Below are positions 1 through 64,000 of a stretch of DNA of 64,000 bases, piece by piece. The DNA lies in the IMG/VR virus record IMGVR_UViG_3300024520_000047, positions 1-64,000 of that record; one strand, written 5' to 3'. Position 1 is the stretch's first letter. Each line of letters starts with the position of its first letter. The position numbers were made by a program, and so were the translations under genes. Below the pieces are notes generated by a model. The model was not told the origin of the DNA. It worked only from the letters and a program-made list of their open reading frames with translations, and did no database searches.

Positions 1-64
1 TATTGTATCTTTCGGCAATATCAGACATTACTTCTCCTATATGTTTTGGTTCTCTTTTACTCAT
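1..64 (-). CDS. hypothetical protein, 5' part only (runs off window)
   Basis: ATG at 62-64 inside a perfect junction element; reads MSKREPKHIGEVMSDIAE... open to the window edge. Confidence 0.5.
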   Translation of the reverse strand, partial: MSKREPKHIGEVMSDIAERYN

Positions 65-90
65 CTTTGTTTTGGTTTAGTTAATACTAT

Positions 91-200
91 AGTAGCTATT
101 TATATAACTACTGATTACCTTTTGTTACTGGAGTAGCTATTGATTTTGTAAACATATAAGTATACTTTTTTAGTTTTTTGTAAACGTATATGTATACTTT
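91..200. repeat. short direct repeats in intergenic gap
   Basis: ttttgtaaacRtataWgtatacttt at 144-168 and 176-200 (25 nt, 2 mismatches); agtagctatt at 91-100 and 132-141. Confidence 0.7.
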
Positions 201-444
201 AGTCTTCTTTGTTTTGGTTTAATAGTTTATTAAAATCTTCTACTATATTACTATAGGCTGTTTTTATTCCACCTTTTAATAACGAATCTCCTATCTGTTT
301 TATCTTAAAAACTTCTAAACAATTAATAACCATAGGAATGTTATTGTCTATTCTATATTGTATATCACCTTTATGTATTGGATCTTGATTAGGTTCCACA
401 TACAAACTTTCAGGATATTTTAATAAAAATTTATTTAATGTCAT
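199..444 (-). CDS. hypothetical protein
   Basis: 81-aa ORF starting in a junction element and ending LNQNKED in the next. Confidence 0.7.
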   Translation of the reverse strand: MTLNKFLLKYPESLYVEPNQDPIHKGDIQYRIDNNIPMVINCLEVFKIKQIGDSLLKGGIKTAYSNIVEDFNKLLNQNKED

Positions 445-620
445 CTTTGTTTTGGTTTAATAAAATTCCACAATTTCTTAAAGAAATCAAATATACGTCT
501 AAACAATGTTCTTTTTGGTGGTGTAACTAAATCATATGATAACAACGTATAATCAGTAATGTTACCATCCTTATCAATATTACCCATACCTCTACTTGCT
601 ATGTGTATTTTCTTACTCAT
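441..620 (-). CDS. hypothetical protein (59 aa, absent from ORF track)
   Basis: Hand-translated MSKKIHIASRGMGNIDKDG...WNFIKPKQR*; starts and stops in junction elements. Confidence 0.7.
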   Translation of the reverse strand: MSKKIHIASRGMGNIDKDGNITDYTLLSYDLVTPPKRTLFRRIFDFFKKLWNFIKPKQR

Positions 621-820
621 CTTTGTTTTGGTTTAAATTCTTCTTTTGGATTTGATAAACAAATATCTGACCATCCACGTTTCAATACTCCATGGTACAA
701 ATACACTTGTCTGATAGTTATAGTTTCTAACCAATACCATCCACCATCAAATCTTTTTGGAAACCACAAGAACTTAGTCTTGTATCTATATTCTCCATCT
801 TTTGGTCTATTAATTTTCAT
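617..820 (-). CDS. hypothetical protein
   Basis: 67 aa, ends KPKQR* in junction element. Confidence 0.7.
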   Translation of the reverse strand: MKINRPKDGEYRYKTKFLWFPKRFDGGWYWLETITIRQVYLYHGVLKRGWSDICLSNPKEEFKPKQR

Positions 821-1094
821 CTTTGTTTTGGTTTATTTCTTTAATAGTTAAATTAAACTGTTCTTTTGCGTGATTTAACCCATCTAAATGTATTTGAAAC
901 TCATTCTCGTCCAGCAATTTAGGGTTTATACACTCCACTCTACTTTCACCTTTGATGGGTATAAAATAGGATAAATGTTCTTCCTTATCAGAACTCATTT
1001 TTTTTACTACTTCTTCTATAAAAGTTGGTATCTCACTGTTAATCAAATTACCAGTGTCTATATAATGTACTAAAATTAATTTATCTTTACTCAT
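810..1094 (-). CDS. hypothetical protein
   Basis: 94 aa, ends INQNKDEN through junction element. Confidence 0.7.
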   Translation of the reverse strand: MSKDKLILVHYIDTGNLINSEIPTFIEEVVKKMSSDKEEHLSYFIPIKGESRVECINPKLLDENEFQIHLDGLNHAKEQFNLTIKEINQNKDEN

Positions 1095-1181
1095 CTTTTT
1101 TTTTCTTATTCTGTCTTTTTAAAAAAATCTCAAATCTATAATCCTCATCGGTTAGATATTTCCATATGTGTTTAATTACTC

Positions 1182-1583
1182 TCATCTTATTAATGTTACT
1201 GTTCCTGATTGGGATGTTTTTTTATCTATTTTAAGTTGGTAAACATAGGTTCCAATTGGGCTCGGTTTACCCCTATACGTTCCATCCCAAACTTCATTTA
1301 AATTTGGAGCGGTGAATACTTGTTGACCCCATCGATTATAAATTTCTATTGTGATATGGTTTAACCCCCTACCTATAACTTGAAATGTATCATTTATCCC
1401 ATCATAGTCAGGTGAAAAAACGTTTGGAACAAAAATTGCGTGTTCTTGAGGTACTTTAATGGTATTTGAAATTGAATGGACATGCATTTCATTACTATGA
1501 GCCACTACTCTATAAATGTCATAGTTTTGTCCTAATAAGTTTAAAGATAATAAGGTTAATAGTAGTGTTAATTTATTTTTCAT
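1182..1583 (-). CDS. signal peptide + T9SS type-B (gliding motility-associated, CHU_C-like) C-terminal domain protein
   Basis: Sec signal MKNKLTLLLTLLSLNLLG; C-terminal VPNVFSPDYDGINDTF...IEIYNRWGQQVF...WDG...GTYVY...GTVTLIR matches type-B CTD consensus. Confidence 0.9.
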   Translation of the reverse strand: MKNKLTLLLTLLSLNLLGQNYDIYRVVAHSNEMHVHSISNTIKVPQEHAIFVPNVFSPDYDGINDTFQVIGRGLNHITIEIYNRWGQQVFTAPNLNEVWDGTYRGKPSPIGTYVYQLKIDKKTSQSGTVTLIR

Positions 1584-1589
1584 TTTTGT

Positions 1590-2657
1590 TTAATTATTTA
1601 ATGGTGCTTTAATTGTTGGGTGTGATTGATAGTTTTCTATTTCAAACTGCTCAACCTCTAAATTTTTGAAACTCTCCATTCCTAAATCATCAACTAAATG
1701 AACAGTATATTTCAATGTTGGTAACTCCATAGGTTCTCTTGTCATCTGTTCCTTAGCTTGTTCAATATGATTCTTATATAAATGAACATCACCCAAAGTA
1801 CCAATCAACTCATCAGGAACCATATTAACTTCTTTAGCTATGATTTCAAGCAGTAAACCATAAGATGCTATGTTAAATGGTAAACCTAAGAATGTATCTA
1901 CTGAACGTTGATTCCACATTAGAGAGATTGCTCTGGTTGGGATGTTATGTTTATCACAATTTTCTTTATGTTTTTCTTCGCCATATCTTTCTATTGTTTG
2001 GGGTACAATGTTTTCTTTATACCCTAACAATTTTACCCTCTCTTCCAAACTCAACTCTCTTGTATAAAACTGAAAGAAGTTATGACAAGGTGGAAGTGTC
2101 ATTTGGTCTAACTCACCTACGTTCCAAGCTGATACAATATTTCTTCTAGAATCTGGGTCTGTTTTTAGTAGATTGATTGAGTTTTGGATTTGGTCTGTTT
2201 TTTCTATCCAAACAGCTGAATTGTCTTTTTTAAGCGTTTCCCAATCCCTCCATTGTTTACCATAGATAGGACCTAAATCACCCCACTTCTTAGCGAATTC
2301 ATCATCTGTTTTGATTTTTTCAATAAATGCCTCTTCCTTTGTTATAAATGGACCCCATTCAATTTCTCCGTTATGTTTTTCATAATTCTTTATGGCATCC
2401 CCATTCCAAATATGACAATTATTATCAACAAGGTATTTGATGTTTGTGTCACCACGTAAGAACCATAACAATTCTGTTACAATTCCCTTAAAATACATTT
2501 TCTTTGTTGTTAGTAGAGGATATCCTTCTGACATATCGTGTCTGATTTGTCTTCCAAACACAGATAATGTTCCAGTACCAGTTCGGTCTTGTTTCTCTAC
2601 TCCATTGTCAAGGATATCTTGTAATAGTTCTTGATATTGTTTATCTAGATTGTTCAT
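1590..2657 (-). CDS. thyA: thymidylate synthase
   Basis: DRTGTGT, ELLWFL, LGPIYGKQWR, PDSRR, LPPCH catalytic Cys, QRSVD..LGLPFNIASY, GDVHLY. Confidence 0.98.
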   Translation of the reverse strand: MNNLDKQYQELLQDILDNGVEKQDRTGTGTLSVFGRQIRHDMSEGYPLLTTKKMYFKGIVTELLWFLRGDTNIKYLVDNNCHIWNGDAIKNYEKHNGEIEWGPFITKEEAFIEKIKTDDEFAKKWGDLGPIYGKQWRDWETLKKDNSAVWIEKTDQIQNSINLLKTDPDSRRNIVSAWNVGELDQMTLPPCHNFFQFYTRELSLEERVKLLGYKENIVPQTIERYGEEKHKENCDKHNIPTRAISLMWNQRSVDTFLGLPFNIASYGLLLEIIAKEVNMVPDELIGTLGDVHLYKNHIEQAKEQMTREPMELPTLKYTVHLVDDLGMESFKNLEVEQFEIENYQSHPTIKAPLNN

Positions 2658-2857
2658 CTTTTATTTGGTTTGAGGTTAGTTCTATAAATTTGCCATGCTA
2701 GTTGTGTTGGTTCTATCCCAAATTCTTTTAATTCTTCTTTAAAAGTTATTAAATAAAATTTTAATTCTATTAATTGCCTTTCCCCTTGGAATTGTTGGAG
2801 GATGGTTTTTATTTGGTCTTGATTTATAATTTCGTTTAACTCACTTCTATTTTCCAT
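2654..2857 (-). CDS. hypothetical protein
   Basis: 67-aa ORF; ends KPNKR* in a degenerate junction element overlapping thyA ATG. Confidence 0.65.
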   Translation of the reverse strand: MENRSELNEIINQDQIKTILQQFQGERQLIELKFYLITFKEELKEFGIEPTQLAWQIYRTNLKPNKR

Positions 2858-2859
2858 AA

Positions 2860-3417
2860 TTATACTCTTTTAGAATGTCCAACTATTTGGTAAAAATCTC
2901 TTTTACCCCCACAATAATCTTTAACTAAACATAACAATCCTTTAAACATAAAAGCCCCTGTAGTTTGTTTTTCACATTTACTAAATAATTCTATCAATGT
3001 AGTTAACATTTTAATAGAATAATAACCTGAATTATCTAATTCTCCAAACATATCTACAGCTCGTGAAACATACGTTAAAGTATATGTTTGTCTTTCTTGT
3101 TGGGTCTGGAATGGTGTTATTACATCATACATATTTAATAAATATTCCATATAACTCTGTACTAACTCTTTATCGTATTCACATTTAACTAAAAGGTCTA
3201 CTATCCAATGTGTATGTGAAGGTGTTCTTAATCGTTTTCCTGGTGTTTTATATTTTACTATAAAATCTAAATCTGGTTTTTCCCCCCTATATCCTTGATA
3301 GATAGCTACAAGAGTATCGTCCTCCATTGTCCAATAACTTAGTGGGTAACTACGACGGTCTTCGTTTTTTATTTTATATGATAAATCCATAAAAGAAATA
3401 TAATAACTTTTTATCAA
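2860..3417 (-). CDS. hypothetical protein
   Basis: 185-aa ORF, no recognised motif. Confidence 0.7.
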   Translation of the reverse strand: MIKSYYISFMDLSYKIKNEDRRSYPLSYWTMEDDTLVAIYQGYRGEKPDLDFIVKYKTPGKRLRTPSHTHWIVDLLVKCEYDKELVQSYMEYLLNMYDVITPFQTQQERQTYTLTYVSRAVDMFGELDNSGYYSIKMLTTLIELFSKCEKQTTGAFMFKGLLCLVKDYCGGKRDFYQIVGHSKRV

Positions 3418-3426
3418 TAATTCAAA

Positions 3427-3458
3427 TTTGTTTATATAAAAAATTTTTATTATCTTTG
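3427..3458 (+). promoter_or_regulatory. Bacteroidota housekeeping-sigma promoter
   Basis: TTTG (3427-3430)-N20-TATCTTTG (3451-3458) upstream of 3481. Confidence 0.75.
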
Positions 3459-3480
3459 TAATAAGATAATACCTTCAACT

Positions 3481-3801
3481 ATGAAAAAATTAAAAGGGGA
3501 AAGTTTTAAAACAACTAATATAATAATAAAAATTAGTGCACTTAAATTATTAGTATGGTCAAAAATTCCTACTAAACGTAAACCAAGTCAGGTAGATATT
3601 GGAAATAGGGTGTGGATAGCTGGTGACACTTCTACCAAAAAAACTAAACTTTTAAGAGTCCATAAAAAAGGAGAACCACAATGGCCTAGGTTTGGTGGTT
3701 ATACGGTAATAACCGAAACTGGACTAATGAGAGATTTACATCAACGAGCTGTTAGACTTCATCCTAGTAATTTTATCAAGAAAAGAAAATCTAAACGTTA
3801 A
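3481..3801 (+). CDS. basic hypothetical protein
   Basis: 106-aa ORF downstream of host-type promoter. Confidence 0.65.
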   Translation: MKKLKGESFKTTNIIIKISALKLLVWSKIPTKRKPSQVDIGNRVWIAGDTSTKKTKLLRVHKKGEPQWPRFGGYTVITETGLMRDLHQRAVRLHPSNFIKKRKSKR

Positions 3802-3988
3802 AATATTTTTTCTTGATAAAATCAAAAGTTCTTTTACTAGCAACCAATGGCCACAACATTGCACTAAAAAAAGTTTCTAACACATTATTGTATTTATTTT
3901 TAAAAAAATACACATCGGCCACTACCCACAATAGCCCTTTCACAATGTAAGCCACACATAAGAATAATACCATCATTAAGATATCCAC
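3791..3988 (-). CDS. small membrane protein
   Basis: Hydrophobic N-terminus and WPL motif. Confidence 0.55.
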   Translation of the reverse strand: MDILMMVLFLCVAYIVKGLLWVVADVYFFKNKYNNVLETFFSAMLWPLVASKRTFDFIKKKYFNV

Positions 3989-4066
3989 AATTAATCTTTA
4001 TTTATTCGTCTATTGACATACATAAGTAATAGGCCTACCCCAAACAAAACAATAATTACAATTATA

Positions 4067-4243
4067 TTAACCATTTGATTTTAATATTCTACTATAGGCT
4101 TCTTCCCATTTATCCCTAATTTCTTTATGTGAAAATTCTTTTTCACTATCTAATTGTTTTAACATATTAAAAAATTCTTCCTTTTTATCTATACTATTAA
4201 TTTGTTCTGTAATTATAAAAAAAAAATCATCCCAATGTCCCAT
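4067..4243 (-). CDS. hypothetical protein (58 aa, absent from ORF track)
   Basis: Hand-translated MGHWDDFFFIITEQINSIDK...RILKSNG*; TAATG overlap with upstream ORF. Confidence 0.55.
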   Translation of the reverse strand: MGHWDDFFFIITEQINSIDKKEEFFNMLKQLDSEKEFSHKEIRDKWEEAYSRILKSNG

Positions 4244-4485
4244 TATTTTTTTTCTTTTTCACATTTTATTTCATAAGGATTTTTTAGTGGTTCTTGGGTT
4301 GGGATTGGGATTGATAAATCATGCATTCTTTTTACTACCGCCCCATCAAAAGGCTTTTCTACTTTTTTATCAAATTTAACCGTATTAAGTGTATCTTCTA
4401 TCATATCCCACGTTTTTTTGGTGGGTATGAATTGGGTGGAGTCTACTATTCCCTTTAACCAAAAAACAAATTCATTTGCCGTCAT
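4243..4485 (-). CDS. hypothetical protein
   Basis: MTANEFVFWLKG start, a style often seen in small phage proteins. Confidence 0.7.
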   Translation of the reverse strand: MTANEFVFWLKGIVDSTQFIPTKKTWDMIEDTLNTVKFDKKVEKPFDGAVVKRMHDLSIPIPTQEPLKNPYEIKCEKEKK

Positions 4486-4649
4486 ATCTTTAATTTTTTT
4501 AATAACGGTAACCCCATTATTGATTCATATAGTAATTGTATTGTTACCTTTATTATAATAAACGGTAATGAAATTCCTACAATAACTAAACATAAAACTA
4601 TCTGGATAAAAAAAGAAATTAATTCTAGTATAGCCTTTATTATTTTCAT
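4482..4649 (-). CDS. small membrane protein (55 aa, absent from ORF track)
   Basis: MKIIKAILELISFFIQIVLCLVIVGISLPFII...; ATGA overlaps at both ends. Confidence 0.55.
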   Translation of the reverse strand: MKIIKAILELISFFIQIVLCLVIVGISLPFIIIKVTIQLLYESIMGLPLLKKLKI

Positions 4650-4861
4650 CGTGGCAATATTCTAGTCACTTCTTCATTTATTTGATTTAAAATCTTATTA
4701 TAGTAGTCTACTTTTTTTTGATTTTTACTATCATACTTTATAAGTGTTGCCGATTTGGATTGTTCCTCTAGGGATATTTGAGGTAGAGCCTTAATATGTT
4801 GGGTCACAGTGTCATGTTTTTTCATCAACCATGTATAATATTCTGCTTTAGTTTTTTTCAT
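4646..4861 (-). CDS. hypothetical protein
   Basis: 71-aa ORF in coupled run. Confidence 0.6.
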   Translation of the reverse strand: MKKTKAEYYTWLMKKHDTVTQHIKALPQISLEEQSKSATLIKYDSKNQKKVDYYNKILNQINEEVTRILPR

Positions 4862-5334
4862 TTGTTACTTTTTAATTTATTAAATGGTTTATTAATTTTT
4901 AATTCTTTTTTTAATGTTTGGTTTTTTTTATTTATTTTAGTGATATATTCTGATATCTCAAATTCTGTTTTAGTTCTTAGTCGTGAATAAACTTTTATGT
5001 GGTCTAACGGTGTAAGAGAGGTAGCTAAAAAATATAATCTATGTGTACCATCTCTAATAATATATTCACTTTCACCCCACTCATTAATATCGTGTGTCTG
5101 GATTACCCTTATCTCTCTTACAATTCCTATTCTTTTAATTCTGGATTCTAATCGTTCCCACTTATAACCTTTTTCTTTTTCTTTAATATAACGTTCTTTT
5201 AATTTTTTTTTATTAAAATTTTTAATTTGTCTTAATCTAATTTTTTTAATTTTATATTTAAAATTAAAAAACATGTAAATTTTATAAAAAAATGCCCCAA
5301 TAATTATTAAACTGTCTTTTAAATACTCTAACAT
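4858..5334 (-). CDS. hypothetical protein, possible ParB/Srx-like domain
   Basis: YIIRDGTHRLYFLA resembles ParB/Srx DGxHR motif; basic low-complexity flanks. Confidence 0.4.
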   Translation of the reverse strand: MLEYLKDSLIIIGAFFYKIYMFFNFKYKIKKIRLRQIKNFNKKKLKERYIKEKEKGYKWERLESRIKRIGIVREIRVIQTHDINEWGESEYIIRDGTHRLYFLATSLTPLDHIKVYSRLRTKTEFEISEYITKINKKNQTLKKELKINKPFNKLKSNK

Positions 5335-5365
5335 TTTCTAAATATATAGAAGAAAAGAATTTTGT

Positions 5366-8300
5366 CTACTCTTCGTCCCATTCAATTTCGTCGGATTCTC
5401 TAGGCCAACTATAAGGAATATCGGTTCCCGGTCTAATATCCTGACTCCCATAAGAATCTTGTTGTCTTTTCCATGGATGTCCGGGGTCTCTATTAATAAC
5501 GGCATTCTCTAAACCAAATAATTTAGCTAATTCCTTCATTTCATCTTTTAGGGTATTAAATCTTTCTCTCCATGAAGTTTCATAAACCTTCCCATCTGGA
5601 TTAATATAATCCGAGTCTCTTCTATTATAGTCTTCAACTGCTTCAGGATGTAACTCTGCGAAGTCTTCCTCATACCTATAAAAGTCGGGCCATTTTGCAT
5701 GGTATCCTATATCTCTCATAGGTATTTCTTCCATGGAGTAAGGGTCATCCAACTTCCCCACTATATCATTCCCCCAATCATCATACTCCTCTTTTTTCTT
5801 ATAAAACTTTAAGATGTCCTTCCAAATATTATCCGCCGTTACACTATCGTCGAGTACTGGAACATAAACATCAATGCGTGCTTCGCCTGGCATATTCCCC
5901 GGCACCGTACTTAGATAATAATCAAACCCCAAAAAATTAAATGGAGAATTCTTCACCAAATAATTGTTCAATGCGGTCACTGGTTCCTGTGGTGTCGGGT
6001 CCACATTCATAGCATAATGTTGTTTACCTCTTCTAATGGACCATGGTGGTTCACCTTTGGGGTGGTCTAGTTCTTGCTTTTTGTTGTCTCTATTAAAGGG
6101 AAAATCCTGTTCATTCAATTCTTCTCTTCTAAAGGTGGGATTATAAATCCATGTATCAGTGGGGTATATTCTTTTCTCTCTTCCCATCCATTTGTTTACT
6201 GCTGTCCCAAACCTCTTATCTTCGTCGGTGAGGCCTATAGGTTCTATTTCATAATATTTTAAATCAGCATCAGGACCTTCCCAGTTTTCGGGTTGTCGAA
6301 ATTTAATAGCCGTAACCACATAAGGTTCATATAAGTCAGGTTTTCTTCCCCCTGTCGTATATTTTCTTCTCCACCCTATACTCTCTATTACCATTATCTC
6401 ATCTCCTATCATTAATTGTGGGTTTACTTTATCTTGAGATTGTTCATTTAATTCTTCTCCTCTAGAGTCTGGTCTTAACATCCATGTGTCGTTAGGATAA
6501 AGATGTGTCAATCTCCTCCATCCTCCACCCGCCCTTAAATCGGCTTGCATTTCTTCAGGGGTCAATTCTTTACGTTCTATTTCATAATGTACGTATTTGT
6601 CGTTAAAGGTATTGTTTTTTATTGATTCTTTGATTTTCACTACTACATAAGGGACATATATTTCTGGTGGGTTGAAACTTGCTCCTTCAGGTTGGTTGTG
6701 TTGAAGTACGAGTATCTCATCTCCTATCATTAATTGGGGATTAAGTTTATCTTTAGTATGTTCTTGTAATACTTCGGGGTCTTCTACTTTTACCCATTTA
6801 TCAAAATAGGGTGCAATCACTTTATAACCTACCCTTCTCCCTTCTGTGTATCTCAATAACTCGTCCTCATCTTTCTTATCCATTAACAACCATAATAGTT
6901 GGGTACCTTCATCTATGTCGAGACCAGACCCTTCATATCCTCTAGTCCAGCCATATCTGGGACTACCTCCACCTCTTCCCTCTGTACTCCACTTCATTTC
7001 CTCATTCTCATCTATTACAGTATAAGTGTGATATAACTTGGGGAATCTTTCAGAAGTAATAATCTGCATACCATTCATAAACTCCCGTCTTTGGTCACTA
7101 TCTTCATCTACATCTATAACCTTAATTTTATCACCCGGTTTTAAAGGAGGATTAACTTCTACTTTCTTACTATCTTGTTCTTGTAAAGATGGTGGTGTGG
7201 GGGACATAATGTACCTCACTTCATTAGGATACAACCAACGAAAATCGTACCCACCTTTTTTGTGTGACTTCTTCCACTTGTTAATTTCAGATAACGGTAA
7301 AAGAAGATATCTCTTCCCTCGTTCCTCCACTCTTTTTCCGTATGCCCGTTCCCTCCCGTGTTCCTCCGTTTCTGGCGTTTTTTGTATAATCCTATAAGGG
7401 ACGAATAAGTCTGGTTGTGTAGTATGGGTTTCTATGTCATCTCGATGGTACCAACCCCTTCCTTCGTGCCACTTAAACCCCATTAACTCTGCAGTCTCTT
7501 CATAATTATGCCAATCTCCTTGCAAGGTATCTTTGACTTCCTGATTCTCCATAAATTCCTTTATTTCGTCGTCCGTCATATATTCAACATCTGGGTCTTC
7601 ATATGCCACTACCGTTATCGTATCTCCCACATTTATGTAGGGATTAACTTTTTCTTGATGTTCTTGTAAAGATTTTGGGGTGGGGGGAGAAATGATGTAT
7701 TTTTCTTCCGAAGGGTACAGCCAACGATAATCTAATCCCTTCACTCGTCCAGAGGCCCATATCTCCCTCTTTTCGTCCTCATGTTCTTCCACTTCAGGTA
7801 GTGTTAAAAGAAGATATCTCATCACATCTCCTTCTTTCCATCCTATTTCTACTTTTTGTACAATCCTATAGGGTACGAATAAGTCTGGATTCTGGTCATT
7901 TAACTCCTTTTTATGATACCATCCCTTACCTGGCCATCGTGTATAGCCCATTAACTCTGCAGTCTCTTCAAAATTATGCCAATCTCCTTCCAATGTATCT
8001 TGGAGGTCCTGATTCTCCATAAATTCCTTTATTTCGTCGTCTGTCATATATTCAACATCTGGGTCTTCATGTGCAATTACAGTTACAGTGTCCCCTACAT
8101 CAATTGGGGGATTAACTTTTTCTTCCTGTTCTTGTAATATTTCTTCTTCCTTATTTACTATTATCCATTGGTAAGGGCCTGATGCCTTTAATTCTTCCTT
8201 TCCGTCCTTTTCCCACTCTTGCCTTCTCCCCCTCTTTCTTTCTTCTCTACTTATTCCATATCCCCATATATCTCCTTTTATTTCTCCTTTCCATGGGTCT

Positions 8301-11300
8301 CCTTGTATTCTCTTTCTTCCTGTTGGTGCCTCATTATTATATACTATATCCTCCACTACATAATTTACAAATAACTCTAACAATTCACCATCATTCAACA
8401 CATATCCATCATCATCCACTATCTGTTCATTCCTATTAGTCCAATAGGGTAGGACTTCACCAGATGCAGCGTTGTCTATAAGTTTTATTACATCCCCTAC
8501 CTTTAATGTAGGTCTACTTATCGGTTGGGATTCTTCATTTAAAATTTCTTCTTCCTCTCTTTTAAAACCAGGACGGAATATCCATTCATCTCCTACTTCA
8601 TAAATAATCTTAGTAGTCATTGTCCATAACCCCTTCCTTTTCCCTTTCTCATCCCAATTCTCCACTTCCCACCTTTCTTTCTCATCGTCCCAATAGGGAA
8701 ATCTACCACTCATAGGTTCAATGTGATAACTAAGTTTCCCTTTAGTGCGAGGTTCCCTAACTCTTTTTATTACCTTATAAGGTATAAAAGTCTCTGGTTC
8801 ATTCTCATGGGTACCATCTACATGTAAAACAATAATCTCATCTCCTTCTTCTAAGTCTGGACTAGGATTTTTTTGTCTTTCTTCCTGTAGGTGAGCAATG
8901 GATGGCTCGTACTTACCTATTTTTAACCACTTATGTCCATTTACTATCATATCCTGATGTAAATTGGCATCGTTAAAGTCTACAAGTAAATCGAGCCTCA
9001 TTACTACATACCCATATACTTGTCTCTTATCCCAGCCTTTATCCCCCTCACCTGTCACTATCCATCCTTCAGCACTTCCATCGTGCCATAATGGGGTTAA
9101 CACCACATACTCATCCCATAAGTTAAGATAACTATCCTTGTCTGTCTTCTCTATTATTTTAATCATATCTCCCGGTTCCAATGGGGGACTAATCTCTCGT
9201 TCCTCTTGTTCTTGTAATACATCACCCCTCAATTTACGTTTGGCGTTGTCTTTGTACTTCGCTCTTTCTTCATCAGATAATTCTACCTTTAACCATTGGT
9301 GGTCACGGTCACGACTTAAGACTTTTAAGTGACGATGGAGGTGACCTGGTAATCCTGGTGTGTCTTGGAACTTTTCCAAATACCCACTCTGTTGTAATTT
9401 ATACAGGTCCTCTATGGTAATAACAATATAATCTCCTTCTTTTTTTGGGGTCCCATATGAAGGATGCCATACCCAATACAATGCAAATGGTGTGGGCGTA
9501 CCGAAAGGCGTTTGTTCTTTTCTTTCTGGTATATCTATAGGTCGTATGATGTCTCCAGATTTTAAAACAGGACTCACTTCTTCTTCCCTTTGTTCCCGTA
9601 ATGTTTTCTTAATATCTTTATTTGTATCAGTTTTTACAATTTCTTTGAACTTATCCAAATAAACTATTCTATCCGAATCTACATTTATTAATTGAGTATT
9701 TGGGGTTAGGTATTTATCTTTAACTTTAATATAGTATACACCATCATCCTTTATACCCAAATCACTTATGAAACCATCAATATAATTTTCATCGTCTATG
9801 CTCTGAGACAATAACCCCTTTAACCCATTCTTAGTTAATTCAGTTGATGGGTCACCTTTGTTTTCATCAGGTTTTTCTTTTGTTGCCTCATACTTCTCTA
9901 AGTATTGGTCTAGTGCTTTAGTGGGCTCTCTCCAATCGGGGTCTTCTTTACCTACTTCATTTCTACCCACTATATTATTGATGAGCATATAGATGGGTGC
10001 ATGTAAAAGTATATTATGCTTAATATTTGGAACGTACTTCAAAATATCATTAGTGACATCATCAAAAATTACCTTATTCCACTTTCCAGTCTTAAACTCT
10101 TGTGCCATATACCAAGCAGCAGCGTTTGCATTAGGACCACCAACATACTCATTTTCTTTTGGGTTTGGTGGTACATCTTCGCCAGCTTTCCTATAGAGTC
10201 CAGATGTTATTCCAAAATCATGACCCTTTGCCCAATCCCTAATACTTGGTGGGTCAAACGCTAATCTTCTTTCTTCATTTTCAGGAGTGTAACCATTGAA
10301 ATCATCTGATGCAATAATAACCCATTGATTAGGGTCTGTAGCTTTATGAAAAGGTACCGCTTTTAATTCCTTACTTACCCATGATTTACCAGCAGATGAT
10401 GTTCCATCTATTAATATAGTAGATTTATCACTTAATCCTTGTTCTCTTTGTTCCCGTAATGTTTTCTTAATATCTACCCCATGCTTAGGTCCCAATGGTG
10501 GGTCCAATAAAAACTTCTGGTTAAGATAATCTCTTAACAAATTTTCCACAAACCAATCTGGAACTGGTTCATCATCTGGTTGGGCTGCAGCAACATCTGC
10601 AACATATCGTGCAAATTTAAGTTTGTATTTATCCCTAATCATTTCCAGTAATCCATCCGAGACAAAGAAAATTTTACTCAAGGGGTCATCACCCAATGCA
10701 ACATCAGGAATGTAATCCCCTTCAGCAATGTCCATGGCTTTGAGTACTACCTTCCCCCACCATCGTTTATATCCTTTGGTATCTTTAAGTGCTGGAGTAA
10801 CAATTTTATTTAATGCTCGGGTAGCGGTAATCCCCACCGCCGCAAATAAAACCTGAGGTAAAAAGAAAGGAATAATTCTCCATAATGATTTAAAAACCCC
10901 TCTACCGATATCGCTTGCTATTCTTTTATTGGTAGCTGCTTCCACCAATGCTTTAAGTTGACCAAAGGTAATAGGTCCTTGTGCTTTACAAAATCCTTTT
11001 ACATTACAAATATTTTCGGTTACGTCTCTTGATGGTGCAACAAAGCCTGATTCTGGGTCTGTCTCACTTCCTTCATATTCGTACTCATCTTCATAATCAG
11101 TTTCTTCATCGTCATCGGGAATCTCAATTTTTGCTACGTCTTCTTCCCATTCTTCTTCAGTATCATATGGTTGTAACTCTATTGGTTCTAATAGGCCTTG
11201 ACCAAACATATCGGCTGCTTCATGGATGTACTCCTTGGGTGGGAAGTGGTCTGGTCTAGTAGCGCCCTTTACGGTTACATAATTAACCCCTATACCTGTT

Positions 11301-14300
11301 GCATTTAAAAGGTCTGTTATATTCTCCTCTAAAACCTCCACTATCTCTTGTCGTACTTCCTCTTTCAACGCTTCATCTGGTTCATCACTAACGCGATTAG
11401 CACGTGTAAGGTCATCCTCTGACTCGTCCCGTACACTTCTACGTAAACCACATGTTCTACATTCTTCTTCATAGTCACCATCTGACCACCACTGGTGGTC
11501 ATGAAAAATGTCCCACAAAGTATAAGTGTCGTGTCCACCCAAAGCTAAATTGGCCATTCCACCACCATCTACTATTACAAATACCCCTATCTCATCCTCA
11601 ACACTCCACCCTCGTTCTTTCCGGACTTTCTTTTGGTCTACATTCCATGGTAGTTCTTTCTCATCAATAGAAGTAACTACATACTTAAAATCATATCCAC
11701 CATCCCAAACCTCCTGTATTCCTTTTAATTTTTCCTGAGCGACTTCGATGGCTTTCTCTCTCCCTCCATGCCATTCAACCAACCACTCATCTATTATCTT
11801 ATAAAGTCCTCTTTCTTTACGGGTATCTAATCCTAATAATTTAAGTATATGTGGGTCATTATGTGGTCCTTTATTATCCCAATAGTTAAAAAGTGATTCC
11901 TTAAAATGTGCATATATTTTTTTTAGCTGGTTGGGCGATTTCGCTGGGTTAATATTTGGAAAATCGGAGTCTTCATTAAACAACATTTTTTTATGCTCTT
12001 CTTCCTCTAATAATCCTTTAGTCAATGTTCTTTTTTTATCTTCATCAAGTCGGTCATTTTTTCCTGACGCCGTTATCTTACCTGCGTTACGTTTTTCTCT
12101 CCAAAAATTATCTACAACTATTTGGGCTTCATGCCATGTCAAACCCGCGATGTGGGTAATACTTCGTATTGCATCCGTGAACTGTCCTTCTCCAAAAGGA
12201 TAGTATTCATTAGGAACCACCGTAGGGAATTGGGTATCTAACCACTCATAAGCATTTTTAATATGTTCTTCCTTAGATAGGATATCCTCCAACAAGAGAT
12301 TTTGTACCCACTTAATGACAGTGGAATGCAAACTCATTCTTCCAAAAGGAGAACGGTCCCAGGGAATGTACCCATCTCCAGTATAGTCCCAGACATTAGA
12401 TTGACCTGTCCATTGGGGTATCCGCCTATTACTATATAAGATAAATTGAACTTCCTTTAGGAACTGTTTAATACTCGCATCACTAACTCCTCCCACCAGT
12501 TTTTCTCCATGTTCCTTTCCTAGAGTATAGAGGTTATATAATTTTAAAAATTTATCTTTGTAGTTATCATTTAAAAATTGAGTAATCTCTTCGTCAGTAC
12601 GTCTAGAAGAAGTGGATTCGGCTAAACCTTGATAGGTAACATCACTTATCTCACTATCTATTATCTCGTGTTCCCCGTAATCATAGGTATCCACTTCACC
12701 GTTCCAATCATAAAATTCATCACGACCTCTCTCATATGCATCATCTTCATCGAACGCCATAATCTCAACACTTCCTCTTCTATATTCAGTTTGGTCCACC
12801 GTTTCCTCATAGTCGACATTATACCATTTGGGTAACTCTTTGAAGGGAGCTTTTATTTTACTATAATCCCCTAAGTCTTCCGCGAAATCCCAATTATCAG
12901 AGGCCCATTTCGCATACTTGGAGGCGTCCACTCTCTGTTCCATCCCACGTGTACCGGGGCTGGTTTTGATACCAAATAATTTCATTAGGTCTACCCATCG
13001 TTTGGCTAACTGGTTACCCCCATAAGCAAAAGTATTAGTAGAAATATGGGATAACTCATTTCTGGTAAAGGTGGATTTAAGTGTATTTAATATTTTACTC
13101 TCTACGGGAGTAAAGGCACTTCTGTCCATTCCTTCTGCTTCTTCATCGGTCCAACTATCCTTATTTCTATCTTGTTCGGTAAGGGGTTGTTCTTTAATAA
13201 GTTTCTTAATCTCTTCTGCCAATCCTTTATACTCTGCACTGGTGGTCTCATGCTCAAATCTTTCAGAATCTCCATAATCATCTACATCAGTGTTACCACC
13301 CCAATCAAAGAATTCCCTGTTTCCTTTATTCAAGGCATCGTCTTCATCAAAGGCAATTAAATCTACATCTCCGCTTTTAAATTCTACTTGACTTACCGTT
13401 TCTTCATAATTTACATTATACCATTTGGGTAAGACTTTAATTGGTTTGGTTACCTTGGAATAATCCATTTCCCCATCCTCTCCTCTAATCTCCTCATCCC
13501 AATTGTCTAATGCCCATTTTGCGTATTTGGATGCTTCAGCTTTCGGTTCCATCTCTCCCCATCCCTCAGGCATCGTATGCCCGAATAACTTCATAGCATC
13601 TTTCCACCTCTTACCTATATTACCAGAATAAGGATATAAATCCGTACTTGTAGTTATTTGAATCAAGTCCTCTTTAGTAAAATTCTTTGCCAGAAAATTT
13701 AAAATAGCAATTTCTTTTTTGGTGAAAGGACTGTATGAAATGCCTTCGTCTTCTTCTTCCCATTGGTCATCTTCATGAACCTGTTCCTGCAGGGAAGTAC
13801 TTTCTTTACGTAGACTAAATGCTGTGGGGTCGGTTAAATTAGGCTCTTGTGGTTCGGGAATTTCTACATACCCACCAAATCCAACGAAAGCATCGGGTCT
13901 GTATTGTTGTGCAATATTTTCTAACCATTCATTTAATACATAAGGAACTGGTAATAAAACAGCATCTCTATTCCATTCTTTTCTATAATCTATTAATCCC
14001 AACTTAGTTAAACGATGGTCAAACTGAGTTAACTCGTGGTCAAATCCATCATACGGTGAACCGTGAGCATAAATCTCCTCATAGTCATCAGGGTCTTCTA
14101 TTCTTCCTGCCGCAATCTCCTCTGCTATTCCTTTGTAGAAAGATTCCAACTCTTCCAGATGGTTCTTGACGAATTTCTCCACTTCCGATTTTTCATGTCG
14201 GTCTAAATAGTGAATAAAAGTTTCTACAGGTACCTCCAATGCACGGTTGTTAGGTTCTGGGTTATGTTCGGGAGAATTTCTAAAGGATTGTGAATTGGGT

Positions 14301-14485
14301 TCTCTAGTAGGGAGGAGAGGTACCATTCCCTTCATGTGTTCCTTAAGGGTTGTTTTTGTTGGAGAATAGGTACGGTGGGGAAATAAGGGACCTATACTGT
14401 CTTCATATAAATGTAACTTTTTTCTTAAGTCAGTACCCATAAGACCTTGGTCTAATGCATCTTTTATTTCACTTAGTGTCGGCAT
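5366..14485 (-). CDS. giant acidic modular polyprotein P1 (3039 aa): 2 B-repeats, P-loop (CPT-like) kinase module, 9 A-repeats, other modules; LxE linkers
   Basis: Uninterrupted ORF; repeats and linkers visible in translation; IDGTSSAGKS Walker A at ~10380-10420. Confidence 0.9.
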   Translation of the reverse strand: MPTLSEIKDALDQGLMGTDLRKKLHLYEDSIGPLFPHRTYSPTKTTLKEHMKGMVPLLPTREPNSQSFRNSPEHNPEPNNRALEVPVETFIHYLDRHEKSEVEKFVKNHLEELESFYKGIAEEIAAGRIEDPDDYEEIYAHGSPYDGFDHELTQFDHRLTKLGLIDYRKEWNRDAVLLPVPYVLNEWLENIAQQYRPDAFVGFGGYVEIPEPQEPNLTDPTAFSLRKESTSLQEQVHEDDQWEEEDEGISYSPFTKKEIAILNFLAKNFTKEDLIQITTSTDLYPYSGNIGKRWKDAMKLFGHTMPEGWGEMEPKAEASKYAKWALDNWDEEIRGEDGEMDYSKVTKPIKVLPKWYNVNYEETVSQVEFKSGDVDLIAFDEDDALNKGNREFFDWGGNTDVDDYGDSERFEHETTSAEYKGLAEEIKKLIKEQPLTEQDRNKDSWTDEEAEGMDRSAFTPVESKILNTLKSTFTRNELSHISTNTFAYGGNQLAKRWVDLMKLFGIKTSPGTRGMEQRVDASKYAKWASDNWDFAEDLGDYSKIKAPFKELPKWYNVDYEETVDQTEYRRGSVEIMAFDEDDAYERGRDEFYDWNGEVDTYDYGEHEIIDSEISDVTYQGLAESTSSRRTDEEITQFLNDNYKDKFLKLYNLYTLGKEHGEKLVGGVSDASIKQFLKEVQFILYSNRRIPQWTGQSNVWDYTGDGYIPWDRSPFGRMSLHSTVIKWVQNLLLEDILSKEEHIKNAYEWLDTQFPTVVPNEYYPFGEGQFTDAIRSITHIAGLTWHEAQIVVDNFWREKRNAGKITASGKNDRLDEDKKRTLTKGLLEEEEHKKMLFNEDSDFPNINPAKSPNQLKKIYAHFKESLFNYWDNKGPHNDPHILKLLGLDTRKERGLYKIIDEWLVEWHGGREKAIEVAQEKLKGIQEVWDGGYDFKYVVTSIDEKELPWNVDQKKVRKERGWSVEDEIGVFVIVDGGGMANLALGGHDTYTLWDIFHDHQWWSDGDYEEECRTCGLRRSVRDESEDDLTRANRVSDEPDEALKEEVRQEIVEVLEENITDLLNATGIGVNYVTVKGATRPDHFPPKEYIHEAADMFGQGLLEPIELQPYDTEEEWEEDVAKIEIPDDDEETDYEDEYEYEGSETDPESGFVAPSRDVTENICNVKGFCKAQGPITFGQLKALVEAATNKRIASDIGRGVFKSLWRIIPFFLPQVLFAAVGITATRALNKIVTPALKDTKGYKRWWGKVVLKAMDIAEGDYIPDVALGDDPLSKIFFVSDGLLEMIRDKYKLKFARYVADVAAAQPDDEPVPDWFVENLLRDYLNQKFLLDPPLGPKHGVDIKKTLREQREQGLSDKSTILIDGTSSAGKSWVSKELKAVPFHKATDPNQWVIIASDDFNGYTPENEERRLAFDPPSIRDWAKGHDFGITSGLYRKAGEDVPPNPKENEYVGGPNANAAAWYMAQEFKTGKWNKVIFDDVTNDILKYVPNIKHNILLHAPIYMLINNIVGRNEVGKEDPDWREPTKALDQYLEKYEATKEKPDENKGDPSTELTKNGLKGLLSQSIDDENYIDGFISDLGIKDDGVYYIKVKDKYLTPNTQLINVDSDRIVYLDKFKEIVKTDTNKDIKKTLREQREEEVSPVLKSGDIIRPIDIPERKEQTPFGTPTPFALYWVWHPSYGTPKKEGDYIVITIEDLYKLQQSGYLEKFQDTPGLPGHLHRHLKVLSRDRDHQWLKVELSDEERAKYKDNAKRKLRGDVLQEQEEREISPPLEPGDMIKIIEKTDKDSYLNLWDEYVVLTPLWHDGSAEGWIVTGEGDKGWDKRQVYGYVVMRLDLLVDFNDANLHQDMIVNGHKWLKIGKYEPSIAHLQEERQKNPSPDLEEGDEIIVLHVDGTHENEPETFIPYKVIKRVREPRTKGKLSYHIEPMSGRFPYWDDEKERWEVENWDEKGKRKGLWTMTTKIIYEVGDEWIFRPGFKREEEEILNEESQPISRPTLKVGDVIKLIDNAASGEVLPYWTNRNEQIVDDDGYVLNDGELLELFVNYVVEDIVYNNEAPTGRKRIQGDPWKGEIKGDIWGYGISREERKRGRRQEWEKDGKEELKASGPYQWIIVNKEEEILQEQEEKVNPPIDVGDTVTVIAHEDPDVEYMTDDEIKEFMENQDLQDTLEGDWHNFEETAELMGYTRWPGKGWYHKKELNDQNPDLFVPYRIVQKVEIGWKEGDVMRYLLLTLPEVEEHEDEKREIWASGRVKGLDYRWLYPSEEKYIISPPTPKSLQEHQEKVNPYINVGDTITVVAYEDPDVEYMTDDEIKEFMENQEVKDTLQGDWHNYEETAELMGFKWHEGRGWYHRDDIETHTTQPDLFVPYRIIQKTPETEEHGRERAYGKRVEERGKRYLLLPLSEINKWKKSHKKGGYDFRWLYPNEVRYIMSPTPPSLQEQDSKKVEVNPPLKPGDKIKVIDVDEDSDQRREFMNGMQIITSERFPKLYHTYTVIDENEEMKWSTEGRGGGSPRYGWTRGYEGSGLDIDEGTQLLWLLMDKKDEDELLRYTEGRRVGYKVIAPYFDKWVKVEDPEVLQEHTKDKLNPQLMIGDEILVLQHNQPEGASFNPPEIYVPYVVVKIKESIKNNTFNDKYVHYEIERKELTPEEMQADLRAGGGWRRLTHLYPNDTWMLRPDSRGEELNEQSQDKVNPQLMIGDEIMVIESIGWRRKYTTGGRKPDLYEPYVVTAIKFRQPENWEGPDADLKYYEIEPIGLTDEDKRFGTAVNKWMGREKRIYPTDTWIYNPTFRREELNEQDFPFNRDNKKQELDHPKGEPPWSIRRGKQHYAMNVDPTPQEPVTALNNYLVKNSPFNFLGFDYYLSTVPGNMPGEARIDVYVPVLDDSVTADNIWKDILKFYKKKEEYDDWGNDIVGKLDDPYSMEEIPMRDIGYHAKWPDFYRYEEDFAELHPEAVEDYNRRDSDYINPDGKVYETSWRERFNTLKDEMKELAKLFGLENAVINRDPGHPWKRQQDSYGSQDIRPGTDIPYSWPRESDEIEWDEE
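6395..6736. repeat. 24-bp direct repeat at starts of A-repeats 8 and 9 (encodes QLMIGDEI)
   Basis: tatctcatctcctatcattaattg at 6395-6418 and 6713-6736. Confidence 0.85.
7380..8140. repeat. recent tandem duplication of A-repeats 5 and 6
   Basis: ~7480-7620 and ~7950-8090 near-identical; both encode EDPDVEYMTDDEIKEFMENQ...DTL.GDWHN.EETAELMG. Confidence 0.9.
9588..10475. repeat. perfect 30-bp direct repeat flanking the P-loop kinase module
   Basis: ctttgttcccgtaatgttttcttaatatct at 9588-9617 and 10446-10475; both lie in DIKKTLREQRE linkers. Confidence 0.95.
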
Positions 14486-15807
14486 TAAGAAGTATATTTA
14501 TCTAATGCCTCTTGTGCTTGACGGCCTCTTTTATTTTGGTTTACTCTACTTTGATTACTGGGTCTTTCAAAATTTACCATAAAAGAAGCGCCCGCATCTG
14601 ATGCATTGGTCGTTGTTAATAAAGCATTATATGCTTTTTTCTCTTTTCCTTGGAGTTCACTCCATAAATATTCTAATTGTGCGTCGGGGTCGGTAATAGG
14701 TTTTTGTTGTTTTTTCGCAAAGTCATTTAATCTATATAGTCTAGTGTCATGCCATTGTGCGAGCCCCATAGACGTTCCTCTGTCTCCAATAGTACCCGTC
14801 TTAAAATTAGACTCAGATTTCATATTACCCGCAATTCCCGCCGCTTGTTCGGGGGTCAAACCTTTATTAATAAAAAATTTAATGACGTGATTAGAATCTA
14901 TTTGTTGATTACCGGGGTATTTTTTCCCTTTCAAAGGTAATATAAAATTAGCGTCAGGTTCTATTACACCTTTTCTTTCTAATTTTTGTACTGTAGTGGG
15001 GTCATTTATCTCGGGATTGAGATTAATTTTCTTGGGGTCTTTCATCGCTCCCAACACATCAGGGGTTATCATATCAGTAATCTTAAAACCATAATCTTTC
15101 TGAAATGCATTCACCGCTGCTAAAGTTTCGGGACCAAATTTCCCATCTATGCCAAACTTAGGTAATATATAATTTCTCGCAATTAAATCTATTTGCATTT
15201 CTTTTACCTTATCCCTAACATTCCTTCTTCCCCTTCTCATTCCATCTGATAAAGTAAGATTACCTTGTGGTATATTTTGAATTTCTATTTTTTCTTTTGG
15301 TTTTCTTCCTATTCTTTTAATAGTTACACCATCTAAGTAAGGTACAGGGTCAGTAGTAGAACTCCCTTTAGCTTTATCATACACTTCATAATGTAGATGT
15401 GCTCCAGTAGATGAACCGGGACAGTAGTCTCTTTTTCCTCCTCCAGATAATCCAATAACTTGTCCTTTACTTACCGATTCACCTTTGTTAACCCGGATAT
15501 CTTTAATGTGACAATAACGTGTTTTCAATCCTGCACCATGGTCAATGTATATATTACCACCACACGCCCCCTTGGTACATTGAGCTTTAATAATCACACC
15601 ATCTGCTGGGGATAATACTTCGGTTCCACTTTTTGCGTTAATATCTACCCCATGGTGTTGTCTCGTTTTTTTAGTAATGGGATGCACTCTTATACCATAG
15701 GGACTGCTAATTTTAAGACGGCCAGCCAATGGTGGCCCTAAACTAACTTCTACCTCTTCATTTAATAGAATTCTATTTAATTGTTTTTCAGTTATTAATA
15801 TTTTCAT
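14485..15807 (-). CDS. M23 peptidase + peptidoglycan-binding domain + phage-tail-type lysozyme
   Basis: HHGVD (HxxxD) and HLH of M23; DGKFGPETLAAVNAFQ PG-binding; AAGIAGNMKSES...GLAQW tail-lysozyme motif; leader MKILITE...ILLNEE. Confidence 0.9.
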   Translation of the reverse strand: MKILITEKQLNRILLNEEVEVSLGPPLAGRLKISSPYGIRVHPITKKTRQHHGVDINAKSGTEVLSPADGVIIKAQCTKGACGGNIYIDHGAGLKTRYCHIKDIRVNKGESVSKGQVIGLSGGGKRDYCPGSSTGAHLHYEVYDKAKGSSTTDPVPYLDGVTIKRIGRKPKEKIEIQNIPQGNLTLSDGMRRGRRNVRDKVKEMQIDLIARNYILPKFGIDGKFGPETLAAVNAFQKDYGFKITDMITPDVLGAMKDPKKINLNPEINDPTTVQKLERKGVIEPDANFILPLKGKKYPGNQQIDSNHVIKFFINKGLTPEQAAGIAGNMKSESNFKTGTIGDRGTSMGLAQWHDTRLYRLNDFAKKQQKPITDPDAQLEYLWSELQGKEKKAYNALLTTTNASDAGASFMVNFERPSNQSRVNQNKRGRQAQEALDKYTS

Positions 15808-15817
15808 CTATTTTTTT

Positions 15818-17125
15818 TTAACACTCTCGACGCCTGGGGTTATATCTGTCGTCATTATATTGAGTTCCTCTATGGTCACTCCATACTAATTTTCCGTCTA
15901 TCCTAATCTCATCCCATTCTTCATCACCTAAATAATCAGTATCCGTCGTCTCTATATATTCCGTTTCTGGGTCATATTCCCACCAATTAGTCTCTGCGTC
16001 ACATATTGCAGATTGGAAATTGGTGTCCTCTATATTTATGGTACTTACTTTTAATACCGTATCCCGTTCAGTAAAAGTTCTACTAACCTGATAGTCAATA
16101 ATAGGTGGTAAGGTTTGACCAATATATTCTTCAAAGTGTGTAGGAATATTGTTATCCCAAATAAATTGGACATATTGTTTAGCTAAGTTCTCCGCCTCTA
16201 CACCTGAGATACCAAATAGTTTTAAAATTACATCTAACTCTAGTTCATCTGGGTGTAGGTGTAACATCTCCCTAATGCTATCGGGAGAATATTCTCTGAC
16301 AATTTGTCTCATTACTCGGGCATCTAACTCAGTGAGGGTGTTGTCTTTCCCTATTTTTTTATCCACCTCACTTTCCCTTAACAACTTTTGTTCCTCTGAC
16401 ATTTTGTCACTCTCCTGTAAAAAATGAATTTGTTTTTCAATCATTTTCTTTGCTACCTCCAAAGATTTAATCTCTGACAAGTTGACAGGTATGTTAAAGG
16501 GTCCCTTATGTAACGCAGGTTTTAATACAGTTTTCTTTAATTTATTTTTGTCAGGGGAATTGTAGGTTTCTTCTTCGTCTGGACTTCTATCAGATAAATG
16601 CACATTTCCAAATTTATGTACAAGGTCAAATCCATCACCCTTGAATAGGTCAGTGGTTCCTAGATTCTCAGAGCCCGCTAAACAAAAGTATTCACCATCT
16701 TCTGGGTCTTCACAAAAAGTACGGTCTTCGTTTTCATATATTTCTCTTCTGTCATACCCAAATTTCTTTACTAATTGTCCTGCGACTGCATTTGCTTCAT
16801 CTTCAATTTCTCCCCCAATGTCTTTGGGTAAATTATTTATATCAATTCGTCCATCCTCTAACTGTTTATGATGAACTAATTCATGTGCAATACTTCTTAA
16901 AATATCAGCTACAGCTCTATTTTTTCCGTATACTTTTACTGAATTGTCTTTTAAATTATAAGATGCTAGGGTAGTGAGGTCATTTCTATTGTCCACCACT
17001 TCACAATTGGTAGGCATAGAATATCCAAGTTCTTGTTTACAAAAGTCAACAAAATCTTGGACTACTTCGTCTCTATTAATATCTTTTAATTGTTCTTGAA
17101 TAATATTTTTAAGATTAATTTCCAT
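15818..17125 (-). CDS. HExxH zincin-like module + divergent B-repeat, LxE-delimited
   Basis: IAHELVHHKQ...EDEANA; linkers IIQEQ, IYENE, FLQES, LLRES. Confidence 0.75.
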   Translation of the reverse strand: MEINLKNIIQEQLKDINRDEVVQDFVDFCKQELGYSMPTNCEVVDNRNDLTTLASYNLKDNSVKVYGKNRAVADILRSIAHELVHHKQLEDGRIDINNLPKDIGGEIEDEANAVAGQLVKKFGYDRREIYENEDRTFCEDPEDGEYFCLAGSENLGTTDLFKGDGFDLVHKFGNVHLSDRSPDEEETYNSPDKNKLKKTVLKPALHKGPFNIPVNLSEIKSLEVAKKMIEKQIHFLQESDKMSEEQKLLRESEVDKKIGKDNTLTELDARVMRQIVREYSPDSIREMLHLHPDELELDVILKLFGISGVEAENLAKQYVQFIWDNNIPTHFEEYIGQTLPPIIDYQVSRTFTERDTVLKVSTINIEDTNFQSAICDAETNWWEYDPETEYIETTDTDYLGDEEWDEIRIDGKLVWSDHRGTQYNDDRYNPRRREC

Positions 17126-17129
17126 TATA

Positions 17130-17137
17130 TATAAATA
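17130..17137 (-). promoter_or_regulatory. TATTTAT motif (candidate phage late promoter), representative copy
   Basis: TATTTAT lies ~4-20 nt before starts at 17125, 27368, 27743, 42491, 48736, 49333, 50188, 50224, 54382, 55541, 56602, 58370; reverse complement of the T4 late TATAAATA. Confidence 0.5.
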
Positions 17138-17163
17138 CTATTCAATACAAGAATAGTGAAGTG

Positions 17164-17616
17164 TCATTTAACCTTATCATGAAACACTACCCCAATTTGA
17201 TTGTTTGGGTGTAGCATCATAAATGTAATATTCTCATCCATCATTATTACTATATCACTATGAGAAAAAATAGAATTATATTCGTACCTATATATTGTAC
17301 CTAAACTATCACTAATACTTTGGTGAGGGCCCTTTAATTTAAATACCCTATAACTAGATTCGTCAAAAAACTCTTGGTGTGAACTTGAAAACAATGTTAA
17401 GATTTTATCGTCTTGAGACGATATAATTAAAATACTGTCTAATAAAGTTATATGGGATTTAACATTCCATTTTTTTAAAGATTTTCCATCTATCGAGACC
17501 AGTTCCGCTACTTTCCACGTACGTTTTATTTGTGCGTTACTATCTAACGCACATAATAACGCTAACCCCATCATTAACATATACCAACACCAGATTTGCC
17601 ATTTAGGTCGCTCCAT
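17164..17616 (-). CDS. secreted/membrane-anchored hypothetical protein
   Basis: N-terminal hydrophobic stretch ending SNA-Q. Confidence 0.65.
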   Translation of the reverse strand: MERPKWQIWCWYMLMMGLALLCALDSNAQIKRTWKVAELVSIDGKSLKKWNVKSHITLLDSILIISSQDDKILTLFSSSHQEFFDESSYRVFKLKGPHQSISDSLGTIYRYEYNSIFSHSDIVIMMDENITFMMLHPNNQIGVVFHDKVK

Positions 17617-17827
17617 CTATTTCTTGTTTTTAGGTGTTTTAGACTGTGTGTCACCACCCAATAAAATATTTAATCCTATAAGAATTAATATACTTAATAT
17701 TATAAATTTAATTATTTTCATTTTTATTTTCTTATTTTATTCATCTTTATTTTGCCATTGTCGATTAACAATTATTGTTACAGTAAATGCAATGTAACAT
17801 AATAAAGTGATTTCTATTATTTCTATA

Positions 17828-18103
17828 TTACTCATCTTCGGTCATATCTTCAATACTTGCTCCAAAATTTGGTAAATCTAAAACTTCACCTTTATCTTTG
17901 GATAGTATAGTTTTTATTTGTGTCGTTAGAGCCTTTATTTCATCTTCGTTTTGGTTTAATACCCATTCTTTTATATGAGTTCTTTTTGTTCTACAATATA
18001 TGTCTATGTGGTTATCCAATAGATACTTCTCAATAAGGTCTGTTTGTTTGTATTGTTCAACCGTAAGTTTTACTGTCAATTCACTTTTCTTTTCTTTACT
18101 CAT
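17828..18103 (-). CDS. hypothetical protein (start moved to MSKEKK)
   Basis: ATG at 18101-18103 in junction element; track extension KTKTK is the element read in frame. Confidence 0.7.
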   Translation of the reverse strand: MSKEKKSELTVKLTVEQYKQTDLIEKYLLDNHIDIYCRTKRTHIKEWVLNQNEDEIKALTTQIKTILSKDKGEVLDLPNFGASIEDMTEDE

Positions 18104-18118
18104 CTTTGTTTTGGTTTT
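17940..18118 (-). repeat. gene-junction element cluster 2
   Basis: 18096-18117 at ORF boundary; 17940-17959 (TTAAACCAAAACGAAGATGA) inside ORF 17828. Confidence 0.8.
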
Positions 18119-18626
18119 TAAATTCTTCAAACAAATATCTATCTTTAATAAAATCTTCTATATCTGTATTGTCAAACTTTTTCTTTGTCTCTTCTAATTC
18201 TTTAATCCTTTTTCTTTTAGGTGTCATACCTTCTTCATATTCATCTAACGTATTACTTTTTTCGTATTTCCACTTAATATGATTTTCTCTAAAATTAATT
18301 GTATTACTAATTGAATATATTTCATTTTCAATATTCTCTTTAATTGATTGGTAATCTTCTAACCTATGTTCTCTATGTTTCTTTAATTGTTTATTAATTA
18401 TTTCTTCAGCGTTGTCAGGTAAATTCCTATCATCTATAAGTTTAAATAATAAATCTCTAACGACACACAAATCTTCTTCCATAGATTGTACATCATCCTC
18501 CAATTCACATATAGTAATTTCGTTTTTAGATTTTCTAACGGGTGTGTGTTGTGATTCTAAGTTTCTATAATCTTCTTCTGTCATTAGTCCCACTCCAGTC
18601 CCTTTTCCGTCTGCTCTACAAGGCAT
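18096..18626 (-). CDS. coiled-coil hypothetical protein
   Basis: 176 aa, ends KNQNKDE* in junction element. Confidence 0.7.
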   Translation of the reverse strand: MPCRADGKGTGVGLMTEEDYRNLESQHTPVRKSKNEITICELEDDVQSMEEDLCVVRDLLFKLIDDRNLPDNAEEIINKQLKKHREHRLEDYQSIKENIENEIYSISNTINFRENHIKWKYEKSNTLDEYEEGMTPKRKRIKELEETKKKFDNTDIEDFIKDRYLFEEFKNQNKDE

Positions 18627-18663
18627 AATTTGTGTTTTTTTAATTTATTAATCTTTATGTTGG

Positions 18664-18876
18664 TTAACTATCTGCTATACCAAACTTGGTCTTATACCAA
18701 ATTCTCTCATGAAAATAATAAAGTACCATTTTGGTTACTAATTCTGCTAACCCTACTTTTATTCCAATCATTGGGTTTCCACTAATTAACCAGCCTAATA
18801 ACATCGTATCCATAGTGCCCACTAATCTCCATGTGAGGGTCTTTGCAATGTGTCTTTTTCTTTTTACTATTGGCAT
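18664..18876 (-). CDS. DUF2061-like membrane protein
   Basis: RHIAKTLTWRLVGT.DT...LYYFHERIW. Confidence 0.85.
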   Translation of the reverse strand: MPIVKRKRHIAKTLTWRLVGTMDTMLLGWLISGNPMIGIKVGLAELVTKMVLYYFHERIWYKTKFGIADS

Positions 18877-18901
18877 TCTTCTTTTTTAGAATTAATTTAA
18901 A

Positions 18902-18985
18902 TCTAGAGCCCCTACCTGACACAATATCAGGTAGGTTATCTAGTCAGGCCGAATAAGAATTCAGCTCCACCACCCTTTCGGGTTA
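18902..18985 (-). ncRNA. candidate structured RNA directly 3' of tRNA-Gly
   Basis: Hairpins ACCC-GAAA-GGGT, CTGAAT-TCTT-ATTCGG and a 9-bp CCTACCTGA/TCAGGTAGG; possible closing GGAGCT/GGCTCT. Confidence 0.4.
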
Positions 18986-18989
18986 ATAG

Positions 18990-19062
18990 AGCGGAAGGAT
19001 AGGATTTGAACCTCCGTCCCCATACTGGTAGTATGGTGCTTTACCAATTAAGCTACTCCCGC
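18990..19062 (-). tRNA. tRNA-Gly, anticodon ACC (atypical; one-nt bulge in T-stem; CCA not encoded)
   Basis: GCGGGAG acceptor/CTTCCGC + U73; D-arm GCTT/AAGC; anticodon arm CCATA-CTACCAG-TATGG; T-loop TTCAAAT. Confidence 0.8.
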
Positions 19063-19066
19063 TTAT

Positions 19067-19309
19067 TTAATGATGTGTGACAGTCCATGTTCTATAGGTA
19101 CTATCCTGAAAATCGGTATATGTTTTCATGGCCTGAAGAATATCCACCGCATCAATACCTAATAATTTTATAGCATCTTTCTCACTAAGTCCATACTTCT
19201 GTATAATCGAAAATTTCTTTTCTCCGATTTGAGTTCGAAGGAAATGCATCGTCTGGTCCCAATGAAGGAATGCCCCCGTGTAAACACTATCTCTATTTTC
19301 ATTTTTCAT
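19067..19309 (-). CDS. hypothetical protein
   Basis: 80 aa; ATG 4 nt after promoter -7 box. Confidence 0.65.
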   Translation of the reverse strand: MKNENRDSVYTGAFLHWDQTMHFLRTQIGEKKFSIIQKYGLSEKDAIKLLGIDAVDILQAMKTYTDFQDSTYRTWTVTHH

Positions 19310-19313
19310 AAGG

Positions 19314-19344
19314 CAAAGATAAGAAAAAAATATTAATAAACAAA
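19314..19344 (-). promoter_or_regulatory. Bacteroidota sigma promoter
   Basis: TTTG-N19-TATCTTTG. Confidence 0.75.
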
Positions 19345-19430
19345 ATTTAAATTGATAAAATATTAATGGGGTAATTTATTTATTCCCCCTAATTTTATCT
19401 TATTATAAGAGTAGATAATAGTTCTTCTTA

Positions 19431-20000
19431 ATGAATCCCAACCGTATAAAATCTATCCGCCGCACCTATATTATATTTTCTATAATAGTAGGAATTGTTG
19501 CTCCTATTTTATGCTATTGGTTAATTCCTCATTTTGACATAAAACACGACCCTTTATCTAAATTTGGTATCTCCGAACCCACTTCCCATATCTGGTTAGT
19601 CTCATTAATGTTTATTGCCATTGGATTATGGTTAAATGGGGAATATCGGATTGGGGAAATGATTAAGAAAAAAAAATGGCGTCCTTTATTGAAGTGGTTA
19701 CTGAGAATTTCTACTTTTTCATTATTATTAATGGCAGTAATAGATATGAGTTGGCACTGGACACATAAAACTTTAGCTTTACTTTTTTTCTGTGGATATA
19801 ATGTTTTTGTGTTTGCCTTTGGTATTGTGCGTTCTTTAACTTATGTTAGAAGAGGAATGTTTTCAGTAATAATGGCTACGCTTATGTTATCCACATCTTT
19901 ATTAATTCTTCCATTTCCAAGTTATGGTGTTGCTGAAATATCATATATATTTCTGATAGTGCTGTGGAACACTAAAGTCTTATTTAGGAAAAAATTATAA
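19431..20000 (+). CDS. polytopic membrane protein (DUF998-like)
   Basis: ~6 hydrophobic helices; PLSKFG and H..LALLFF motifs resemble DUF998. Confidence 0.6.
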   Translation: MNPNRIKSIRRTYIIFSIIVGIVAPILCYWLIPHFDIKHDPLSKFGISEPTSHIWLVSLMFIAIGLWLNGEYRIGEMIKKKKWRPLLKWLLRISTFSLLLMAVIDMSWHWTHKTLALLFFCGYNVFVFAFGIVRSLTYVRRGMFSVIMATLMLSTSLLILPFPSYGVAEISYIFLIVLWNTKVLFRKKL

Positions 20001-23000
20001 GGTTTCTTTCCATAAATTTATTAATCGGTTAGCAGTTGGTATTATGTTGCGTTTGGCTTCTCTAAGAGTTACTTCTTTATTTTTATTTTTAAGAGAATGG
20101 ATGGTGGTATCCCAGATAAGGTTTTTAATTTTATCACCATCTTCACTTAAGAGTCCACTATCCTTTTTTAATACAGTAGAATAGGTATCAATCCAGTCTT
20201 TTCCACCAATTAAAAAGTGGGAATAAAAATTCTCATTTGTCATCTCTTTATTTTTAACTTCACTTAAAAAATCAAAAATTAGTTTTCTTTTTTCAACTAG
20301 TTGGGCTGTGGTTACGTGTTGGGAACGTACTTTAATAAAAGCAGTTAAATCCATTTTATCAAACGACTCAAAGAACCTCCTTTTTATTAAAAAATCCTTT
20401 TGGGCTGCTTGTAAATGTCTGTTAACCTCTTCTGTCATATCTCCACGCAACTTTCCTCCCATTGTAAGGGTGTAGTCCGACTTTTTCTCAAAGTCTCTTA
20501 AATCGAAGATATTAATTGTATCTCCAATTTGAAATGGGATATTACTTAGGTTACCACTCTTTGCAATATCAACTATTTTCCCAGTTGGTGTCATATAAAG
20601 TAAAAAGGTCTGAGAGTTTTTACCCCAACCACCTTTGTATTCAAATCTTCCAATGATTAATAATCGTCTAATATAATTAGGAATGTTAGGTCTTTCTTCT
20701 TCTGGTAATTGTGGAATAATGGCTTCCGTTAACGGAGTGTTCCTGATGATAATCCATTTATCTCTCCCTCCTCCATCATCAGCATAATAATCATAGTCTT
20801 CTACTCCTTGATATAATCCCAAGTGTCCATCGTAAGTATCTATCTCGTATTTAATTCCTCCTCTAAACATATCACCTCTCGGTTCTTCGGATGCATTGCC
20901 TTCATATACATGTACCACGATTCCTACAGTAGTATTGGGTATCGTCAGTGTTGTAGTTCCGGGAGGTGCGGGGTCCATTTCTAAGTCCCAAATAAAAATT
21001 TTATCTCCTACTTTAAGTGGTGGACTTATTTCCTCTTTGGGTATTTTGGTGGTATCGATTTTTTGTTCCTTTAAAGTATTGAAATGATAGGCATCCGTAA
21101 TCTCCCAATCATCCGATTCATAATCTCCATGCTCATAGGTATGCATTTCTCCGCCCCACCCATAAAAATCTTCCCTCGATTTCTCTTCCGCATCCGTTGC
21201 TCCAAACGCGGTGACGTTTGCGCTACCCCTTTTAAATACTTGTTCCCAACCACTTTCTTCTGCCTCTACTTCATATTCGGAGGGGTATTCTTTTCTTGCA
21301 TTTTTAATTTGTCCATAATCTCCATCGTCTGCTTCGTGTCTATTCTCTAGTGCCCAGCGTGCATATTTGCTTATTATTGTCCAGATTTGAGCACTTCCCT
21401 CTCCACTGTTGGGTTCACCAAATAGTTTCATTACATCCTCATATCTAGAAGTAACTTGCCGTTGTATATCAGTTTTAAAAGTTCTGGTGGCAATTGCTTT
21501 TAATTCATCGAACGTAAATTCTCTAACAATAGTATTTAATATTTTAACTTCGAGTGCGGTAAAAGGACCATACTCTACATATAAGTCATCATCCTCTAAT
21601 CCACTCTCGGCATCTTGTTCGTTCAATCTTCTGGATGTAATATTCTTGCCACTAGCATCAATTTCTTTTTGTCGTGCCTCTATCTCTTGGGGTATATTGG
21701 ATACATGTTTTTTCACCATAATCCACTTATCGTTAGTCGTAAGGATTCTATTTCCCCTATCCCATTCAATATTTTCTCCTGTTATTGGTAACATGTTCCA
21801 ATACAAATTACGGAAGGTGGGTTCATTTCCAAAAGTTATTTGTTCTGTATTCACGGGTTCGGGAGAAGTAACATAATAAGTCTCCATGATAGTAGGAAAA
21901 GTATCTTCCCCATGTAATTCACCTCTACTTCGCGTTCTATACATGCCAGAACCTGCAGATTGTTTATATCTGGTATCTTTATCTACATCTACCACTCTAA
22001 TAACGTCTCCAATATTTAAAGATGGATTAAGTTTTTCTTTCTGTTCAGTAATCGGTTTTTTATGAACCTTAATCCATTGGTATATCCAAGGGTATAATAG
22101 TTTTGCGGTACCTCTACCTACCATATAGTCCCCATTTAAATAATCTTGATGTTTGTCTGCTGGAAGAAGTGTATATCTCCAAGGCCACTGTGCTTTGTGC
22201 CCAGCAGACTCTTTTTCTACTACTATGTATGGTGTTAATATCTCAGGTCTTTCCGCTTCTCCTCGCCCTTTCATCCTCTCCCTCTCCCTGTCTATATCTA
22301 TTACTCGTATACTATCACCCACTTCTAACTCTGGACTTAATTGGGTTTCTTTTTGTTCTCTTAAAATATATGGTGTGTCACCACCCCATATTTCTACTTC
22401 CTTGCCTACCCCTTTATCATTTCCTTCCCACTCGCCTGTCAGTGCAACCAATTCCATGTTGTCTATCCTCTCTATTATTTGACGTGCCCAAGCTTTTACA
22501 ACAGGGTTGGGGGTTAATCCTCTTAAACGATTATAAGATATGAAATCTCTTTCATCTGGTGGACCAATATTCGTAGTATCAATTAATCCTAATTTATATA
22601 AATCTTCATTGATGGTACCCCATAAATCATATAATTCCATTTGAGCCGTTTCAATTTTATCCGCCAAAAGGCCTATCTCACCTCTTCCTCCTTCTCCTCC
22701 ACCGAATCCACCGTATTTAAAATTTCTTACTCCACCTTCAGTATATGAGTCCTCATAACTGGTGAGTAAAAGTTTAGCTGCTAGAGCTAATTTCTTATAT
22801 ATTCTGAAAACCTCTTGTGTATAATTCTGGTGTAAAAACTTCTTTAGGGGTAAATTCTCACTCTGTTCTTTTATGGTTTCCCGATGTGTAGTACTTTCTA
22901 TCTCCCACCCATCAGATTCCCAATCTCCATAATCATAGGTCTCCATCTCACCACCCCAGTCGTACCAATCAGCTGTAGCCCTATCAGTCACATCCTGTGA

Positions 23001-26000
23001 ACTAAATCCGGGTATATCAACAGAACCGTGTTTGAATATTTTTTCCCATCCGCTTTCTTCCGCCTCTACTTCAAAGTAAGAGGGATAAATTTTAACTGGA
23101 GTTTTAACCTGTGCATAATCTCTTTTTTCATCGACCTCACCTGCAGCTTCACCCCAGTTATCCACCGCCCATCTTGCATATTTGCTCGCTATTACCCAAT
23201 CCTCCATGGTACGAGCGGGTATCGAAAATAATTTCATTATATCATTATATCTCTCTTCTAAGGCACGGGGTAAATTAGCGGCATCACTCTCCCCAATCAT
23301 CTCTAAGTCCTCTGAGGTAAACTCTTGGGCTAACTTATTCAATAACTTGACTTCCATGTTGGTGAAGGGAGTAAAGTCATAGTATTGGTCGTCATCATAG
23401 AATCCTTTATCTTTACCAAATTCCATTTTTTCTTCGTCTAACTGTAAACCTCCACGGTCTATCTTGCTCAATGCATCTAAATTCCCAAAGGAAGGATGGT
23501 CGGTTATCTTATCTTTTTTACTTTGTCTCATTACATCCCATACTCTAGGCTTCATCTTCATGTGATTACTCACCATATACCCTATCTCTTCTGGGTCACC
23601 ACCTAAACTCTCAATGAATTCACTATACTCATTCACTAACTGGGTGGAAACTTTTTCATGACCATGTGCGGTAGGTTGTCCTGTTTTAGGATTTACACCT
23701 AATGTGGCTAACTTACCTAGGTCATGAAAATATGCTGACAAAATTAAATTTATATTCTCAGGTTGTTCAGCAAACGCTCGGTTGGTTACCGTAATAATAT
23801 GTTTAAGTACATTTCCTTCTGGATGCCATTCAGGATTTTGTTTGGCCTTCCATTGGTCCATTAATATTTGTTGTAATGGTCTGGGTGAAGCATTGTATAA
23901 TTCTTTAAAGTTAGTCACTGATTCCCCTAATAAATCGATGTCATCATCCCACATCCCTTTATTTTTCTCCACCAGAATCCATGTATCGGTGTCGGGCATT
24001 AGATATCTCATGATTGCCTTATTTGAAAGAACACCGGGGCGGTCGGGGTAAGACACATCTTTCATGGGTCTATTAATACCATACCAATATTGGTCCCGCT
24101 TGGGTGTAGTGGTAACCCTATAAGGGACAAACAGTTCAGGAACTTGGTCGGGTATTTCTCCTTCTTTATCTTTAACATCTATTACTATTATCTCATCTCC
24201 ACTTTCTAAGGGTGGGTTTACTTTTTGTTGGTCTATGTTCTCGGTGAGACTTGCTGGGTCTGTAGGTTTTGGTGGGCCGAAATTTCCCTCATCATCTTTT
24301 GCCGATGGTTCTTTACTTTGAGGGACCAATTCATACAAGTCATCATATAAGATGTCATTAAAATATTCTTCACTAATATCTGGGTACCAATAACCATCAA
24401 AGTATTTTCCATCTACCTCTAAGTGGTCTCCCCGTTTACCCTCATTATAGTCATCTCCTCGTCCAAACTCTTCTATCATAATCTCCCCAAAAAGTTGGTC
24501 TGGAGTAAGACGTGCCATGTCTCTCATTACATCTTCCAAAGGTCGACTAGCATAATCTTCATGAAACTGAAAGAAATCTGTATTATCCCAATCGTCATCA
24601 CTTATCCACCTTTTTAAGTCACTTTCTATTATCCACGAATAACTTCCATTATTATTATCTCTTACCCATTTTCCTGTTCCGTCGAACCAGTCCTCTATCT
24701 TATCCCGAATATCGTCAAAGATGGCACGTTTGGTTGCATCTTCCTGTTCTATACTATAGGCGCGGGTAATCTTATTTCTAATTTCATCTATCTCACTCTC
24801 TTTTTCGGCAGCAATATCATCCTCAAAATCATTGTCTACATGACCCTCCAATAGTCTGCCGGCCACTTCTTTATCTTTAATCCCAAGAATTTCCATAATC
24901 ATTTTCCAACTTCCATCATCGAGATTATCTAACATCCCCTCATAAAATTCGTTATGGTCATACCATCCATCCCAATCCCATGCGTCCTCACCACACAGAT
25001 ATTTCCGTATGAGTTCTTCATGATTGTCATCATCAAATAATCGAGCTAAATCATCACAATCCCATAATGATGTTACCGGAATGGGTGCTTGAGTATTCAT
25101 TATGTATCTTTTGAGTAACATGGTGACACCATCTCCTTGGATGCCTTGCATCCCTAACAGTTTAAGGTCTTCCCAACTTACCCCATCTTGGTCCCATTTT
25201 TTATAAAGATATTTAACTGCATTTTCAGGATAATCTTTCATTATCCATTCTTTGTCTTCATCTTCCATTACTGAATCAAAAGGCCATCCTCCATGAAATA
25301 AATCTAATTGTTGTTCTTCTTTAATAACTTCTACCGAAGTAGTATCGTTGAGGGTATCTCTGTCTGGATAAAGAGCATCATTAAGGAGTTCTAAGTGATA
25401 TTCCACCTCCGCATCGTGGTCTGCCCAATTAATAACCATACCCTCTTCATCAAAATCAAAATCACCTTCTAATTGGTACTCGGTGGTATCATAATATTGA
25501 CTCATTAATTCTACTGTCTCCTCATTTGCGTTCACGGTATCAGTTAACTCATCAATGGTATTAAGATATTCCAGTTCTACAGTACTCAAATATTCTGCTT
25601 GTAACTCTTCATAATAATACTGGTCTACATATTTATCTTCCATTTGGTCACAGTCACACTTTCCTTCATCTTTTTCATCCTCCGTACATTCCCTATACTC
25701 ATCTTTTTCATCATCATAAAACTCAGTCCACTGTATACATTCACAGTCCTCCTCACTTAATTCACCATAAAAATGACCCCCACTTTGGAGACACTCTTCT
25801 AATATTTCTTCTGACTCAGCCTCTTCAGCATAAAACTCTACAGTATAGTAATAGATATTCGGTAGAGGTTCCCATAATAAATTCGTTATATTCCAATCAC
25901 TAAAGCCCCCACCTTCTTTAATTATCAACCATAAGGTCGCAGCTATCTGTTTTCCATCACTACTACTAAAAATTCCCCCCACATCTAGATATTTCCGTAA

Positions 26001-27368
26001 AGTATTGTAAAAACTATCGAAGTGGTATAAACTTTCATTTAAACGATGAGCGGTTCTTATTAGAGAAATTATCTTTGGGGTTATCTCTCCCCCATCATTG
26101 TGAAATTCGTATTCTTCCTTTAAATATCTTTTAGGTGTGGTGTCTTTGGAATAAACCCATGTATAATTGCCGGGATACAAACTTTTGGGGTCTACATTTA
26201 ATTCGTAAAGAGTATCTAAAGTTATGTCATCCCAATTTTCAATTTTAATCCTTTCCTTCCCTACATCCTCATATTCTGTGGGGGTAAGAAGAGTATAGTA
26301 GGTGTTACGGTTTTCATCGACACTTACATTAACCACCATATAAGGGGTAAGTAATTCTGGTACGTCTTGCCACTCGATATCATCATCTCTATTATACCAT
26401 CCCATCTGACCTGCGTCCCACCTATATCCAGCATTCGCAGCGAGTTCCTCTAGACCACCACCTACTACATAACCCTGTGTTTCTAATACATCAGTTAGTT
26501 CTTCATCCGACAGGTAATGACTACGAAACCCTTTACGGTCAATAACCACTATCTTATCCCCTACTTCTAGTTTAGGGTTATGTCTCCATAATTGGTGTTG
26601 GTTTCTAATATTTTCTTCCTTTAGGGTTGGTGGTAGGGGGTCATTCGTTCCTAGGTCCAATAAAGCGTAATGACCATTCTTCATTCCCAAATTACTAATT
26701 CCTATATCCAACCATCGTCTTCCAGTTGCTTCAATTTCTTTACGAATATTAACAATGTCGTCATACACTTGTCGGCATTCGGGAGACCCATCTACTGGTG
26801 GGTGAATAAGAGCTTTTCCTGTAGGGTCCGAATAAAAATCTACATAAATAGGATTGTCTTCTCTACAACAACATCTAGTGAACATCTTTTCTTCAGGTGT
26901 GGTTGGGTGGGTTAGGAGTTCTAAAACAATAATATACGCTTGACTACTATCTGATGTATAATAAGGAGTCTTAAAAGGGGCGGTAGCAAATACATTTGCT
27001 ACATATTCATTTTGTTTACCTTTTAAACTTTGTGCTTGACGGTGTTCAGCTTCATCTCCAGTAATTTTAATTACTTTATCATCATCAAGAAGTGCAGCAA
27101 TACCATTTCCACCACTAATAATATCAATAACGTCACCTAAATTATTATCAGTAATGTAATCCTTTAAAACCTTCTTAGGGTCAGCACTAAATTTAACTTT
27201 TCCGTGTTCAGCGTCTATTATATATTCTTCCGTATCCGGTACATCAATAGACTGATAAATGTCTTTACGTAACTCAGGGTCATTTCTAAAAGACTGGTCT
27301 ATCGCAACCTGTAATCCCGGGTCTAATTGTTTGGGTGATTCTTGTAATATATTAGGAGATTGTCTCAT
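19995..27368 (-). CDS. giant acidic modular polyprotein P2 (2457 aa): protein-kinase-like, HD hydrolase, 5 A-repeats, 2 B-repeats, Cys-rich module; LxE linkers
   Basis: Kinase motifs SGGNG/VIK/DIGISN/DLG; HD motifs WHPEG...HDLGK...HGHE; repeats visible in translation. Confidence 0.9.
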   Translation of the reverse strand: MRQSPNILQESPKQLDPGLQVAIDQSFRNDPELRKDIYQSIDVPDTEEYIIDAEHGKVKFSADPKKVLKDYITDNNLGDVIDIISGGNGIAALLDDDKVIKITGDEAEHRQAQSLKGKQNEYVANVFATAPFKTPYYTSDSSQAYIIVLELLTHPTTPEEKMFTRCCCREDNPIYVDFYSDPTGKALIHPPVDGSPECRQVYDDIVNIRKEIEATGRRWLDIGISNLGMKNGHYALLDLGTNDPLPPTLKEENIRNQHQLWRHNPKLEVGDKIVVIDRKGFRSHYLSDEELTDVLETQGYVVGGGLEELAANAGYRWDAGQMGWYNRDDDIEWQDVPELLTPYMVVNVSVDENRNTYYTLLTPTEYEDVGKERIKIENWDDITLDTLYELNVDPKSLYPGNYTWVYSKDTTPKRYLKEEYEFHNDGGEITPKIISLIRTAHRLNESLYHFDSFYNTLRKYLDVGGIFSSSDGKQIAATLWLIIKEGGGFSDWNITNLLWEPLPNIYYYTVEFYAEEAESEEILEECLQSGGHFYGELSEEDCECIQWTEFYDDEKDEYRECTEDEKDEGKCDCDQMEDKYVDQYYYEELQAEYLSTVELEYLNTIDELTDTVNANEETVELMSQYYDTTEYQLEGDFDFDEEGMVINWADHDAEVEYHLELLNDALYPDRDTLNDTTSVEVIKEEQQLDLFHGGWPFDSVMEDEDKEWIMKDYPENAVKYLYKKWDQDGVSWEDLKLLGMQGIQGDGVTMLLKRYIMNTQAPIPVTSLWDCDDLARLFDDDNHEELIRKYLCGEDAWDWDGWYDHNEFYEGMLDNLDDGSWKMIMEILGIKDKEVAGRLLEGHVDNDFEDDIAAEKESEIDEIRNKITRAYSIEQEDATKRAIFDDIRDKIEDWFDGTGKWVRDNNNGSYSWIIESDLKRWISDDDWDNTDFFQFHEDYASRPLEDVMRDMARLTPDQLFGEIMIEEFGRGDDYNEGKRGDHLEVDGKYFDGYWYPDISEEYFNDILYDDLYELVPQSKEPSAKDDEGNFGPPKPTDPASLTENIDQQKVNPPLESGDEIIVIDVKDKEGEIPDQVPELFVPYRVTTTPKRDQYWYGINRPMKDVSYPDRPGVLSNKAIMRYLMPDTDTWILVEKNKGMWDDDIDLLGESVTNFKELYNASPRPLQQILMDQWKAKQNPEWHPEGNVLKHIITVTNRAFAEQPENINLILSAYFHDLGKLATLGVNPKTGQPTAHGHEKVSTQLVNEYSEFIESLGGDPEEIGYMVSNHMKMKPRVWDVMRQSKKDKITDHPSFGNLDALSKIDRGGLQLDEEKMEFGKDKGFYDDDQYYDFTPFTNMEVKLLNKLAQEFTSEDLEMIGESDAANLPRALEERYNDIMKLFSIPARTMEDWVIASKYARWAVDNWGEAAGEVDEKRDYAQVKTPVKIYPSYFEVEAEESGWEKIFKHGSVDIPGFSSQDVTDRATADWYDWGGEMETYDYGDWESDGWEIESTTHRETIKEQSENLPLKKFLHQNYTQEVFRIYKKLALAAKLLLTSYEDSYTEGGVRNFKYGGFGGGEGGRGEIGLLADKIETAQMELYDLWGTINEDLYKLGLIDTTNIGPPDERDFISYNRLRGLTPNPVVKAWARQIIERIDNMELVALTGEWEGNDKGVGKEVEIWGGDTPYILREQKETQLSPELEVGDSIRVIDIDRERERMKGRGEAERPEILTPYIVVEKESAGHKAQWPWRYTLLPADKHQDYLNGDYMVGRGTAKLLYPWIYQWIKVHKKPITEQKEKLNPSLNIGDVIRVVDVDKDTRYKQSAGSGMYRTRSRGELHGEDTFPTIMETYYVTSPEPVNTEQITFGNEPTFRNLYWNMLPITGENIEWDRGNRILTTNDKWIMVKKHVSNIPQEIEARQKEIDASGKNITSRRLNEQDAESGLEDDDLYVEYGPFTALEVKILNTIVREFTFDELKAIATRTFKTDIQRQVTSRYEDVMKLFGEPNSGEGSAQIWTIISKYARWALENRHEADDGDYGQIKNARKEYPSEYEVEAEESGWEQVFKRGSANVTAFGATDAEEKSREDFYGWGGEMHTYEHGDYESDDWEITDAYHFNTLKEQKIDTTKIPKEEISPPLKVGDKIFIWDLEMDPAPPGTTTLTIPNTTVGIVVHVYEGNASEEPRGDMFRGGIKYEIDTYDGHLGLYQGVEDYDYYADDGGGRDKWIIIRNTPLTEAIIPQLPEEERPNIPNYIRRLLIIGRFEYKGGWGKNSQTFLLYMTPTGKIVDIAKSGNLSNIPFQIGDTINIFDLRDFEKKSDYTLTMGGKLRGDMTEEVNRHLQAAQKDFLIKRRFFESFDKMDLTAFIKVRSQHVTTAQLVEKRKLIFDFLSEVKNKEMTNENFYSHFLIGGKDWIDTYSTVLKKDSGLLSEDGDKIKNLIWDTTIHSLKNKNKEVTLREAKRNIIPTANRLINLWKETL

Positions 27369-27387
27369 TATCCATAAATATCTGAGA

Positions 27388-27606
27388 CTACAGAAGATTT
27401 GCTCTATGGAAAAATTGTATTATTTTGTGTTTGTCGTTTTTGTTTTGGGTTTTTAAAATCTTTTCTTCAAATACTTCCCATAGAATTTCTTTTTGTAAGT
27501 GTGCATCAGTAATTCCAAATAATTTTAAATCATTCTTGCATTTAATTTTCTGGTGTGTAATACATTCATAAATTTTATCGATAATTTTATCATCAGCATT
27601 TTTCAT
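27388..27606 (-). CDS. hypothetical protein
   Basis: 72-aa ORF. Confidence 0.55.
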   Translation of the reverse strand: MKNADDKIIDKIYECITHQKIKCKNDLKLFGITDAHLQKEILWEVFEEKILKTQNKNDKHKIIQFFHRANLL

Positions 27607-27608
27607 GA

Positions 27609-27743
27609 TTAATAATACCCCTTTCTTTCCATGGAAAAAAAATATTCATCTATTCGCATAACACGTTTTTCTCCTGAAGGAAAACAAACCAGTACTCTCC
27701 CATTTGGGAATCTTTTAGCTATACGTGGTATGTCGGTTTTCAT
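27609..27743 (-). CDS. hypothetical protein (44 aa, absent from ORF track)
   Basis: MKTDIPRIAKRFPNGRVLVCF...; TATTTAT upstream. Confidence 0.45.
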   Translation of the reverse strand: MKTDIPRIAKRFPNGRVLVCFPSGEKRVMRIDEYFFSMERKGYY

Positions 27744-27941
27744 AATAATAAATATCTAATATAATTTATTATAATACGTAGTTAATAAATTTTGTATTGT
27801 AATTGCTTCAACATTCCATTTTTTTAAAAACAAAAAAATATATTTAGAGATATATCTTACATGTTTTTTTTTATTACGTGAATGAGATAATACTTTTTCT
27901 AATTTTAATAAATCTGAAGTTATACACATCTAATTGGTGAG

Positions 27942-28496
27942 TTATTTTTCTAATCGTTGTTTAACAAAAGCCTCATTATTAAGTATGTTTTCCTTTTGCA
28001 GTTTCTTTAGGTCTTCTAGTTTACTTTTTCTATTTTCTTCTCCTTTTTTTAATTCTACAGCTTGACGTTTTTGTCGTTCAATAATTCCTTTTCTAATTTT
28101 TTCACGGTCTTGGTGTTGTAATATCTTATCAAATTGAGTTTCTAATTTATATATTTTGTCGCCTAAACTCTTTAACATAAACATACTATTCTTTATTAAC
28201 TCCACAATCTCTATTAAACTGGTTTCTTGGCTTGGGAGGGATTCAATGTATTTTATGTAATTAACCCCCTCTTCTGGACTGTTAAAGTCTCTATTAGGTA
28301 TAATATATTCTTTTCCAATAACAAAAGTGGGAAATACACCACTTCTAGTTAAAGATTTAATTATATCCCATTCTTCAGAATACTCTTTATAATCCCGTTC
28401 AATATATTGTATCTTTTCTTTATCCAGTTCTTCTTTCATTTTTTTACAATATGCACAACTAGTCATAGTGTACATTAATATTTGTTGTTTTTCCAT
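27942..28496 (-). CDS. glutaredoxin-like protein with C-terminal coiled coil
   Basis: CAYC active site, FPTFVIG cis-Pro loop. Confidence 0.8.
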   Translation of the reverse strand: MEKQQILMYTMTSCAYCKKMKEELDKEKIQYIERDYKEYSEEWDIIKSLTRSGVFPTFVIGKEYIIPNRDFNSPEEGVNYIKYIESLPSQETSLIEIVELIKNSMFMLKSLGDKIYKLETQFDKILQHQDREKIRKGIIERQKRQAVELKKGEENRKSKLEDLKKLQKENILNNEAFVKQRLEK

Positions 28497-28499
28497 AAT

Positions 28500-28925
28500 T
28501 TATTCTTTTATAATAGAAAATTTATTTCCTTGTTTTATTTTATTAATTATATCTACCCCCTCCGTTATGTGTCCAAAACATGTATGTTTACCATCCAAAT
28601 GTTTTGTGTGGTGTCTATTATAACATATAAAAAACTGTGACCCACCAGTATTTTTACCTGCATGTGCCATCGATAAGACACCGGTATTGTGGTATTGATT
28701 ATTACCATCCACCTCACAATCAATGCTATAACCTGGTCCCCCACTACCATCCCCATTAGGGCATCCACCTTGTATTACAAATTGGGGTATTACCCTATGG
28801 AATATTAAGTTAGTGTAGAACCCGTCATCCACCAATTTATTAAAATTCTTAGTGGTGCTGGGGGCACCCTCATTATACAAAGTCACATTCATTTCTCCAT
28901 GTTCAGTTATTATTTTTATTCCCAT
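28500..28925 (-). CDS. cyclophilin-type peptidyl-prolyl cis-trans isomerase
   Basis: FHRVIPQFVIQGG, LSMAHAGKNTGGSQFFI, HLDGKHTCFG. Confidence 0.95.
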   Translation of the reverse strand: MGIKIITEHGEMNVTLYNEGAPSTTKNFNKLVDDGFYTNLIFHRVIPQFVIQGGCPNGDGSGGPGYSIDCEVDGNNQYHNTGVLSMAHAGKNTGGSQFFICYNRHHTKHLDGKHTCFGHITEGVDIINKIKQGNKFSIIKE

Positions 28926-28932
28926 TATTAAC

Positions 28933-29394
28933 TTATTTAAATTTATTTACTGAATATGTGTATATTTTTTTAATAATAAATTTATACAATTTATAAAAAA
29001 TGTAAAAAATGGATATAAATAATATTCCTTGGAATATACCCATTATGAGTGGAATTACCAAATCTTTAAAATAAACAGTAGTGAAAACATTTGTATACGG
29101 TACATAGTGTTTATTTTTATAAAATTCTGCTAGTTCTTCTATAGTATCAATATACTCCGGTAAATTATTTGCCTTGACATCATCACAATTTACAAAATGT
29201 CCTCTATCCCATACGCCATACATAGTAAGTAAAGAAATAACCAATAGATATACCAAAATTAATTTACCTTTATTATTTGTAATGTAATTAACTATTCCTT
29301 TTGTCATTAATAAATTACCTAAAAATTCAGATACCCTATCTAAAGCTGAAACATATTCATCTATAATCCTATTATCTTTTGTAGATTTTGACAT
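28933..29394 (-). CDS. membrane protein
   Basis: Two hydrophobic segments. Confidence 0.6.
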   Translation of the reverse strand: MSKSTKDNRIIDEYVSALDRVSEFLGNLLMTKGIVNYITNNKGKLILVYLLVISLLTMYGVWDRGHFVNCDDVKANNLPEYIDTIEELAEFYKNKHYVPYTNVFTTVYFKDLVIPLIMGIFQGILFISIFYIFYKLYKFIIKKIYTYSVNKFK

Positions 29395-29410
29395 TAATAT
29401 ATTATTTTTT

Positions 29411-30019
29411 TTAATCTAAAATTTTATCCACCAACCCATATTCTAAACATTTTTCAGCATTCCACCATAAATCATGTTTTAAAATTTCCTCTAATTTAGA
29501 AACAGGAACTTTAGTATATTCTTTATATAACTTATTAATCATTTCCATTAACTTTTTATTATTTTCCATATCATCTACTAATTCACTATATTTTCCCCAT
29601 GACGAAGAGCTTAACTGATGTATTAACATATAGGAATGTCGATGTATCCACCTTTCCTTGCCCACTACACTAATCATTGTTCCTGCACTAGCCGCACACC
29701 CCTCAATAATTGTAATGACCTCACAAGAGGTATTTCTAATTGTGTCCAGTGTGGATAAACCCGCAAAAATACTTCCACCATATGAGTTAATGTGTAAATA
29801 AATATATGGTAATGGTATCCCCATAGAAAGAGAATGTTTTTGTAAGTGAATGTCTAACTCTCTAATTGCTTTATTAAGTTCCAACATTTTAGACCGTTCC
29901 ACTTCAGAATAAAAATATATATGGTTATCTATTGCTGTAATTTGATTGTTGTCATTATTAGAATCTAAATTATCAGATTTTGTTTTTTCTTTTGTTTTGC
30001 CCCAATATGGTTCTCTCAT
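29411..30019 (-). CDS. ClpP-family serine protease (divergent)
   Basis: INSYGGS, AASAG (Ser), LIHQ (His), HDLWW (Asp). Confidence 0.9.
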   Translation of the reverse strand: MREPYWGKTKEKTKSDNLDSNNDNNQITAIDNHIYFYSEVERSKMLELNKAIRELDIHLQKHSLSMGIPLPYIYLHINSYGGSIFAGLSTLDTIRNTSCEVITIIEGCAASAGTMISVVGKERWIHRHSYMLIHQLSSSSWGKYSELVDDMENNKKLMEMINKLYKEYTKVPVSKLEEILKHDLWWNAEKCLEYGLVDKILD

Positions 30020-30258
30020 AAATTTTCTAATTTAATTGTATATTCATTTATTGTTTGTAGCTTAACTGATGGGTAACAAACTTGCCCATAATTATAATGT
30101 GGTATTGTAATTGTTGTGGTATCATAATCTATAAAGCTATATTGTGGACATTGGTTACATGGTTTTGCTTTTTTAGTTGTAGAACACGAACCAAGTACCA
30201 TGGATAATACACACATAATAGTTCCTAAAATTAATAAAAATTTTAATAAATCTTTCAT
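30016..30258 (-). CDS. small lipoprotein
   Basis: Signal peptide with lipobox LGS-C. Confidence 0.65.
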   Translation of the reverse strand: MKDLLKFLLILGTIMCVLSMVLGSCSTTKKAKPCNQCPQYSFIDYDTTTITIPHYNYGQVCYPSVKLQTINEYTIKLENL

Positions 30259-30917
30259 TTTCTTTTTCCTATAATTTCATCTATTACACCATAGTCTAAT
30301 GCCGCTTCTGCGTCTAACCATAAATCTCTCTGGGCATCTTTCTCCACTCTTTTTGGTGTTTTACCACAACACTTTCCTAATATTTCAAAAAGAAGTTTAT
30401 TAGTTTTTTCCCATTCCTCCATAGTTATTCTAGCATCTTGTATATTTCCGATTGCCCCACCACTAGATTGGTGTAACATGGTCTGACTATACCTTAAAGA
30501 ATTTCTTTTACCCTTAGTACCTGCAGCCAATAATACGGACCCCATGGAAGCCGCCATACCGGTATTGACTGTTCTAATGTCACATTTAATATAATCCATA
30601 ACATCTATTATACCTAACCCCGCTTTAACAGAACCTCCCGGTGAATCAATATATAAAGTAATATCATCGTTATTTACAGTATCTAAAAACATAAGTTGGG
30701 ATTGTAAAACATGTCCAGTCATGGATGTAATCGGTCCAGCTACCCAAATAATTCTTTCCATCATCAATCTAGAAAAAATATCCATTTGTGTTACTCTCAA
30801 TTCTCTTTCTTCCAATATATAAGGTGTCATGCTATTTTCATACCCCTGTAAATCTCCCTTATTAACACCATAATGTTGGGTAGCATATTTCTGAAATTCT
30901 TTATAATCTATATTCAT
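30255..30917 (-). CDS. clpP: ATP-dependent Clp protease proteolytic subunit
   Basis: MDIFSRLMMERII, DSPGGSV, AASMG, MLHQ, RDLWL. Confidence 0.95.
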   Translation of the reverse strand: MNIDYKEFQKYATQHYGVNKGDLQGYENSMTPYILEERELRVTQMDIFSRLMMERIIWVAGPITSMTGHVLQSQLMFLDTVNNDDITLYIDSPGGSVKAGLGIIDVMDYIKCDIRTVNTGMAASMGSVLLAAGTKGKRNSLRYSQTMLHQSSGGAIGNIQDARITMEEWEKTNKLLFEILGKCCGKTPKRVEKDAQRDLWLDAEAALDYGVIDEIIGKRK

Positions 30918-31177
30918 CTATTTTTTTTTAATTTATTAGTAATTTTCCCCCACCAAGATATTTTTTTCTTCCCATAAGTCGTCTCGGGGACAATCGGTAA
31001 GACATCGTCTAAAAATTGTTTATACCTTTCTGGTTGTATCAAATTCATTATATAAGTATGGGTCCTCCCTAAGCTACGTAAGCTTCGATAAAAATTTCTA
31101 TTAATTTTAGTAGATGGTGAAGTTATTTTTATTTTCATTGGGGGTAAATTATGTCTACTGTAATATGGTATTTTCAC
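30914..31177 (-). CDS. basic hypothetical protein
   Basis: 87-aa ORF in coupled run. Confidence 0.55.
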   Translation of the reverse strand: MKIPYYSRHNLPPMKIKITSPSTKINRNFYRSLRSLGRTHTYIMNLIQPERYKQFLDDVLPIVPETTYGKKKISWWGKITNKLKKNR

Positions 31178-31179
31178 AA

Positions 31180-31509
31180 TTAATTATTTATATATTGTTT
31201 ATGATATTTTGTTCCTATAGTTACCAAGGAATCATGTTTTTGATAATATTCTTCTAAAGTTTCAAATCCGTAAATTTCTTTTACATCTTCTAATAAAATA
31301 CTGTCTTTGAAAGCCTTTCTTTCTGCATCTAAAATAGAATCACACGCATCATCTTCATATGTTGATTCCTTTACATGTTGTATTTCTATAACTTCTTTTT
31401 CTATTGGGGTTCCTGAGTCAAAAAAATATATATAACATATGACATATATAATTCCTACCCACCCAAAAAAATAAAATATTAACGAATCTTTACGTTGGTG
31501 TTTTTTCAT
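31180..31509 (-). CDS. membrane-anchored hypothetical protein
   Basis: Single N-terminal TM helix. Confidence 0.6.
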   Translation of the reverse strand: MKKHQRKDSLIFYFFGWVGIIYVICYIYFFDSGTPIEKEVIEIQHVKESTYEDDACDSILDAERKAFKDSILLEDVKEIYGFETLEEYYQKHDSLVTIGTKYHKQYINN

Positions 31510-31585
31510 AAATAAAAAATAAGAAAATTTAAGAAAGAAGACAAGAGTATTTTATTAAAACTATATTAATCTTAGGTAGTTAGTA

Positions 31586-32365
31586 TTACCTTGGGGTTCT
31601 CTTAGTTGGTTTGTGAAAATTTGTAGTGGTTGGTTTACTACGAGAAGGTGTGTAATTTGTTCTTACATTATTTGCTTTATAATGTGTTTGTTTTGTAGGT
31701 TTATATGAATGTGTTTTTACTGGTGGTCGTGAAACATTATTCCTAACAATCGGTTTGGGTTTAGAGTAATTGTACGTTTTAACTACGTTATTACTTGGTT
31801 TTGGTCTTTGGTATGTGGTTATTGCCTTTACGGGTTTATTACGATTTACATCTTTTTTTATGTAATCTTTTCCTTTCTCTATTGGTTTAGGTTTGATATT
31901 GATGTTTGAAGTTTGTGTAGTTTTTCTATTATTGGAGGACATACTTTTTCTATGTCCGTAATAATAGTTATTTGGGTAATAATTACTATAACAATAATAG
32001 TTTGAATAGTAACTGGGCCATGAGTACCAATAAGCGTAGTTATTATAGGGATACCCGTACCAACCATAATAACTGTTATATCCCCAATAAAATGAAAAAT
32101 TATTATAATAACTATAAGAATACCAGTAGGGATTATAATATGACCAATAAGATGCGTAATATGACCTCCTATGAAATCTATTAATTCTTGAACTATAATT
32201 AGTGTAATAATTATTAGTCACATATACCGATTTCTCTAATGTATCAGATTCTAAAGTATCTAAAAGTTCATAATCATCTACGGTATAATATACATCATCA
32301 TAATATTCTTGTGAATAAGTAGATAATGTAATTACAATAAAAAAAATCCCTAATAATTTTTTCAT
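31586..32365 (-). CDS. secreted Tyr/Asn/Ser-rich low-complexity protein with basic Pro-rich tail (start moved to MKKLLG)
   Basis: Signal peptide MKKLLGIFFIVITLSTYS, then YYDDVYY, Y/W/N/S-rich tract, K/R/P/T-rich tail. Confidence 0.75.
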   Translation of the reverse strand: MKKLLGIFFIVITLSTYSQEYYDDVYYTVDDYELLDTLESDTLEKSVYVTNNYYTNYSSRINRFHRRSYYASYWSYYNPYWYSYSYYNNFSFYWGYNSYYGWYGYPYNNYAYWYSWPSYYSNYYCYSNYYPNNYYYGHRKSMSSNNRKTTQTSNINIKPKPIEKGKDYIKKDVNRNKPVKAITTYQRPKPSNNVVKTYNYSKPKPIVRNNVSRPPVKTHSYKPTKQTHYKANNVRTNYTPSRSKPTTTNFHKPTKRTPR

Positions 32366-32396
32366 ACTATTAGGGATTATACAATAATCGTACCAC

Positions 32397-32657
32397 TTAT
32401 TCTTCGTACTCTCTTTCTCTTTCGTATTCACAAATATCTTCTTCCCATAAAGGAAGGATACTGTCACAACATTCAAAAATAAAATCAGTAATGTCTACAT
32501 CTTTTCCATCATTACAAATTAAGACTTTTTCTATCTCTATTTCAGTATGTGGGGGAGTACCACTGCCATCTGGATGATACCGCACACCCGGGTCATAGTC
32601 ATAACTATACTCTATAGTTACTGTATTGTCCCCATAATCTTTTTCTAATATTCCCAT
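32397..32657 (-). CDS. acidic hypothetical protein
   Basis: 86-aa ORF. Confidence 0.65.
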   Translation of the reverse strand: MGILEKDYGDNTVTIEYSYDYDPGVRYHPDGSGTPPHTEIEIEKVLICNDGKDVDITDFIFECCDSILPLWEEDICEYEREREYEE

Positions 32658-32660
32658 TTT

Positions 32661-33023
32661 TTATAGTTTTATATACTCATCTTTGTTTTGGTTTATATAT
32701 GTTAGATATAATTCCCATAGGCTATATCGTTCACCTTTCTTACCCATATCATATGAAAGTTCCATTAATCTACAAACATCATCTTTACCTAATAGTGGAT
32801 ATTTATTTTTTTCTTTATACAATATCTTTTTGACGTTTTCCATTTTCATCAGATGTTCATCGTACCAATTAAGTGATAACGAAGCCCATATAGTTGTAAT
32901 TACAGTTACCGATAATGGACATACTAAATTTAGGTACCAACTTTCAGATATTTCATATACACCAACACCTAAAATTACCATAAGTGGGATATAAATTAAT
33001 GTTGTTATTAAAATCTTATTCAT
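32661..33023 (-). CDS. membrane protein
   Basis: Two TM segments; starts in a junction element and reads through another as INQNKDE. Confidence 0.7.
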   Translation of the reverse strand: MNKILITTLIYIPLMVILGVGVYEISESWYLNLVCPLSVTVITTIWASLSLNWYDEHLMKMENVKKILYKEKNKYPLLGKDDVCRLMELSYDMGKKGERYSLWELYLTYINQNKDEYIKL

Positions 33024-33160
33024 CTTTGTTTTGGTTTAATAAATGGTTAAACGCAGTCTGTCTTCTGGTGTTTTCATCGGTACGACTACGTGAGTTAATC
33101 CGATGGTTTTAATTTTTCCGCACAACCATTTTTATAGCTTTATCTACTTTTTTTACCATA

Positions 33161-33319
33161 TTAAATATTCCATACATTGTTGGTCTCTTTGTCCCTACAT
33201 CTGATTCTTTTGACAGAATCTAGAATACTCAAAATGAAGTTATCCATTTCTTGTTCGGTGGCAAACTCTCGTGAGTTTAATTTACCATCTTGGTTTATAT
33301 ATGCTACTCGGTATCTCAT
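33161..33319 (-). CDS. hypothetical protein (52 aa, absent from ORF track)
   Basis: MRYRVAYINQDGKLNSREF...; ATG 4 nt after TATATTTG. Confidence 0.6.
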   Translation of the reverse strand: MRYRVAYINQDGKLNSREFATEQEMDNFILSILDSVKRIRCRDKETNNVWNI

Positions 33320-33323
33320 AATA

Positions 33324-33354
33324 CAAATATAGGTATTTTTTTTAGTTTTACAAA
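33324..33354 (-). promoter_or_regulatory. Bacteroidota sigma promoter
   Basis: TTTG-N19-TATATTTG. Confidence 0.75.
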
Positions 33355-33360
33355 ATTAAT

Positions 33361-33750
33361 TTAAATTTTTTTCCATCTACCATCGGTAAGAAGTATAAAA
33401 GTCCCAACATAAGTTTGAGTCCATTGAGTAGGTCCAATTAAACTCAGAAAAAAAGTAGTAGAAGTTCTTTCATATAAATAATAAGGTTCATTAATCAAAG
33501 GATGAAAATTATAATCTGCATTGTAAATTATTTGAGTCCAGTGATATTCTTCCAATAAAGATTCATACTCCTTTTTAAATTCCGCAAACTTCCCCTCAAA
33601 AAAATTATGTGCTTTATAACTACCTTCCCTTCCCTTTGTTAAAGGAACAAAAGGAGGGGACCCTAAAGAAGTGGGGTAAGGTTTGGTGTGGCTGTCAAAA
33701 CAGTCTTCTTTAGCATTATAAACTACATTATCTGGAATTTCTTTACCCAT
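33361..33750 (-). CDS. DUF2452-like protein
   Basis: PYPTSLGSPPF...IYNADYNFHP...YYLY...FLSLIGP.QW. Confidence 0.75.
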   Translation of the reverse strand: MGKEIPDNVVYNAKEDCFDSHTKPYPTSLGSPPFVPLTKGREGSYKAHNFFEGKFAEFKKEYESLLEEYHWTQIIYNADYNFHPLINEPYYLYERTSTTFFLSLIGPTQWTQTYVGTFILLTDGRWKKI

Positions 33751-33981
33751 TTATTCAAAAATTAATGTTAACAAATGGGTGTAGGAACTATATGGTGTTT
33801 CATCATAAAACCCATCCGAGAAATAACTTTGGGTGTGTGTTACATTTAATTCATATTTATGGTGTATGTATTGTCCAAATCTTAAATGATGTTTATCTCT
33901 TCCATTACCATATTCGTGAATCCAGAATAAATATTCCTTTTCTAACCTCTTTAATGTAAGTTTATTTTCCGCTTTACTCAT
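33751..33981 (-). CDS. hypothetical protein
   Basis: 76-aa ORF with LRFGQ motif. Confidence 0.6.
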   Translation of the reverse strand: MSKAENKLTLKRLEKEYLFWIHEYGNGRDKHHLRFGQYIHHKYELNVTHTQSYFSDGFYDETPYSSYTHLLTLIFE

Positions 33982-34264
33982 CTTTTTTTCTATTTCTTAT
34001 TATTAAATTTCCATCCATTATCACTCTAATTTGAGAATAGGGGTATTCACATTGAAGCCAATCACCACATCCGTATTCATGTTTTAAAGAAATACAAAAC
34101 CTTAATCCTCTTTCATATAAGGGTAACGCTTCTTTATATTTTCTTTGGTAGAAGAGTGTGTCTGCAACATTTATTATTCTGGTGTATTGTTTCACCTCAT
34201 CTAATGATTGTGCAGATGTATTAAATATACCCACCAAAAATAATATAAAACTAATTTTTTTCAT
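33974..34264 (-). CDS. secreted protein with TPR-like helix
   Basis: Signal peptide MKKISFILFLVGIFNTSA-Q; ADTLFYQRKYKEALPLYERG. Confidence 0.6.
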   Translation of the reverse strand: MKKISFILFLVGIFNTSAQSLDEVKQYTRIINVADTLFYQRKYKEALPLYERGLRFCISLKHEYGCGDWLQCEYPYSQIRVIMDGNLIIRNRKKDE

Positions 34265-34276
34265 CTTTGTTTTGGT

Positions 34277-34444
34277 TTAATTGAGTCTTTCTTTAGTTAT
34301 TGTTGTTATAAATCTTATAAAGTCACTAGCTAACCATAAATCTAATCTATTCTCCCCACATATCCTCATTGAAGTTTTAGTTCGTTTTAAAAACCGTTCA
34401 CCTCTAGTATTCTTTACAAATGTTTCAAATTCTTCTTTACTCAT
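34277..34444 (-). CDS. hypothetical protein (55 aa, absent from ORF track)
   Basis: MSKEEFETFVK...KERLN*; stops at the first TAA of a junction element. Confidence 0.65.
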   Translation of the reverse strand: MSKEEFETFVKNTRGERFLKRTKTSMRICGENRLDLWLASDFIRFITTITKERLN

Positions 34445-34688
34445 CTTCTTTTTGGTTTAATTCTAATTCTCTGAATCTAAATTGTTTACTTGGGTAATCA
34501 TCTAATTCTACCCAATTAAATCTACCATTAAAATACAACCATCCTTTCTTACCAATATACTGTTCATCATGTTCGGTTACATCATCGTTAATGGTTACAC
34601 GTTTTCTCATTTTGTATATTGGTTTCATCACAACATCAAGGACTTCCCATCCGTTTTGTGTTATATCACCTTTTTTGTAATTACTCAT
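34437..34688 (-). CDS. hypothetical protein
   Basis: 83 aa, ends LNQKEDE* in junction element. Confidence 0.7.
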   Translation of the reverse strand: MSNYKKGDITQNGWEVLDVVMKPIYKMRKRVTINDDVTEHDEQYIGKKGWLYFNGRFNWVELDDYPSKQFRFRELELNQKEDE

Positions 34689-34860
34689 CTTTGTTTTGGT
34701 TTAATTCTTCTACAACTTTATTATAGAATTCATTATCTGATTCTATTTTCTGTTTGAACTCATCAAATGAATGTAAGTAAGTTCCTGGTGGTGTTGCTGG
34801 TAACCAATTGAATCCCCATTTCATTAATGCCTGTTCATATAGTTTTTCTAATTTACTCAT
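34681..34860 (-). CDS. hypothetical protein (59 aa, absent from ORF track)
   Basis: MSKLEKLYEQALMKWG...EELNQNKDE*; junction elements at both ends. Confidence 0.7.
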   Translation of the reverse strand: MSKLEKLYEQALMKWGFNWLPATPPGTYLHSFDEFKQKIESDNEFYNKVVEELNQNKDE

Positions 34861-34880
34861 CTTCTTTTGGTTTTAATGGT

Positions 34881-35447
34881 TTAACATTCTAGAATATATT
34901 TAAACTTACCGAATGCGTTTTTAATGTGGGATTTAGGTACCCAAAACTCTAGTTCCCCAATTTCATCAATCTTTTCTTTAAGGTGTTTGTTGAACTCTGC
35001 GATGTCTGCTTGAGTAGTTGGTCTTTTGATTCCCATATATTTTGCACATACAGGGCCAATTCCACTGGCTTTGGAAACCCAATCAGTTAGGTCTTTACCA
35101 CAACACCTACAACATCCCACATCTGTGAATGTCATCTTACCTTTTACTTTTACTGCTCTTTGAGTCAGTCCCACCACTTGGTGGATAGTAACAGTAATAG
35201 GGGTTATCTTTTCCAACCCATACTCTTCCGAGATTCCACGTGCCACATATCTTTTTAACACCACATCTATATTAACAGTGATGGGTTTGAAGACATCTTT
35301 TTTCTTTGGGGTGAAGAATTTCTTAATGGCATCCATTTGTCTAGGAGTTAAACTTCCCCATTTAGTGTAACCTGCTTTAACAGAATTAACAAATCCGTTA
35401 GGTCCTTCGTAGGAAGTCAATTTTTGTATGGTTTGTTGGTCAGTCAT
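34881..35447 (-). CDS. DUF6011-like zinc-finger protein
   Basis: CRCCGKDLTDWVSKASGIGPVC. Confidence 0.75.
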   Translation of the reverse strand: MTDQQTIQKLTSYEGPNGFVNSVKAGYTKWGSLTPRQMDAIKKFFTPKKKDVFKPITVNIDVVLKRYVARGISEEYGLEKITPITVTIHQVVGLTQRAVKVKGKMTFTDVGCCRCCGKDLTDWVSKASGIGPVCAKYMGIKRPTTQADIAEFNKHLKEKIDEIGELEFWVPKSHIKNAFGKFKYILEC

Positions 35448-35479
35448 GATTATCTATTTTTAAGTGTTATTGTATAATA

Positions 35480-35511
35480 CAAAGATAAGTAAAAATAATT
35501 GAAACTACAAA
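35480..35511 (-). promoter_or_regulatory. Bacteroidota sigma promoter
   Basis: TTTG-N20-TATCTTTG. Confidence 0.75.
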
Positions 35512-35516
35512 CTTAA

Positions 35517-35900
35517 TTAAACATTTTTTACTTTAGAAAATGTTAACCTCTTAATAAAAATTTTCTGCTTAGAAATCCCCAATAATTTGATTTCGTGGTG
35601 TAGAATATTACGGGCGATACTCCACTTAAACTGATTCTTTTTTTTATTTTGTTCGTAAAGAGTATCGTAATGACTTCTTAACTCCTCATCTAAAGTTCTG
35701 TCATAAAATCTGCCATCCCCTACAATACTTATATTAATGTATATAGACCCCCACGTCTTAACTTGTAATGAAGTAACTTTCAAGGTAACTTTATTATCTT
35801 TAAAATGTGGCGACTCTATGTTTTCTCTCCATTCTAAGATAGTTCCTTTTCCTATCAGACTTTCTATTAATGTATTATATTTGGGATGGTCTCTATTCAT
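35517..35900 (-). CDS. hypothetical protein
   Basis: 127 aa; ATG 4 nt after -7 box. Confidence 0.65.
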   Translation of the reverse strand: MNRDHPKYNTLIESLIGKGTILEWRENIESPHFKDNKVTLKVTSLQVKTWGSIYINISIVGDGRFYDRTLDEELRSHYDTLYEQNKKKNQFKWSIARNILHHEIKLLGISKQKIFIKRLTFSKVKNV

Positions 35901-35904
35901 AATA

Positions 35905-35936
35905 CAAAGATAATAAAATTATTATTAACCACCAAA
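35905..35936 (-). promoter_or_regulatory. Bacteroidota sigma promoter
   Basis: TTTG-N20-TATCTTTG. Confidence 0.7.
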
Positions 35937-36407
35937 ATAAATTAGATTTATTAAATAATAAATCATATAAATAGAAAATACTAATTTAAGAAAAGTTCCC
36001 AAAATAAACCCTAAAAATGCACCTATAGCAATTTTCAAAGCTTTACTGTCTTCACCAACCTCAGTACGAGCACCTATAAAAGCACCTATAAAAGCACCAA
36101 GTAAAATACCTATAGGGGTAAAAAATATCCCAATTAAAATACCAACAATTGTACCTTTAATAGCCGCCTTACCACCCCCCATTTTTTTAACACCCCATAT
36201 TTGGATATAATAATCCAATAAAAATATGGTTACGGTAATACCACCCATAACCCACATATCTGTAGGTAAAAATGGTGTATCTGTCATCCAGTAAAGTACT
36301 AATGCTCCACAATATGTTAAAAGTGGACCCGGAATAATGGGTATAAGGGAACCAATTACCCCACCCAATAATAAAATAGCTGATAATATATATGCAATTT
36401 CATCCAT
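35925..36407 (-). CDS. DUF456-family membrane protein
   Basis: GSLIPIIPGPLL, KKMGGGKAAIKG, Gly-rich GAFIGAFIG helices. Confidence 0.85.
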   Translation of the reverse strand: MDEIAYILSAILLLGGVIGSLIPIIPGPLLTYCGALVLYWMTDTPFLPTDMWVMGGITVTIFLLDYYIQIWGVKKMGGGKAAIKGTIVGILIGIFFTPIGILLGAFIGAFIGARTEVGEDSKALKIAIGAFLGFILGTFLKLVFSIYMIYYLINLIYFGG

Positions 36408-36467
36408 ACCCTAATGTAAGAAATATTTATTAATAAAAAAAGTAAAGAAAAAAATATATTTTACAAT

Positions 36468-36917
36468 ATGCGAAAGTTAATCTATAATATTAAAATGTTA
36501 AAAATAATACAAGAAATGGTAGAACTAGAAGAAAAACAATATGCTGGAGTACTAATAAAAGTAAAAAATAAATTTCTATTATGTAAAAGGTCCCCAAATG
36601 CTGGAAAATACCCGAACATCTGGTCTATACCTTCAGGACATGTAGACTCAGGTGAAAGAACTAAAGAAGCCGCAATAAGAGAATTAGCGGAAGAAACCGA
36701 AATAAAAATAAAAGATTGTACACTATTAAGTATTGCAAGAGATGCTGGTAGAAAAAATGGTAAACCCGGAAATATGTTTATTTATCTGAAAGAATTGAAT
36801 AGTGAGGTGGAACCAGTAATAGACCAAGAACATAGTGAATGGGGTTACTTCACTAAAAATAACCTTCCATCACCTATGTGGGATGAAATTTCTAAATTAG
36901 TAATTAATTTAAGTTAG
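36468..36917 (+). CDS. NUDIX hydrolase
   Basis: Nudix box GHVDSGERTKEAAIRELAEETEI. Confidence 0.9.
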   Translation: MRKLIYNIKMLKIIQEMVELEEKQYAGVLIKVKNKFLLCKRSPNAGKYPNIWSIPSGHVDSGERTKEAAIRELAEETEIKIKDCTLLSIARDAGRKNGKPGNMFIYLKELNSEVEPVIDQEHSEWGYFTKNNLPSPMWDEISKLVINLS

Positions 36918-37389
36918 CGTATAAATCTATAAGTAAATTTAAAGTATGGTTATATACCCACGATTGATTGTGGTTACTGCTACTAAAACTATGTGCTGTA
37001 TCAAATCCAACTACCCAGTATTTACCACTAGGTAAGTCCCATTCATTTACCCCTAATTCATTTGCCCATTGACTGTATGTAACCCCACCCGGCACTGCAC
37101 CAGTATCACTCAACTGTATATCATTATATGGAATACCATATAAAGGATGATTGTCAGTTAAAAATACATACCCATTTCCCCACCCATGAGTATCACCCGA
37201 TGGTAACCACGTATTCTTTACTAAAGAAATGGGAAGTTCTACAATTCCTTCGGATTCAGCTTTTTTTAATATGCTTTTAATTTGAATATTATCGGTGATT
37301 CCCAATAATTTGAAATATGCGAGTCCATTAATTCCTTTCTCTTTAAGAAAAGAGAATGCTTTTTCTATTGTAGAGTTATACTTCTTCAT
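36904..37389 (-). CDS. phage hypothetical protein
   Basis: GWGNGYV...HPLYG...GGVTY...GFDTAH motif string. Confidence 0.7.
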   Translation of the reverse strand: MKKYNSTIEKAFSFLKEKGINGLAYFKLLGITDNIQIKSILKKAESEGIVELPISLVKNTWLPSGDTHGWGNGYVFLTDNHPLYGIPYNDIQLSDTGAVPGGVTYSQWANELGVNEWDLPSGKYWVVGFDTAHSFSSSNHNQSWVYNHTLNLLIDLYANLN

Positions 37390-37741
37390 TACGTGGCACT
37401 AAATAAATAGTCTTTAGTTGGAGATTTTTTCTTCCATTAATTCCCCACAGTTTTACCCATGATTCTACTTCCTGTCGAATACCTGTATTTCCTCTACGTA
37501 AAAAATTACGAATGGCACGTGGTCCGTATTCATGTAGGTCTAACCAAACCCCATCTCTAGATTGGACTTCTGATTTAACCCTAATGACTACATCATACTC
37601 TGCCATCCACCCTGCTCGTTCTCGACTTGGTGGGGTTACTCTCATTACTCTCACTTCTGTATTCCTAATAAAATTTTCTTCTCTATCTTTAGGTTTAAGG
37701 ACTCGTGCTTTTAATTTTTTATTTAGTTCTCTGTTTGTCAT
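37376..37741 (-). CDS. hypothetical protein
   Basis: 121 aa; ATG 4 nt after -7 box. Confidence 0.65.
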   Translation of the reverse strand: MTNRELNKKLKARVLKPKDREENFIRNTEVRVMRVTPPSRERAGWMAEYDVVIRVKSEVQSRDGVWLDLHEYGPRAIRNFLRRGNTGIRQEVESWVKLWGINGRKNLQLKTIYLVPRNEEV

Positions 37742-37745
37742 AGTA

Positions 37746-37777
37746 CAAAGATAATAAAAAATATTAAGTTTACCAAA
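37746..37777 (-). promoter_or_regulatory. Bacteroidota sigma promoter
   Basis: TTTG-N20-TATCTTTG. Confidence 0.75.
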
Positions 37778-38533
37778 TTATTTTTCAGCTCTTTTTGGGT
37801 AGGGTTTTATTAAATGACTAATTTGTTTCTCTAAATATTTCTTGTTAGTTTTACTTCCACGGAAATAAAAATATCTGTGTTTATTATATTGGGGTATAAA
37901 CTCCGCTTCAGGAAAAGCTTTTAAAATGTCTTCCTTTTTCTGAGACCCTAATTTACTTCTCATCGCGCGAGCACCATATATCTTCCCATTAATCTTAACA
38001 CCAAACCTGTCTTTAGGTTTACTTTTAACTTTAGGGTTGGACTCCCTCATACTACCAATATAAGTAAAATTACATGACTGGTATATTGTTCCAATCTCTC
38101 CTGCCGCTGGGTCAATTGTGGCAGTTATAACATCATAGTGGAATGGAAGTTGTTTAATGCTTTCCATAATTAATTTACTACCACTATGTGGATGTGCCCA
38201 ATGAACACAGACACCTCTACTAAGAAGTATAATTCTTCCAGTATAGTTATATTTGTCCCATTTACCCAAATTCTCAATGTAGTCTTTGGAAAATACAGTT
38301 ACTCCCGCACACACCCCATCATAAAAAATACCAAAAAAATAAAGAGAAATAGCAGGCATACAACCCAACCATTCATACTCTTCTACTATCTGAGTAGCTA
38401 ATTTTCTATCTATAGGTTTAACAATAGCATTAGAGATGTCTCTATTAATTGGTGGTATTTCCCCCTCTAATTCTTTCTGCTCCCTAATCTTTCGTTGGTG
38501 GGCTTTTCCTATGGGCAATATAATATTAGACAT
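37778..38533 (-). CDS. Mom-like GNAT-fold putative DNA-modification protein
   Basis: ILLSRGVC..., DPAAGEIGTIYQSCNFTYIG, KHRYFYF resemble Mu Mom D...G.G.VYQASNF.Y.G and HRY. Confidence 0.7.
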   Translation of the reverse strand: MSNIILPIGKAHQRKIREQKELEGEIPPINRDISNAIVKPIDRKLATQIVEEYEWLGCMPAISLYFFGIFYDGVCAGVTVFSKDYIENLGKWDKYNYTGRIILLSRGVCVHWAHPHSGSKLIMESIKQLPFHYDVITATIDPAAGEIGTIYQSCNFTYIGSMRESNPKVKSKPKDRFGVKINGKIYGARAMRSKLGSQKKEDILKAFPEAEFIPQYNKHRYFYFRGSKTNKKYLEKQISHLIKPYPKRAEK

Positions 38534-38906
38534 TGTTTTTACTGAGAACTTTTTTAAGGTACTTATGTTTACCTACAAATTTAATATAAGGAATTTTCCA
38601 TTCGTTACTAGTGTCACATCTACAAACATTTTCCCATATACTCCGCACTATACTACTCCTTCTATCATCCAACCCCCAGATATTTTTCATTTGTAATAAA
38701 TGATTCATTCCTTCTTGGTACAAATAACTCCCCCCATCTTTCCATATTACATCCTTGGATGGTTCCTTATCCTTCAGTTGGTAAAGTTTATTGGTGACAT
38801 AATTGAAAAGGATTTCATTACGGTGAAACGTATCATAGTTAGCGGTATCATATTCACCACCCTGATTAGGATAATTTTTATAGGGATTAAGGATTTTTAA
38901 TTGCAT
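38526..38906 (-). CDS. hypothetical protein
   Basis: 126-aa ORF. Confidence 0.55.
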   Translation of the reverse strand: MQLKILNPYKNYPNQGGEYDTANYDTFHRNEILFNYVTNKLYQLKDKEPSKDVIWKDGGSYLYQEGMNHLLQMKNIWGLDDRRSSIVRSIWENVCRCDTSNEWKIPYIKFVGKHKYLKKVLSKNNV

Positions 38907-38935
38907 AATACCAATTATACGAAATTTTAAGTAAT

Positions 38936-38965
38936 AAAAAAACCCCTAACCGAAATTAGGGGTTT
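38936..38965 (-). terminator. intrinsic terminator
   Basis: AAACCCCTAA-TTTCGG-TTAGGGGTTT followed by T-run on minus strand. Confidence 0.85.
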
Positions 38966-38970
38966 AAGAC

Positions 38971-39209
38971 TGGAAGGGGGTCGTTTTACATTTGATTGTT
39001 TGTATAAAGAGTGCTGTAGCCTTCCATTTTCTTTCAATATAATAAGTATCGGAATCAATGTTCCATCCTTTTATTTACTTAGAGGTGGGAACTAAGAAGT
39101 TTTTTACTAGTCCTTACGCTAGAAGTCTCTCAATTTTATTTGTTCATAAAGGTGTTTTAACTCCGTGTTTCACCTCTCTCTTTTATATAAAGAGTGCCGT
39201 AACGATTCC
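38971..39209 (-). ncRNA. two candidate stem-closed small RNAs downstream of TROVE/vWA-like gene
   Basis: Closing stems GGAATCG/TGATTCC (39051-39209) and TGGAAGG/CCTTCCA (38971-39026), each followed by TACRGCACTCTTTATA. Confidence 0.55.
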
Positions 39210-39221
39210 TTGGTTACTTAA

Positions 39222-40655
39222 TTATATTGTGATGGCTTCATATCGAGGTGAGTCGATAGTCTCCATCATTACTTCATAAGGTGTAATATTCTTACAACTT
39301 AAAATGCTCCTCATGATTGAAGGGGAGAAACCTGACACAAGTGCCGTTCCGCTCTCGTCGAAACGAGTTGGACAATTATCGTTCCTACTCTGGATATTCC
39401 AGTAAACGATATCGGGTATTGTGTACCCAGCTTTCTCATACATTCCTTTAATCATTTGTTGTGCAGTTGGGTTCCACTCAGAGACAGAGTCCCAGTGAGA
39501 GGAGGTTGCTTCGTCAAACTCCATGTCCGAAAGAATAAGAAGTTTGGTAGGCATTTCATCCACAGGAACGTCATGTTTAACTGCTTGGTCTAGAATGAGT
39601 TTAAAGGCCTTTTGAAGGTCAGTACTCATTGCCCAGTCTGCACTTTTCAGTTGACTTAACCTGTCAACTAGAGGTCCGTTTAATACCTGTAGACTAGGAT
39701 TACTGGAGAAAGTAAGGAACGTATCTTTAAATACACCTTCATTTCTTTCAGAAATATACAGTCCCAAAGAGACTGCTACATCCATACAAGTAAGATTGGG
39801 GTTGTTCCCCGCACTACATCCCATGGACCCAGATACATCTACTATAGGTAGTATACGGTCGGTTGAATCTTCCATATAATTAGGAAGAGACTCCCACTGT
39901 GCTTGTGACACAGTATTATCACCATTGAACTGAAGAGATTTAACCACATCATAAGGGTAGAGAGCTCCAGCGTTAACTGTAGTTTCTCCGTTCTCAAGAG
40001 CTAGTTTGAATTCCTCATACCTTTTGGTATCATTCTTTAAGAATGCTCGTTGGTACCTAGATGAGGCCAAGGATGGTAGTTTCGAATAATCGATACTAGA
40101 CCAATCCTTAGAACACATAGGTGTTTCCACCACATTGGTTAACCTAACCAATAACTTTCGATATTGTTTAGGTGTAACCCCTAAGTACTTACGAATGATA
40201 TTAGCTTTCACACCTTTACGTGGCATCCATTTTGCACATAACCCATCTTCGTTAAGAAGAGCGAGACGTACACATTCTAAAGCTACTTCCCAGCAGGTTG
40301 TAGACTTTGCTAATGTCAGAATATCATCCCATCTCCCATATTCACTAATTAAGTGAACATTTTTTTTCAGGGTGGTAGGATGTGTTTCTGCTAACCATGT
40401 AATGATATCCCTAAAGATTTGTCTTTCCCCGGCACCTCCACGGACATCACGTGCCCAGAAGAGAATTTTCATAGCGGTAAGACTATCTTCAGTGAAAGCC
40501 TTGGAAAACTTGGAAATTAATCTTTGTTTATCCTGTCCTCGTAATGCTCCAACTTGGAAAAACAGATTAACACACTCATTCAATGTAGTAGAATTTGTGG
40601 TCATTCCGTTCTCGGTTAGAGTATCTTGGGTTTGTATGGCTTCAACTAAATTCAT
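39222..40655 (-). CDS. DUF2828-family TROVE-like + vWA domain protein
   Basis: TENG, LFWARDVRGGAGER, EYGRWDD, AKWMPRK, MIDAS DVSGSM, LILSDMEFD, YWN. Confidence 0.9.
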   Translation of the reverse strand: MNLVEAIQTQDTLTENGMTTNSTTLNECVNLFFQVGALRGQDKQRLISKFSKAFTEDSLTAMKILFWARDVRGGAGERQIFRDIITWLAETHPTTLKKNVHLISEYGRWDDILTLAKSTTCWEVALECVRLALLNEDGLCAKWMPRKGVKANIIRKYLGVTPKQYRKLLVRLTNVVETPMCSKDWSSIDYSKLPSLASSRYQRAFLKNDTKRYEEFKLALENGETTVNAGALYPYDVVKSLQFNGDNTVSQAQWESLPNYMEDSTDRILPIVDVSGSMGCSAGNNPNLTCMDVAVSLGLYISERNEGVFKDTFLTFSSNPSLQVLNGPLVDRLSQLKSADWAMSTDLQKAFKLILDQAVKHDVPVDEMPTKLLILSDMEFDEATSSHWDSVSEWNPTAQQMIKGMYEKAGYTIPDIVYWNIQSRNDNCPTRFDESGTALVSGFSPSIMRSILSCKNITPYEVMMETIDSPRYEAITI

Positions 40656-40733
40656 AGGTAATAATATTTTTAATTTCTTTTAATTTTTAAAACGTTCTTA
40701 AAGTATACGAAAAAAAGTGGGGATGTCAACACC

Positions 40734-40967
40734 CTATACCAACTTTTTTTTATTTTGTGTTTCATAATCTCCAAAATGTGTAAAGAGATTATCTAATTTA
40801 TCTGTCGCACTTGATAATTTTTCTAGAGCGGTCATTGCTTCTTCAACCTGTTGGGGATGTTCACCTATCCCTACACTATTGGTCATATAATTATTAATTG
40901 TAAAAAGAGCTTCTGCCTTTTCTGCTTCACATTGTGTCTTCAATGCATTATACATTAATTTTTCCAT
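40734..40967 (-). CDS. phage hypothetical protein
   Basis: NSVGIGEHP motif, helical. Confidence 0.75.
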   Translation of the reverse strand: MEKLMYNALKTQCEAEKAEALFTINNYMTNSVGIGEHPQQVEEAMTALEKLSSATDKLDNLFTHFGDYETQNKKKLV

Positions 40968-40982
40968 TTTTTTTATTTTACT

Positions 40983-41342
40983 TTAGTTCGGTAAACCCAC
41001 TCTTTCCCAGTCAAATTTTTCAAATCCTTCATTACGTTTTAGTGAGACTGAATGTGCTTTAAGTTTATTTTCTTCATCGTTAATAAGAACTCTTCCAGTA
41101 TCAGCATACCCCATAAGTAAAATATCAAATGGAATACCTAGACGTGTAAGTTCCCTTTCGGTTGTCTCTCTTAAGTTTTCTCTTCGTCCTGTTATTAGAA
41201 TAATTCTACACCCCATAGTCTCCCACTTATTAAGTTTTTCGACTACTCCGGGTAATATATCATGAGAGGCGGCAACTATACCCGCGGTATCTCTTTTATA
41301 AAAAACTATAGTCCCATCTATATCACAAATTATTGTCTTCAT
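40983..41342 (-). CDS. HAD-superfamily phosphatase-like protein
   Basis: ICDIDGT (DxD), ITGR, LINDE. Confidence 0.85.
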   Translation of the reverse strand: MKTIICDIDGTIVFYKRDTAGIVAASHDILPGVVEKLNKWETMGCRIILITGRRENLRETTERELTRLGIPFDILLMGYADTGRVLINDEENKLKAHSVSLKRNEGFEKFDWERVGLPN

Positions 41343-41347
41343 ATAAT

Positions 41348-41563
41348 TTATTTAATGTATTGGGTAATTTTTTCTTTCAAGGAATTCTGCATTCGACCTG
41401 TTTTATTTAAAAATTCATATACCGGGTAAGAATATTCCTTACAAATATTCTCAGGTAAACAATTTACTTCATATATGGTTTCACCATCCTCGCTAATATA
41501 ATATTCCACAATACTCATAGGATAGTGTATGGCTGATAAAAAGGTACGAGAGTTTTTTTTCAT
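41348..41563 (-). CDS. hypothetical protein
   Basis: 71-aa ORF. Confidence 0.5.
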   Translation of the reverse strand: MKKNSRTFLSAIHYPMSIVEYYISEDGETIYEVNCLPENICKEYSYPVYEFLNKTGRMQNSLKEKITQYIK

Positions 41564-41643
41564 GTTATTTAATTTTTTTTAAGTTATTAACAAATTAATT
41601 GTAAGTAAAAAAAATTAAATAAACAATATAAATGAAAAAATAA

Positions 41644-42219
41644 TTAATGAAAAATTACCATGCCACCTTTACGTGCTTGGTTGAAGGCTTCTTTCCACTC
41701 TTGGTATTTTGCTTGGAACCACTTTAAATCCTCTACTCCATATTCTTTATCGGGGTCTATTTTTAAAAACCATTTGTCTATAGTGTCCATTACGGTGTCT
41801 TCATACTGGACAAAATCTTGATATAATTTTTCACTCACTACTGGACCAATATATCCCTCAGCGTCAGAAAAATTAATTAATTCCATAAATGGGGGGCCGT
41901 AGTGTTCACCTTCTTCCCACGCTCCTTGTGCTCCACTTAACCAACCTATGGCCATAGCCAAATCATTTCTCCACTCATTATATCCACCATAAGAACCCGC
42001 ACGAAAACCTCTAGTAGTTCCCACATCATAATACCAAGTATCTTCTTCTAAACCATCAGTATGGTTGGGCCACCACTGTTGGTGGTATACCCACCTTAGA
42101 GGGTATGGGGACTTTTCCTCCCAACGATAATAATCGTCAGTGTATCCTTTTACCCCAGAAGGCACATCTTCTATAGGCACTTTCTGTAATTCATCCGTAT
42201 AAGAAATATCTAAACCCAT
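41644..42219 (-). CDS. phage hypothetical protein
   Basis: FRAGSYGGYNEWR...FMELINFSDAEG. Confidence 0.75.
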   Translation of the reverse strand: MGLDISYTDELQKVPIEDVPSGVKGYTDDYYRWEEKSPYPLRWVYHQQWWPNHTDGLEEDTWYYDVGTTRGFRAGSYGGYNEWRNDLAMAIGWLSGAQGAWEEGEHYGPPFMELINFSDAEGYIGPVVSEKLYQDFVQYEDTVMDTIDKWFLKIDPDKEYGVEDLKWFQAKYQEWKEAFNQARKGGMVIFH

Positions 42220-42491
42220 TAGGACATTAAAATTTTAACTTTTTCTACAGCTTCCTCTATTTCATCAAAATCCGTGTCGGGCGCTAAATAAGTTTTAGTT
42301 TTATTTGTGTGGTCTACAATACATAAAGTAGGAATATATTCAGTATTTATCTCCTCACTAATCCTCTCCCATTCTTTACTATATCGGTCTATATCTCTTA
42401 CTAAATATTTTATACCACTTTTTTTCAAATCCTCCTTAATCTTAGAACACCAAGGACATCCTTCTTCGGAATATATTAGTAATGTTTTCAT
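42219..42491 (-). CDS. glutaredoxin
   Basis: CPWC, YIPTL. Confidence 0.85.
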   Translation of the reverse strand: MKTLLIYSEEGCPWCSKIKEDLKKSGIKYLVRDIDRYSKEWERISEEINTEYIPTLCIVDHTNKTKTYLAPDTDFDEIEEAVEKVKILMS

Positions 42492-42503
42492 AATTAATAA
42501 ATA

Positions 42504-42776
42504 TTATAATAAATTTTTAAGTTTTTCTAAACCTTCTGTTTCATTTTCAAAATCTCTACCAGCGGATAAAAATTTTCTAGTTTTTTCTAAATAAGATTCT
42601 ACACATAAAGTAGGTGTAAATTTAAGATTGTCTTCTTCCTTCTGAACTGTTTTCCATAATGGTGTATGTTTTATAACATCTATAACTTTATAGGTTATAT
42701 TTTCTTTATCCAAAACTTCTTTTAATTTATGACATGCTTTACAACCATCATGTGAAAATAAAGTAATTTTTTTCAT
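42504..42776 (-). CDS. glutaredoxin
   Basis: CKAC, FTPTL; paralogous to neighbour. Confidence 0.85.
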   Translation of the reverse strand: MKKITLFSHDGCKACHKLKEVLDKENITYKVIDVIKHTPLWKTVQKEEDNLKFTPTLCVESYLEKTRKFLSAGRDFENETEGLEKLKNLL

Positions 42777-42777
42777 A

Positions 42778-43854
42778 TCAAACTTCTATCGTTCTAAATT
42801 TCTTCTCCACATTAACTAAACTTTCAAATATGATGTGGGTTAATTGGTAAGGGTCTGCGTTACTGGCAGGTCTTCGGTCTTCCAAATATCCTTTCCATTC
42901 GTTAGTAACTGTCGAAACTGGTATTCTAATACTTGCACCTCTATCGGAAACACCGTAACTAAAGGTATCGATATGTTGAGTTTCATGGGCACCTGTCAAT
43001 CTTTTATTATTTCCTGAACCATAAACTTCAATATGCTTTTGATGTTTTTTACCAAAATCTTCACAAATAGAATAAAATAAATTTTTACCACCCAATTCTC
43101 TCATCAAATCACTAGAAAAATTTACATGTAACCCAGAACCGTTCCAATCTCCTTCAATGGGTTTAGGTGTCAAGTCTACAATTACATCATATCTTTCTGT
43201 TATTCTATATAATAGAAATCTAGACAACCATAATTCATCCGCTGCTTTTTTTGCTCCTTCTGCAAATAATTGATACTCCCATTGTCCAATCATTACTTCT
43301 GCATTTACACCCGTTATATTGAGGCCAGCTTCCAAGCATACTTGTAAATGTTCTTCTACTATATCTCTCCCTGACACATTTTTAGACCCTATACCACAAT
43401 AATACTCACCTTGTGGAGAGGGATAACCCTCCGTGGGGAACCCCAAAGGTGTACCTTTTGTTGTTAAAACATATTCTTGTTCTAGTCCAAACCAATATTG
43501 GTTATCATCATTTAAAAAATGTCTTTTATTTGTTTTGTGTGGAGTACCATCAGAATTTAAAACCTCACACATTACCAAAAAAGCATCTACCCTTTGCGGG
43601 TCCATTATTGCTCTTACTGGTTGTAATAAACAATCAGAATGGTTACCTTCAGCTTGTAGGGTAGAACTACCATCAAAACTCCAAATAGGTAATTCACTAG
43701 GTGTAGGAATAATTCTACCGTTAGTGGCAATCGTTCTTTTACTCTGTATAGTAGGACTTTCAAGGGGGTCATACTCCCAAATCTTAGTTTTACTACGTAG
43801 ACTCGGTTCTGGTGTTGTACCATCCAACCAAATATACTCTAATTTTACTTTCAT
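42778..43854 (-). CDS. glnII: glutamine synthetase type II
   Basis: EYIWLDG...LRSKT, WSFDGSST.QAEG..SD, FGLEQEY, NAEVMIGQWEYQ, DWNGSGLHVNFS, DRGASIRIP, YLEDRRPASNADPY. Confidence 0.92.
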   Translation of the reverse strand: MKVKLEYIWLDGTTPEPSLRSKTKIWEYDPLESPTIQSKRTIATNGRIIPTPSELPIWSFDGSSTLQAEGNHSDCLLQPVRAIMDPQRVDAFLVMCEVLNSDGTPHKTNKRHFLNDDNQYWFGLEQEYVLTTKGTPLGFPTEGYPSPQGEYYCGIGSKNVSGRDIVEEHLQVCLEAGLNITGVNAEVMIGQWEYQLFAEGAKKAADELWLSRFLLYRITERYDVIVDLTPKPIEGDWNGSGLHVNFSSDLMRELGGKNLFYSICEDFGKKHQKHIEVYGSGNNKRLTGAHETQHIDTFSYGVSDRGASIRIPVSTVTNEWKGYLEDRRPASNADPYQLTHIIFESLVNVEKKFRTIEV

Positions 43855-43909
43855 TTAAAATTTAATTTTAATATAATTTATTTAGTTGTTACAATTATAA
43901 TTACAATAA

Positions 43910-45829
43910 TTAAAAAGGTAAGTCATCTAACGCATAATTTTCTCTTTTCATTTCTTCAGACACAAACCCATTTTCTTCATTCCACACCAACTTTTCTTTT
44001 TTTCCACTAACTTTATTAGAAATATGAATAATAGGATAAGCATATGGATTATGTTCTACATATTCCATCAACCGTCTTATTAATATCTTTTGTACAGATT
44101 GCCAGTCTTCACTTGGTGGTTGGTTAAATTTCATTTGACTTTGGATGTGGACAAAGGAGTTAGAAGAAGGGGAAATAACAAAACCCAACGAAGTAGCCCC
44201 ATTTGGAGCAAATTCCGAAGTCATTCTCTCTTCCCCCTTTCTTATGGAAATAATTAAACTTTTATAACGGTCTACATAACTTCTTACACAGTGGTGTTGG
44301 TGTTGTCCTTCATCAAAATAATCTAAGTCACTTTTAAGAATTTTAACTTCGTAGTTTTGTGTGGGTTTACCCACCCTTTTCCCTATACGAATATTTTGCT
44401 CTATAGCAGTCACAAACTCTTTTTCATACTGGTACACAGTTTCCTTATTTCTTTCACAGAGATGAATAAGATTAGACCACTCTAGGTGTTCATCCTCAAA
44501 TTGTTTTAAAGTTTTGGCTTTAATTCGTTTTTTAATTCCAAACCCCCATAATTTATTTTTAATCCTAAAATGGTCATACAATTGGTTTAAAAAAGAACTA
44601 TTACTTACATGCTTTAATACTTTGATTAAATTAAGTTTTTCATAATTAGTTAAAGTATAGTCGTACATTTCCTCAACCCCCACTATAGATGACTCATATT
44701 TTATATCGATATTCGCATTGGTAGTCTTAATAAAAGATAAGGGTAGTTGTTTAACATGTCTTTCACCGAATATTTCTTCTAACTCTTTTAAGTCAGTTAA
44801 ATTTAATGTACCACACGTATTTAAGAGTTTTATATAATATTTTCCTTTTAATTTTTTTTTATGAAGAATAGTTCTAACTAAATTCATATTACACTTACGT
44901 AGATATCTAATGCCGGGATAATGAGCGATAAGGTATTGATAATAATCGTTAGGGACTTTAATTTTCCATTGTTTTATAAACCACTTCATTAATGCGTCAC
45001 CTAATCCTGTCCCAAATCCTTTTTTAAAGGATATGTTTACTTGGAGTTCTTCTTTTAATTTTTGTTGTAAGTTAATTAAGAAAAGTTTTAAATCTTCACT
45101 GAATGTATCGGGTGCCATCGTACCCCCATCAAACCACGTTAATTTATTTAAAATATTAACATCAGTCAAAGGATTTAAAGTAGAAACAATTTTTTGAAAA
45201 TCATTTTTAGTTGTAGTTGTATTCCTTTTTCTACTACCAAATTTTGAGGTAGTAATAAAAAAATTCTTAGTTTTAAAATTAAAGGTAATGTGGATATCTT
45301 TACTATGTTTAGCAAAATATCTATGACCGACCTGTCTACTTTTAGCAAATTTAAAAATAGATAATTTAAGTTTATCTTTATTTTTTTCTAATACAATAGT
45401 AGTTCTATTAACTGAAGTGCTGTTGAAGACGTTTACACCTTCTTTAAGCCACGTTTCTTCATCTACTATTTGGGGGTTTAATATATTTCTATTGGGTGTA
45501 AAATAACCAACTTCAACATGTTTAGTATTAAAATCAGTCTTAGAACTAGGAATTTTTTCTATATAAGGTGTAGCCGTTCTTCCCTCATGTTTTTTATTGT
45601 CTAACGTTAAAAAATCAAACGGGTCATTCTCTTCAGTTTCTTCTGGAAGTATTGGATTGATTTCATTATAATTATGATGCTCTTTCAGGTCAAAAACCTC
45701 CATTTTATATTTTAAAATTAGGTCCCACTCTCTTTTTTTATCACTCTTTTTCTTCTTCATACCACAAAAATAACAAAAAAATAAAATAAAAACAACTAAT
45801 TTATTGTCGTATATTGTTCTTTTTTCCAC
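43910..45829 (-). CDS. PcfJ-like domain protein (true start probably MKKKKS)
   Basis: C-terminal DYFDEGQHQHHCVRSY...ISIRKGEERMTSEF. Confidence 0.7.
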   Translation of the reverse strand: MEKRTIYDNKLVVFILFFCYFCGMKKKKSDKKREWDLILKYKMEVFDLKEHHNYNEINPILPEETEENDPFDFLTLDNKKHEGRTATPYIEKIPSSKTDFNTKHVEVGYFTPNRNILNPQIVDEETWLKEGVNVFNSTSVNRTTIVLEKNKDKLKLSIFKFAKSRQVGHRYFAKHSKDIHITFNFKTKNFFITTSKFGSRKRNTTTTKNDFQKIVSTLNPLTDVNILNKLTWFDGGTMAPDTFSEDLKLFLINLQQKLKEELQVNISFKKGFGTGLGDALMKWFIKQWKIKVPNDYYQYLIAHYPGIRYLRKCNMNLVRTILHKKKLKGKYYIKLLNTCGTLNLTDLKELEEIFGERHVKQLPLSFIKTTNANIDIKYESSIVGVEEMYDYTLTNYEKLNLIKVLKHVSNSSFLNQLYDHFRIKNKLWGFGIKKRIKAKTLKQFEDEHLEWSNLIHLCERNKETVYQYEKEFVTAIEQNIRIGKRVGKPTQNYEVKILKSDLDYFDEGQHQHHCVRSYVDRYKSLIISIRKGEERMTSEFAPNGATSLGFVISPSSNSFVHIQSQMKFNQPPSEDWQSVQKILIRRLMEYVEHNPYAYPIIHISNKVSGKKEKLVWNEENGFVSEEMKRENYALDDLPF

Positions 45830-46008
45830 CCATATTAATTTTTATTTTAATTAATATTTCAGGAATGTTAGTTTATTTCCCATAATTTTTCCCATTTTTT
45901 AAAAAAATACGATAAAAATCAAATTATAACAAAACGTTTTTTATTATTTATGTTTTCTAATTATGGTCAGTGATTTCACATCATAAACCGTTAAAAAAAA
46001 ATGAAAAT

Positions 46009-46410
46009 ATGAAAAAATTAATTTTAACATTTGCGATTTCTGTTACAACTTTACTGAGTTTTTCACAAACTAAAGGAACAACTCAATTAAGTGCCTTACA
46101 TATATCGTCATCAGATGTTTCTATCAATGTTTCTTCACCTTCAGTAACCCATTACTTTATTGACAATATGGGTCTTACTTTAGGTATTGCAAATTTTGAA
46201 GATATAAATCTAGGTGCTCGATATTATGTAAAAAATAATAATTTCGCTTACGCTGGTTATGGAACAGGTTCTGAATCTTTAGATGTTGGTCTAGGTAAGA
46301 CCTACGATTGGGGAGATTATGTACAAATAGAGCCAAGACTTAACTTCACTGATATTATTAGTGATGATAGGAACTTGGGTTTAAGTGTACATTTGAATCT
46401 TATATTTTAA
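46009..46410 (+). CDS. outer-membrane beta-barrel-like protein (start moved to MKKLIL)
   Basis: Signal peptide MKKLILTFAISVTTLLSFS-Q; alternating strands (LGARYY, IEPRLNF); C-terminal VHLNLIF. Confidence 0.75.
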   Translation: MKKLILTFAISVTTLLSFSQTKGTTQLSALHISSSDVSINVSSPSVTHYFIDNMGLTLGIANFEDINLGARYYVKNNNFAYAGYGTGSESLDVGLGKTYDWGDYVQIEPRLNFTDIISDDRNLGLSVHLNLIF

Positions 46411-46462
46411 ACTATAACTTAATTCGTACTACAGTACATAAACCATTTAAAAATAAGAAAAC

Positions 46463-46687
46463 ATGAAAGATATTTTTGGAAATATTACTAGTTTCTTTAA
46501 TGGAGTTGTCGATTTACTAATGACTTTTTTGTCAGTAGGAATTTTAGTTCAAGTACTTTTCGGAGGAGCAGTATTTGGTATGGATGTTGTAGGCAACGTA
46601 ACTTCACTTATTGAATCTTTAGGTAACTCTGGATTTGTAGGGTTGTTAGCTGTTATAGTTCTAGTAAAAATACTAGATAAAAAATAA
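46463..46687 (+). CDS. small membrane protein
   Basis: 74 aa, two hydrophobic helices, GFVGLLA. Confidence 0.75.
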   Translation: MKDIFGNITSFFNGVVDLLMTFLSVGILVQVLFGGAVFGMDVVGNVTSLIESLGNSGFVGLLAVIVLVKILDKK

Positions 46688-46701
46688 CATAGCTTAAAAA
46701 T

Positions 46702-46730
46702 AAAAACCCCGGTCAAAACCGGGGTTTTTT
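46702..46730 (+). terminator. intrinsic terminator, probably bidirectional
   Basis: AAAAACCCCGGT-CAAA-ACCGGGGTTTTTT between convergent units. Confidence 0.9.
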
Positions 46731-46884
46731 AATATGTAAGAAATACCTTAGTCCTTGAAAAGTTTCAGCTATGGGAAGTGTATCAATATTCAAGATTTTT
46801 TACAATTCCGTCATTACTCGTCTTAGTACGCCACTGTTACCTTATAAACTAAGTTAATAAATCAAATCAATGATTTAAGATATC

Positions 46885-47664
46885 TTATACATATTCTTCA
46901 GCGAGAGTCCAAAGTTTTTTATTGACATTTAATCTTTGGTCAATATTTGTAAGTTCCCTTACTGTTTGTTGTCTTCCTGAAGCTAAATTATAAGTAATCC
47001 CACCAGTTAAGATTTTCTCTTGGACAACATTGAAAACATTCCAAAGTTGATTTCCCTTATCGTCTTGACGAATAGGTGAAAGTAAGTCTTCTAAAGGAAG
47101 AAATTCTTGACCGTTTTTCCATCGAGCTAAAATAGCTTTCTTAGCAAACTCTCTCTTAGCTTCCTCACTTAAAACTGTTTTCTTAAAATCGTCTACACAC
47201 CCCATTATTGTTGGAATGGAGGTCACTACTTTGTCAGTAATCTCCTGTACATCTTTCAATTCATACCACTGATGTTTAATTTTTACTTTCTCAAAAGTTT
47301 GGTCCGCGATTACCAAACCATTAGAACACACTAAACGAAAAAGTCCCGCGTGAAGATTAAAAGCGTTTCTTCCATCATGAGAATTAGTCAATACAATCTC
47401 AGGAATAATATCATCAATCATTGCAATATCATCATTTCTAAACCTTAACATGTGTTTAGTAAATAAACCACCATCACTTCTTGAATTACGTTGTGTAGCG
47501 TCATAAACTTGCCACCCACCTTTTCCTAAATCATCCATAATTGTAGTTGTGGGGATAAAGGTATATTTGGATGAAACATTAGTTGAAGGTCTGTTGGAAT
47601 AAACAGAAGGTGCATTTAATTGGATTTCTTCTTTACTTAAGGGTTGGTTGAATACGTTTCTCAT
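46885..47664 (-). CDS. DUF932/DUF945-family protein
   Basis: KYTFIPT, TKHMLRFR, LTNSHDGRNAF...GLFRLVCSNGL, NQLWNVFNVVQE. Confidence 0.9.
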   Translation of the reverse strand: MRNVFNQPLSKEEIQLNAPSVYSNRPSTNVSSKYTFIPTTTIMDDLGKGGWQVYDATQRNSRSDGGLFTKHMLRFRNDDIAMIDDIIPEIVLTNSHDGRNAFNLHAGLFRLVCSNGLVIADQTFEKVKIKHQWYELKDVQEITDKVVTSIPTIMGCVDDFKKTVLSEEAKREFAKKAILARWKNGQEFLPLEDLLSPIRQDDKGNQLWNVFNVVQEKILTGGITYNLASGRQQTVRELTNIDQRLNVNKKLWTLAEEYV

Positions 47665-47704
47665 TATTATTTATTTTAAATGTTTTATAATTAACTTTCT
47701 AATA

Positions 47705-47735
47705 CAAATATAGAAAAAATTTTTGGTACTACAAA
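47705..47735 (-). promoter_or_regulatory. Bacteroidota sigma promoter
   Basis: TTTG-N19-TATATTTG. Confidence 0.75.
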
Positions 47736-47761
47736 GTAATTAAAGAAAAAAATTAATAAAA

Positions 47762-47986
47762 ATGGGATTTAATAAAAAATGGTTAACTAATGAGTTAATA
47801 CACACCACCTATAATAACTCGGGATTACTAGGAATTAAAAAAAATATAGAAACCGCAGACGCATTAATATGTGAAGAGGGTTTATCTTCAGAGATAATGG
47901 ACTTACTATTGGAAGATAATGACAATACCGCTCATGTGTGGGATAAAATACTACAACTTATAATAAAAGATAAAAATGGACAATAA
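47762..47986 (+). CDS. hypothetical protein
   Basis: MGFNKKWL start; coupled to next ORF. Confidence 0.65.
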   Translation: MGFNKKWLTNELIHTTYNNSGLLGIKKNIETADALICEEGLSSEIMDLLLEDNDNTAHVWDKILQLIIKDKNGQ

Positions 47987-48302
47987 AGAAATTTTACAAA
48001 ACCTACAAAATTTAATAGAAAAAAAATATGAACCTATCCTAGTGGTGCAACTATTAAGAGTGCCACCACAAAAAGAACTAACTGCATTTGCACAAAAGCT
48101 TGTTTCCGACTTTGGGTATAAAGTATTAGTATTGCCGGGAGATATAGAAACAAAAGTAGAATTAATCAGTGTAATGAAAAGTGAGGTTATAAAAATTGAT
48201 TCTTTACAAGAAAAAGTTTTCAATTTAATAAGTGAATTAGAAAAAGAACATGAAAATTCTCTCCAACCAGTAGGGATTGCGTATAGTGGTGATGAAAGTT
48301 AA
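47976..48302 (+). CDS. hypothetical protein
   Basis: 108-aa ORF. Confidence 0.65.
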   Translation: MDNKEILQNLQNLIEKKYEPILVVQLLRVPPQKELTAFAQKLVSDFGYKVLVLPGDIETKVELISVMKSEVIKIDSLQEKVFNLISELEKEHENSLQPVGIAYSGDES

Positions 48303-48711
48303 AAACCCATATAACGGTTATTACTTTATAGGTGTTATACTATATCTGGTATTATTGTCTTCTATTTATTCCCAAACCCAGCAAGAAGTATTATCAGAAC
48401 TACAAAAACAAGAAGTGTTATTTCCCGAAATTGTATTAGCTCAATCTATTTTAGAAACTGGGTGGTATAAATGTAAGAATTGTTCTATGGATAAGAATAA
48501 CTTATTCGGTCTATGGAATCATAGACAACAAACTTATTATCAATTTAAAACATGGCAACTATCAGTCACTGCCTACAAAAATTATATTCAATATAAATGG
48601 TATAAAAAAGACTATGAAGATTATTATCAGTTTTTAACTGAGATAGGATATGCCACAGATATAAATTATATTTCCAAAATAAAACAAATAGTAAATAAAA
48701 TTACCCCCTAG
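48277..48711 (+). CDS. glucosaminidase (GH73-like) peptidoglycan hydrolase
   Basis: LAQSILETGW, NNLFGL, GYATD..Y; N-terminal hydrophobic segment. Confidence 0.85.
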   Translation: MRIVVMKVKNPYNGYYFIGVILYLVLLSSIYSQTQQEVLSELQKQEVLFPEIVLAQSILETGWYKCKNCSMDKNNLFGLWNHRQQTYYQFKTWQLSVTAYKNYIQYKWYKKDYEDYYQFLTEIGYATDINYISKIKQIVNKITP

Positions 48712-48735
48712 TAGAGCCATATAATATTTATAGGT

Positions 48736-49317
48736 ATGAAATTAATGGACCAGTTATCATATCTAATAGAAGATGTTAGTGGTACGGAAGAAACTCCCAC
48801 TACCTATTCTGATAAACTTATTACTTTTTTAACTGATGATGAGGGTGTGGGTGGTGAACCACTTCTATACACCTATGATGACGGTTACTATAATGACCCC
48901 CCTATAAAATATGATAGTAGTAGATATAAAGGTGGTAAACCTAAAGGCACATTAACAATAGGTTATGGTCATACAGGTAAAGAAGCTTATGAGGGTAATG
49001 TAATTAAAAAAGAAAAAGCTTTAGAATTACTCAAAGAGGATTTAGTGTGGTTTGTGGATGGGATGAATACAATATTATCTTCCTGGTCTAAAGCAGAATT
49101 ATCGGGAGCAAAACTAAATCAATGCCAGTATGATGCATTAGTTTCATTAATGTTTAATGGTGGAAGACAAGCTTTACGTATGTCGAACTGGATTCAAGAT
49201 ATTAAATATGGAAGATTCGATAAAGCCTCTGAAAAAATTAAGTCTTGGAATTGTCCTCTAGGTGTATGTAATAGAAGAATAAGAGAATCCAATCTATTTT
49301 CTAATTGTGTATATTGA
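48736..49317 (+). CDS. GH24-type phage lysozyme with N-terminal leader
   Basis: EG...D...TIGYGH, QYDALVSLMFNGG, RRIRESNLF. Confidence 0.85.
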   Translation: MKLMDQLSYLIEDVSGTEETPTTYSDKLITFLTDDEGVGGEPLLYTYDDGYYNDPPIKYDSSRYKGGKPKGTLTIGYGHTGKEAYEGNVIKKEKALELLKEDLVWFVDGMNTILSSWSKAELSGAKLNQCQYDALVSLMFNGGRQALRMSNWIQDIKYGRFDKASEKIKSWNCPLGVCNRRIRESNLFSNCVY

Positions 49318-49332
49318 CACTATTTATATTAA

Positions 49333-49860
49333 ATGAAATTACTTAAACATTTATCTAATATTATTTCTGAATACGCTATAAGCGATACTTTGGGGGATTT
49401 AGGTGCCGCAGCAATTGGTGCTACCGGATTTGTAGGAATGCCAGCAATGGTAGCATTAATCGCGAAGAATGTAAATGAAATTACAAATGGTTCTGATATT
49501 TTACAATCTGAAATGGATAAATTTATAAATGAACCAACGATAGAAAGTTTTAAAACTATTAAAAATAATATGGATACAGTCACAACCGATTTATTAGATT
49601 TAAGTTCTCGTTTAGTTCAATTAGTTCCAGACCCGACTGCTTTATCTGATATGGGTGCTTTTGCTGGTGAACAACTTTTACAATTAGGGTTAACTGAAGA
49701 ATTACCAGCAATACTCGACAAAACACATAAGATTATTGATGCCGTTCCATTTGTGGGAAAAACTGAGGTTGTAAAAGCAATGGATATAGTTGGGTCCGCA
49801 CATGAACTACTACAGACAGTAGGTGAAGCTTTTGAAGATTTTAAAGAATCTACACAATAG
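49333..49860 (+). CDS. helical hypothetical protein with leader (MKLLKHLSNIISE)
   Basis: 175 aa; hydrophobic Gly/Ala segment after leader. Confidence 0.7.
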   Translation: MKLLKHLSNIISEYAISDTLGDLGAAAIGATGFVGMPAMVALIAKNVNEITNGSDILQSEMDKFINEPTIESFKTIKNNMDTVTTDLLDLSSRLVQLVPDPTALSDMGAFAGEQLLQLGLTEELPAILDKTHKIIDAVPFVGKTEVVKAMDIVGSAHELLQTVGEAFEDFKESTQ

Positions 49861-50188
49861 ATACTTCATCACCAATATTAAGCCCTATTCTATCTACCAT
49901 TCCACTTTTTAACTCTAATACCTTATTTCCTATACCCGTATAACGTTCACACTCACTTAAACAAGGCACAGCGTTCTTCACAATATTAGTTACTGTATTA
50001 TTTTGGATAAAAATTATATCTAAGGGAATTAAACAATTTTTCATCCAAAAAGATAGTTCCTGTACATCCGGAAATATAAATAACATGCCACCATTTAAAT
50101 TTTTTCTACCCATCATTCCTTGAGAACGTTTATTTGGGGTATCCATAACCTCCAAAGGAATTTCATGTCGTTTATATTGTAATTTCAT
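49850..50188 (-). CDS. DUF192-family protein
   Basis: RSQGMMGR, GMLFIF, FWMKNCLIPLDIIFI, VLELKSG. Confidence 0.9.
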   Translation of the reverse strand: MKLQYKRHEIPLEVMDTPNKRSQGMMGRKNLNGGMLFIFPDVQELSFWMKNCLIPLDIIFIQNNTVTNIVKNAVPCLSECERYTGIGNKVLELKSGMVDRIGLNIGDEVSIV

Positions 50189-50223
50189 ACCTATAAATAC
50201 CTTCTACATTATATTTATTATAA

Positions 50224-52431
50224 ATGACAACTCAATCTTACCTAATAAATGAAACTACCCAATATCAGGGAACTACTTCTCAGATAGTAAAAGATATCTT
50301 TAAAGTAATAAAACAAAATATTACTGAAGAGGAACAGAAAACTTACTACCTTCCTGAGGAGTTAGATTTAGATAAAATGTTTTATGATGCATCATATGGG
50401 AGTGGAGTAAGTGTGGAATTAACCATCAAACGTGATACGGAAATGACAGAACCGTTTTTAGTGGATGCCATGTATGTTCCTGAAGAAGAAATACTAGAAA
50501 TAACAATTCAACTTAATCCTTTTGAGGAACCTAAAAGTTACGCTCCTCTATACCAGTACTTAATTGAATATGTAAGACATGAATTGGAACACTTTGACCA
50601 AGAATATAAAGGAACTTTACCAGATGCAGAAGAAGGTCTTAGTACAATGGAATATTATTCCCAACCTCATGAGGTACAAGCACAAAGTGCTGGATTAAAT
50701 CTTAAGGCCAAAAAAACCAGACAAGGATATGAAAAAGTTGTGGGTGATTCCATTGAACTTACCAAACAACGATATGGTTTAAGTGATGAAGAAGGTAATG
50801 ACCTTTATAACCTAATTGTGGGAGATATAGAAGAAAGATATGGAAAGAAAGAATTAAATAAAGAGAGGAGATTTCCGGGAACATTCTTAACGGAACAGGA
50901 TGAGTCTTTTACCCCTAGGGGCCATACTATCTTCGATGATGATGAATACAAAGTATGGGCAGCCTTAGATAAGAAATCTTTTTGTGAATTTGCAAAAGGT
51001 ACTAAATGGTGTGTAGAAAAATCACATATGTGGGATAGACTGGGGTATAGTAAGGGTGGTGGGGGTGGCACCTATTACTTTGTCAAAGATAAAAAAACGG
51101 GTGACTTAAATCTAGTATCCGATTATAGTAGAATACCATTACTTAGAGACGGAGATATCCGTCAGGTATTTAATGAAGATGGGATACCAATGGACAAATT
51201 TAAGTTTTTCTCACAGAAGACCGAACTCCGAAAACTATTTGATATTAAGTATACTTTACCACAACGCATTAGGTTGGATATGCCCTTTACTCCTGAAGAA
51301 CAGGACAAGTGGTATAAAGAAAATATCACCCCTCTGAGTACAGTTGTATATGCCTTAGCCCAAGGAAAAGAGGTGGAGAAAAATATGGCCCTACTCGAGG
51401 ACCTAGTAGGGCCCGACCTTACGGTTATCGATGGGTATCGCTATCGTTCTCCCATCCGAGGGGATGATTATGGTCAGATTGAGATAATGAAGGATGGAAT
51501 TCTGGTATATCTGGAGGAAGATAAATATACTCAGGATATTCTATGTATTCATGAAGATGACATATATTATTATAATCGTGCATATGATTCTTACGGTGAC
51601 GATTACGAGGAGATGGATTCCGACGAATTAAATTACATGGCTTGTTGGTTTAGTGGTGAAGTAATGCAACGAGTGTATGGGTTAATGGAAAAATTAGATG
51701 CAGATTTTGATAAAGCAGCCTGTAGTGATTTTGATGATGGGGAGTTTACTGAATTTTTTGAAGGGCATTTCCCCCGACTGTGGGATGTTGTTACTGATGA
51801 ATTACTTAATCATCTAGGCTATGGTATAGGTGAGAGTAGACGGGTAGAGATGCGAGAATTTTTAGAGGCGGAAATTATTATTCCTTTTACTTCTGAAGGT
51901 AGTGGTGAGGTAAGTATTTTTATTCCTTATGTTCAATTACTCTTCCATGTTACTAACCATAATATGAAAACCCTTTCCCCTCTTTTATCAGATGAGACTT
52001 GTATAGGAGAAGTAGATGGGGGTCTTTCCGATATATGGTATGATGCGTGGGATTGGCCCCAACATACTCATGAAGAAATGGATTATACTATGAATGACTT
52101 TTTAGATAAGATAGACGAAGCAGATGTATCGGTAGCAGATAGAAAAGCGGGGGTGGATAAATATAAAAAAACTATGAAAGATTTAAACTTTAAACCAATA
52201 AATTCATGGGGTACACAATATGAATTTAAACAACCTTGGGAGGGTGGTAACACTATTAAAGTAAGACATTATAATGTAGAAGATGATACGGTAGACCTCT
52301 ATATTAACACTCCTGAGATGATATATAGAAATATACCAGTTCCTGGTATACCACTCGATGAGTTGGTTAAGTTTACACAACCTACATTATTTGATGATGT
52401 ATGGAAAGAAATAGGAAAAGGGTATAATTAA
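50224..52431 (+). CDS. modular acidic protein: HExxH module + GTKWC module + acidic module
   Basis: VRHELEH...HEVQA; linker FLTEQ; FCEFAKGTKWCV; leader MTTQSYLINE. Confidence 0.8.
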   Translation: MTTQSYLINETTQYQGTTSQIVKDIFKVIKQNITEEEQKTYYLPEELDLDKMFYDASYGSGVSVELTIKRDTEMTEPFLVDAMYVPEEEILEITIQLNPFEEPKSYAPLYQYLIEYVRHELEHFDQEYKGTLPDAEEGLSTMEYYSQPHEVQAQSAGLNLKAKKTRQGYEKVVGDSIELTKQRYGLSDEEGNDLYNLIVGDIEERYGKKELNKERRFPGTFLTEQDESFTPRGHTIFDDDEYKVWAALDKKSFCEFAKGTKWCVEKSHMWDRLGYSKGGGGGTYYFVKDKKTGDLNLVSDYSRIPLLRDGDIRQVFNEDGIPMDKFKFFSQKTELRKLFDIKYTLPQRIRLDMPFTPEEQDKWYKENITPLSTVVYALAQGKEVEKNMALLEDLVGPDLTVIDGYRYRSPIRGDDYGQIEIMKDGILVYLEEDKYTQDILCIHEDDIYYYNRAYDSYGDDYEEMDSDELNYMACWFSGEVMQRVYGLMEKLDADFDKAACSDFDDGEFTEFFEGHFPRLWDVVTDELLNHLGYGIGESRRVEMREFLEAEIIIPFTSEGSGEVSIFIPYVQLLFHVTNHNMKTLSPLLSDETCIGEVDGGLSDIWYDAWDWPQHTHEEMDYTMNDFLDKIDEADVSVADRKAGVDKYKKTMKDLNFKPINSWGTQYEFKQPWEGGNTIKVRHYNVEDDTVDLYINTPEMIYRNIPVPGIPLDELVKFTQPTLFDDVWKEIGKGYN

Positions 52432-52619
52432 TACTCCTCTTCATCCTTTTTTTTCTGGACGTATTCAGCTTTAAGGATTTCCTCTCTTCTTTTAACTGAT
52501 GGTTTGGTGAATTGTTTGTTGTCTCTTAATTGTTTAATAAGTTGGGTATTAATAACTTTTCTACGTAACTCTTTAATAGCACGTTCAATATTATCTTTTT
52601 TAACTTCAACTTTTAACAT
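52428..52619 (-). CDS. rpsU: 30S ribosomal protein bS21
   Basis: NIERAIKELRRKV...LRDNKQFTKPSVKRREEILKAEY. Confidence 0.9.
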   Translation of the reverse strand: MLKVEVKKDNIERAIKELRRKVINTQLIKQLRDNKQFTKPSVKRREEILKAEYVQKKKDEEEY

Positions 52620-52646
52620 TTATATTTTTATTTGTTTTTAGATAAA

Positions 52647-52677
52647 CAAAGATAAAACAATTATTTACAAAAACAAA
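52647..52677 (-). promoter_or_regulatory. Bacteroidota sigma promoter upstream of bS21
   Basis: TTTG-N19-TATCTTTG, 27 nt before ATG. Confidence 0.7.
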
Positions 52678-52688
52678 TAGATTTTCAT

Positions 52689-52913
52689 TTATGTTTCCAA
52701 CCATTCTTTAATTTCTGATGGGGAAGGAATTCCTTTAAGTGCTCCACATTCTACACAAAACCATCGTGGAAACCCATTAGAGTGGGAACTATTTTGGTCT
52801 ACAAATTTAATGCTTTTCTTTTTATGTAAACAACTATTTCTAATATCGTTTACCTCTTTTTCTAATTTTTTTATCTGAAAAAGTAGAGACTCAATACGTT
52901 TTTTTGTTTCCAT
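52689..52913 (-). CDS. small protein with possible Zn ribbon
   Basis: C.H...CVEC. Confidence 0.6.
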   Translation of the reverse strand: METKKRIESLLFQIKKLEKEVNDIRNSCLHKKKSIKFVDQNSSHSNGFPRWFCVECGALKGIPSPSEIKEWLET

Positions 52914-53101
52914 TAAACATCTCTCAGTCGTATATAAATATCGTATGGTATTCTAACTTCTACTGTTTCTCTAATTATATTTGTAGCGGGTGGTTGTGTT
53001 AAGGTATATGTAAACCCCTCTATAAGTTCCTCTTCTTCCAGAGTAAACTTATGAAAATTCTCTAAAAATTTATTTTCAATCCAAATGGTAATATACATCA
53101 A
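52913..53101 (-). CDS. hypothetical protein
   Basis: 62-aa ORF coupled to next. Confidence 0.5.
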   Translation of the reverse strand: MMYITIWIENKFLENFHKFTLEEEELIEGFTYTLTQPPATNIIRETVEVRIPYDIYIRLRDV

Positions 53102-53117
53102 TAATCTATATTTTTAA

Positions 53118-53297
53118 CTAATTGTCATCTAACCTAAACCCATCTTTTTTTGCGTTCTCAATCATTTTATCCTTATTTTCATTCCACAATTCATTCATTT
53201 CTCTTAAATATTGGTTAATTAATTTTTTATTACCTTCTTCTTGTGCATTTTTAAGATTATAGAGTATGTGGTCTAATTCTTCTAATATTTTACTCAT
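53118..53297 (-). CDS. hypothetical protein (59 aa, absent from ORF track)
   Basis: MSKILEELDHILYNLK...GFRLDDN*. Confidence 0.55.
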   Translation of the reverse strand: MSKILEELDHILYNLKNAQEEGNKKLINQYLREMNELWNENKDKMIENAKKDGFRLDDN

Positions 53298-53298
53298 A

Positions 53299-53505
53299 TT
53301 ATTCTACTATTGAGAAGCCTGTGTTATGTATAACTAAGGGTGTTTTATGTTTTATGGAAAGTGCGGTGGATACTTTAATCTTATCTTCATTATCTGAAGC
53401 TAAATGGCTCTCTAGGGGTGCTCCGGTATCATCTATTAAATTTACCAGATAAATCATCTCTCCAGTTCTTTTTTTAAATTTGTGTGTAACTATCTTCATC
53501 ATCAA
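53299..53505 (-). CDS. hypothetical protein
   Basis: 68-aa ORF. Confidence 0.5.
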   Translation of the reverse strand: MMMKIVTHKFKKRTGEMIYLVNLIDDTGAPLESHLASDNEDKIKVSTALSIKHKTPLVIHNTGFSIVE

Positions 53506-53545
53506 TTTTTTATAAATTTACAAAATTGATTACTAAGCGTAAACC

Positions 53546-54382
53546 TTATAAGGTGCTTAACATTTCCACCAATTTCGGTTGTGGTGATAAATCATATTTA
53601 TCTTTTCTCACATTAGTGTGTGTCCACACCCCCTCTGCACCAACTAAGGCTTGTTTATTAACTAAAAAGGCGTTACCATCACTATCTTCATTAAAAGAAT
53701 CTATAGCGTAATCAGTATTGCCACCAACTAGACCATCTTCTACTAATTTTTTTCCATTACTGCCTAAATAACCATGTAAATTTAACCATTGTTGTTTACC
53801 TAATGTATCTAAATTTATAGGTATCTTTAAAGATTTATTAATAATGCGTTTCATCCCTTTTGCTAAATCTATATCAAATTTTTCACCTAAACTTCTTATA
53901 AGTTGTTTAGTAGATTCTATTTGGGAGTCCGTATAAGTATGATAATAACGGTACCCTTTATATTCAAATCCTAAATCCACTACATCGGTGGAGGGTACCT
54001 TACTGTTAACATAATTGTAATAGGTGTCACCTTTCTTATGGAGAGGACCGTAATTACAAATCTCAATCCCAATACTTTCTTGATTTAATTTTTTATTGTT
54101 ACGAGCCTTTATGCCTAAATGGTGAGCCCATTTTTCAGGGGGGTGACATTCTACTACCACACCATCCCAATCAATATTACCGTCTCTGGTGGATTTACCA
54201 CCAATAATATAAGATGTAGCTATATGTCTTACACCACCCGATTTAGTTTTATCTCTGTCCCAACTCGCTACAGTCCAATCTGCACGATGACTACCAGCAG
54301 TGTGGTGAAGGTAAATTGTCTTTTTAGGTATGATGTCGTGATAGTACTCATCTTCTTCTAGGTAAATTTTTTTTAGTATCAT
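53546..54382 (-). CDS. N-acetylmuramoyl-L-alanine amidase (start moved to MILKK)
   Basis: YLHHTAG, SIGIEICN, YTDSQI, WTHTNVRKDKYDLSP; TATTTAT upstream of 54382. Confidence 0.88.
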   Translation of the reverse strand: MILKKIYLEEDEYYHDIIPKKTIYLHHTAGSHRADWTVASWDRDKTKSGGVRHIATSYIIGGKSTRDGNIDWDGVVVECHPPEKWAHHLGIKARNNKKLNQESIGIEICNYGPLHKKGDTYYNYVNSKVPSTDVVDLGFEYKGYRYYHTYTDSQIESTKQLIRSLGEKFDIDLAKGMKRIINKSLKIPINLDTLGKQQWLNLHGYLGSNGKKLVEDGLVGGNTDYAIDSFNEDSDGNAFLVNKQALVGAEGVWTHTNVRKDKYDLSPQPKLVEMLSTL

Positions 54383-54398
54383 GTTAATAGATTTTTCT

Positions 54399-55541
54399 TT
54401 ATAAATAGTCTTGAAGACGTTCATTAAATAGTTCAGTAACTTCATCATCATCGTGTGGGTATTCATCTACATTAGGACATAATGGAAAAGTAGAATCACT
54501 GTGTTTCATTATCTCAGCAAAATTACTATTGTCTATGTCACCGGTCTGGTCAATATATTGTAAGAGAGTACGTTCAGCGTGTGGGGTCACATCATAAAAA
54601 GACACTTTCACATCTATGGGTCTATATTTAGCCTCGCTTGAATTATATACGAATTTCTTTACTGTTCCCCTGCCCATAGATGTCCCCACATTCTCATAAA
54701 ACTCATCGTAATATGTGGTATAATAATTATCCATAATGCCTTGATTCCACGCATCTCCCCATGCCCACTTTATTTCATTTTTAACATCGTCTAATTCGTC
54801 TGCACTCTCCAATAGGACTGCGAGATTATATGGGTCTAGTCGTCTCACTCTCTCGGGATAAAGGAAAAAAGCATTATCATCTTCTCCAATCTGGTCTTCT
54901 TCTTTATAACCGTTGAATTCTTCTCTAAAGGTGCTTACCACTGCATTGGTATATTCATTCACCAAAAGATGTTTCAAGGCCTCTATGTTTTCCTCTGTCA
55001 TTTCATTTTCTAGAAGGTAGTCCAACTCGACATTAGTGTCATAGGGTTCCCAACTCAGTCCTTCCTCACCCCAAATCTCTTCCGCTACTGCATGACAATC
55101 TACATCATTACGGGTACTGTCATCATAAAAATCTGCTTCCTCACCGGGTTCCAAGCTCAGTATATATTTTCCATCTTTATAAGTGAGATTAGTTATTAGG
55201 TCTAGAGCCTCTGGTATTATGTACTTATGAAGTAAGTCTTTATCAGGATTATATGCCCCACCAATTGCATCTAAAACAACAGATAACGGATTCGCACTTT
55301 CATCCCAATGGGTTATAATATTAGTTAAAAATTTGTCACCAAGACCTTTATGTTCTAAAGCTTGATATAATTGTTGTAAGGAATTAAAATGGCCCTCTCC
55401 TCTATGACCCCATATATCTCCTCCTCCACCAAAGAGCTTTAAAAGGTCTGCTAAATCTTCCATGTCTTCCGAAGCCAAAGCAACTTCATACCATGGACGG
55501 CTATCTTCTACTAATATGGATAATTGGGTAATGAGTCTCAT
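54399..55541 (-). CDS. acidic protein with leader (MRLITQLSILVED)
   Basis: 380 aa, D/E/Y-rich; TATTTAT 5 nt upstream. Confidence 0.75.
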   Translation of the reverse strand: MRLITQLSILVEDSRPWYEVALASEDMEDLADLLKLFGGGGDIWGHRGEGHFNSLQQLYQALEHKGLGDKFLTNIITHWDESANPLSVVLDAIGGAYNPDKDLLHKYIIPEALDLITNLTYKDGKYILSLEPGEEADFYDDSTRNDVDCHAVAEEIWGEEGLSWEPYDTNVELDYLLENEMTEENIEALKHLLVNEYTNAVVSTFREEFNGYKEEDQIGEDDNAFFLYPERVRRLDPYNLAVLLESADELDDVKNEIKWAWGDAWNQGIMDNYYTTYYDEFYENVGTSMGRGTVKKFVYNSSEAKYRPIDVKVSFYDVTPHAERTLLQYIDQTGDIDNSNFAEIMKHSDSTFPLCPNVDEYPHDDDEVTELFNERLQDYL

Positions 55542-55554
55542 TCCCTATAAATAC

Positions 55555-55704
55555 TTACTGGGGTGTCTTTGGCGGAGTGGTTCCCTTTTGAATTTGTTCT
55601 ACGATTTTTTGACGAATAAGAGCCTGCATATCTTTACTATTAAAATCAGTAGAGGATTTTTTTTCTTTCTCTTTACTACCTTTTTTTTTACATCCACACG
55701 CCAT
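55555..55704 (-). CDS. small MACGCKK-type protein (49 aa, absent from ORF track)
   Basis: MACGCKKKGSKEKEKK...TPPKTPQ*; abuts upstream stop. Confidence 0.65.
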   Translation of the reverse strand: MACGCKKKGSKEKEKKSSTDFNSKDMQALIRQKIVEQIQKGTTPPKTPQ

Positions 55705-55926
55705 CTACTTTAAATATTTATCAAATGTGCCGGCTTTTATTTCTTCCATTAAAAGAAAAAACTGTTCTTTAGTAAATGTGGTATAACCTTCTTCTTTACC
55801 ACCTAGTACCACGTGTTCACTCTCAGTATCGATATCTACGGAAGGACATTTACAGCTTCCTTTTCCACATAAGGTAATTTCTAGATGGTTATTAGTTTCA
55901 ATAAAAGGTAAATGGGTATTAAGCAT
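55705..55926 (-). CDS. hypothetical protein
   Basis: LCGKGSCKCPSV. Confidence 0.65.
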   Translation of the reverse strand: MLNTHLPFIETNNHLEITLCGKGSCKCPSVDIDTESEHVVLGGKEEGYTTFTKEQFFLLMEEIKAGTFDKYLK

Positions 55927-55975
55927 ATTAATGTATTTTTTTATAATATAATGGTGTTCTACTAATTAATAAATA

Positions 55976-56572
55976 TTAATTTTTAGAAACTTTTGTAATA
56001 ATATATGGATATGGGTCAATTTTTTTTTCACCCACACTTATCTCATAATGTAAATGTTGGCCTGTACTGGACCCAGTATTACCTACAGTTCCAATCGCTT
56101 GCCCATCACATATGGTGTCTTCTTCTTTTACAAATACCTTATTAAGGTGCGCATAAGTACTTTGGTATTCCCATCCATGATATATCTCAATGCACCTCCC
56201 ATATCCTCCACACCATCCTGAATGTAAAACTACACCATCCCCTGTCGCGTATACCGTATCTAAGTAAGTACCCTTTAAATCTATTCCTTGATGACGTTGC
56301 CATCGTTTACTGATGGGGTTACGCCTTACTCCAAAGGGGCTACTTACCTTTACACTATCAAGAGGTGCTCCCAAAGGAATAGCTTGTAATGGATTGGTAG
56401 ATTCAAATGTTTTTACATGGAGAGTATGAAGAAGAGAATCAATATATACTTCTTTATTCTTTATCTCTTTTTGATGCCTACTATTCACTACCCCAATAAT
56501 AATAATAGATAAAATTAAGAGAAGAAAAAAATAGACTATGATAAGTTTACAGTTCTCCATAACATACTTCAT
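55976..56572 (-). CDS. membrane-anchored M23 peptidase (start moved to MKYVMENC)
   Basis: TM helix; HQGID, YAHL, STGQHLHYE. Confidence 0.9.
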   Translation of the reverse strand: MKYVMENCKLIIVYFFLLLILSIIIIGVVNSRHQKEIKNKEVYIDSLLHTLHVKTFESTNPLQAIPLGAPLDSVKVSSPFGVRRNPISKRWQRHQGIDLKGTYLDTVYATGDGVVLHSGWCGGYGRCIEIYHGWEYQSTYAHLNKVFVKEEDTICDGQAIGTVGNTGSSTGQHLHYEISVGEKKIDPYPYIITKVSKN

Positions 56573-56601
56573 CTTATAAGTATTTATTGTAAAACTAATA
56601 G

Positions 56602-58368
56602 ATGCTCTTAACAGAAGACCGAGTCTCACAAATAAAAGAAAAGTACCAAATTTCTGCCGATATCTGGCCTGAATTAATCAGTGGTAGTCAAGCTATTGCT
56701 CCTAATCATAAATACTTGGGTTGGATGGCAAACCTTATCCAGAGAATGGGTGGAAGTGAGGTGGGGTTTTCTCACGGTGCTTTAATTACCATTCTGGAAG
56801 CAGTCTCCCAGTTTGAAAAATGGAAATCTCACCTTCCTCAAAAAGACCTTTATCAATATAAGAGCTTAGAAGAGGTAGAGGAAGCGTTGGAAAATTATAA
56901 AAAAGAAAAAACTAGAAATATAAAAACCCATGACGAATCCGAAGTCGTATATGAAGATGACCGCTTTAAAGTGGTAGTTCCAAGGTCTCATGATGCTTCG
57001 TGTTATTATGGTGCAGGTACCAAATGGTGTACTGCAACTAAGGGGAATGATAATCACTTTAGTTCCTATGATAAAGAAGGGAAATTATTTTATATTTTAG
57101 ATAAGCAGACCCCCACATCTAATCCCAATTATAAGGTAGCTCTTAATAAAACCTATAAAGGGGGTGAGTCATGGTGGAATGCGTTAGACAAATCTATGTT
57201 TCCTAGTGAGGTAGGACATATTGTTAATCACCCTAAGTTACTAAAAACTATAGAAGATTATTTTCAATTTACATATGCGGAAGATATCGCAAAAATAAGT
57301 GAAGAAGAAAAACAACAAGAATTAGAAAGAATAGCCCGAGAACAGGAGTGGGCCCAACGAAGAAGAGAAGCTCTTGCACGTGCTAATGCAAGTGCAGAAG
57401 AAAGAAGAGCGGGTGATGTGTGGAATCCAGAAGATACGGATAGTGAAGGAATGGCAGCCAATGCTCTCATGGAATGGTTAAAAGATAATGGAGACTGGAA
57501 CGAGGATAGTGAAGTGGAAGAGATAGAATCCCAAATCAGCGAGATGCGTCTCGAGATGGAAGACGACCCAGAAGTAATTGATGACCCTAGTGGGGAACGT
57601 GCCCAAGAATATGGTGAAGACCTCAATGACTTAGAAGAAGAGTTAGAATTGGCACGTATGGAGGTACACGACGTGTATAATATCTTTTTAGAACCCTATG
57701 ACCATTATGGTTTATATACTTTTGCATATGACGGAGCGGAATATGCGGTAGGAGATGATGATACTGCAGACGAGGCCGCATTCGAACAAGTTAAATCTTT
57801 AATAGATGACATAGGCATTGAGGGTTTCGGTGACTGGGTAATTGAAAATAATCTAGATGGTGATGATGTTGCGGATGAGTTTAGATATAGTCTTGAGGAT
57901 GATATACGGGATTCTCCTGAATCTTATCTGGATGAAGATTATGATAAGGTATTAAGTTATGAAGGCAAACAACACCAAAATAAACTAGAAGAACAAATAG
58001 CGGACCTACAGGACCAATTAAGCGATGAAGATATGAAGGAAGAATGGGAAGATATGGAAACTCTTATCGAAGACCTAGAAAATGAACTAGAGGACATAGA
58101 AGAGGATGAAGATTGGATGGAATGGGATGAAGAAAAAATGGATGAGTGGGTAGAAGGAAGACTACAAGAAATACGTGATAATCCTTTAGAGGAATTACAA
58201 CATTGGGGCTACGAAGGGGACCAAATCCTTAGATTTGTAGATGAAGATGGGGTAGCAAATGATGTGATAGAAGCGGATGGAAGAGGTAACGGGTTATCTG
58301 GTTATGATGGAGATGAAAATGAAGTACATTTTGACGACGAATGGTGGTATATTTATAGAATAAATTAA
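56602..58368 (+). CDS. acidic protein with CYYGAGTKWC module and leader MLLTE
   Basis: KDLYQYKS, YEDDRF.VV.PRSHDASCYYGAGTKWC; very acidic C-half. Confidence 0.8.
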   Translation: MLLTEDRVSQIKEKYQISADIWPELISGSQAIAPNHKYLGWMANLIQRMGGSEVGFSHGALITILEAVSQFEKWKSHLPQKDLYQYKSLEEVEEALENYKKEKTRNIKTHDESEVVYEDDRFKVVVPRSHDASCYYGAGTKWCTATKGNDNHFSSYDKEGKLFYILDKQTPTSNPNYKVALNKTYKGGESWWNALDKSMFPSEVGHIVNHPKLLKTIEDYFQFTYAEDIAKISEEEKQQELERIAREQEWAQRRREALARANASAEERRAGDVWNPEDTDSEGMAANALMEWLKDNGDWNEDSEVEEIESQISEMRLEMEDDPEVIDDPSGERAQEYGEDLNDLEEELELARMEVHDVYNIFLEPYDHYGLYTFAYDGAEYAVGDDDTADEAAFEQVKSLIDDIGIEGFGDWVIENNLDGDDVADEFRYSLEDDIRDSPESYLDEDYDKVLSYEGKQHQNKLEEQIADLQDQLSDEDMKEEWEDMETLIEDLENELEDIEEDEDWMEWDEEKMDEWVEGRLQEIRDNPLEELQHWGYEGDQILRFVDEDGVANDVIEADGRGNGLSGYDGDENEVHFDDEWWYIYRIN

Positions 58369-58369
58369 G

Positions 58370-58549
58370 ATGAAGATAACTTATAAAAAAGGAAAGTTGA
58401 TAATCCCCATTGAAGAGGGGGATACTATGTTGGTGGGGAGATTTAAAAATAAATCTGTTAAAGTTAAAAAGATTGAATTTGATGAAATTGGTCAGCCTCT
58501 GGTAAATGGCTCTCCTATTTTAAAATGTAAGTTACCAAAAACAATGTAA
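58370..58549 (+). CDS. small beta-rich protein (59 aa, absent from ORF track)
   Basis: MKITYKKGKLIIPIEEGDTMLVGRFKNKSVKVKKI...GQPLVNG. Confidence 0.7.
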   Translation: MKITYKKGKLIIPIEEGDTMLVGRFKNKSVKVKKIEFDEIGQPLVNGSPILKCKLPKTM

Positions 58550-58554
58550 TAAGG

Positions 58555-61452
58555 ATGGAAAAGATTTTAATTGAAAGTGGCATACGAGATATAAATAAAT
58601 TAGCTGAAAGGTACCCTAAAGCTGAGATTTATTTTCATCAAGATTTAGATGGTGTTGTCTCTGCAATTGCCATGAAAGAATATCTGGAAAAGTATGGTAT
58701 TGATGTTATTGATACTCATGTGATACAATATGGTGATAAAGAATTTTCAGTTCAAAAACCCAAAGCAACGGGAGACGTAATGCCTGTATTAGTAGATTTT
58801 GCACACGGTAAACCCATTTTTACTATCCATACTGACCATCACGACACTCAAATAGGTGTGGAAGACGATACCTCTACCCAATTTAGAGGTGCGCGTTCTA
58901 ACGTGGAAACTATTTCTCAAATAGTTAGTCCTCAAGATATTTTTCCCACAGATGACATCACGATGATTTCTACGGTGGATAGTGCAGATTACGCAAAACA
59001 TGGTCTCACTCCTGATGACGTAATGAATTACATTTATAAATTTGAGAAGGACGGTTCTTTACCAGACAATAAGTGGTTGTTGGGGTTATTAACCAATAAA
59101 CTTCTTTTAGCATATAAAAATAAACCTGACTTTCTGGAAGAACTGGTTAGGTCTTCATCACCATCCCTACTTAATATCTTTCAAAATATTAACCGTATTG
59201 GGGGAGAGAGAGATTTTGCCACACCAGAACAAATGAATATCAATCAACAACGTTATGTAAAATCCCAAGAAGAAAGTGAAAATTTATATTTAGATGGGGA
59301 AATTATAGTACAGTATGGTGGTGGTAAATTATTTAAACCCGGTTCATATGACCGTTATACACCATTCAAAATATATCCAGAAGCAGATTTTTTAATAATA
59401 GCATGGCCGTTGGGGTTAGTTCAAGCGTCTTGTAATCCTTTTAAAGAAGAACGTGCACTAAAAGGGATAAATCTTGGGGATATCGCACAAGAAGTATTAT
59501 TAGAATTTAAAGAGGAATTAGAAAACTATATTGTTCCCTTTTCGGTATTAAAAAGAATTAGTGAAGCTAAGGTAAATGAAGAAAGTATTGGATTTAAATA
59601 TACAGATTTAGAAGCTTTATATGGTGATAAAATTATTAATATGCCACCACCTGAAAGTGGGTTTGGTAAAATGGTTAGAAGTATTTTAAATATTCAATGG
59701 CCTAAATTAAGTGAGAAACAAAAAGCAATATTAGACAAATTAGGTGTTAGTGCGTGGGATGTGATTATCTCAAATTCTGGAGGACATAAATGTATTACTA
59801 ATATTTCAGGTTTAAATTTCTATAAAAGAGGAAAACGTGACCCCCAAAGAAGAACATATGGTGGAAATAATGGAGATACACCATATGTAGATTTAATAAA
59901 AAGAATTCAAGCGGCTTTTGTTAAAAAATTAAAAGAAAAAATTAATAGTGGGTCATCATTACAAGAAACCTATCTCGTAGAAGCGATGGTGGATGATTTA
60001 ATCCAAAAATACCCCACTGAAGAAAATATTATTCAAACCTTAAATGATGAATCTCAAAATATTGCAGGGTCTAACAAATATCTACCGTGGATGGTCAAAC
60101 AATGGATGGATGCTCACGCTGATGAGCGTGCAGAAGATGTCTTGGAAGAGATTATTAACGCCACCAGTTCTTTTCATCAAGCCCTACCTAGAATAAATAG
60201 AGAAAGTGTAACAGAACTAATTGGGGTTAATGACTTCCCTAGTGTGAGTACCTACACCCGAATTGTTAATTCACCTAAAGATATCCATTCCTACCCTAAC
60301 GCGGAGATACTGCGAGATATATCCATGCAAATATTAAGTGAACTCTCACGGGGAGATAAAGAAAAGTTTGCAAAGAGTGGAGCCGAAAAATTATACGAAG
60401 ACGATAGATGGTTTTTAGTTAAACCTAAAACTCAAGAAGCCTCCTGTTATTATGGTGCAGGCACTCAGTGGTGTACTTCTGCAACCAAAAGTAATGCGTT
60501 TGGTCACTATAATAAAAATGGTAATTTATATTATCTAATTGATAAAAGTAGGCAGTTAGGTCCATATTATAAACTTGCTATCTATAGAAGTTATAATGGT
60601 AATACTGATAGTATCCATACTGAACGAGATAGGGCTCTCTCTCTAGAACAAACAGACCTCCTACGTAATATTCTTCCTCCACAAATATTTGCTTTAATTA
60701 AGGAGGATATGACTGTTCCAGCTCCACCACCCCAATATTATGAACTACCGGAATTTACAAAAAAATTAACTGACTATGTAGCAACTCTCACTCGTCCTCG
60801 TCAATTTGGTTCGGATAGTGGTACGTGGACTTTAAGAATAGAAGATGAGTATGGTTGGGTTCTGGAGAGTAAAGAATCAGGCATCATTCTACAAGCTAAC
60901 CCATTCTTTGAGGGTCAGTATTATATTCCTGTAGATAGTTGGGAGATTGAAGAAAAACTTAATAAGGCTTGGCATATGGAGGTTGGCTCTCCACCGCTTC
61001 CTCCTTATGGAGACTTTAGGGAAAGCTATATGGAAATGGAAGATGATGAAAATTTATTTAACCGTAAATTAGGGTGGGTACTCAATCTCTATCAACGGAT
61101 TATGCAACACCAAGTATTAAATGATGAGACTATAAAGAAAGTAGTGGGGATAGATTTTACCACATGGTCAGCTAATAGATGGCAAAATACAATGACATTT
61201 AAATATCCCCCTAAAGAGGGGTCTCTTACCCAACGATTTGTAGATTTTGTTAAAAAGAATCCGGGTAAAACTAGAAAAGAATTCTATGACTCTATCGGTA
61301 GGGAATACGCTCCTGGTCATAATAGTAGTTTCTTTGCTGCTATAAAAGATGCTGGAATTGTAGAGTTAACACGTAAGGGAAGACAATTTGTCTATACTAT
61401 TGGCCCTAACCATCAGGCATGGATTGACGGAAGATTAAAATTAATTAAATAA
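58555..61452 (+). CDS. DHH phosphoesterase + CYYGAGTQWC module + C-terminal winged-helix-like domain, LxE-delimited
   Basis: HQDLDG, VDF, TDHH; linker SLQETYLVEA; leader MEKILIE. Confidence 0.85.
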   Translation: MEKILIESGIRDINKLAERYPKAEIYFHQDLDGVVSAIAMKEYLEKYGIDVIDTHVIQYGDKEFSVQKPKATGDVMPVLVDFAHGKPIFTIHTDHHDTQIGVEDDTSTQFRGARSNVETISQIVSPQDIFPTDDITMISTVDSADYAKHGLTPDDVMNYIYKFEKDGSLPDNKWLLGLLTNKLLLAYKNKPDFLEELVRSSSPSLLNIFQNINRIGGERDFATPEQMNINQQRYVKSQEESENLYLDGEIIVQYGGGKLFKPGSYDRYTPFKIYPEADFLIIAWPLGLVQASCNPFKEERALKGINLGDIAQEVLLEFKEELENYIVPFSVLKRISEAKVNEESIGFKYTDLEALYGDKIINMPPPESGFGKMVRSILNIQWPKLSEKQKAILDKLGVSAWDVIISNSGGHKCITNISGLNFYKRGKRDPQRRTYGGNNGDTPYVDLIKRIQAAFVKKLKEKINSGSSLQETYLVEAMVDDLIQKYPTEENIIQTLNDESQNIAGSNKYLPWMVKQWMDAHADERAEDVLEEIINATSSFHQALPRINRESVTELIGVNDFPSVSTYTRIVNSPKDIHSYPNAEILRDISMQILSELSRGDKEKFAKSGAEKLYEDDRWFLVKPKTQEASCYYGAGTQWCTSATKSNAFGHYNKNGNLYYLIDKSRQLGPYYKLAIYRSYNGNTDSIHTERDRALSLEQTDLLRNILPPQIFALIKEDMTVPAPPPQYYELPEFTKKLTDYVATLTRPRQFGSDSGTWTLRIEDEYGWVLESKESGIILQANPFFEGQYYIPVDSWEIEEKLNKAWHMEVGSPPLPPYGDFRESYMEMEDDENLFNRKLGWVLNLYQRIMQHQVLNDETIKKVVGIDFTTWSANRWQNTMTFKYPPKEGSLTQRFVDFVKKNPGKTRKEFYDSIGREYAPGHNSSFFAAIKDAGIVELTRKGRQFVYTIGPNHQAWIDGRLKLIK

Positions 61453-63953
61453 TGGCACACGGTTGTCCCCCAGGAAGTTATTGTTATCAAGCTAAACAGC
61501 TTAGCAAAAAATACGCTAAACAAGGACTACTGGATGGTCAACAATACTTAGATTGTATTGACCCCGTTTACCTCCCTTCTAGTATTGTTTGTAGTGCGAT
61601 AACCCAATGTTTAAGTGGTAGTGGCAGTATCAATACTTTTGTAACAGGAACAACTTTCACCAGTAATCAATTTACTACAACAAGAAATGATGGTGTAGAC
61701 GTATTAAAATTTAGTGGGGGGACTAATGTAACACTATCCAACCCATCTTCAAATCAAATTAAAATAGATGCAGAACAATCAATTGATACTGGAAATGTTC
61801 TTTGGGTTGATAACATATTTGGAAATGACAGTACCGCTTTAGTAGATAGGCAAGACAAACCTTGGGCTAGTATCGCAACGGCTATTGGTAATGCGGTTAC
61901 AAATGATACCATTATGGTTAGACCTGGTGAGTATGTAGAACCTGATTTTACCTTAGTACCAAGTACTTCATTAATAAGTCAAGGTGGGGCTAAAGTAACA
62001 TTTATTAGTGCATCCACACCAACAGGAAATTTTATAACAGTATCAGGTTCTTCTTATATGGAAGGATTTACAGTTTATACACCAACAGATGATTCAGCGG
62101 CATTATATTTTAATGACTCAACTGCGGGAATTGTAACATCATTTCACAATGTACACTTTAAAGGTTCTAGCGTTTCTGGTGGTACTGGTGTTACATTAGG
62201 GAAAGGACTTGTGATGGACAGTGGATTAGGTAGTGGACCACCTCCAGCTAAAATTATTTATACTGAATTAAGATATGGTGGTGGTAATTTAGATAGGTTA
62301 GTTGAGGTTAATAAGGGGATTTTTGCATTAGATGGAATGCACGTACCAGGTGGTGGTACAATTAATAAGGGAATTCAAGTAAATGGTGGTAGAGCACAAA
62401 TGATTAATGTAAATATTGGTAACCCTGGTTGTGGTATAGCATTAAGTGTTAGTGGTACATCTTCAAACAAACCAACAGTTGCTGGATTTGGTTTTAATAT
62501 ATTTAATGTCCCAACAGGGATAGAAATAACATCAGATGATTATGATGTTGAGGTTCAACAAGGTAGATTAGATGCTGGAACTACAAACATATTAGTGTCA
62601 AGTGGTGTAACGGGGTCAAATGGTAAATTAAATCTAACTGCGTTTTCAATGGATTCAACAAAGTTGTCTATTCCATATGGTTGGGTTAATTCACCACATA
62701 CATTTCAATTTTCAGATATTGGTGAGTCACAAAATTTATCACCAATATTACGAAGTTGGTCAAACTTTGAAGTTGGACACGCAAATAAGGGGTTTGAAAC
62801 TAATCTTGGTCGTGGTTCTGAATATCAGAATGGGGTGCATGTTATAACAAGTGGTGCTAGTGGTCCCGTGGTTGTTACCACAACAGCAAAAACAGAAGGT
62901 GATTTATTTTCATTCCAATCATTAACTGCTGGAGAACAAATATATTTGGGTAGTTCTCAAAGGTATCCTAGTGGTGATTATCTTAATTTTAATGGTTTTG
63001 AGGTTGAGTATACGGGGTCAACTGGTGGAACATATACAATAGAGTATTATTCTGGTGGTACATGGGTAGATATAAAATATCAAGTTGTACACCATAATTT
63101 AGGGTATAATTATGCAAACACATTATTTTCAAGAAATGTTGGTACTTTGGAGGATATTAGATTTGGTGTAGAGGAAAATAATGGTTGGTCGACCACTACA
63201 ATTGATGGTCAAGAGGGTAAATGGATTAGAATAACAATGGTTACACCACCCGCATCTTTACCACAAATTGATTTAGTGTGGTTGGAACCATCACATACAG
63301 AAGTTAATGATAATGGTATATTAAATTTTTATGGTAACGCACTTTATAAAGATAGTTTAATTTCTGCAGGTAATATATTTGGGGAGTCTGGTGGGGTAGT
63401 AACGGGACTATTCGATGTTGGTACTCCTATACCTAGTACAACTGGGTGGGAACATACAGCAAAAAACTCTGAATTAAATCAAAGTGGAGATGCAATATAC
63501 ATGCAAGCAATATTACCCAGAGGGCTCTGTACAGCATATCCACTAACCATAAAACCTTATTATATTTTAGAAGGGAGTGCTCCCATCAATACTACACCAA
63601 CACTAATAACCTCTTTTATAACACGTGAAGTGTCCAGTGTAAAAATTACTGACCCAACGGGAGGAATTATTAATACACCCCGAACAGTAGCGAATACCCA
63701 TACATTAACATCTAATGCCGCCGTCGCAATAACTTCTGACTTAGTTAGTGGTGTACCAACTAGTGATTATTCAGATAAAGCTCACACCCTCAATAATATA
63801 TCATTTGATATTGATGAATACTACGAAGGGGATGCAATATTCATTAGATTAGAATTAGATGATGATGGTCAACCAAATCAAAATGTTATTATTTATGCAG
63901 TAGAAGTAGAAGTAGTAAAATGGGCATTAGGTGAAAGAATTAGAGTTGAATAA
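61452..63953 (+). CDS. probable virion structural/tail protein with beta-helix-like region
   Basis: G/T/S/N-rich; GNDSTA...KPWASIATAI...DTIMVRPGEY typical of beta-helix N-cap. Confidence 0.7.
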   Translation: MAHGCPPGSYCYQAKQLSKKYAKQGLLDGQQYLDCIDPVYLPSSIVCSAITQCLSGSGSINTFVTGTTFTSNQFTTTRNDGVDVLKFSGGTNVTLSNPSSNQIKIDAEQSIDTGNVLWVDNIFGNDSTALVDRQDKPWASIATAIGNAVTNDTIMVRPGEYVEPDFTLVPSTSLISQGGAKVTFISASTPTGNFITVSGSSYMEGFTVYTPTDDSAALYFNDSTAGIVTSFHNVHFKGSSVSGGTGVTLGKGLVMDSGLGSGPPPAKIIYTELRYGGGNLDRLVEVNKGIFALDGMHVPGGGTINKGIQVNGGRAQMINVNIGNPGCGIALSVSGTSSNKPTVAGFGFNIFNVPTGIEITSDDYDVEVQQGRLDAGTTNILVSSGVTGSNGKLNLTAFSMDSTKLSIPYGWVNSPHTFQFSDIGESQNLSPILRSWSNFEVGHANKGFETNLGRGSEYQNGVHVITSGASGPVVVTTTAKTEGDLFSFQSLTAGEQIYLGSSQRYPSGDYLNFNGFEVEYTGSTGGTYTIEYYSGGTWVDIKYQVVHHNLGYNYANTLFSRNVGTLEDIRFGVEENNGWSTTTIDGQEGKWIRITMVTPPASLPQIDLVWLEPSHTEVNDNGILNFYGNALYKDSLISAGNIFGESGGVVTGLFDVGTPIPSTTGWEHTAKNSELNQSGDAIYMQAILPRGLCTAYPLTIKPYYILEGSAPINTTPTLITSFITREVSSVKITDPTGGIINTPRTVANTHTLTSNAAVAITSDLVSGVPTSDYSDKAHTLNNISFDIDEYYEGDAIFIRLELDDDGQPNQNVIIYAVEVEVVKWALGERIRVE

Positions 63954-63964
63954 CATTATAAAAA

Positions 63965-64000
63965 ATGGCAGTAGCAAACTTATTATTATACGAAACAGGA
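63965..64000 (+). CDS. start of next gene (partial)
   Basis: ATG at 63965, MAVANLLLYETG open to window edge. Confidence 0.45.
   Translation, partial: MAVANLLLYETG

What the first reader, a model, noticed from the sequence alone, without database searches (positions are those of the whole stretch)
38936..40655. TROVE/vWA-like (DUF2828) gene followed by two motif-sharing small-RNA candidates and a terminator
Seen: after the stop come unit 1 (39051-39209, stem GGAATCG/TGATTCC, with internal AGAGGTG/CACCTCT and a GTAA-loop hairpin) and unit 2 (38971-39026, stem TGGAAGG/CCTTCCA). In both, the 5' stem strand is followed almost directly by TACRGCACTCTTTATA (16 nt, 1 mismatch: 39186-39201, 39003-39018). 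A strong terminator follows. Known: Ro60/Rsr TROVE-vWA proteins bind Y RNAs encoded next to their genes. Inference: a phage Ro-like ribonucleoprotein with its own ligand RNAs, perhaps for RNA repair or decay. These RNAs do not show the tRNA-like T-arm of YrlA.
Basis: partly seen in the sequence, partly recalled or inferred. Interest (0 to 1): 0.68.

Follow-up and report, generated by a model that had tools for sequence, protein, structure and literature searches.

The report
Phage Ro60-like protein with Y-RNAs
A marine phage gene for a distant relative of the Ro60 RNA-binding protein is followed by two structured small-RNA modules of a conserved kind that sits beside this gene family in many phages, including laboratory phages of E. 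coli, Listeria, Campylobacter and Mycobacterium, so it is probably a new class of Y RNA that can now be tested.

Summary
Window 39222-40655 (-) encodes a 477-aa DUF2828+DUF7788 protein. Its predicted fold matches Ro60/Rsr full length; the best hit is the Thermus phage phiLo Ro60. Two RNA modules follow the stop codon (39044-39219 and 38968-39027), then an intrinsic terminator.

Both modules belong to one conserved RNA type: a 7-bp terminal stem starting A-A-G, then single-stranded U-W-C-N-G-C-A-A, a variable insert, the closing strand and an unpaired G. A covariance model finds 91 such modules in 50 of 63 sources searched, every one on the gene's strand. The stem is 95.7% paired, with compensatory changes at all 7 pairs.

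Cultured phages (A511, wV8, Campylobacter F355, mycobacteriophage Whirlwind, Cronobacter S13) have the same modules. Some carry a YrlA-like tRNA-mimic core. The window's two do not.

Phage Bxz1, which has a canonical TROVE Ro60, has Y RNAs with a different stem signature, and the model does not hit them.

One detail is wrong: the long-range AGAGGTG/CACCTCT pairing is not conserved. I rate this a new variant of a known kind.

The parts
40702..40729 (-). Sigma-70-like promoter candidate (TTGACA, 16 nt, TATACT) about 45 nt upstream of the start codon
   Evidence: 11 of 12 consensus positions, the best promoter-like match in the region scanned. This is a consensus match only. Metatranscriptome contigs start inside the gene at or below 40651.
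39222..40655 (-). Gene for a 477-aa Ro60-like protein: DUF2828 helical N-terminal part plus DUF7788 vWA domain with MIDAS motif D273-x-S275-x-S277
   Evidence: AF2 model: pLDDT 82, pTM 0.77. Foldseek top 12 hits are all Ro60/TROVE structures over the full length, E 5e-9 to 8e-5, TM 0.46-0.62. The Pfam TROVE model itself is not matched.
39044..39219 (-). Unit 1: long Y-RNA-like module. Outer stem 39215-39219 with 39044-39048. Asymmetric internal loop ACCAA/GA. Terminal stem P1 39203-39209 with 39051-39057. Motif UACGGCAC 39194-39201. Insert of about 135 nt containing hairpins and a probable pseudoknot.
   Evidence: Model R2 hit 39048-39210, 21.8 bits, E 4e-4 in 3.5 kb with filters off. P1 change G-C to A-U in L084, and outer-stem and P1 compensatory changes in L018. 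Metatranscriptome contigs identical to the window cover 39028-39323.
39150..39175 (-). Conserved local hairpin inside unit 1: AGGUG 39171-39175 with CACCU 39150-39154, 16-nt loop
   Evidence: Aligned with the GGUGG/CCACC hairpin of relatives. Helix 3 is 92.7% paired. Kept in L084.
39122..39164 (-). Probable pseudoknot: loop bases GGAGUU 39159-39164 pair with GACUUC 39122-39127
   Evidence: Helix 4: 3 of 6 pairs have changes on both sides, 87.9% paired. Examples seen: UAUUCC/GGAAUA, UACCCC/GGGGUA, UACUCC/GGAGUA, AAUCCC/GGGAUU. Only 11 sequences, so support is moderate.
39078..39122 (-). Two further small hairpins of unit 1: CUAG/CUAG 39119-39122 with 39107-39110, and CUUAG/CUAAG 39092-39096 with 39078-39082
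   Evidence: Read from the sequence. The second is kept as CUUAGG/CCUAAG in L084 and as (A)CUUAG/CUAAG(U) in the ~70% group (helix 5, 87.5% paired).
38968..39027 (-). Unit 2: short Y-RNA-like module. P1 39020-39026 with 38971-38977. Motif UACAGCAC 39011-39018. A/U-rich loop of about 30 nt. Invariant unpaired G at 38970.
   Evidence: R1 70.8 bits, E 2e-16. R2 51.8 bits, E 1.6e-11. It is the only significant R2 hit in the 246-kb phage record.
38933..38965 (-). Intrinsic terminator: 11-bp stem, UUCG-type loop, U run
   Evidence: A terminator follows the last module in the related loci as well.

Best explanation
The locus is one transcription unit: a promoter near 40729, a gene for a divergent Ro60/Rsr-type protein (DUF2828+DUF7788), two noncoding RNA modules in tandem, and a terminator.

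Each module is a Y-RNA analogue. The RNA's two ends form a 7-bp stem. That stem, the adjacent single-stranded U-W-C-N-G-C-A-A and the unpaired G after the closing strand together make the docking site for the protein encoded next door. The variable insert between the stem strands is the effector part. In unit 2 it is an unstructured A/U-rich loop. In unit 1 it is a pseudoknotted multi-hairpin domain. In other phages it is a tRNA mimic, as in YrlA.

By analogy with Rsr/YrlA/PNPase and with phiLo Ro60/Yrl/PNPase, the RNAs would gate the protein's RNA-binding surface or tether it to host RNA-processing enzymes during infection.

Shown here: the Ro60-like fold; conservation, strand bias and covariation of the modules; their specificity for this gene family; presence of the locus in marine metatranscriptome assemblies.

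Inferred: protein-RNA binding, processing into separate small RNAs, and the downstream activity.
For: - Fold: the top Foldseek hits are all Ro60/TROVE structures over the full length (9kop, 9l5y, 2i91, 1yvr, 2nvo; E 5e-9 to 1e-6). The MIDAS motif DVSGSM is invariant and aligns with that of Bxz1 Ro60.
- Distribution: R2 finds 91 modules in 50 of 63 sources, all on the gene's strand.
- Position is free. Modules lie downstream in relatives of 56% identity or more, upstream in more distant ones, and between tRNA genes in wV8.
- Covariation: P1 is 95.7% paired, all 7 pairs show compensatory changes, with 175 compensatory cells against 45 in shuffles (0 of 500 shuffles reach it). Slid controls are 34-46% paired.
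- Near-invariant single-stranded bases: C 87/88, G 88/88, C 87/87, A 86/87; 3' G 87/88.
- Both window units fit the model.
- The only significant copy in the 246-kb phage record is at this gene.
- Link to Y RNAs: modules with T-arm and D-arm cores hit Rfam YrlA (43.5 bits, E 2e-6 in L059; 38.3 bits, E 5e-7 in mycobacteriophage Whirlwind).
- Specificity: canonical TROVE phage Bxz1 has three Y RNAs with a different stem signature, and R2 gives no hit there.
- Expression: metatranscriptome contigs from four marine studies cover 38984-40651 and not the flanks.
- Precedent: phiLo Ro60 binds two adjacent Y-like RNAs and host PNPase (PMC12135203). Rsr binds YrlA and YrlB, which are processed from one precursor (PMC4201824).
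Against: - No binding data exist for any DUF2828 protein.
- The Pfam TROVE model does not match the protein. Sequence similarity to a canonical Ro60 is confined to the MIDAS motif. Ring closure was not checked in the model.
- The window RNAs have no tRNA-like domain and fail Rfam YrlA and Y_RNA.
- There is no separate promoter for the RNAs, so they could stay part of the mRNA 3' UTR.
- The RNA-seq evidence is assembled contigs only. These cannot give ends, strand or abundance, and RNA libraries can hold DNA.
- The phage record has no RtcB or RNA ligase, so a repair role has no local support.
- Alignments made with the covariance model lean towards its structure.
Confidence: 0.72

Rival explanations
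1. The modules are cis-acting parts of the DUF2828 mRNA, not free small RNAs. The protein, or a nuclease, binds them in its own UTR to set translation or mRNA stability (autogenous control).
For: - In the window they lie in the 3' UTR with no promoter of their own.
- In five distant loci (L067, L069, L071, L077, L081) a minimal 36-40-nt module ends a few bases before the Shine-Dalgarno sequence.
- In Vibrio phage KVP40 a weak module hit (17.9 bits) has the SD in its loop and the start codon in its 3' strand.
Against: - Modules also occur hundreds of bases to over 1 kb from the gene, separated from it by tRNA genes (wV8, L077) or by an ORF (L027, L031), and in arrays of 3-4.
- Some carry complete YrlA-like tRNA mimics, which in bacteria are stable processed RNAs (PMC4201824).
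- This rival still requires protein-module binding, so it is a variant of the main explanation rather than an opposite. Both may be true.
Confidence: 0.15
2. The modules are structured RNAs that work independently of the neighbouring protein, for example RNase processing signals of tRNA-type transcription units, or regulatory sRNAs aimed at host transcripts.
For: In many phages the modules lie in or beside tRNA gene arrays. The invariant single-stranded bases could be a nuclease or host-factor site.
Against: - The window's phage has its only significant copy beside the DUF2828 gene, 20 kb from its one tRNA in the window.
- Linkage to the gene holds across phages of Proteobacteria, Firmicutes, Actinobacteria and Campylobacter with otherwise unrelated neighbourhoods.
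- A phage with canonical TROVE Ro60 and many tRNAs (Bxz1) lacks the module.
Confidence: 0.1
3. The similarity between the two units is chance or a recent local duplication with no function.
For: The window alone shows only two short stems and one 16-nt repeat. The folding z-score of the whole 296-nt region is modest (-1.79).
Against: The motif pair is far beyond chance. The modules are conserved with compensatory changes at protein identities down to 33-50%.
Confidence: 0.01

Closest known systems
Thermus phage phiLo Ro60 with Yrl1 and Yrl2 (PDB 9KOP, 9L5Y; PMC12135203)
   Same: It is a phage-encoded ring-type HEAT-repeat plus vWA protein and the best structural match to the window protein. 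Two Y-like RNAs are encoded next to the gene on the same strand. They have been shown to bind the protein and to form a complex with host PNPase.
   Different: phiLo Ro60 is described as a canonical Ro60 homolog, and its RNAs are defined by a stem-bulge-stem with a 'CGAA' motif. Here the protein is Pfam DUF2828/DUF7788. It is about 14% identical to phiLo Ro60 in the structural alignment. The RNA signature is AAG-stem / UWCNGCAA / CUG. The RNAs lie downstream of the gene, and nothing has been tested biochemically.
Bacterial Rsr with YrlA and YrlB (Rfam RF02553; PMC4201824), and mycobacteriophage Bxz1 gp220 with its upstream Y RNAs
   Same: One tRNA-like Y RNA plus one or more simple Y RNAs are encoded in tandem beside the Ro gene and processed from one precursor. 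A terminal stem formed by the RNA ends carries the protein site. Relatives of the window locus have modules whose core matches YrlA positions 23-89.
   Different: Only the tRNA-like core matches. The stem part of the Rfam model is never matched, and scores stay below the gathering score of 69. The Bxz1 Y RNAs share stem-GGCCGA...CGGUUA and CAYCAUGUCU-stem instead, and R2 does not hit them. The window's two RNAs have no tRNA-like domain at all.
Listeria phage CKA15_055 (P100-like) and its hypothesised Y RNAs (PMC12282133)
   Same: Same protein family: A511 gp178 is DUF2828+DUF7788. The authors saw an HHpred match to Rsr, found the protein in virions and suggested that nearby abundant ncRNAs might be Y RNAs.
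   Different: They did not define the RNAs. The region they name (26,236-26,727) corresponds in A511 to a ROOL RNA match. The three modules found here lie at CKA15 25,283-25,574, directly upstream of the gene.

Membership tests
Ro60/Rsr proteins (TROVE + vWA) | Match to the Pfam TROVE domain (PF05731) and vWA_Ro60 (PF25045) | tested here: not met
   One search gives only DUF2828 and DUF7788 at E<=0.01. The control Bxz1 gp220 matches both TROVE families.
Ro60/Rsr proteins (TROVE + vWA) | Alpha-helical repeat domain followed by a vWA domain, with the overall fold of solved Ro60 structures | tested here: met
   The 12 best Foldseek PDB hits are all Ro60/TROVE, with about 500-555 aligned columns, probability 1.00, TM 0.46-0.62. 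Model pLDDT is 82. Closure of the ring and the central cavity were not examined.
Ro60/Rsr proteins (TROVE + vWA) | MIDAS motif DxSxS in the vWA domain | tested here: met
   D273, S275 and S277 are invariant in 40 sequences. DVSGSMG aligns with that of Bxz1 Ro60.
Ro60/Rsr proteins (TROVE + vWA) | Binds Y RNAs and the 3' ends of misfolded RNAs | not testable with these tools
   Needs EMSA, RIP or a solved structure.
YrlA (Rfam RF02553) | Score at or above the Rfam gathering score (69 bits) | tested here: not met
   There is no YrlA hit at E<=10 in window 38850-39300, and only a 12-bit chance hit in the whole phage record. Relatives reach 26.7-43.5 bits on the core only.
YrlA (Rfam RF02553) | tRNA-like domain with T-arm and D-arm | tested here: not met
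   ARAGORN and the Rfam tRNA model find nothing at 38900-39260. The feature is met in modules of L059, L063, L070, L077, L079, L082, wV8, Whirlwind, S13 and Ci1.
Y RNAs in general | 5' and 3' ends pair into a stem that carries the Ro site, enclosing a large loop or effector domain; encoded beside the Ro gene on the same strand | tested here: met
   P1 helix with covariation. 91 of 91 hits are on the gene's strand. Both window units fit.
Y RNAs in general | Canonical Ro-binding stem sequence (bulged helix with the GGUCCGA/CGAA-type motif) | tested here: not met
   The window modules have AAG/AUG-stem, UACNGCAC and a 3' G instead. Bxz1 Y RNAs show the GGCCGA-type signature and are not found by R2.
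Y RNAs in general | Exist as discrete stable small RNAs bound by the protein | tested here: inconclusive
   Assembled metatranscriptome contigs cover unit 1 and the gene. Several end at 39028-39030, the unit 1/unit 2 boundary, but contigs cannot prove RNA ends.
Intrinsic terminator | GC-rich hairpin followed by a U run at the end of the unit | tested here: met
   38940-38965 (-), 11 pairs, then UUUUUUUAUU.

The most novel reading that the evidence does not exclude
The AAG-stem / UWCNGCAA / CUG module is the dedicated recognition element of a second, phage-wide lineage of Ro60-like proteins (DUF2828), and it is used as a portable handle in four ways:

- on simple Y-like RNAs;
- on tRNA mimics;
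- circularly permuted inside the anticodon-arm position of tRNA-like genes (Cronobacter S13, Citrobacter Ci1);
- as an operator over the ribosome-binding site of the protein's own mRNA (KVP40-like and several marine phages).

That would define a new RNP system present in standard laboratory phages (Felix O1-like, A511/P100, cluster L mycobacteriophages, Campylobacter Fletcherviruses), with effector domains, such as the pseudoknotted insert of the window's unit 1, that have no described counterpart.
Probability: 0.45. Interest if true: 0.8.

Novelty: new variant of a known kind. Interest (0 to 1): 0.68.

Why it matters
Ro60/Y-RNA particles are known from animals, some bacteria and a few phages. 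Bacterial and phage Y RNAs have been sought only next to proteins annotated as TROVE (PMC4201824).

This locus shows that the much more widespread phage family DUF2828 (711 phage records by tblastn) has its own class of adjacent Y-like RNAs. They have a simple, sharply conserved signature that no Rfam family captures.

Because the same modules occur in genetically tractable phages of E. coli/Salmonella, Listeria, Mycobacterium smegmatis and Campylobacter, three things become directly testable:
- what a phage Ro-type RNP does during infection;
- what the invariant bases contact;
- why the effector domains differ (tRNA mimic, pseudoknot or plain loop).

The result also gives annotators a way to label several hundred unannotated intergenic stretches next to 'RNA-binding protein' genes.

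Tried and rejected
- DNA similarity to cultured phages: megablast and blastn of the locus against 50,697 phage records gave nothing. Relatives had to be reached through the protein.
- Sequence search of the protein against PDB gave only a chance hit. NCBIfam gave nothing useful.
- Rfam at E<=10 on the 451-nt region gave only terminator-driven chance hits such as RyhB and STnc370.
- Folding the whole 296 nt alone is weakly informative: z = -1.79. Its MFE uses the long-range pairing that comparison does not support.
- A 16-mer mismatch scan and a crude stem-finder script were too loose. The latter also counted 56 'modules' upstream and 20-25 in controls. It was replaced by covariance models.
- MAFFT alignments of short modules split the 3' strand. 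A trimmed subset (A5) was used to seed the model instead.
- RNA-repair context: the phage record has no RtcB or PF09414 RNA ligase, and an AAA_33 kinase only 110 kb away. The upstream HAD phosphatase only weakly resembles the PNKP phosphatase domain, below the Pfam cut-off. A local repair operon is therefore not supported for this phage.
- Supplementary tables of PMC4201824, which list the phages surveyed, are not held.
- Not used: the large profile search of protein representatives (the family scans settled the protein), complex prediction (it handles proteins only), and a third covariance model.
Full report
**What is at the coordinates.** On the minus strand the window holds an ORF at 39222-40655 (477 aa). 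It matches Pfam DUF2828 in its N-terminal part and DUF7788 in its C-terminal part, and PHROG 850 'RNA-binding protein'. A strong sigma-70-like promoter candidate lies at 40702-40729, and an intrinsic terminator at 38940-38965 followed by a U run. Between the stop codon and the terminator lie about 255 nt without a credible ORF. The 16-mer occurs twice in the 64 kb against 0.01 expected. No tRNA, tmRNA or Rfam family matches this stretch, even at E<=10.

**The protein.** Sequence searches against solved structures find nothing, and the Pfam TROVE model is not matched. An AlphaFold2 model built on 40 homologues (pLDDT 82, pTM 0.77) was compared with the PDB by Foldseek. The 12 best hits are all Ro60/TROVE proteins aligned over their whole length. 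They are Thermus phage phiLo Ro60 (9kop, 9l5y), Xenopus Ro60 (2i91, 1yvr, 1yvp), human Ro60 (9nep, 9nen) and Deinococcus Rsr (2nvo), with E 5e-9 to 8e-5, probability 1.00 and TM 0.46-0.62. Isolated vWA domains follow three orders of magnitude behind. The MIDAS motif DVSGSM is invariant in the family. It is the only stretch that BLASTP aligns with a canonical phage Ro60, Bxz1 gp220. Bxz1 gp220 does match Pfam TROVE and vWA_Ro60. So the protein is a remote, structure-level relative of Ro60, not a member of the Pfam TROVE family. The family is common in phages: tblastn finds it in 711 phage records. These include Felix O1-like coliphages and Salmonella phages, Listeria A511/P100-like phages, cluster L mycobacteriophages (annotated 'Ro-like RNA binding protein'), Campylobacter, Bacillus, Enterococcus and Staphylococcus phages, and KVP40-like vibriophages.

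**The RNA region is conserved and structured.** The protein was used to fetch 80 related loci from IMG/VR, mostly marine, at 47-72% identity. Closer relatives were fetched from metagenome contigs.

- In all relatives of 56% identity or more, the stop codon is followed by the same layout as in the window: one long unit, one short unit, a terminator.
- The 96%-identical relative L084 differs from the window by a compensatory G-C to A-U change in the unit 1 stem. It has A instead of C at the last motif base in both units. A local AGGUG/CACCU hairpin and a CUUAG/CUAAG hairpin are kept.
- In the ~70% group, the outer stem and the terminal stem of unit 1 show further compensatory changes (L018). The loop of the conserved hairpin covaries with a downstream segment, so a pseudoknot is likely. 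In an 11-sequence alignment the five helices are 91% paired against 32-53% when the partners are slid, and 3 of 6 pseudoknot pairs change on both sides.

**A general module.** A covariance model was seeded on ten short units (A5, R1). It was rebuilt from its hits (R2). It describes one module:
- A-A-G opening a 7-bp stem;
- one to three variable bases, then U-W-C-N-G-C-A-A;
- a variable insert;
- the closing strand ending C-U, followed by an unpaired G.

In 438 kb of related loci, R2 finds 91 modules in 50 of 63 sources at E<=0.5, and every one is on the strand of the DUF2828 gene. Over 88 distinct modules the stem is 95.7% paired. All seven pairs show changes on both sides: 175 compensatory cells against 45 +/- 7 in column shuffles, reached by 0 of 500 shuffles. 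Slid controls give 34-46% pairing. These alignments were fitted to the model, which favours the structure, but the margin is large. The single-stranded bases are almost invariant: C 87/88, G 88/88, C 87/87, A 86/87, and the 3' G 87/88. Module length runs from 36 to 271 nt, so the insert is free to vary.

Both window units fit the model. Unit 2 (38968-39027) scores 51.8 bits, E 1.6e-11. Unit 1 (39048-39210) scores 21.8 bits, E 4e-4 with filters off. In the whole 246-kb phage record that contains the window, unit 2 is the only significant hit.

**Position varies, linkage does not.** In relatives below about 52% identity the region after the stop codon is just a terminator. There the modules lie upstream of the gene in arrays of two to four. 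In two loci an ORF separates gene and modules (L027, L031).

In cultured phages R2 (filters off) finds:
- three modules directly upstream of the gene in Listeria phage A511;
- four between tRNA genes downstream of the gene in coliphage wV8;
- two upstream in Campylobacter phage F355;
- three downstream in mycobacteriophage Whirlwind;
- one each in Cronobacter S13 and Citrobacter Ci1;
- a weak one over the start of the KVP40 gene.

The 18 best-scoring hits (E below 1) include only one weak minus-strand match (E 0.26). The proteins of wV8, A511 and Whirlwind are all DUF2828+DUF7788.

**Link to Y RNAs.** Many of the longer modules enclose a T-arm, a hairpin and a D-arm in the order typical of YrlA. 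Rfam YrlA matches that core, model positions 23-89, at 43.5 bits (E 2e-6) in L059, 38.3 bits (E 5e-7) in Whirlwind and 26.7 bits in L063. It never matches the stem part of the model, and scores stay below the gathering score of 69. Each phage thus tends to have one tRNA-like module plus one to three plain ones. This is the YrlA/YrlB arrangement described for bacteria (PMC4201824).

The window's phage lacks the tRNA-like version.

For comparison, mycobacteriophage Bxz1 encodes a canonical TROVE Ro60. It has three tandem Y RNAs upstream of that gene with a different shared signature: stem, GGCCGA, CGGUUA on the 5' side and CAYCAUGUCU, stem on the 3' side. R2 finds nothing there. The module is therefore specific to the DUF2828 lineage. 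It is not the known Ro site.

**Expression.** Marine metatranscriptome runs from at least four studies hold assembled contigs matching the locus at 90-100% identity. The contigs cover 38984-40651, that is the gene and unit 1, and none covers the flanks on either side. One run has contigs identical to the window over 39028-39323. Three contigs from two studies end at 39028-39030, the unit 1/unit 2 boundary. This fits transcription of the unit and perhaps a processing site. Contigs cannot establish ends, strand or abundance, and RNA libraries can contain DNA.

**Mechanism.** The best-supported reading is a phage Ro60-type ribonucleoprotein. The DUF2828 protein would bind the terminal stem plus the invariant single-stranded bases of the RNAs encoded beside it. 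The variable insert would act as effector or decoy, as Y RNAs do for Ro60/Rsr: gating the RNA-binding cavity and tethering PNPase (PMC4201824; the phiLo Ro60-Yrl-PNPase complex, PMC12135203). Binding, processing and the downstream activity are inferred. A repair role has no local support in this phage. It has no RtcB or RNA ligase match, and the neighbouring HAD phosphatase resembles the PNKP phosphatase domain only weakly. A511, by contrast, has an RtcB-type ligase 1.3 kb downstream of its gene.

The main rival is that the modules act in cis on the protein's own mRNA. This is favoured by minimal modules abutting the Shine-Dalgarno sequence in several loci and overlapping the start codon in KVP40. 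It cannot explain distant arrays and tRNA-like versions, and it still implies protein-module recognition.

**What is known and what is new.** Phage Ro60 with adjacent Y RNAs is established (PMC4201824, PMC12135203). The Ro-likeness of this protein family is already reflected in annotations, and in a hypothesis for Listeria phage CKA15 (PMC12282133).

I found no description of the module. DUF2828 appears in five unrelated papers, no Rfam family matches, and the CKA15 authors did not define their RNAs. Their most abundant region corresponds in A511 to a ROOL RNA match. The modules lie at CKA15 25,283-25,574.

I therefore class the finding as a new variant of a known kind: a second lineage of Ro60-like proteins with its own class of Y-like RNAs.

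**Housekeeping.** No alternative genetic code was needed.

Noticed in passing
L002 4356-4599 (Cronobacter phage S13) and L001 4385-4619 (Citrobacter phage Ci1): Two over-long tRNA-like genes (113-121 nt, annotated tRNA-OTHER/pseudo) lie about 500 nt downstream of the DUF2828 gene. They carry an insert at the anticodon-arm position that contains the module's elements in permuted order: closing strand, UGA, a short loop, AAG-strand, UAUUCAGCA. This looks like a circularly permuted Y-module inside a tRNA body. A standard YrlA-like module follows (L002 4614-4752, L001 4635-4769).
   Followed up: partly
L003 2455-2500 (Vibrio phage KVP40): A weak module hit (17.9 bits) lies over the start of the DUF2828 gene. 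The Shine-Dalgarno sequence sits in its loop and the ATG in its 3' stem strand, which suggests translational autoregulation. Just upstream, a T-arm-like hairpin sits in the spacer of a TTTACA/TATAAT promoter.
   Followed up: partly
L067 2444-2479, L069 2443-2479, L071 2443-2478, L077 2440-2479, L081 2444-2480: Minimal 36-40-nt modules (stem plus an 18-20-nt loop with ACAGCAA) end a few bases before the ribosome-binding site of the DUF2828 gene. They occur in addition to larger modules further upstream.
   Followed up: partly
L093 1477-2028 (Listeria phage A511, record about 26196-26747): A full-length match to ROOL RNA (RF03087, 87.5 bits, E 9e-18, just under the gathering score) lies in an unannotated gap upstream of the Ro-like gene. 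It corresponds to the CKA15_059-061 region that PMC12282133 reports as up to 67% of phage transcripts and tentatively discusses as Y RNA.
   Followed up: partly
L093 2317-2387 (Listeria phage A511): A tRNA (Rfam 52.5 bits) lies inside a CDS annotated 'ribosome associated inhibitor A; zinc finger domain' (2281-2613). That CDS call is doubtful.
   Followed up: no
window 39194 and 39011 (-): Both window modules end the invariant motif with C (GCAC), where 77 of 87 modules, including the 96% relative L084, have A. Metatranscriptome variants also show A at 39194. A concerted change in both units could mean co-adaptation with the protein, or gene conversion.
   Followed up: partly
window 39028-39030: Three metatranscriptome contigs from two studies end here, at the boundary between unit 1 and unit 2. 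This is a possible RNA processing site, but contigs cannot prove it.
   Followed up: no
L032 4010-4261, L034 4061-4303, L027 4294-4411: In one marine clade the order is reversed, short module first. The second module carries a 120-250-nt GC-richer insert of unknown structure. There the ACAGCAA motif sits in the loop of a small covarying hairpin (GGUAC/GUACC versus GAUAC/GUAUC).
   Followed up: no
window 40983-41342 (-); L086 43-1201: Immediately upstream of the gene is a small HAD phosphatase with weak similarity to the PNKP phosphatase domain. A 73% relative has an AAA_33 kinase plus a HAD protein in that position, a hint of a split polynucleotide kinase-phosphatase.
   Followed up: partly
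window 37778-38533 (-), 42778-43854 (-), 43910-45829 (-), 18991-19063 (-): Neighbouring genes include a Mom-family DNA-modification protein, a glutamine-synthetase-like protein and a PcfJ-like protein. The window's single tRNA (Gly, anticodon ACC by ARAGORN) lies 20 kb away.
   Followed up: no
Literature: PMC12282133 and PMC13148394: The Listeria homologue CKA15_055 was detected in purified virions (57% coverage). The cluster L1 homologue LeBron gp53 was moderately toxic when overexpressed in M. smegmatis. Both are leads on function.
   Followed up: no
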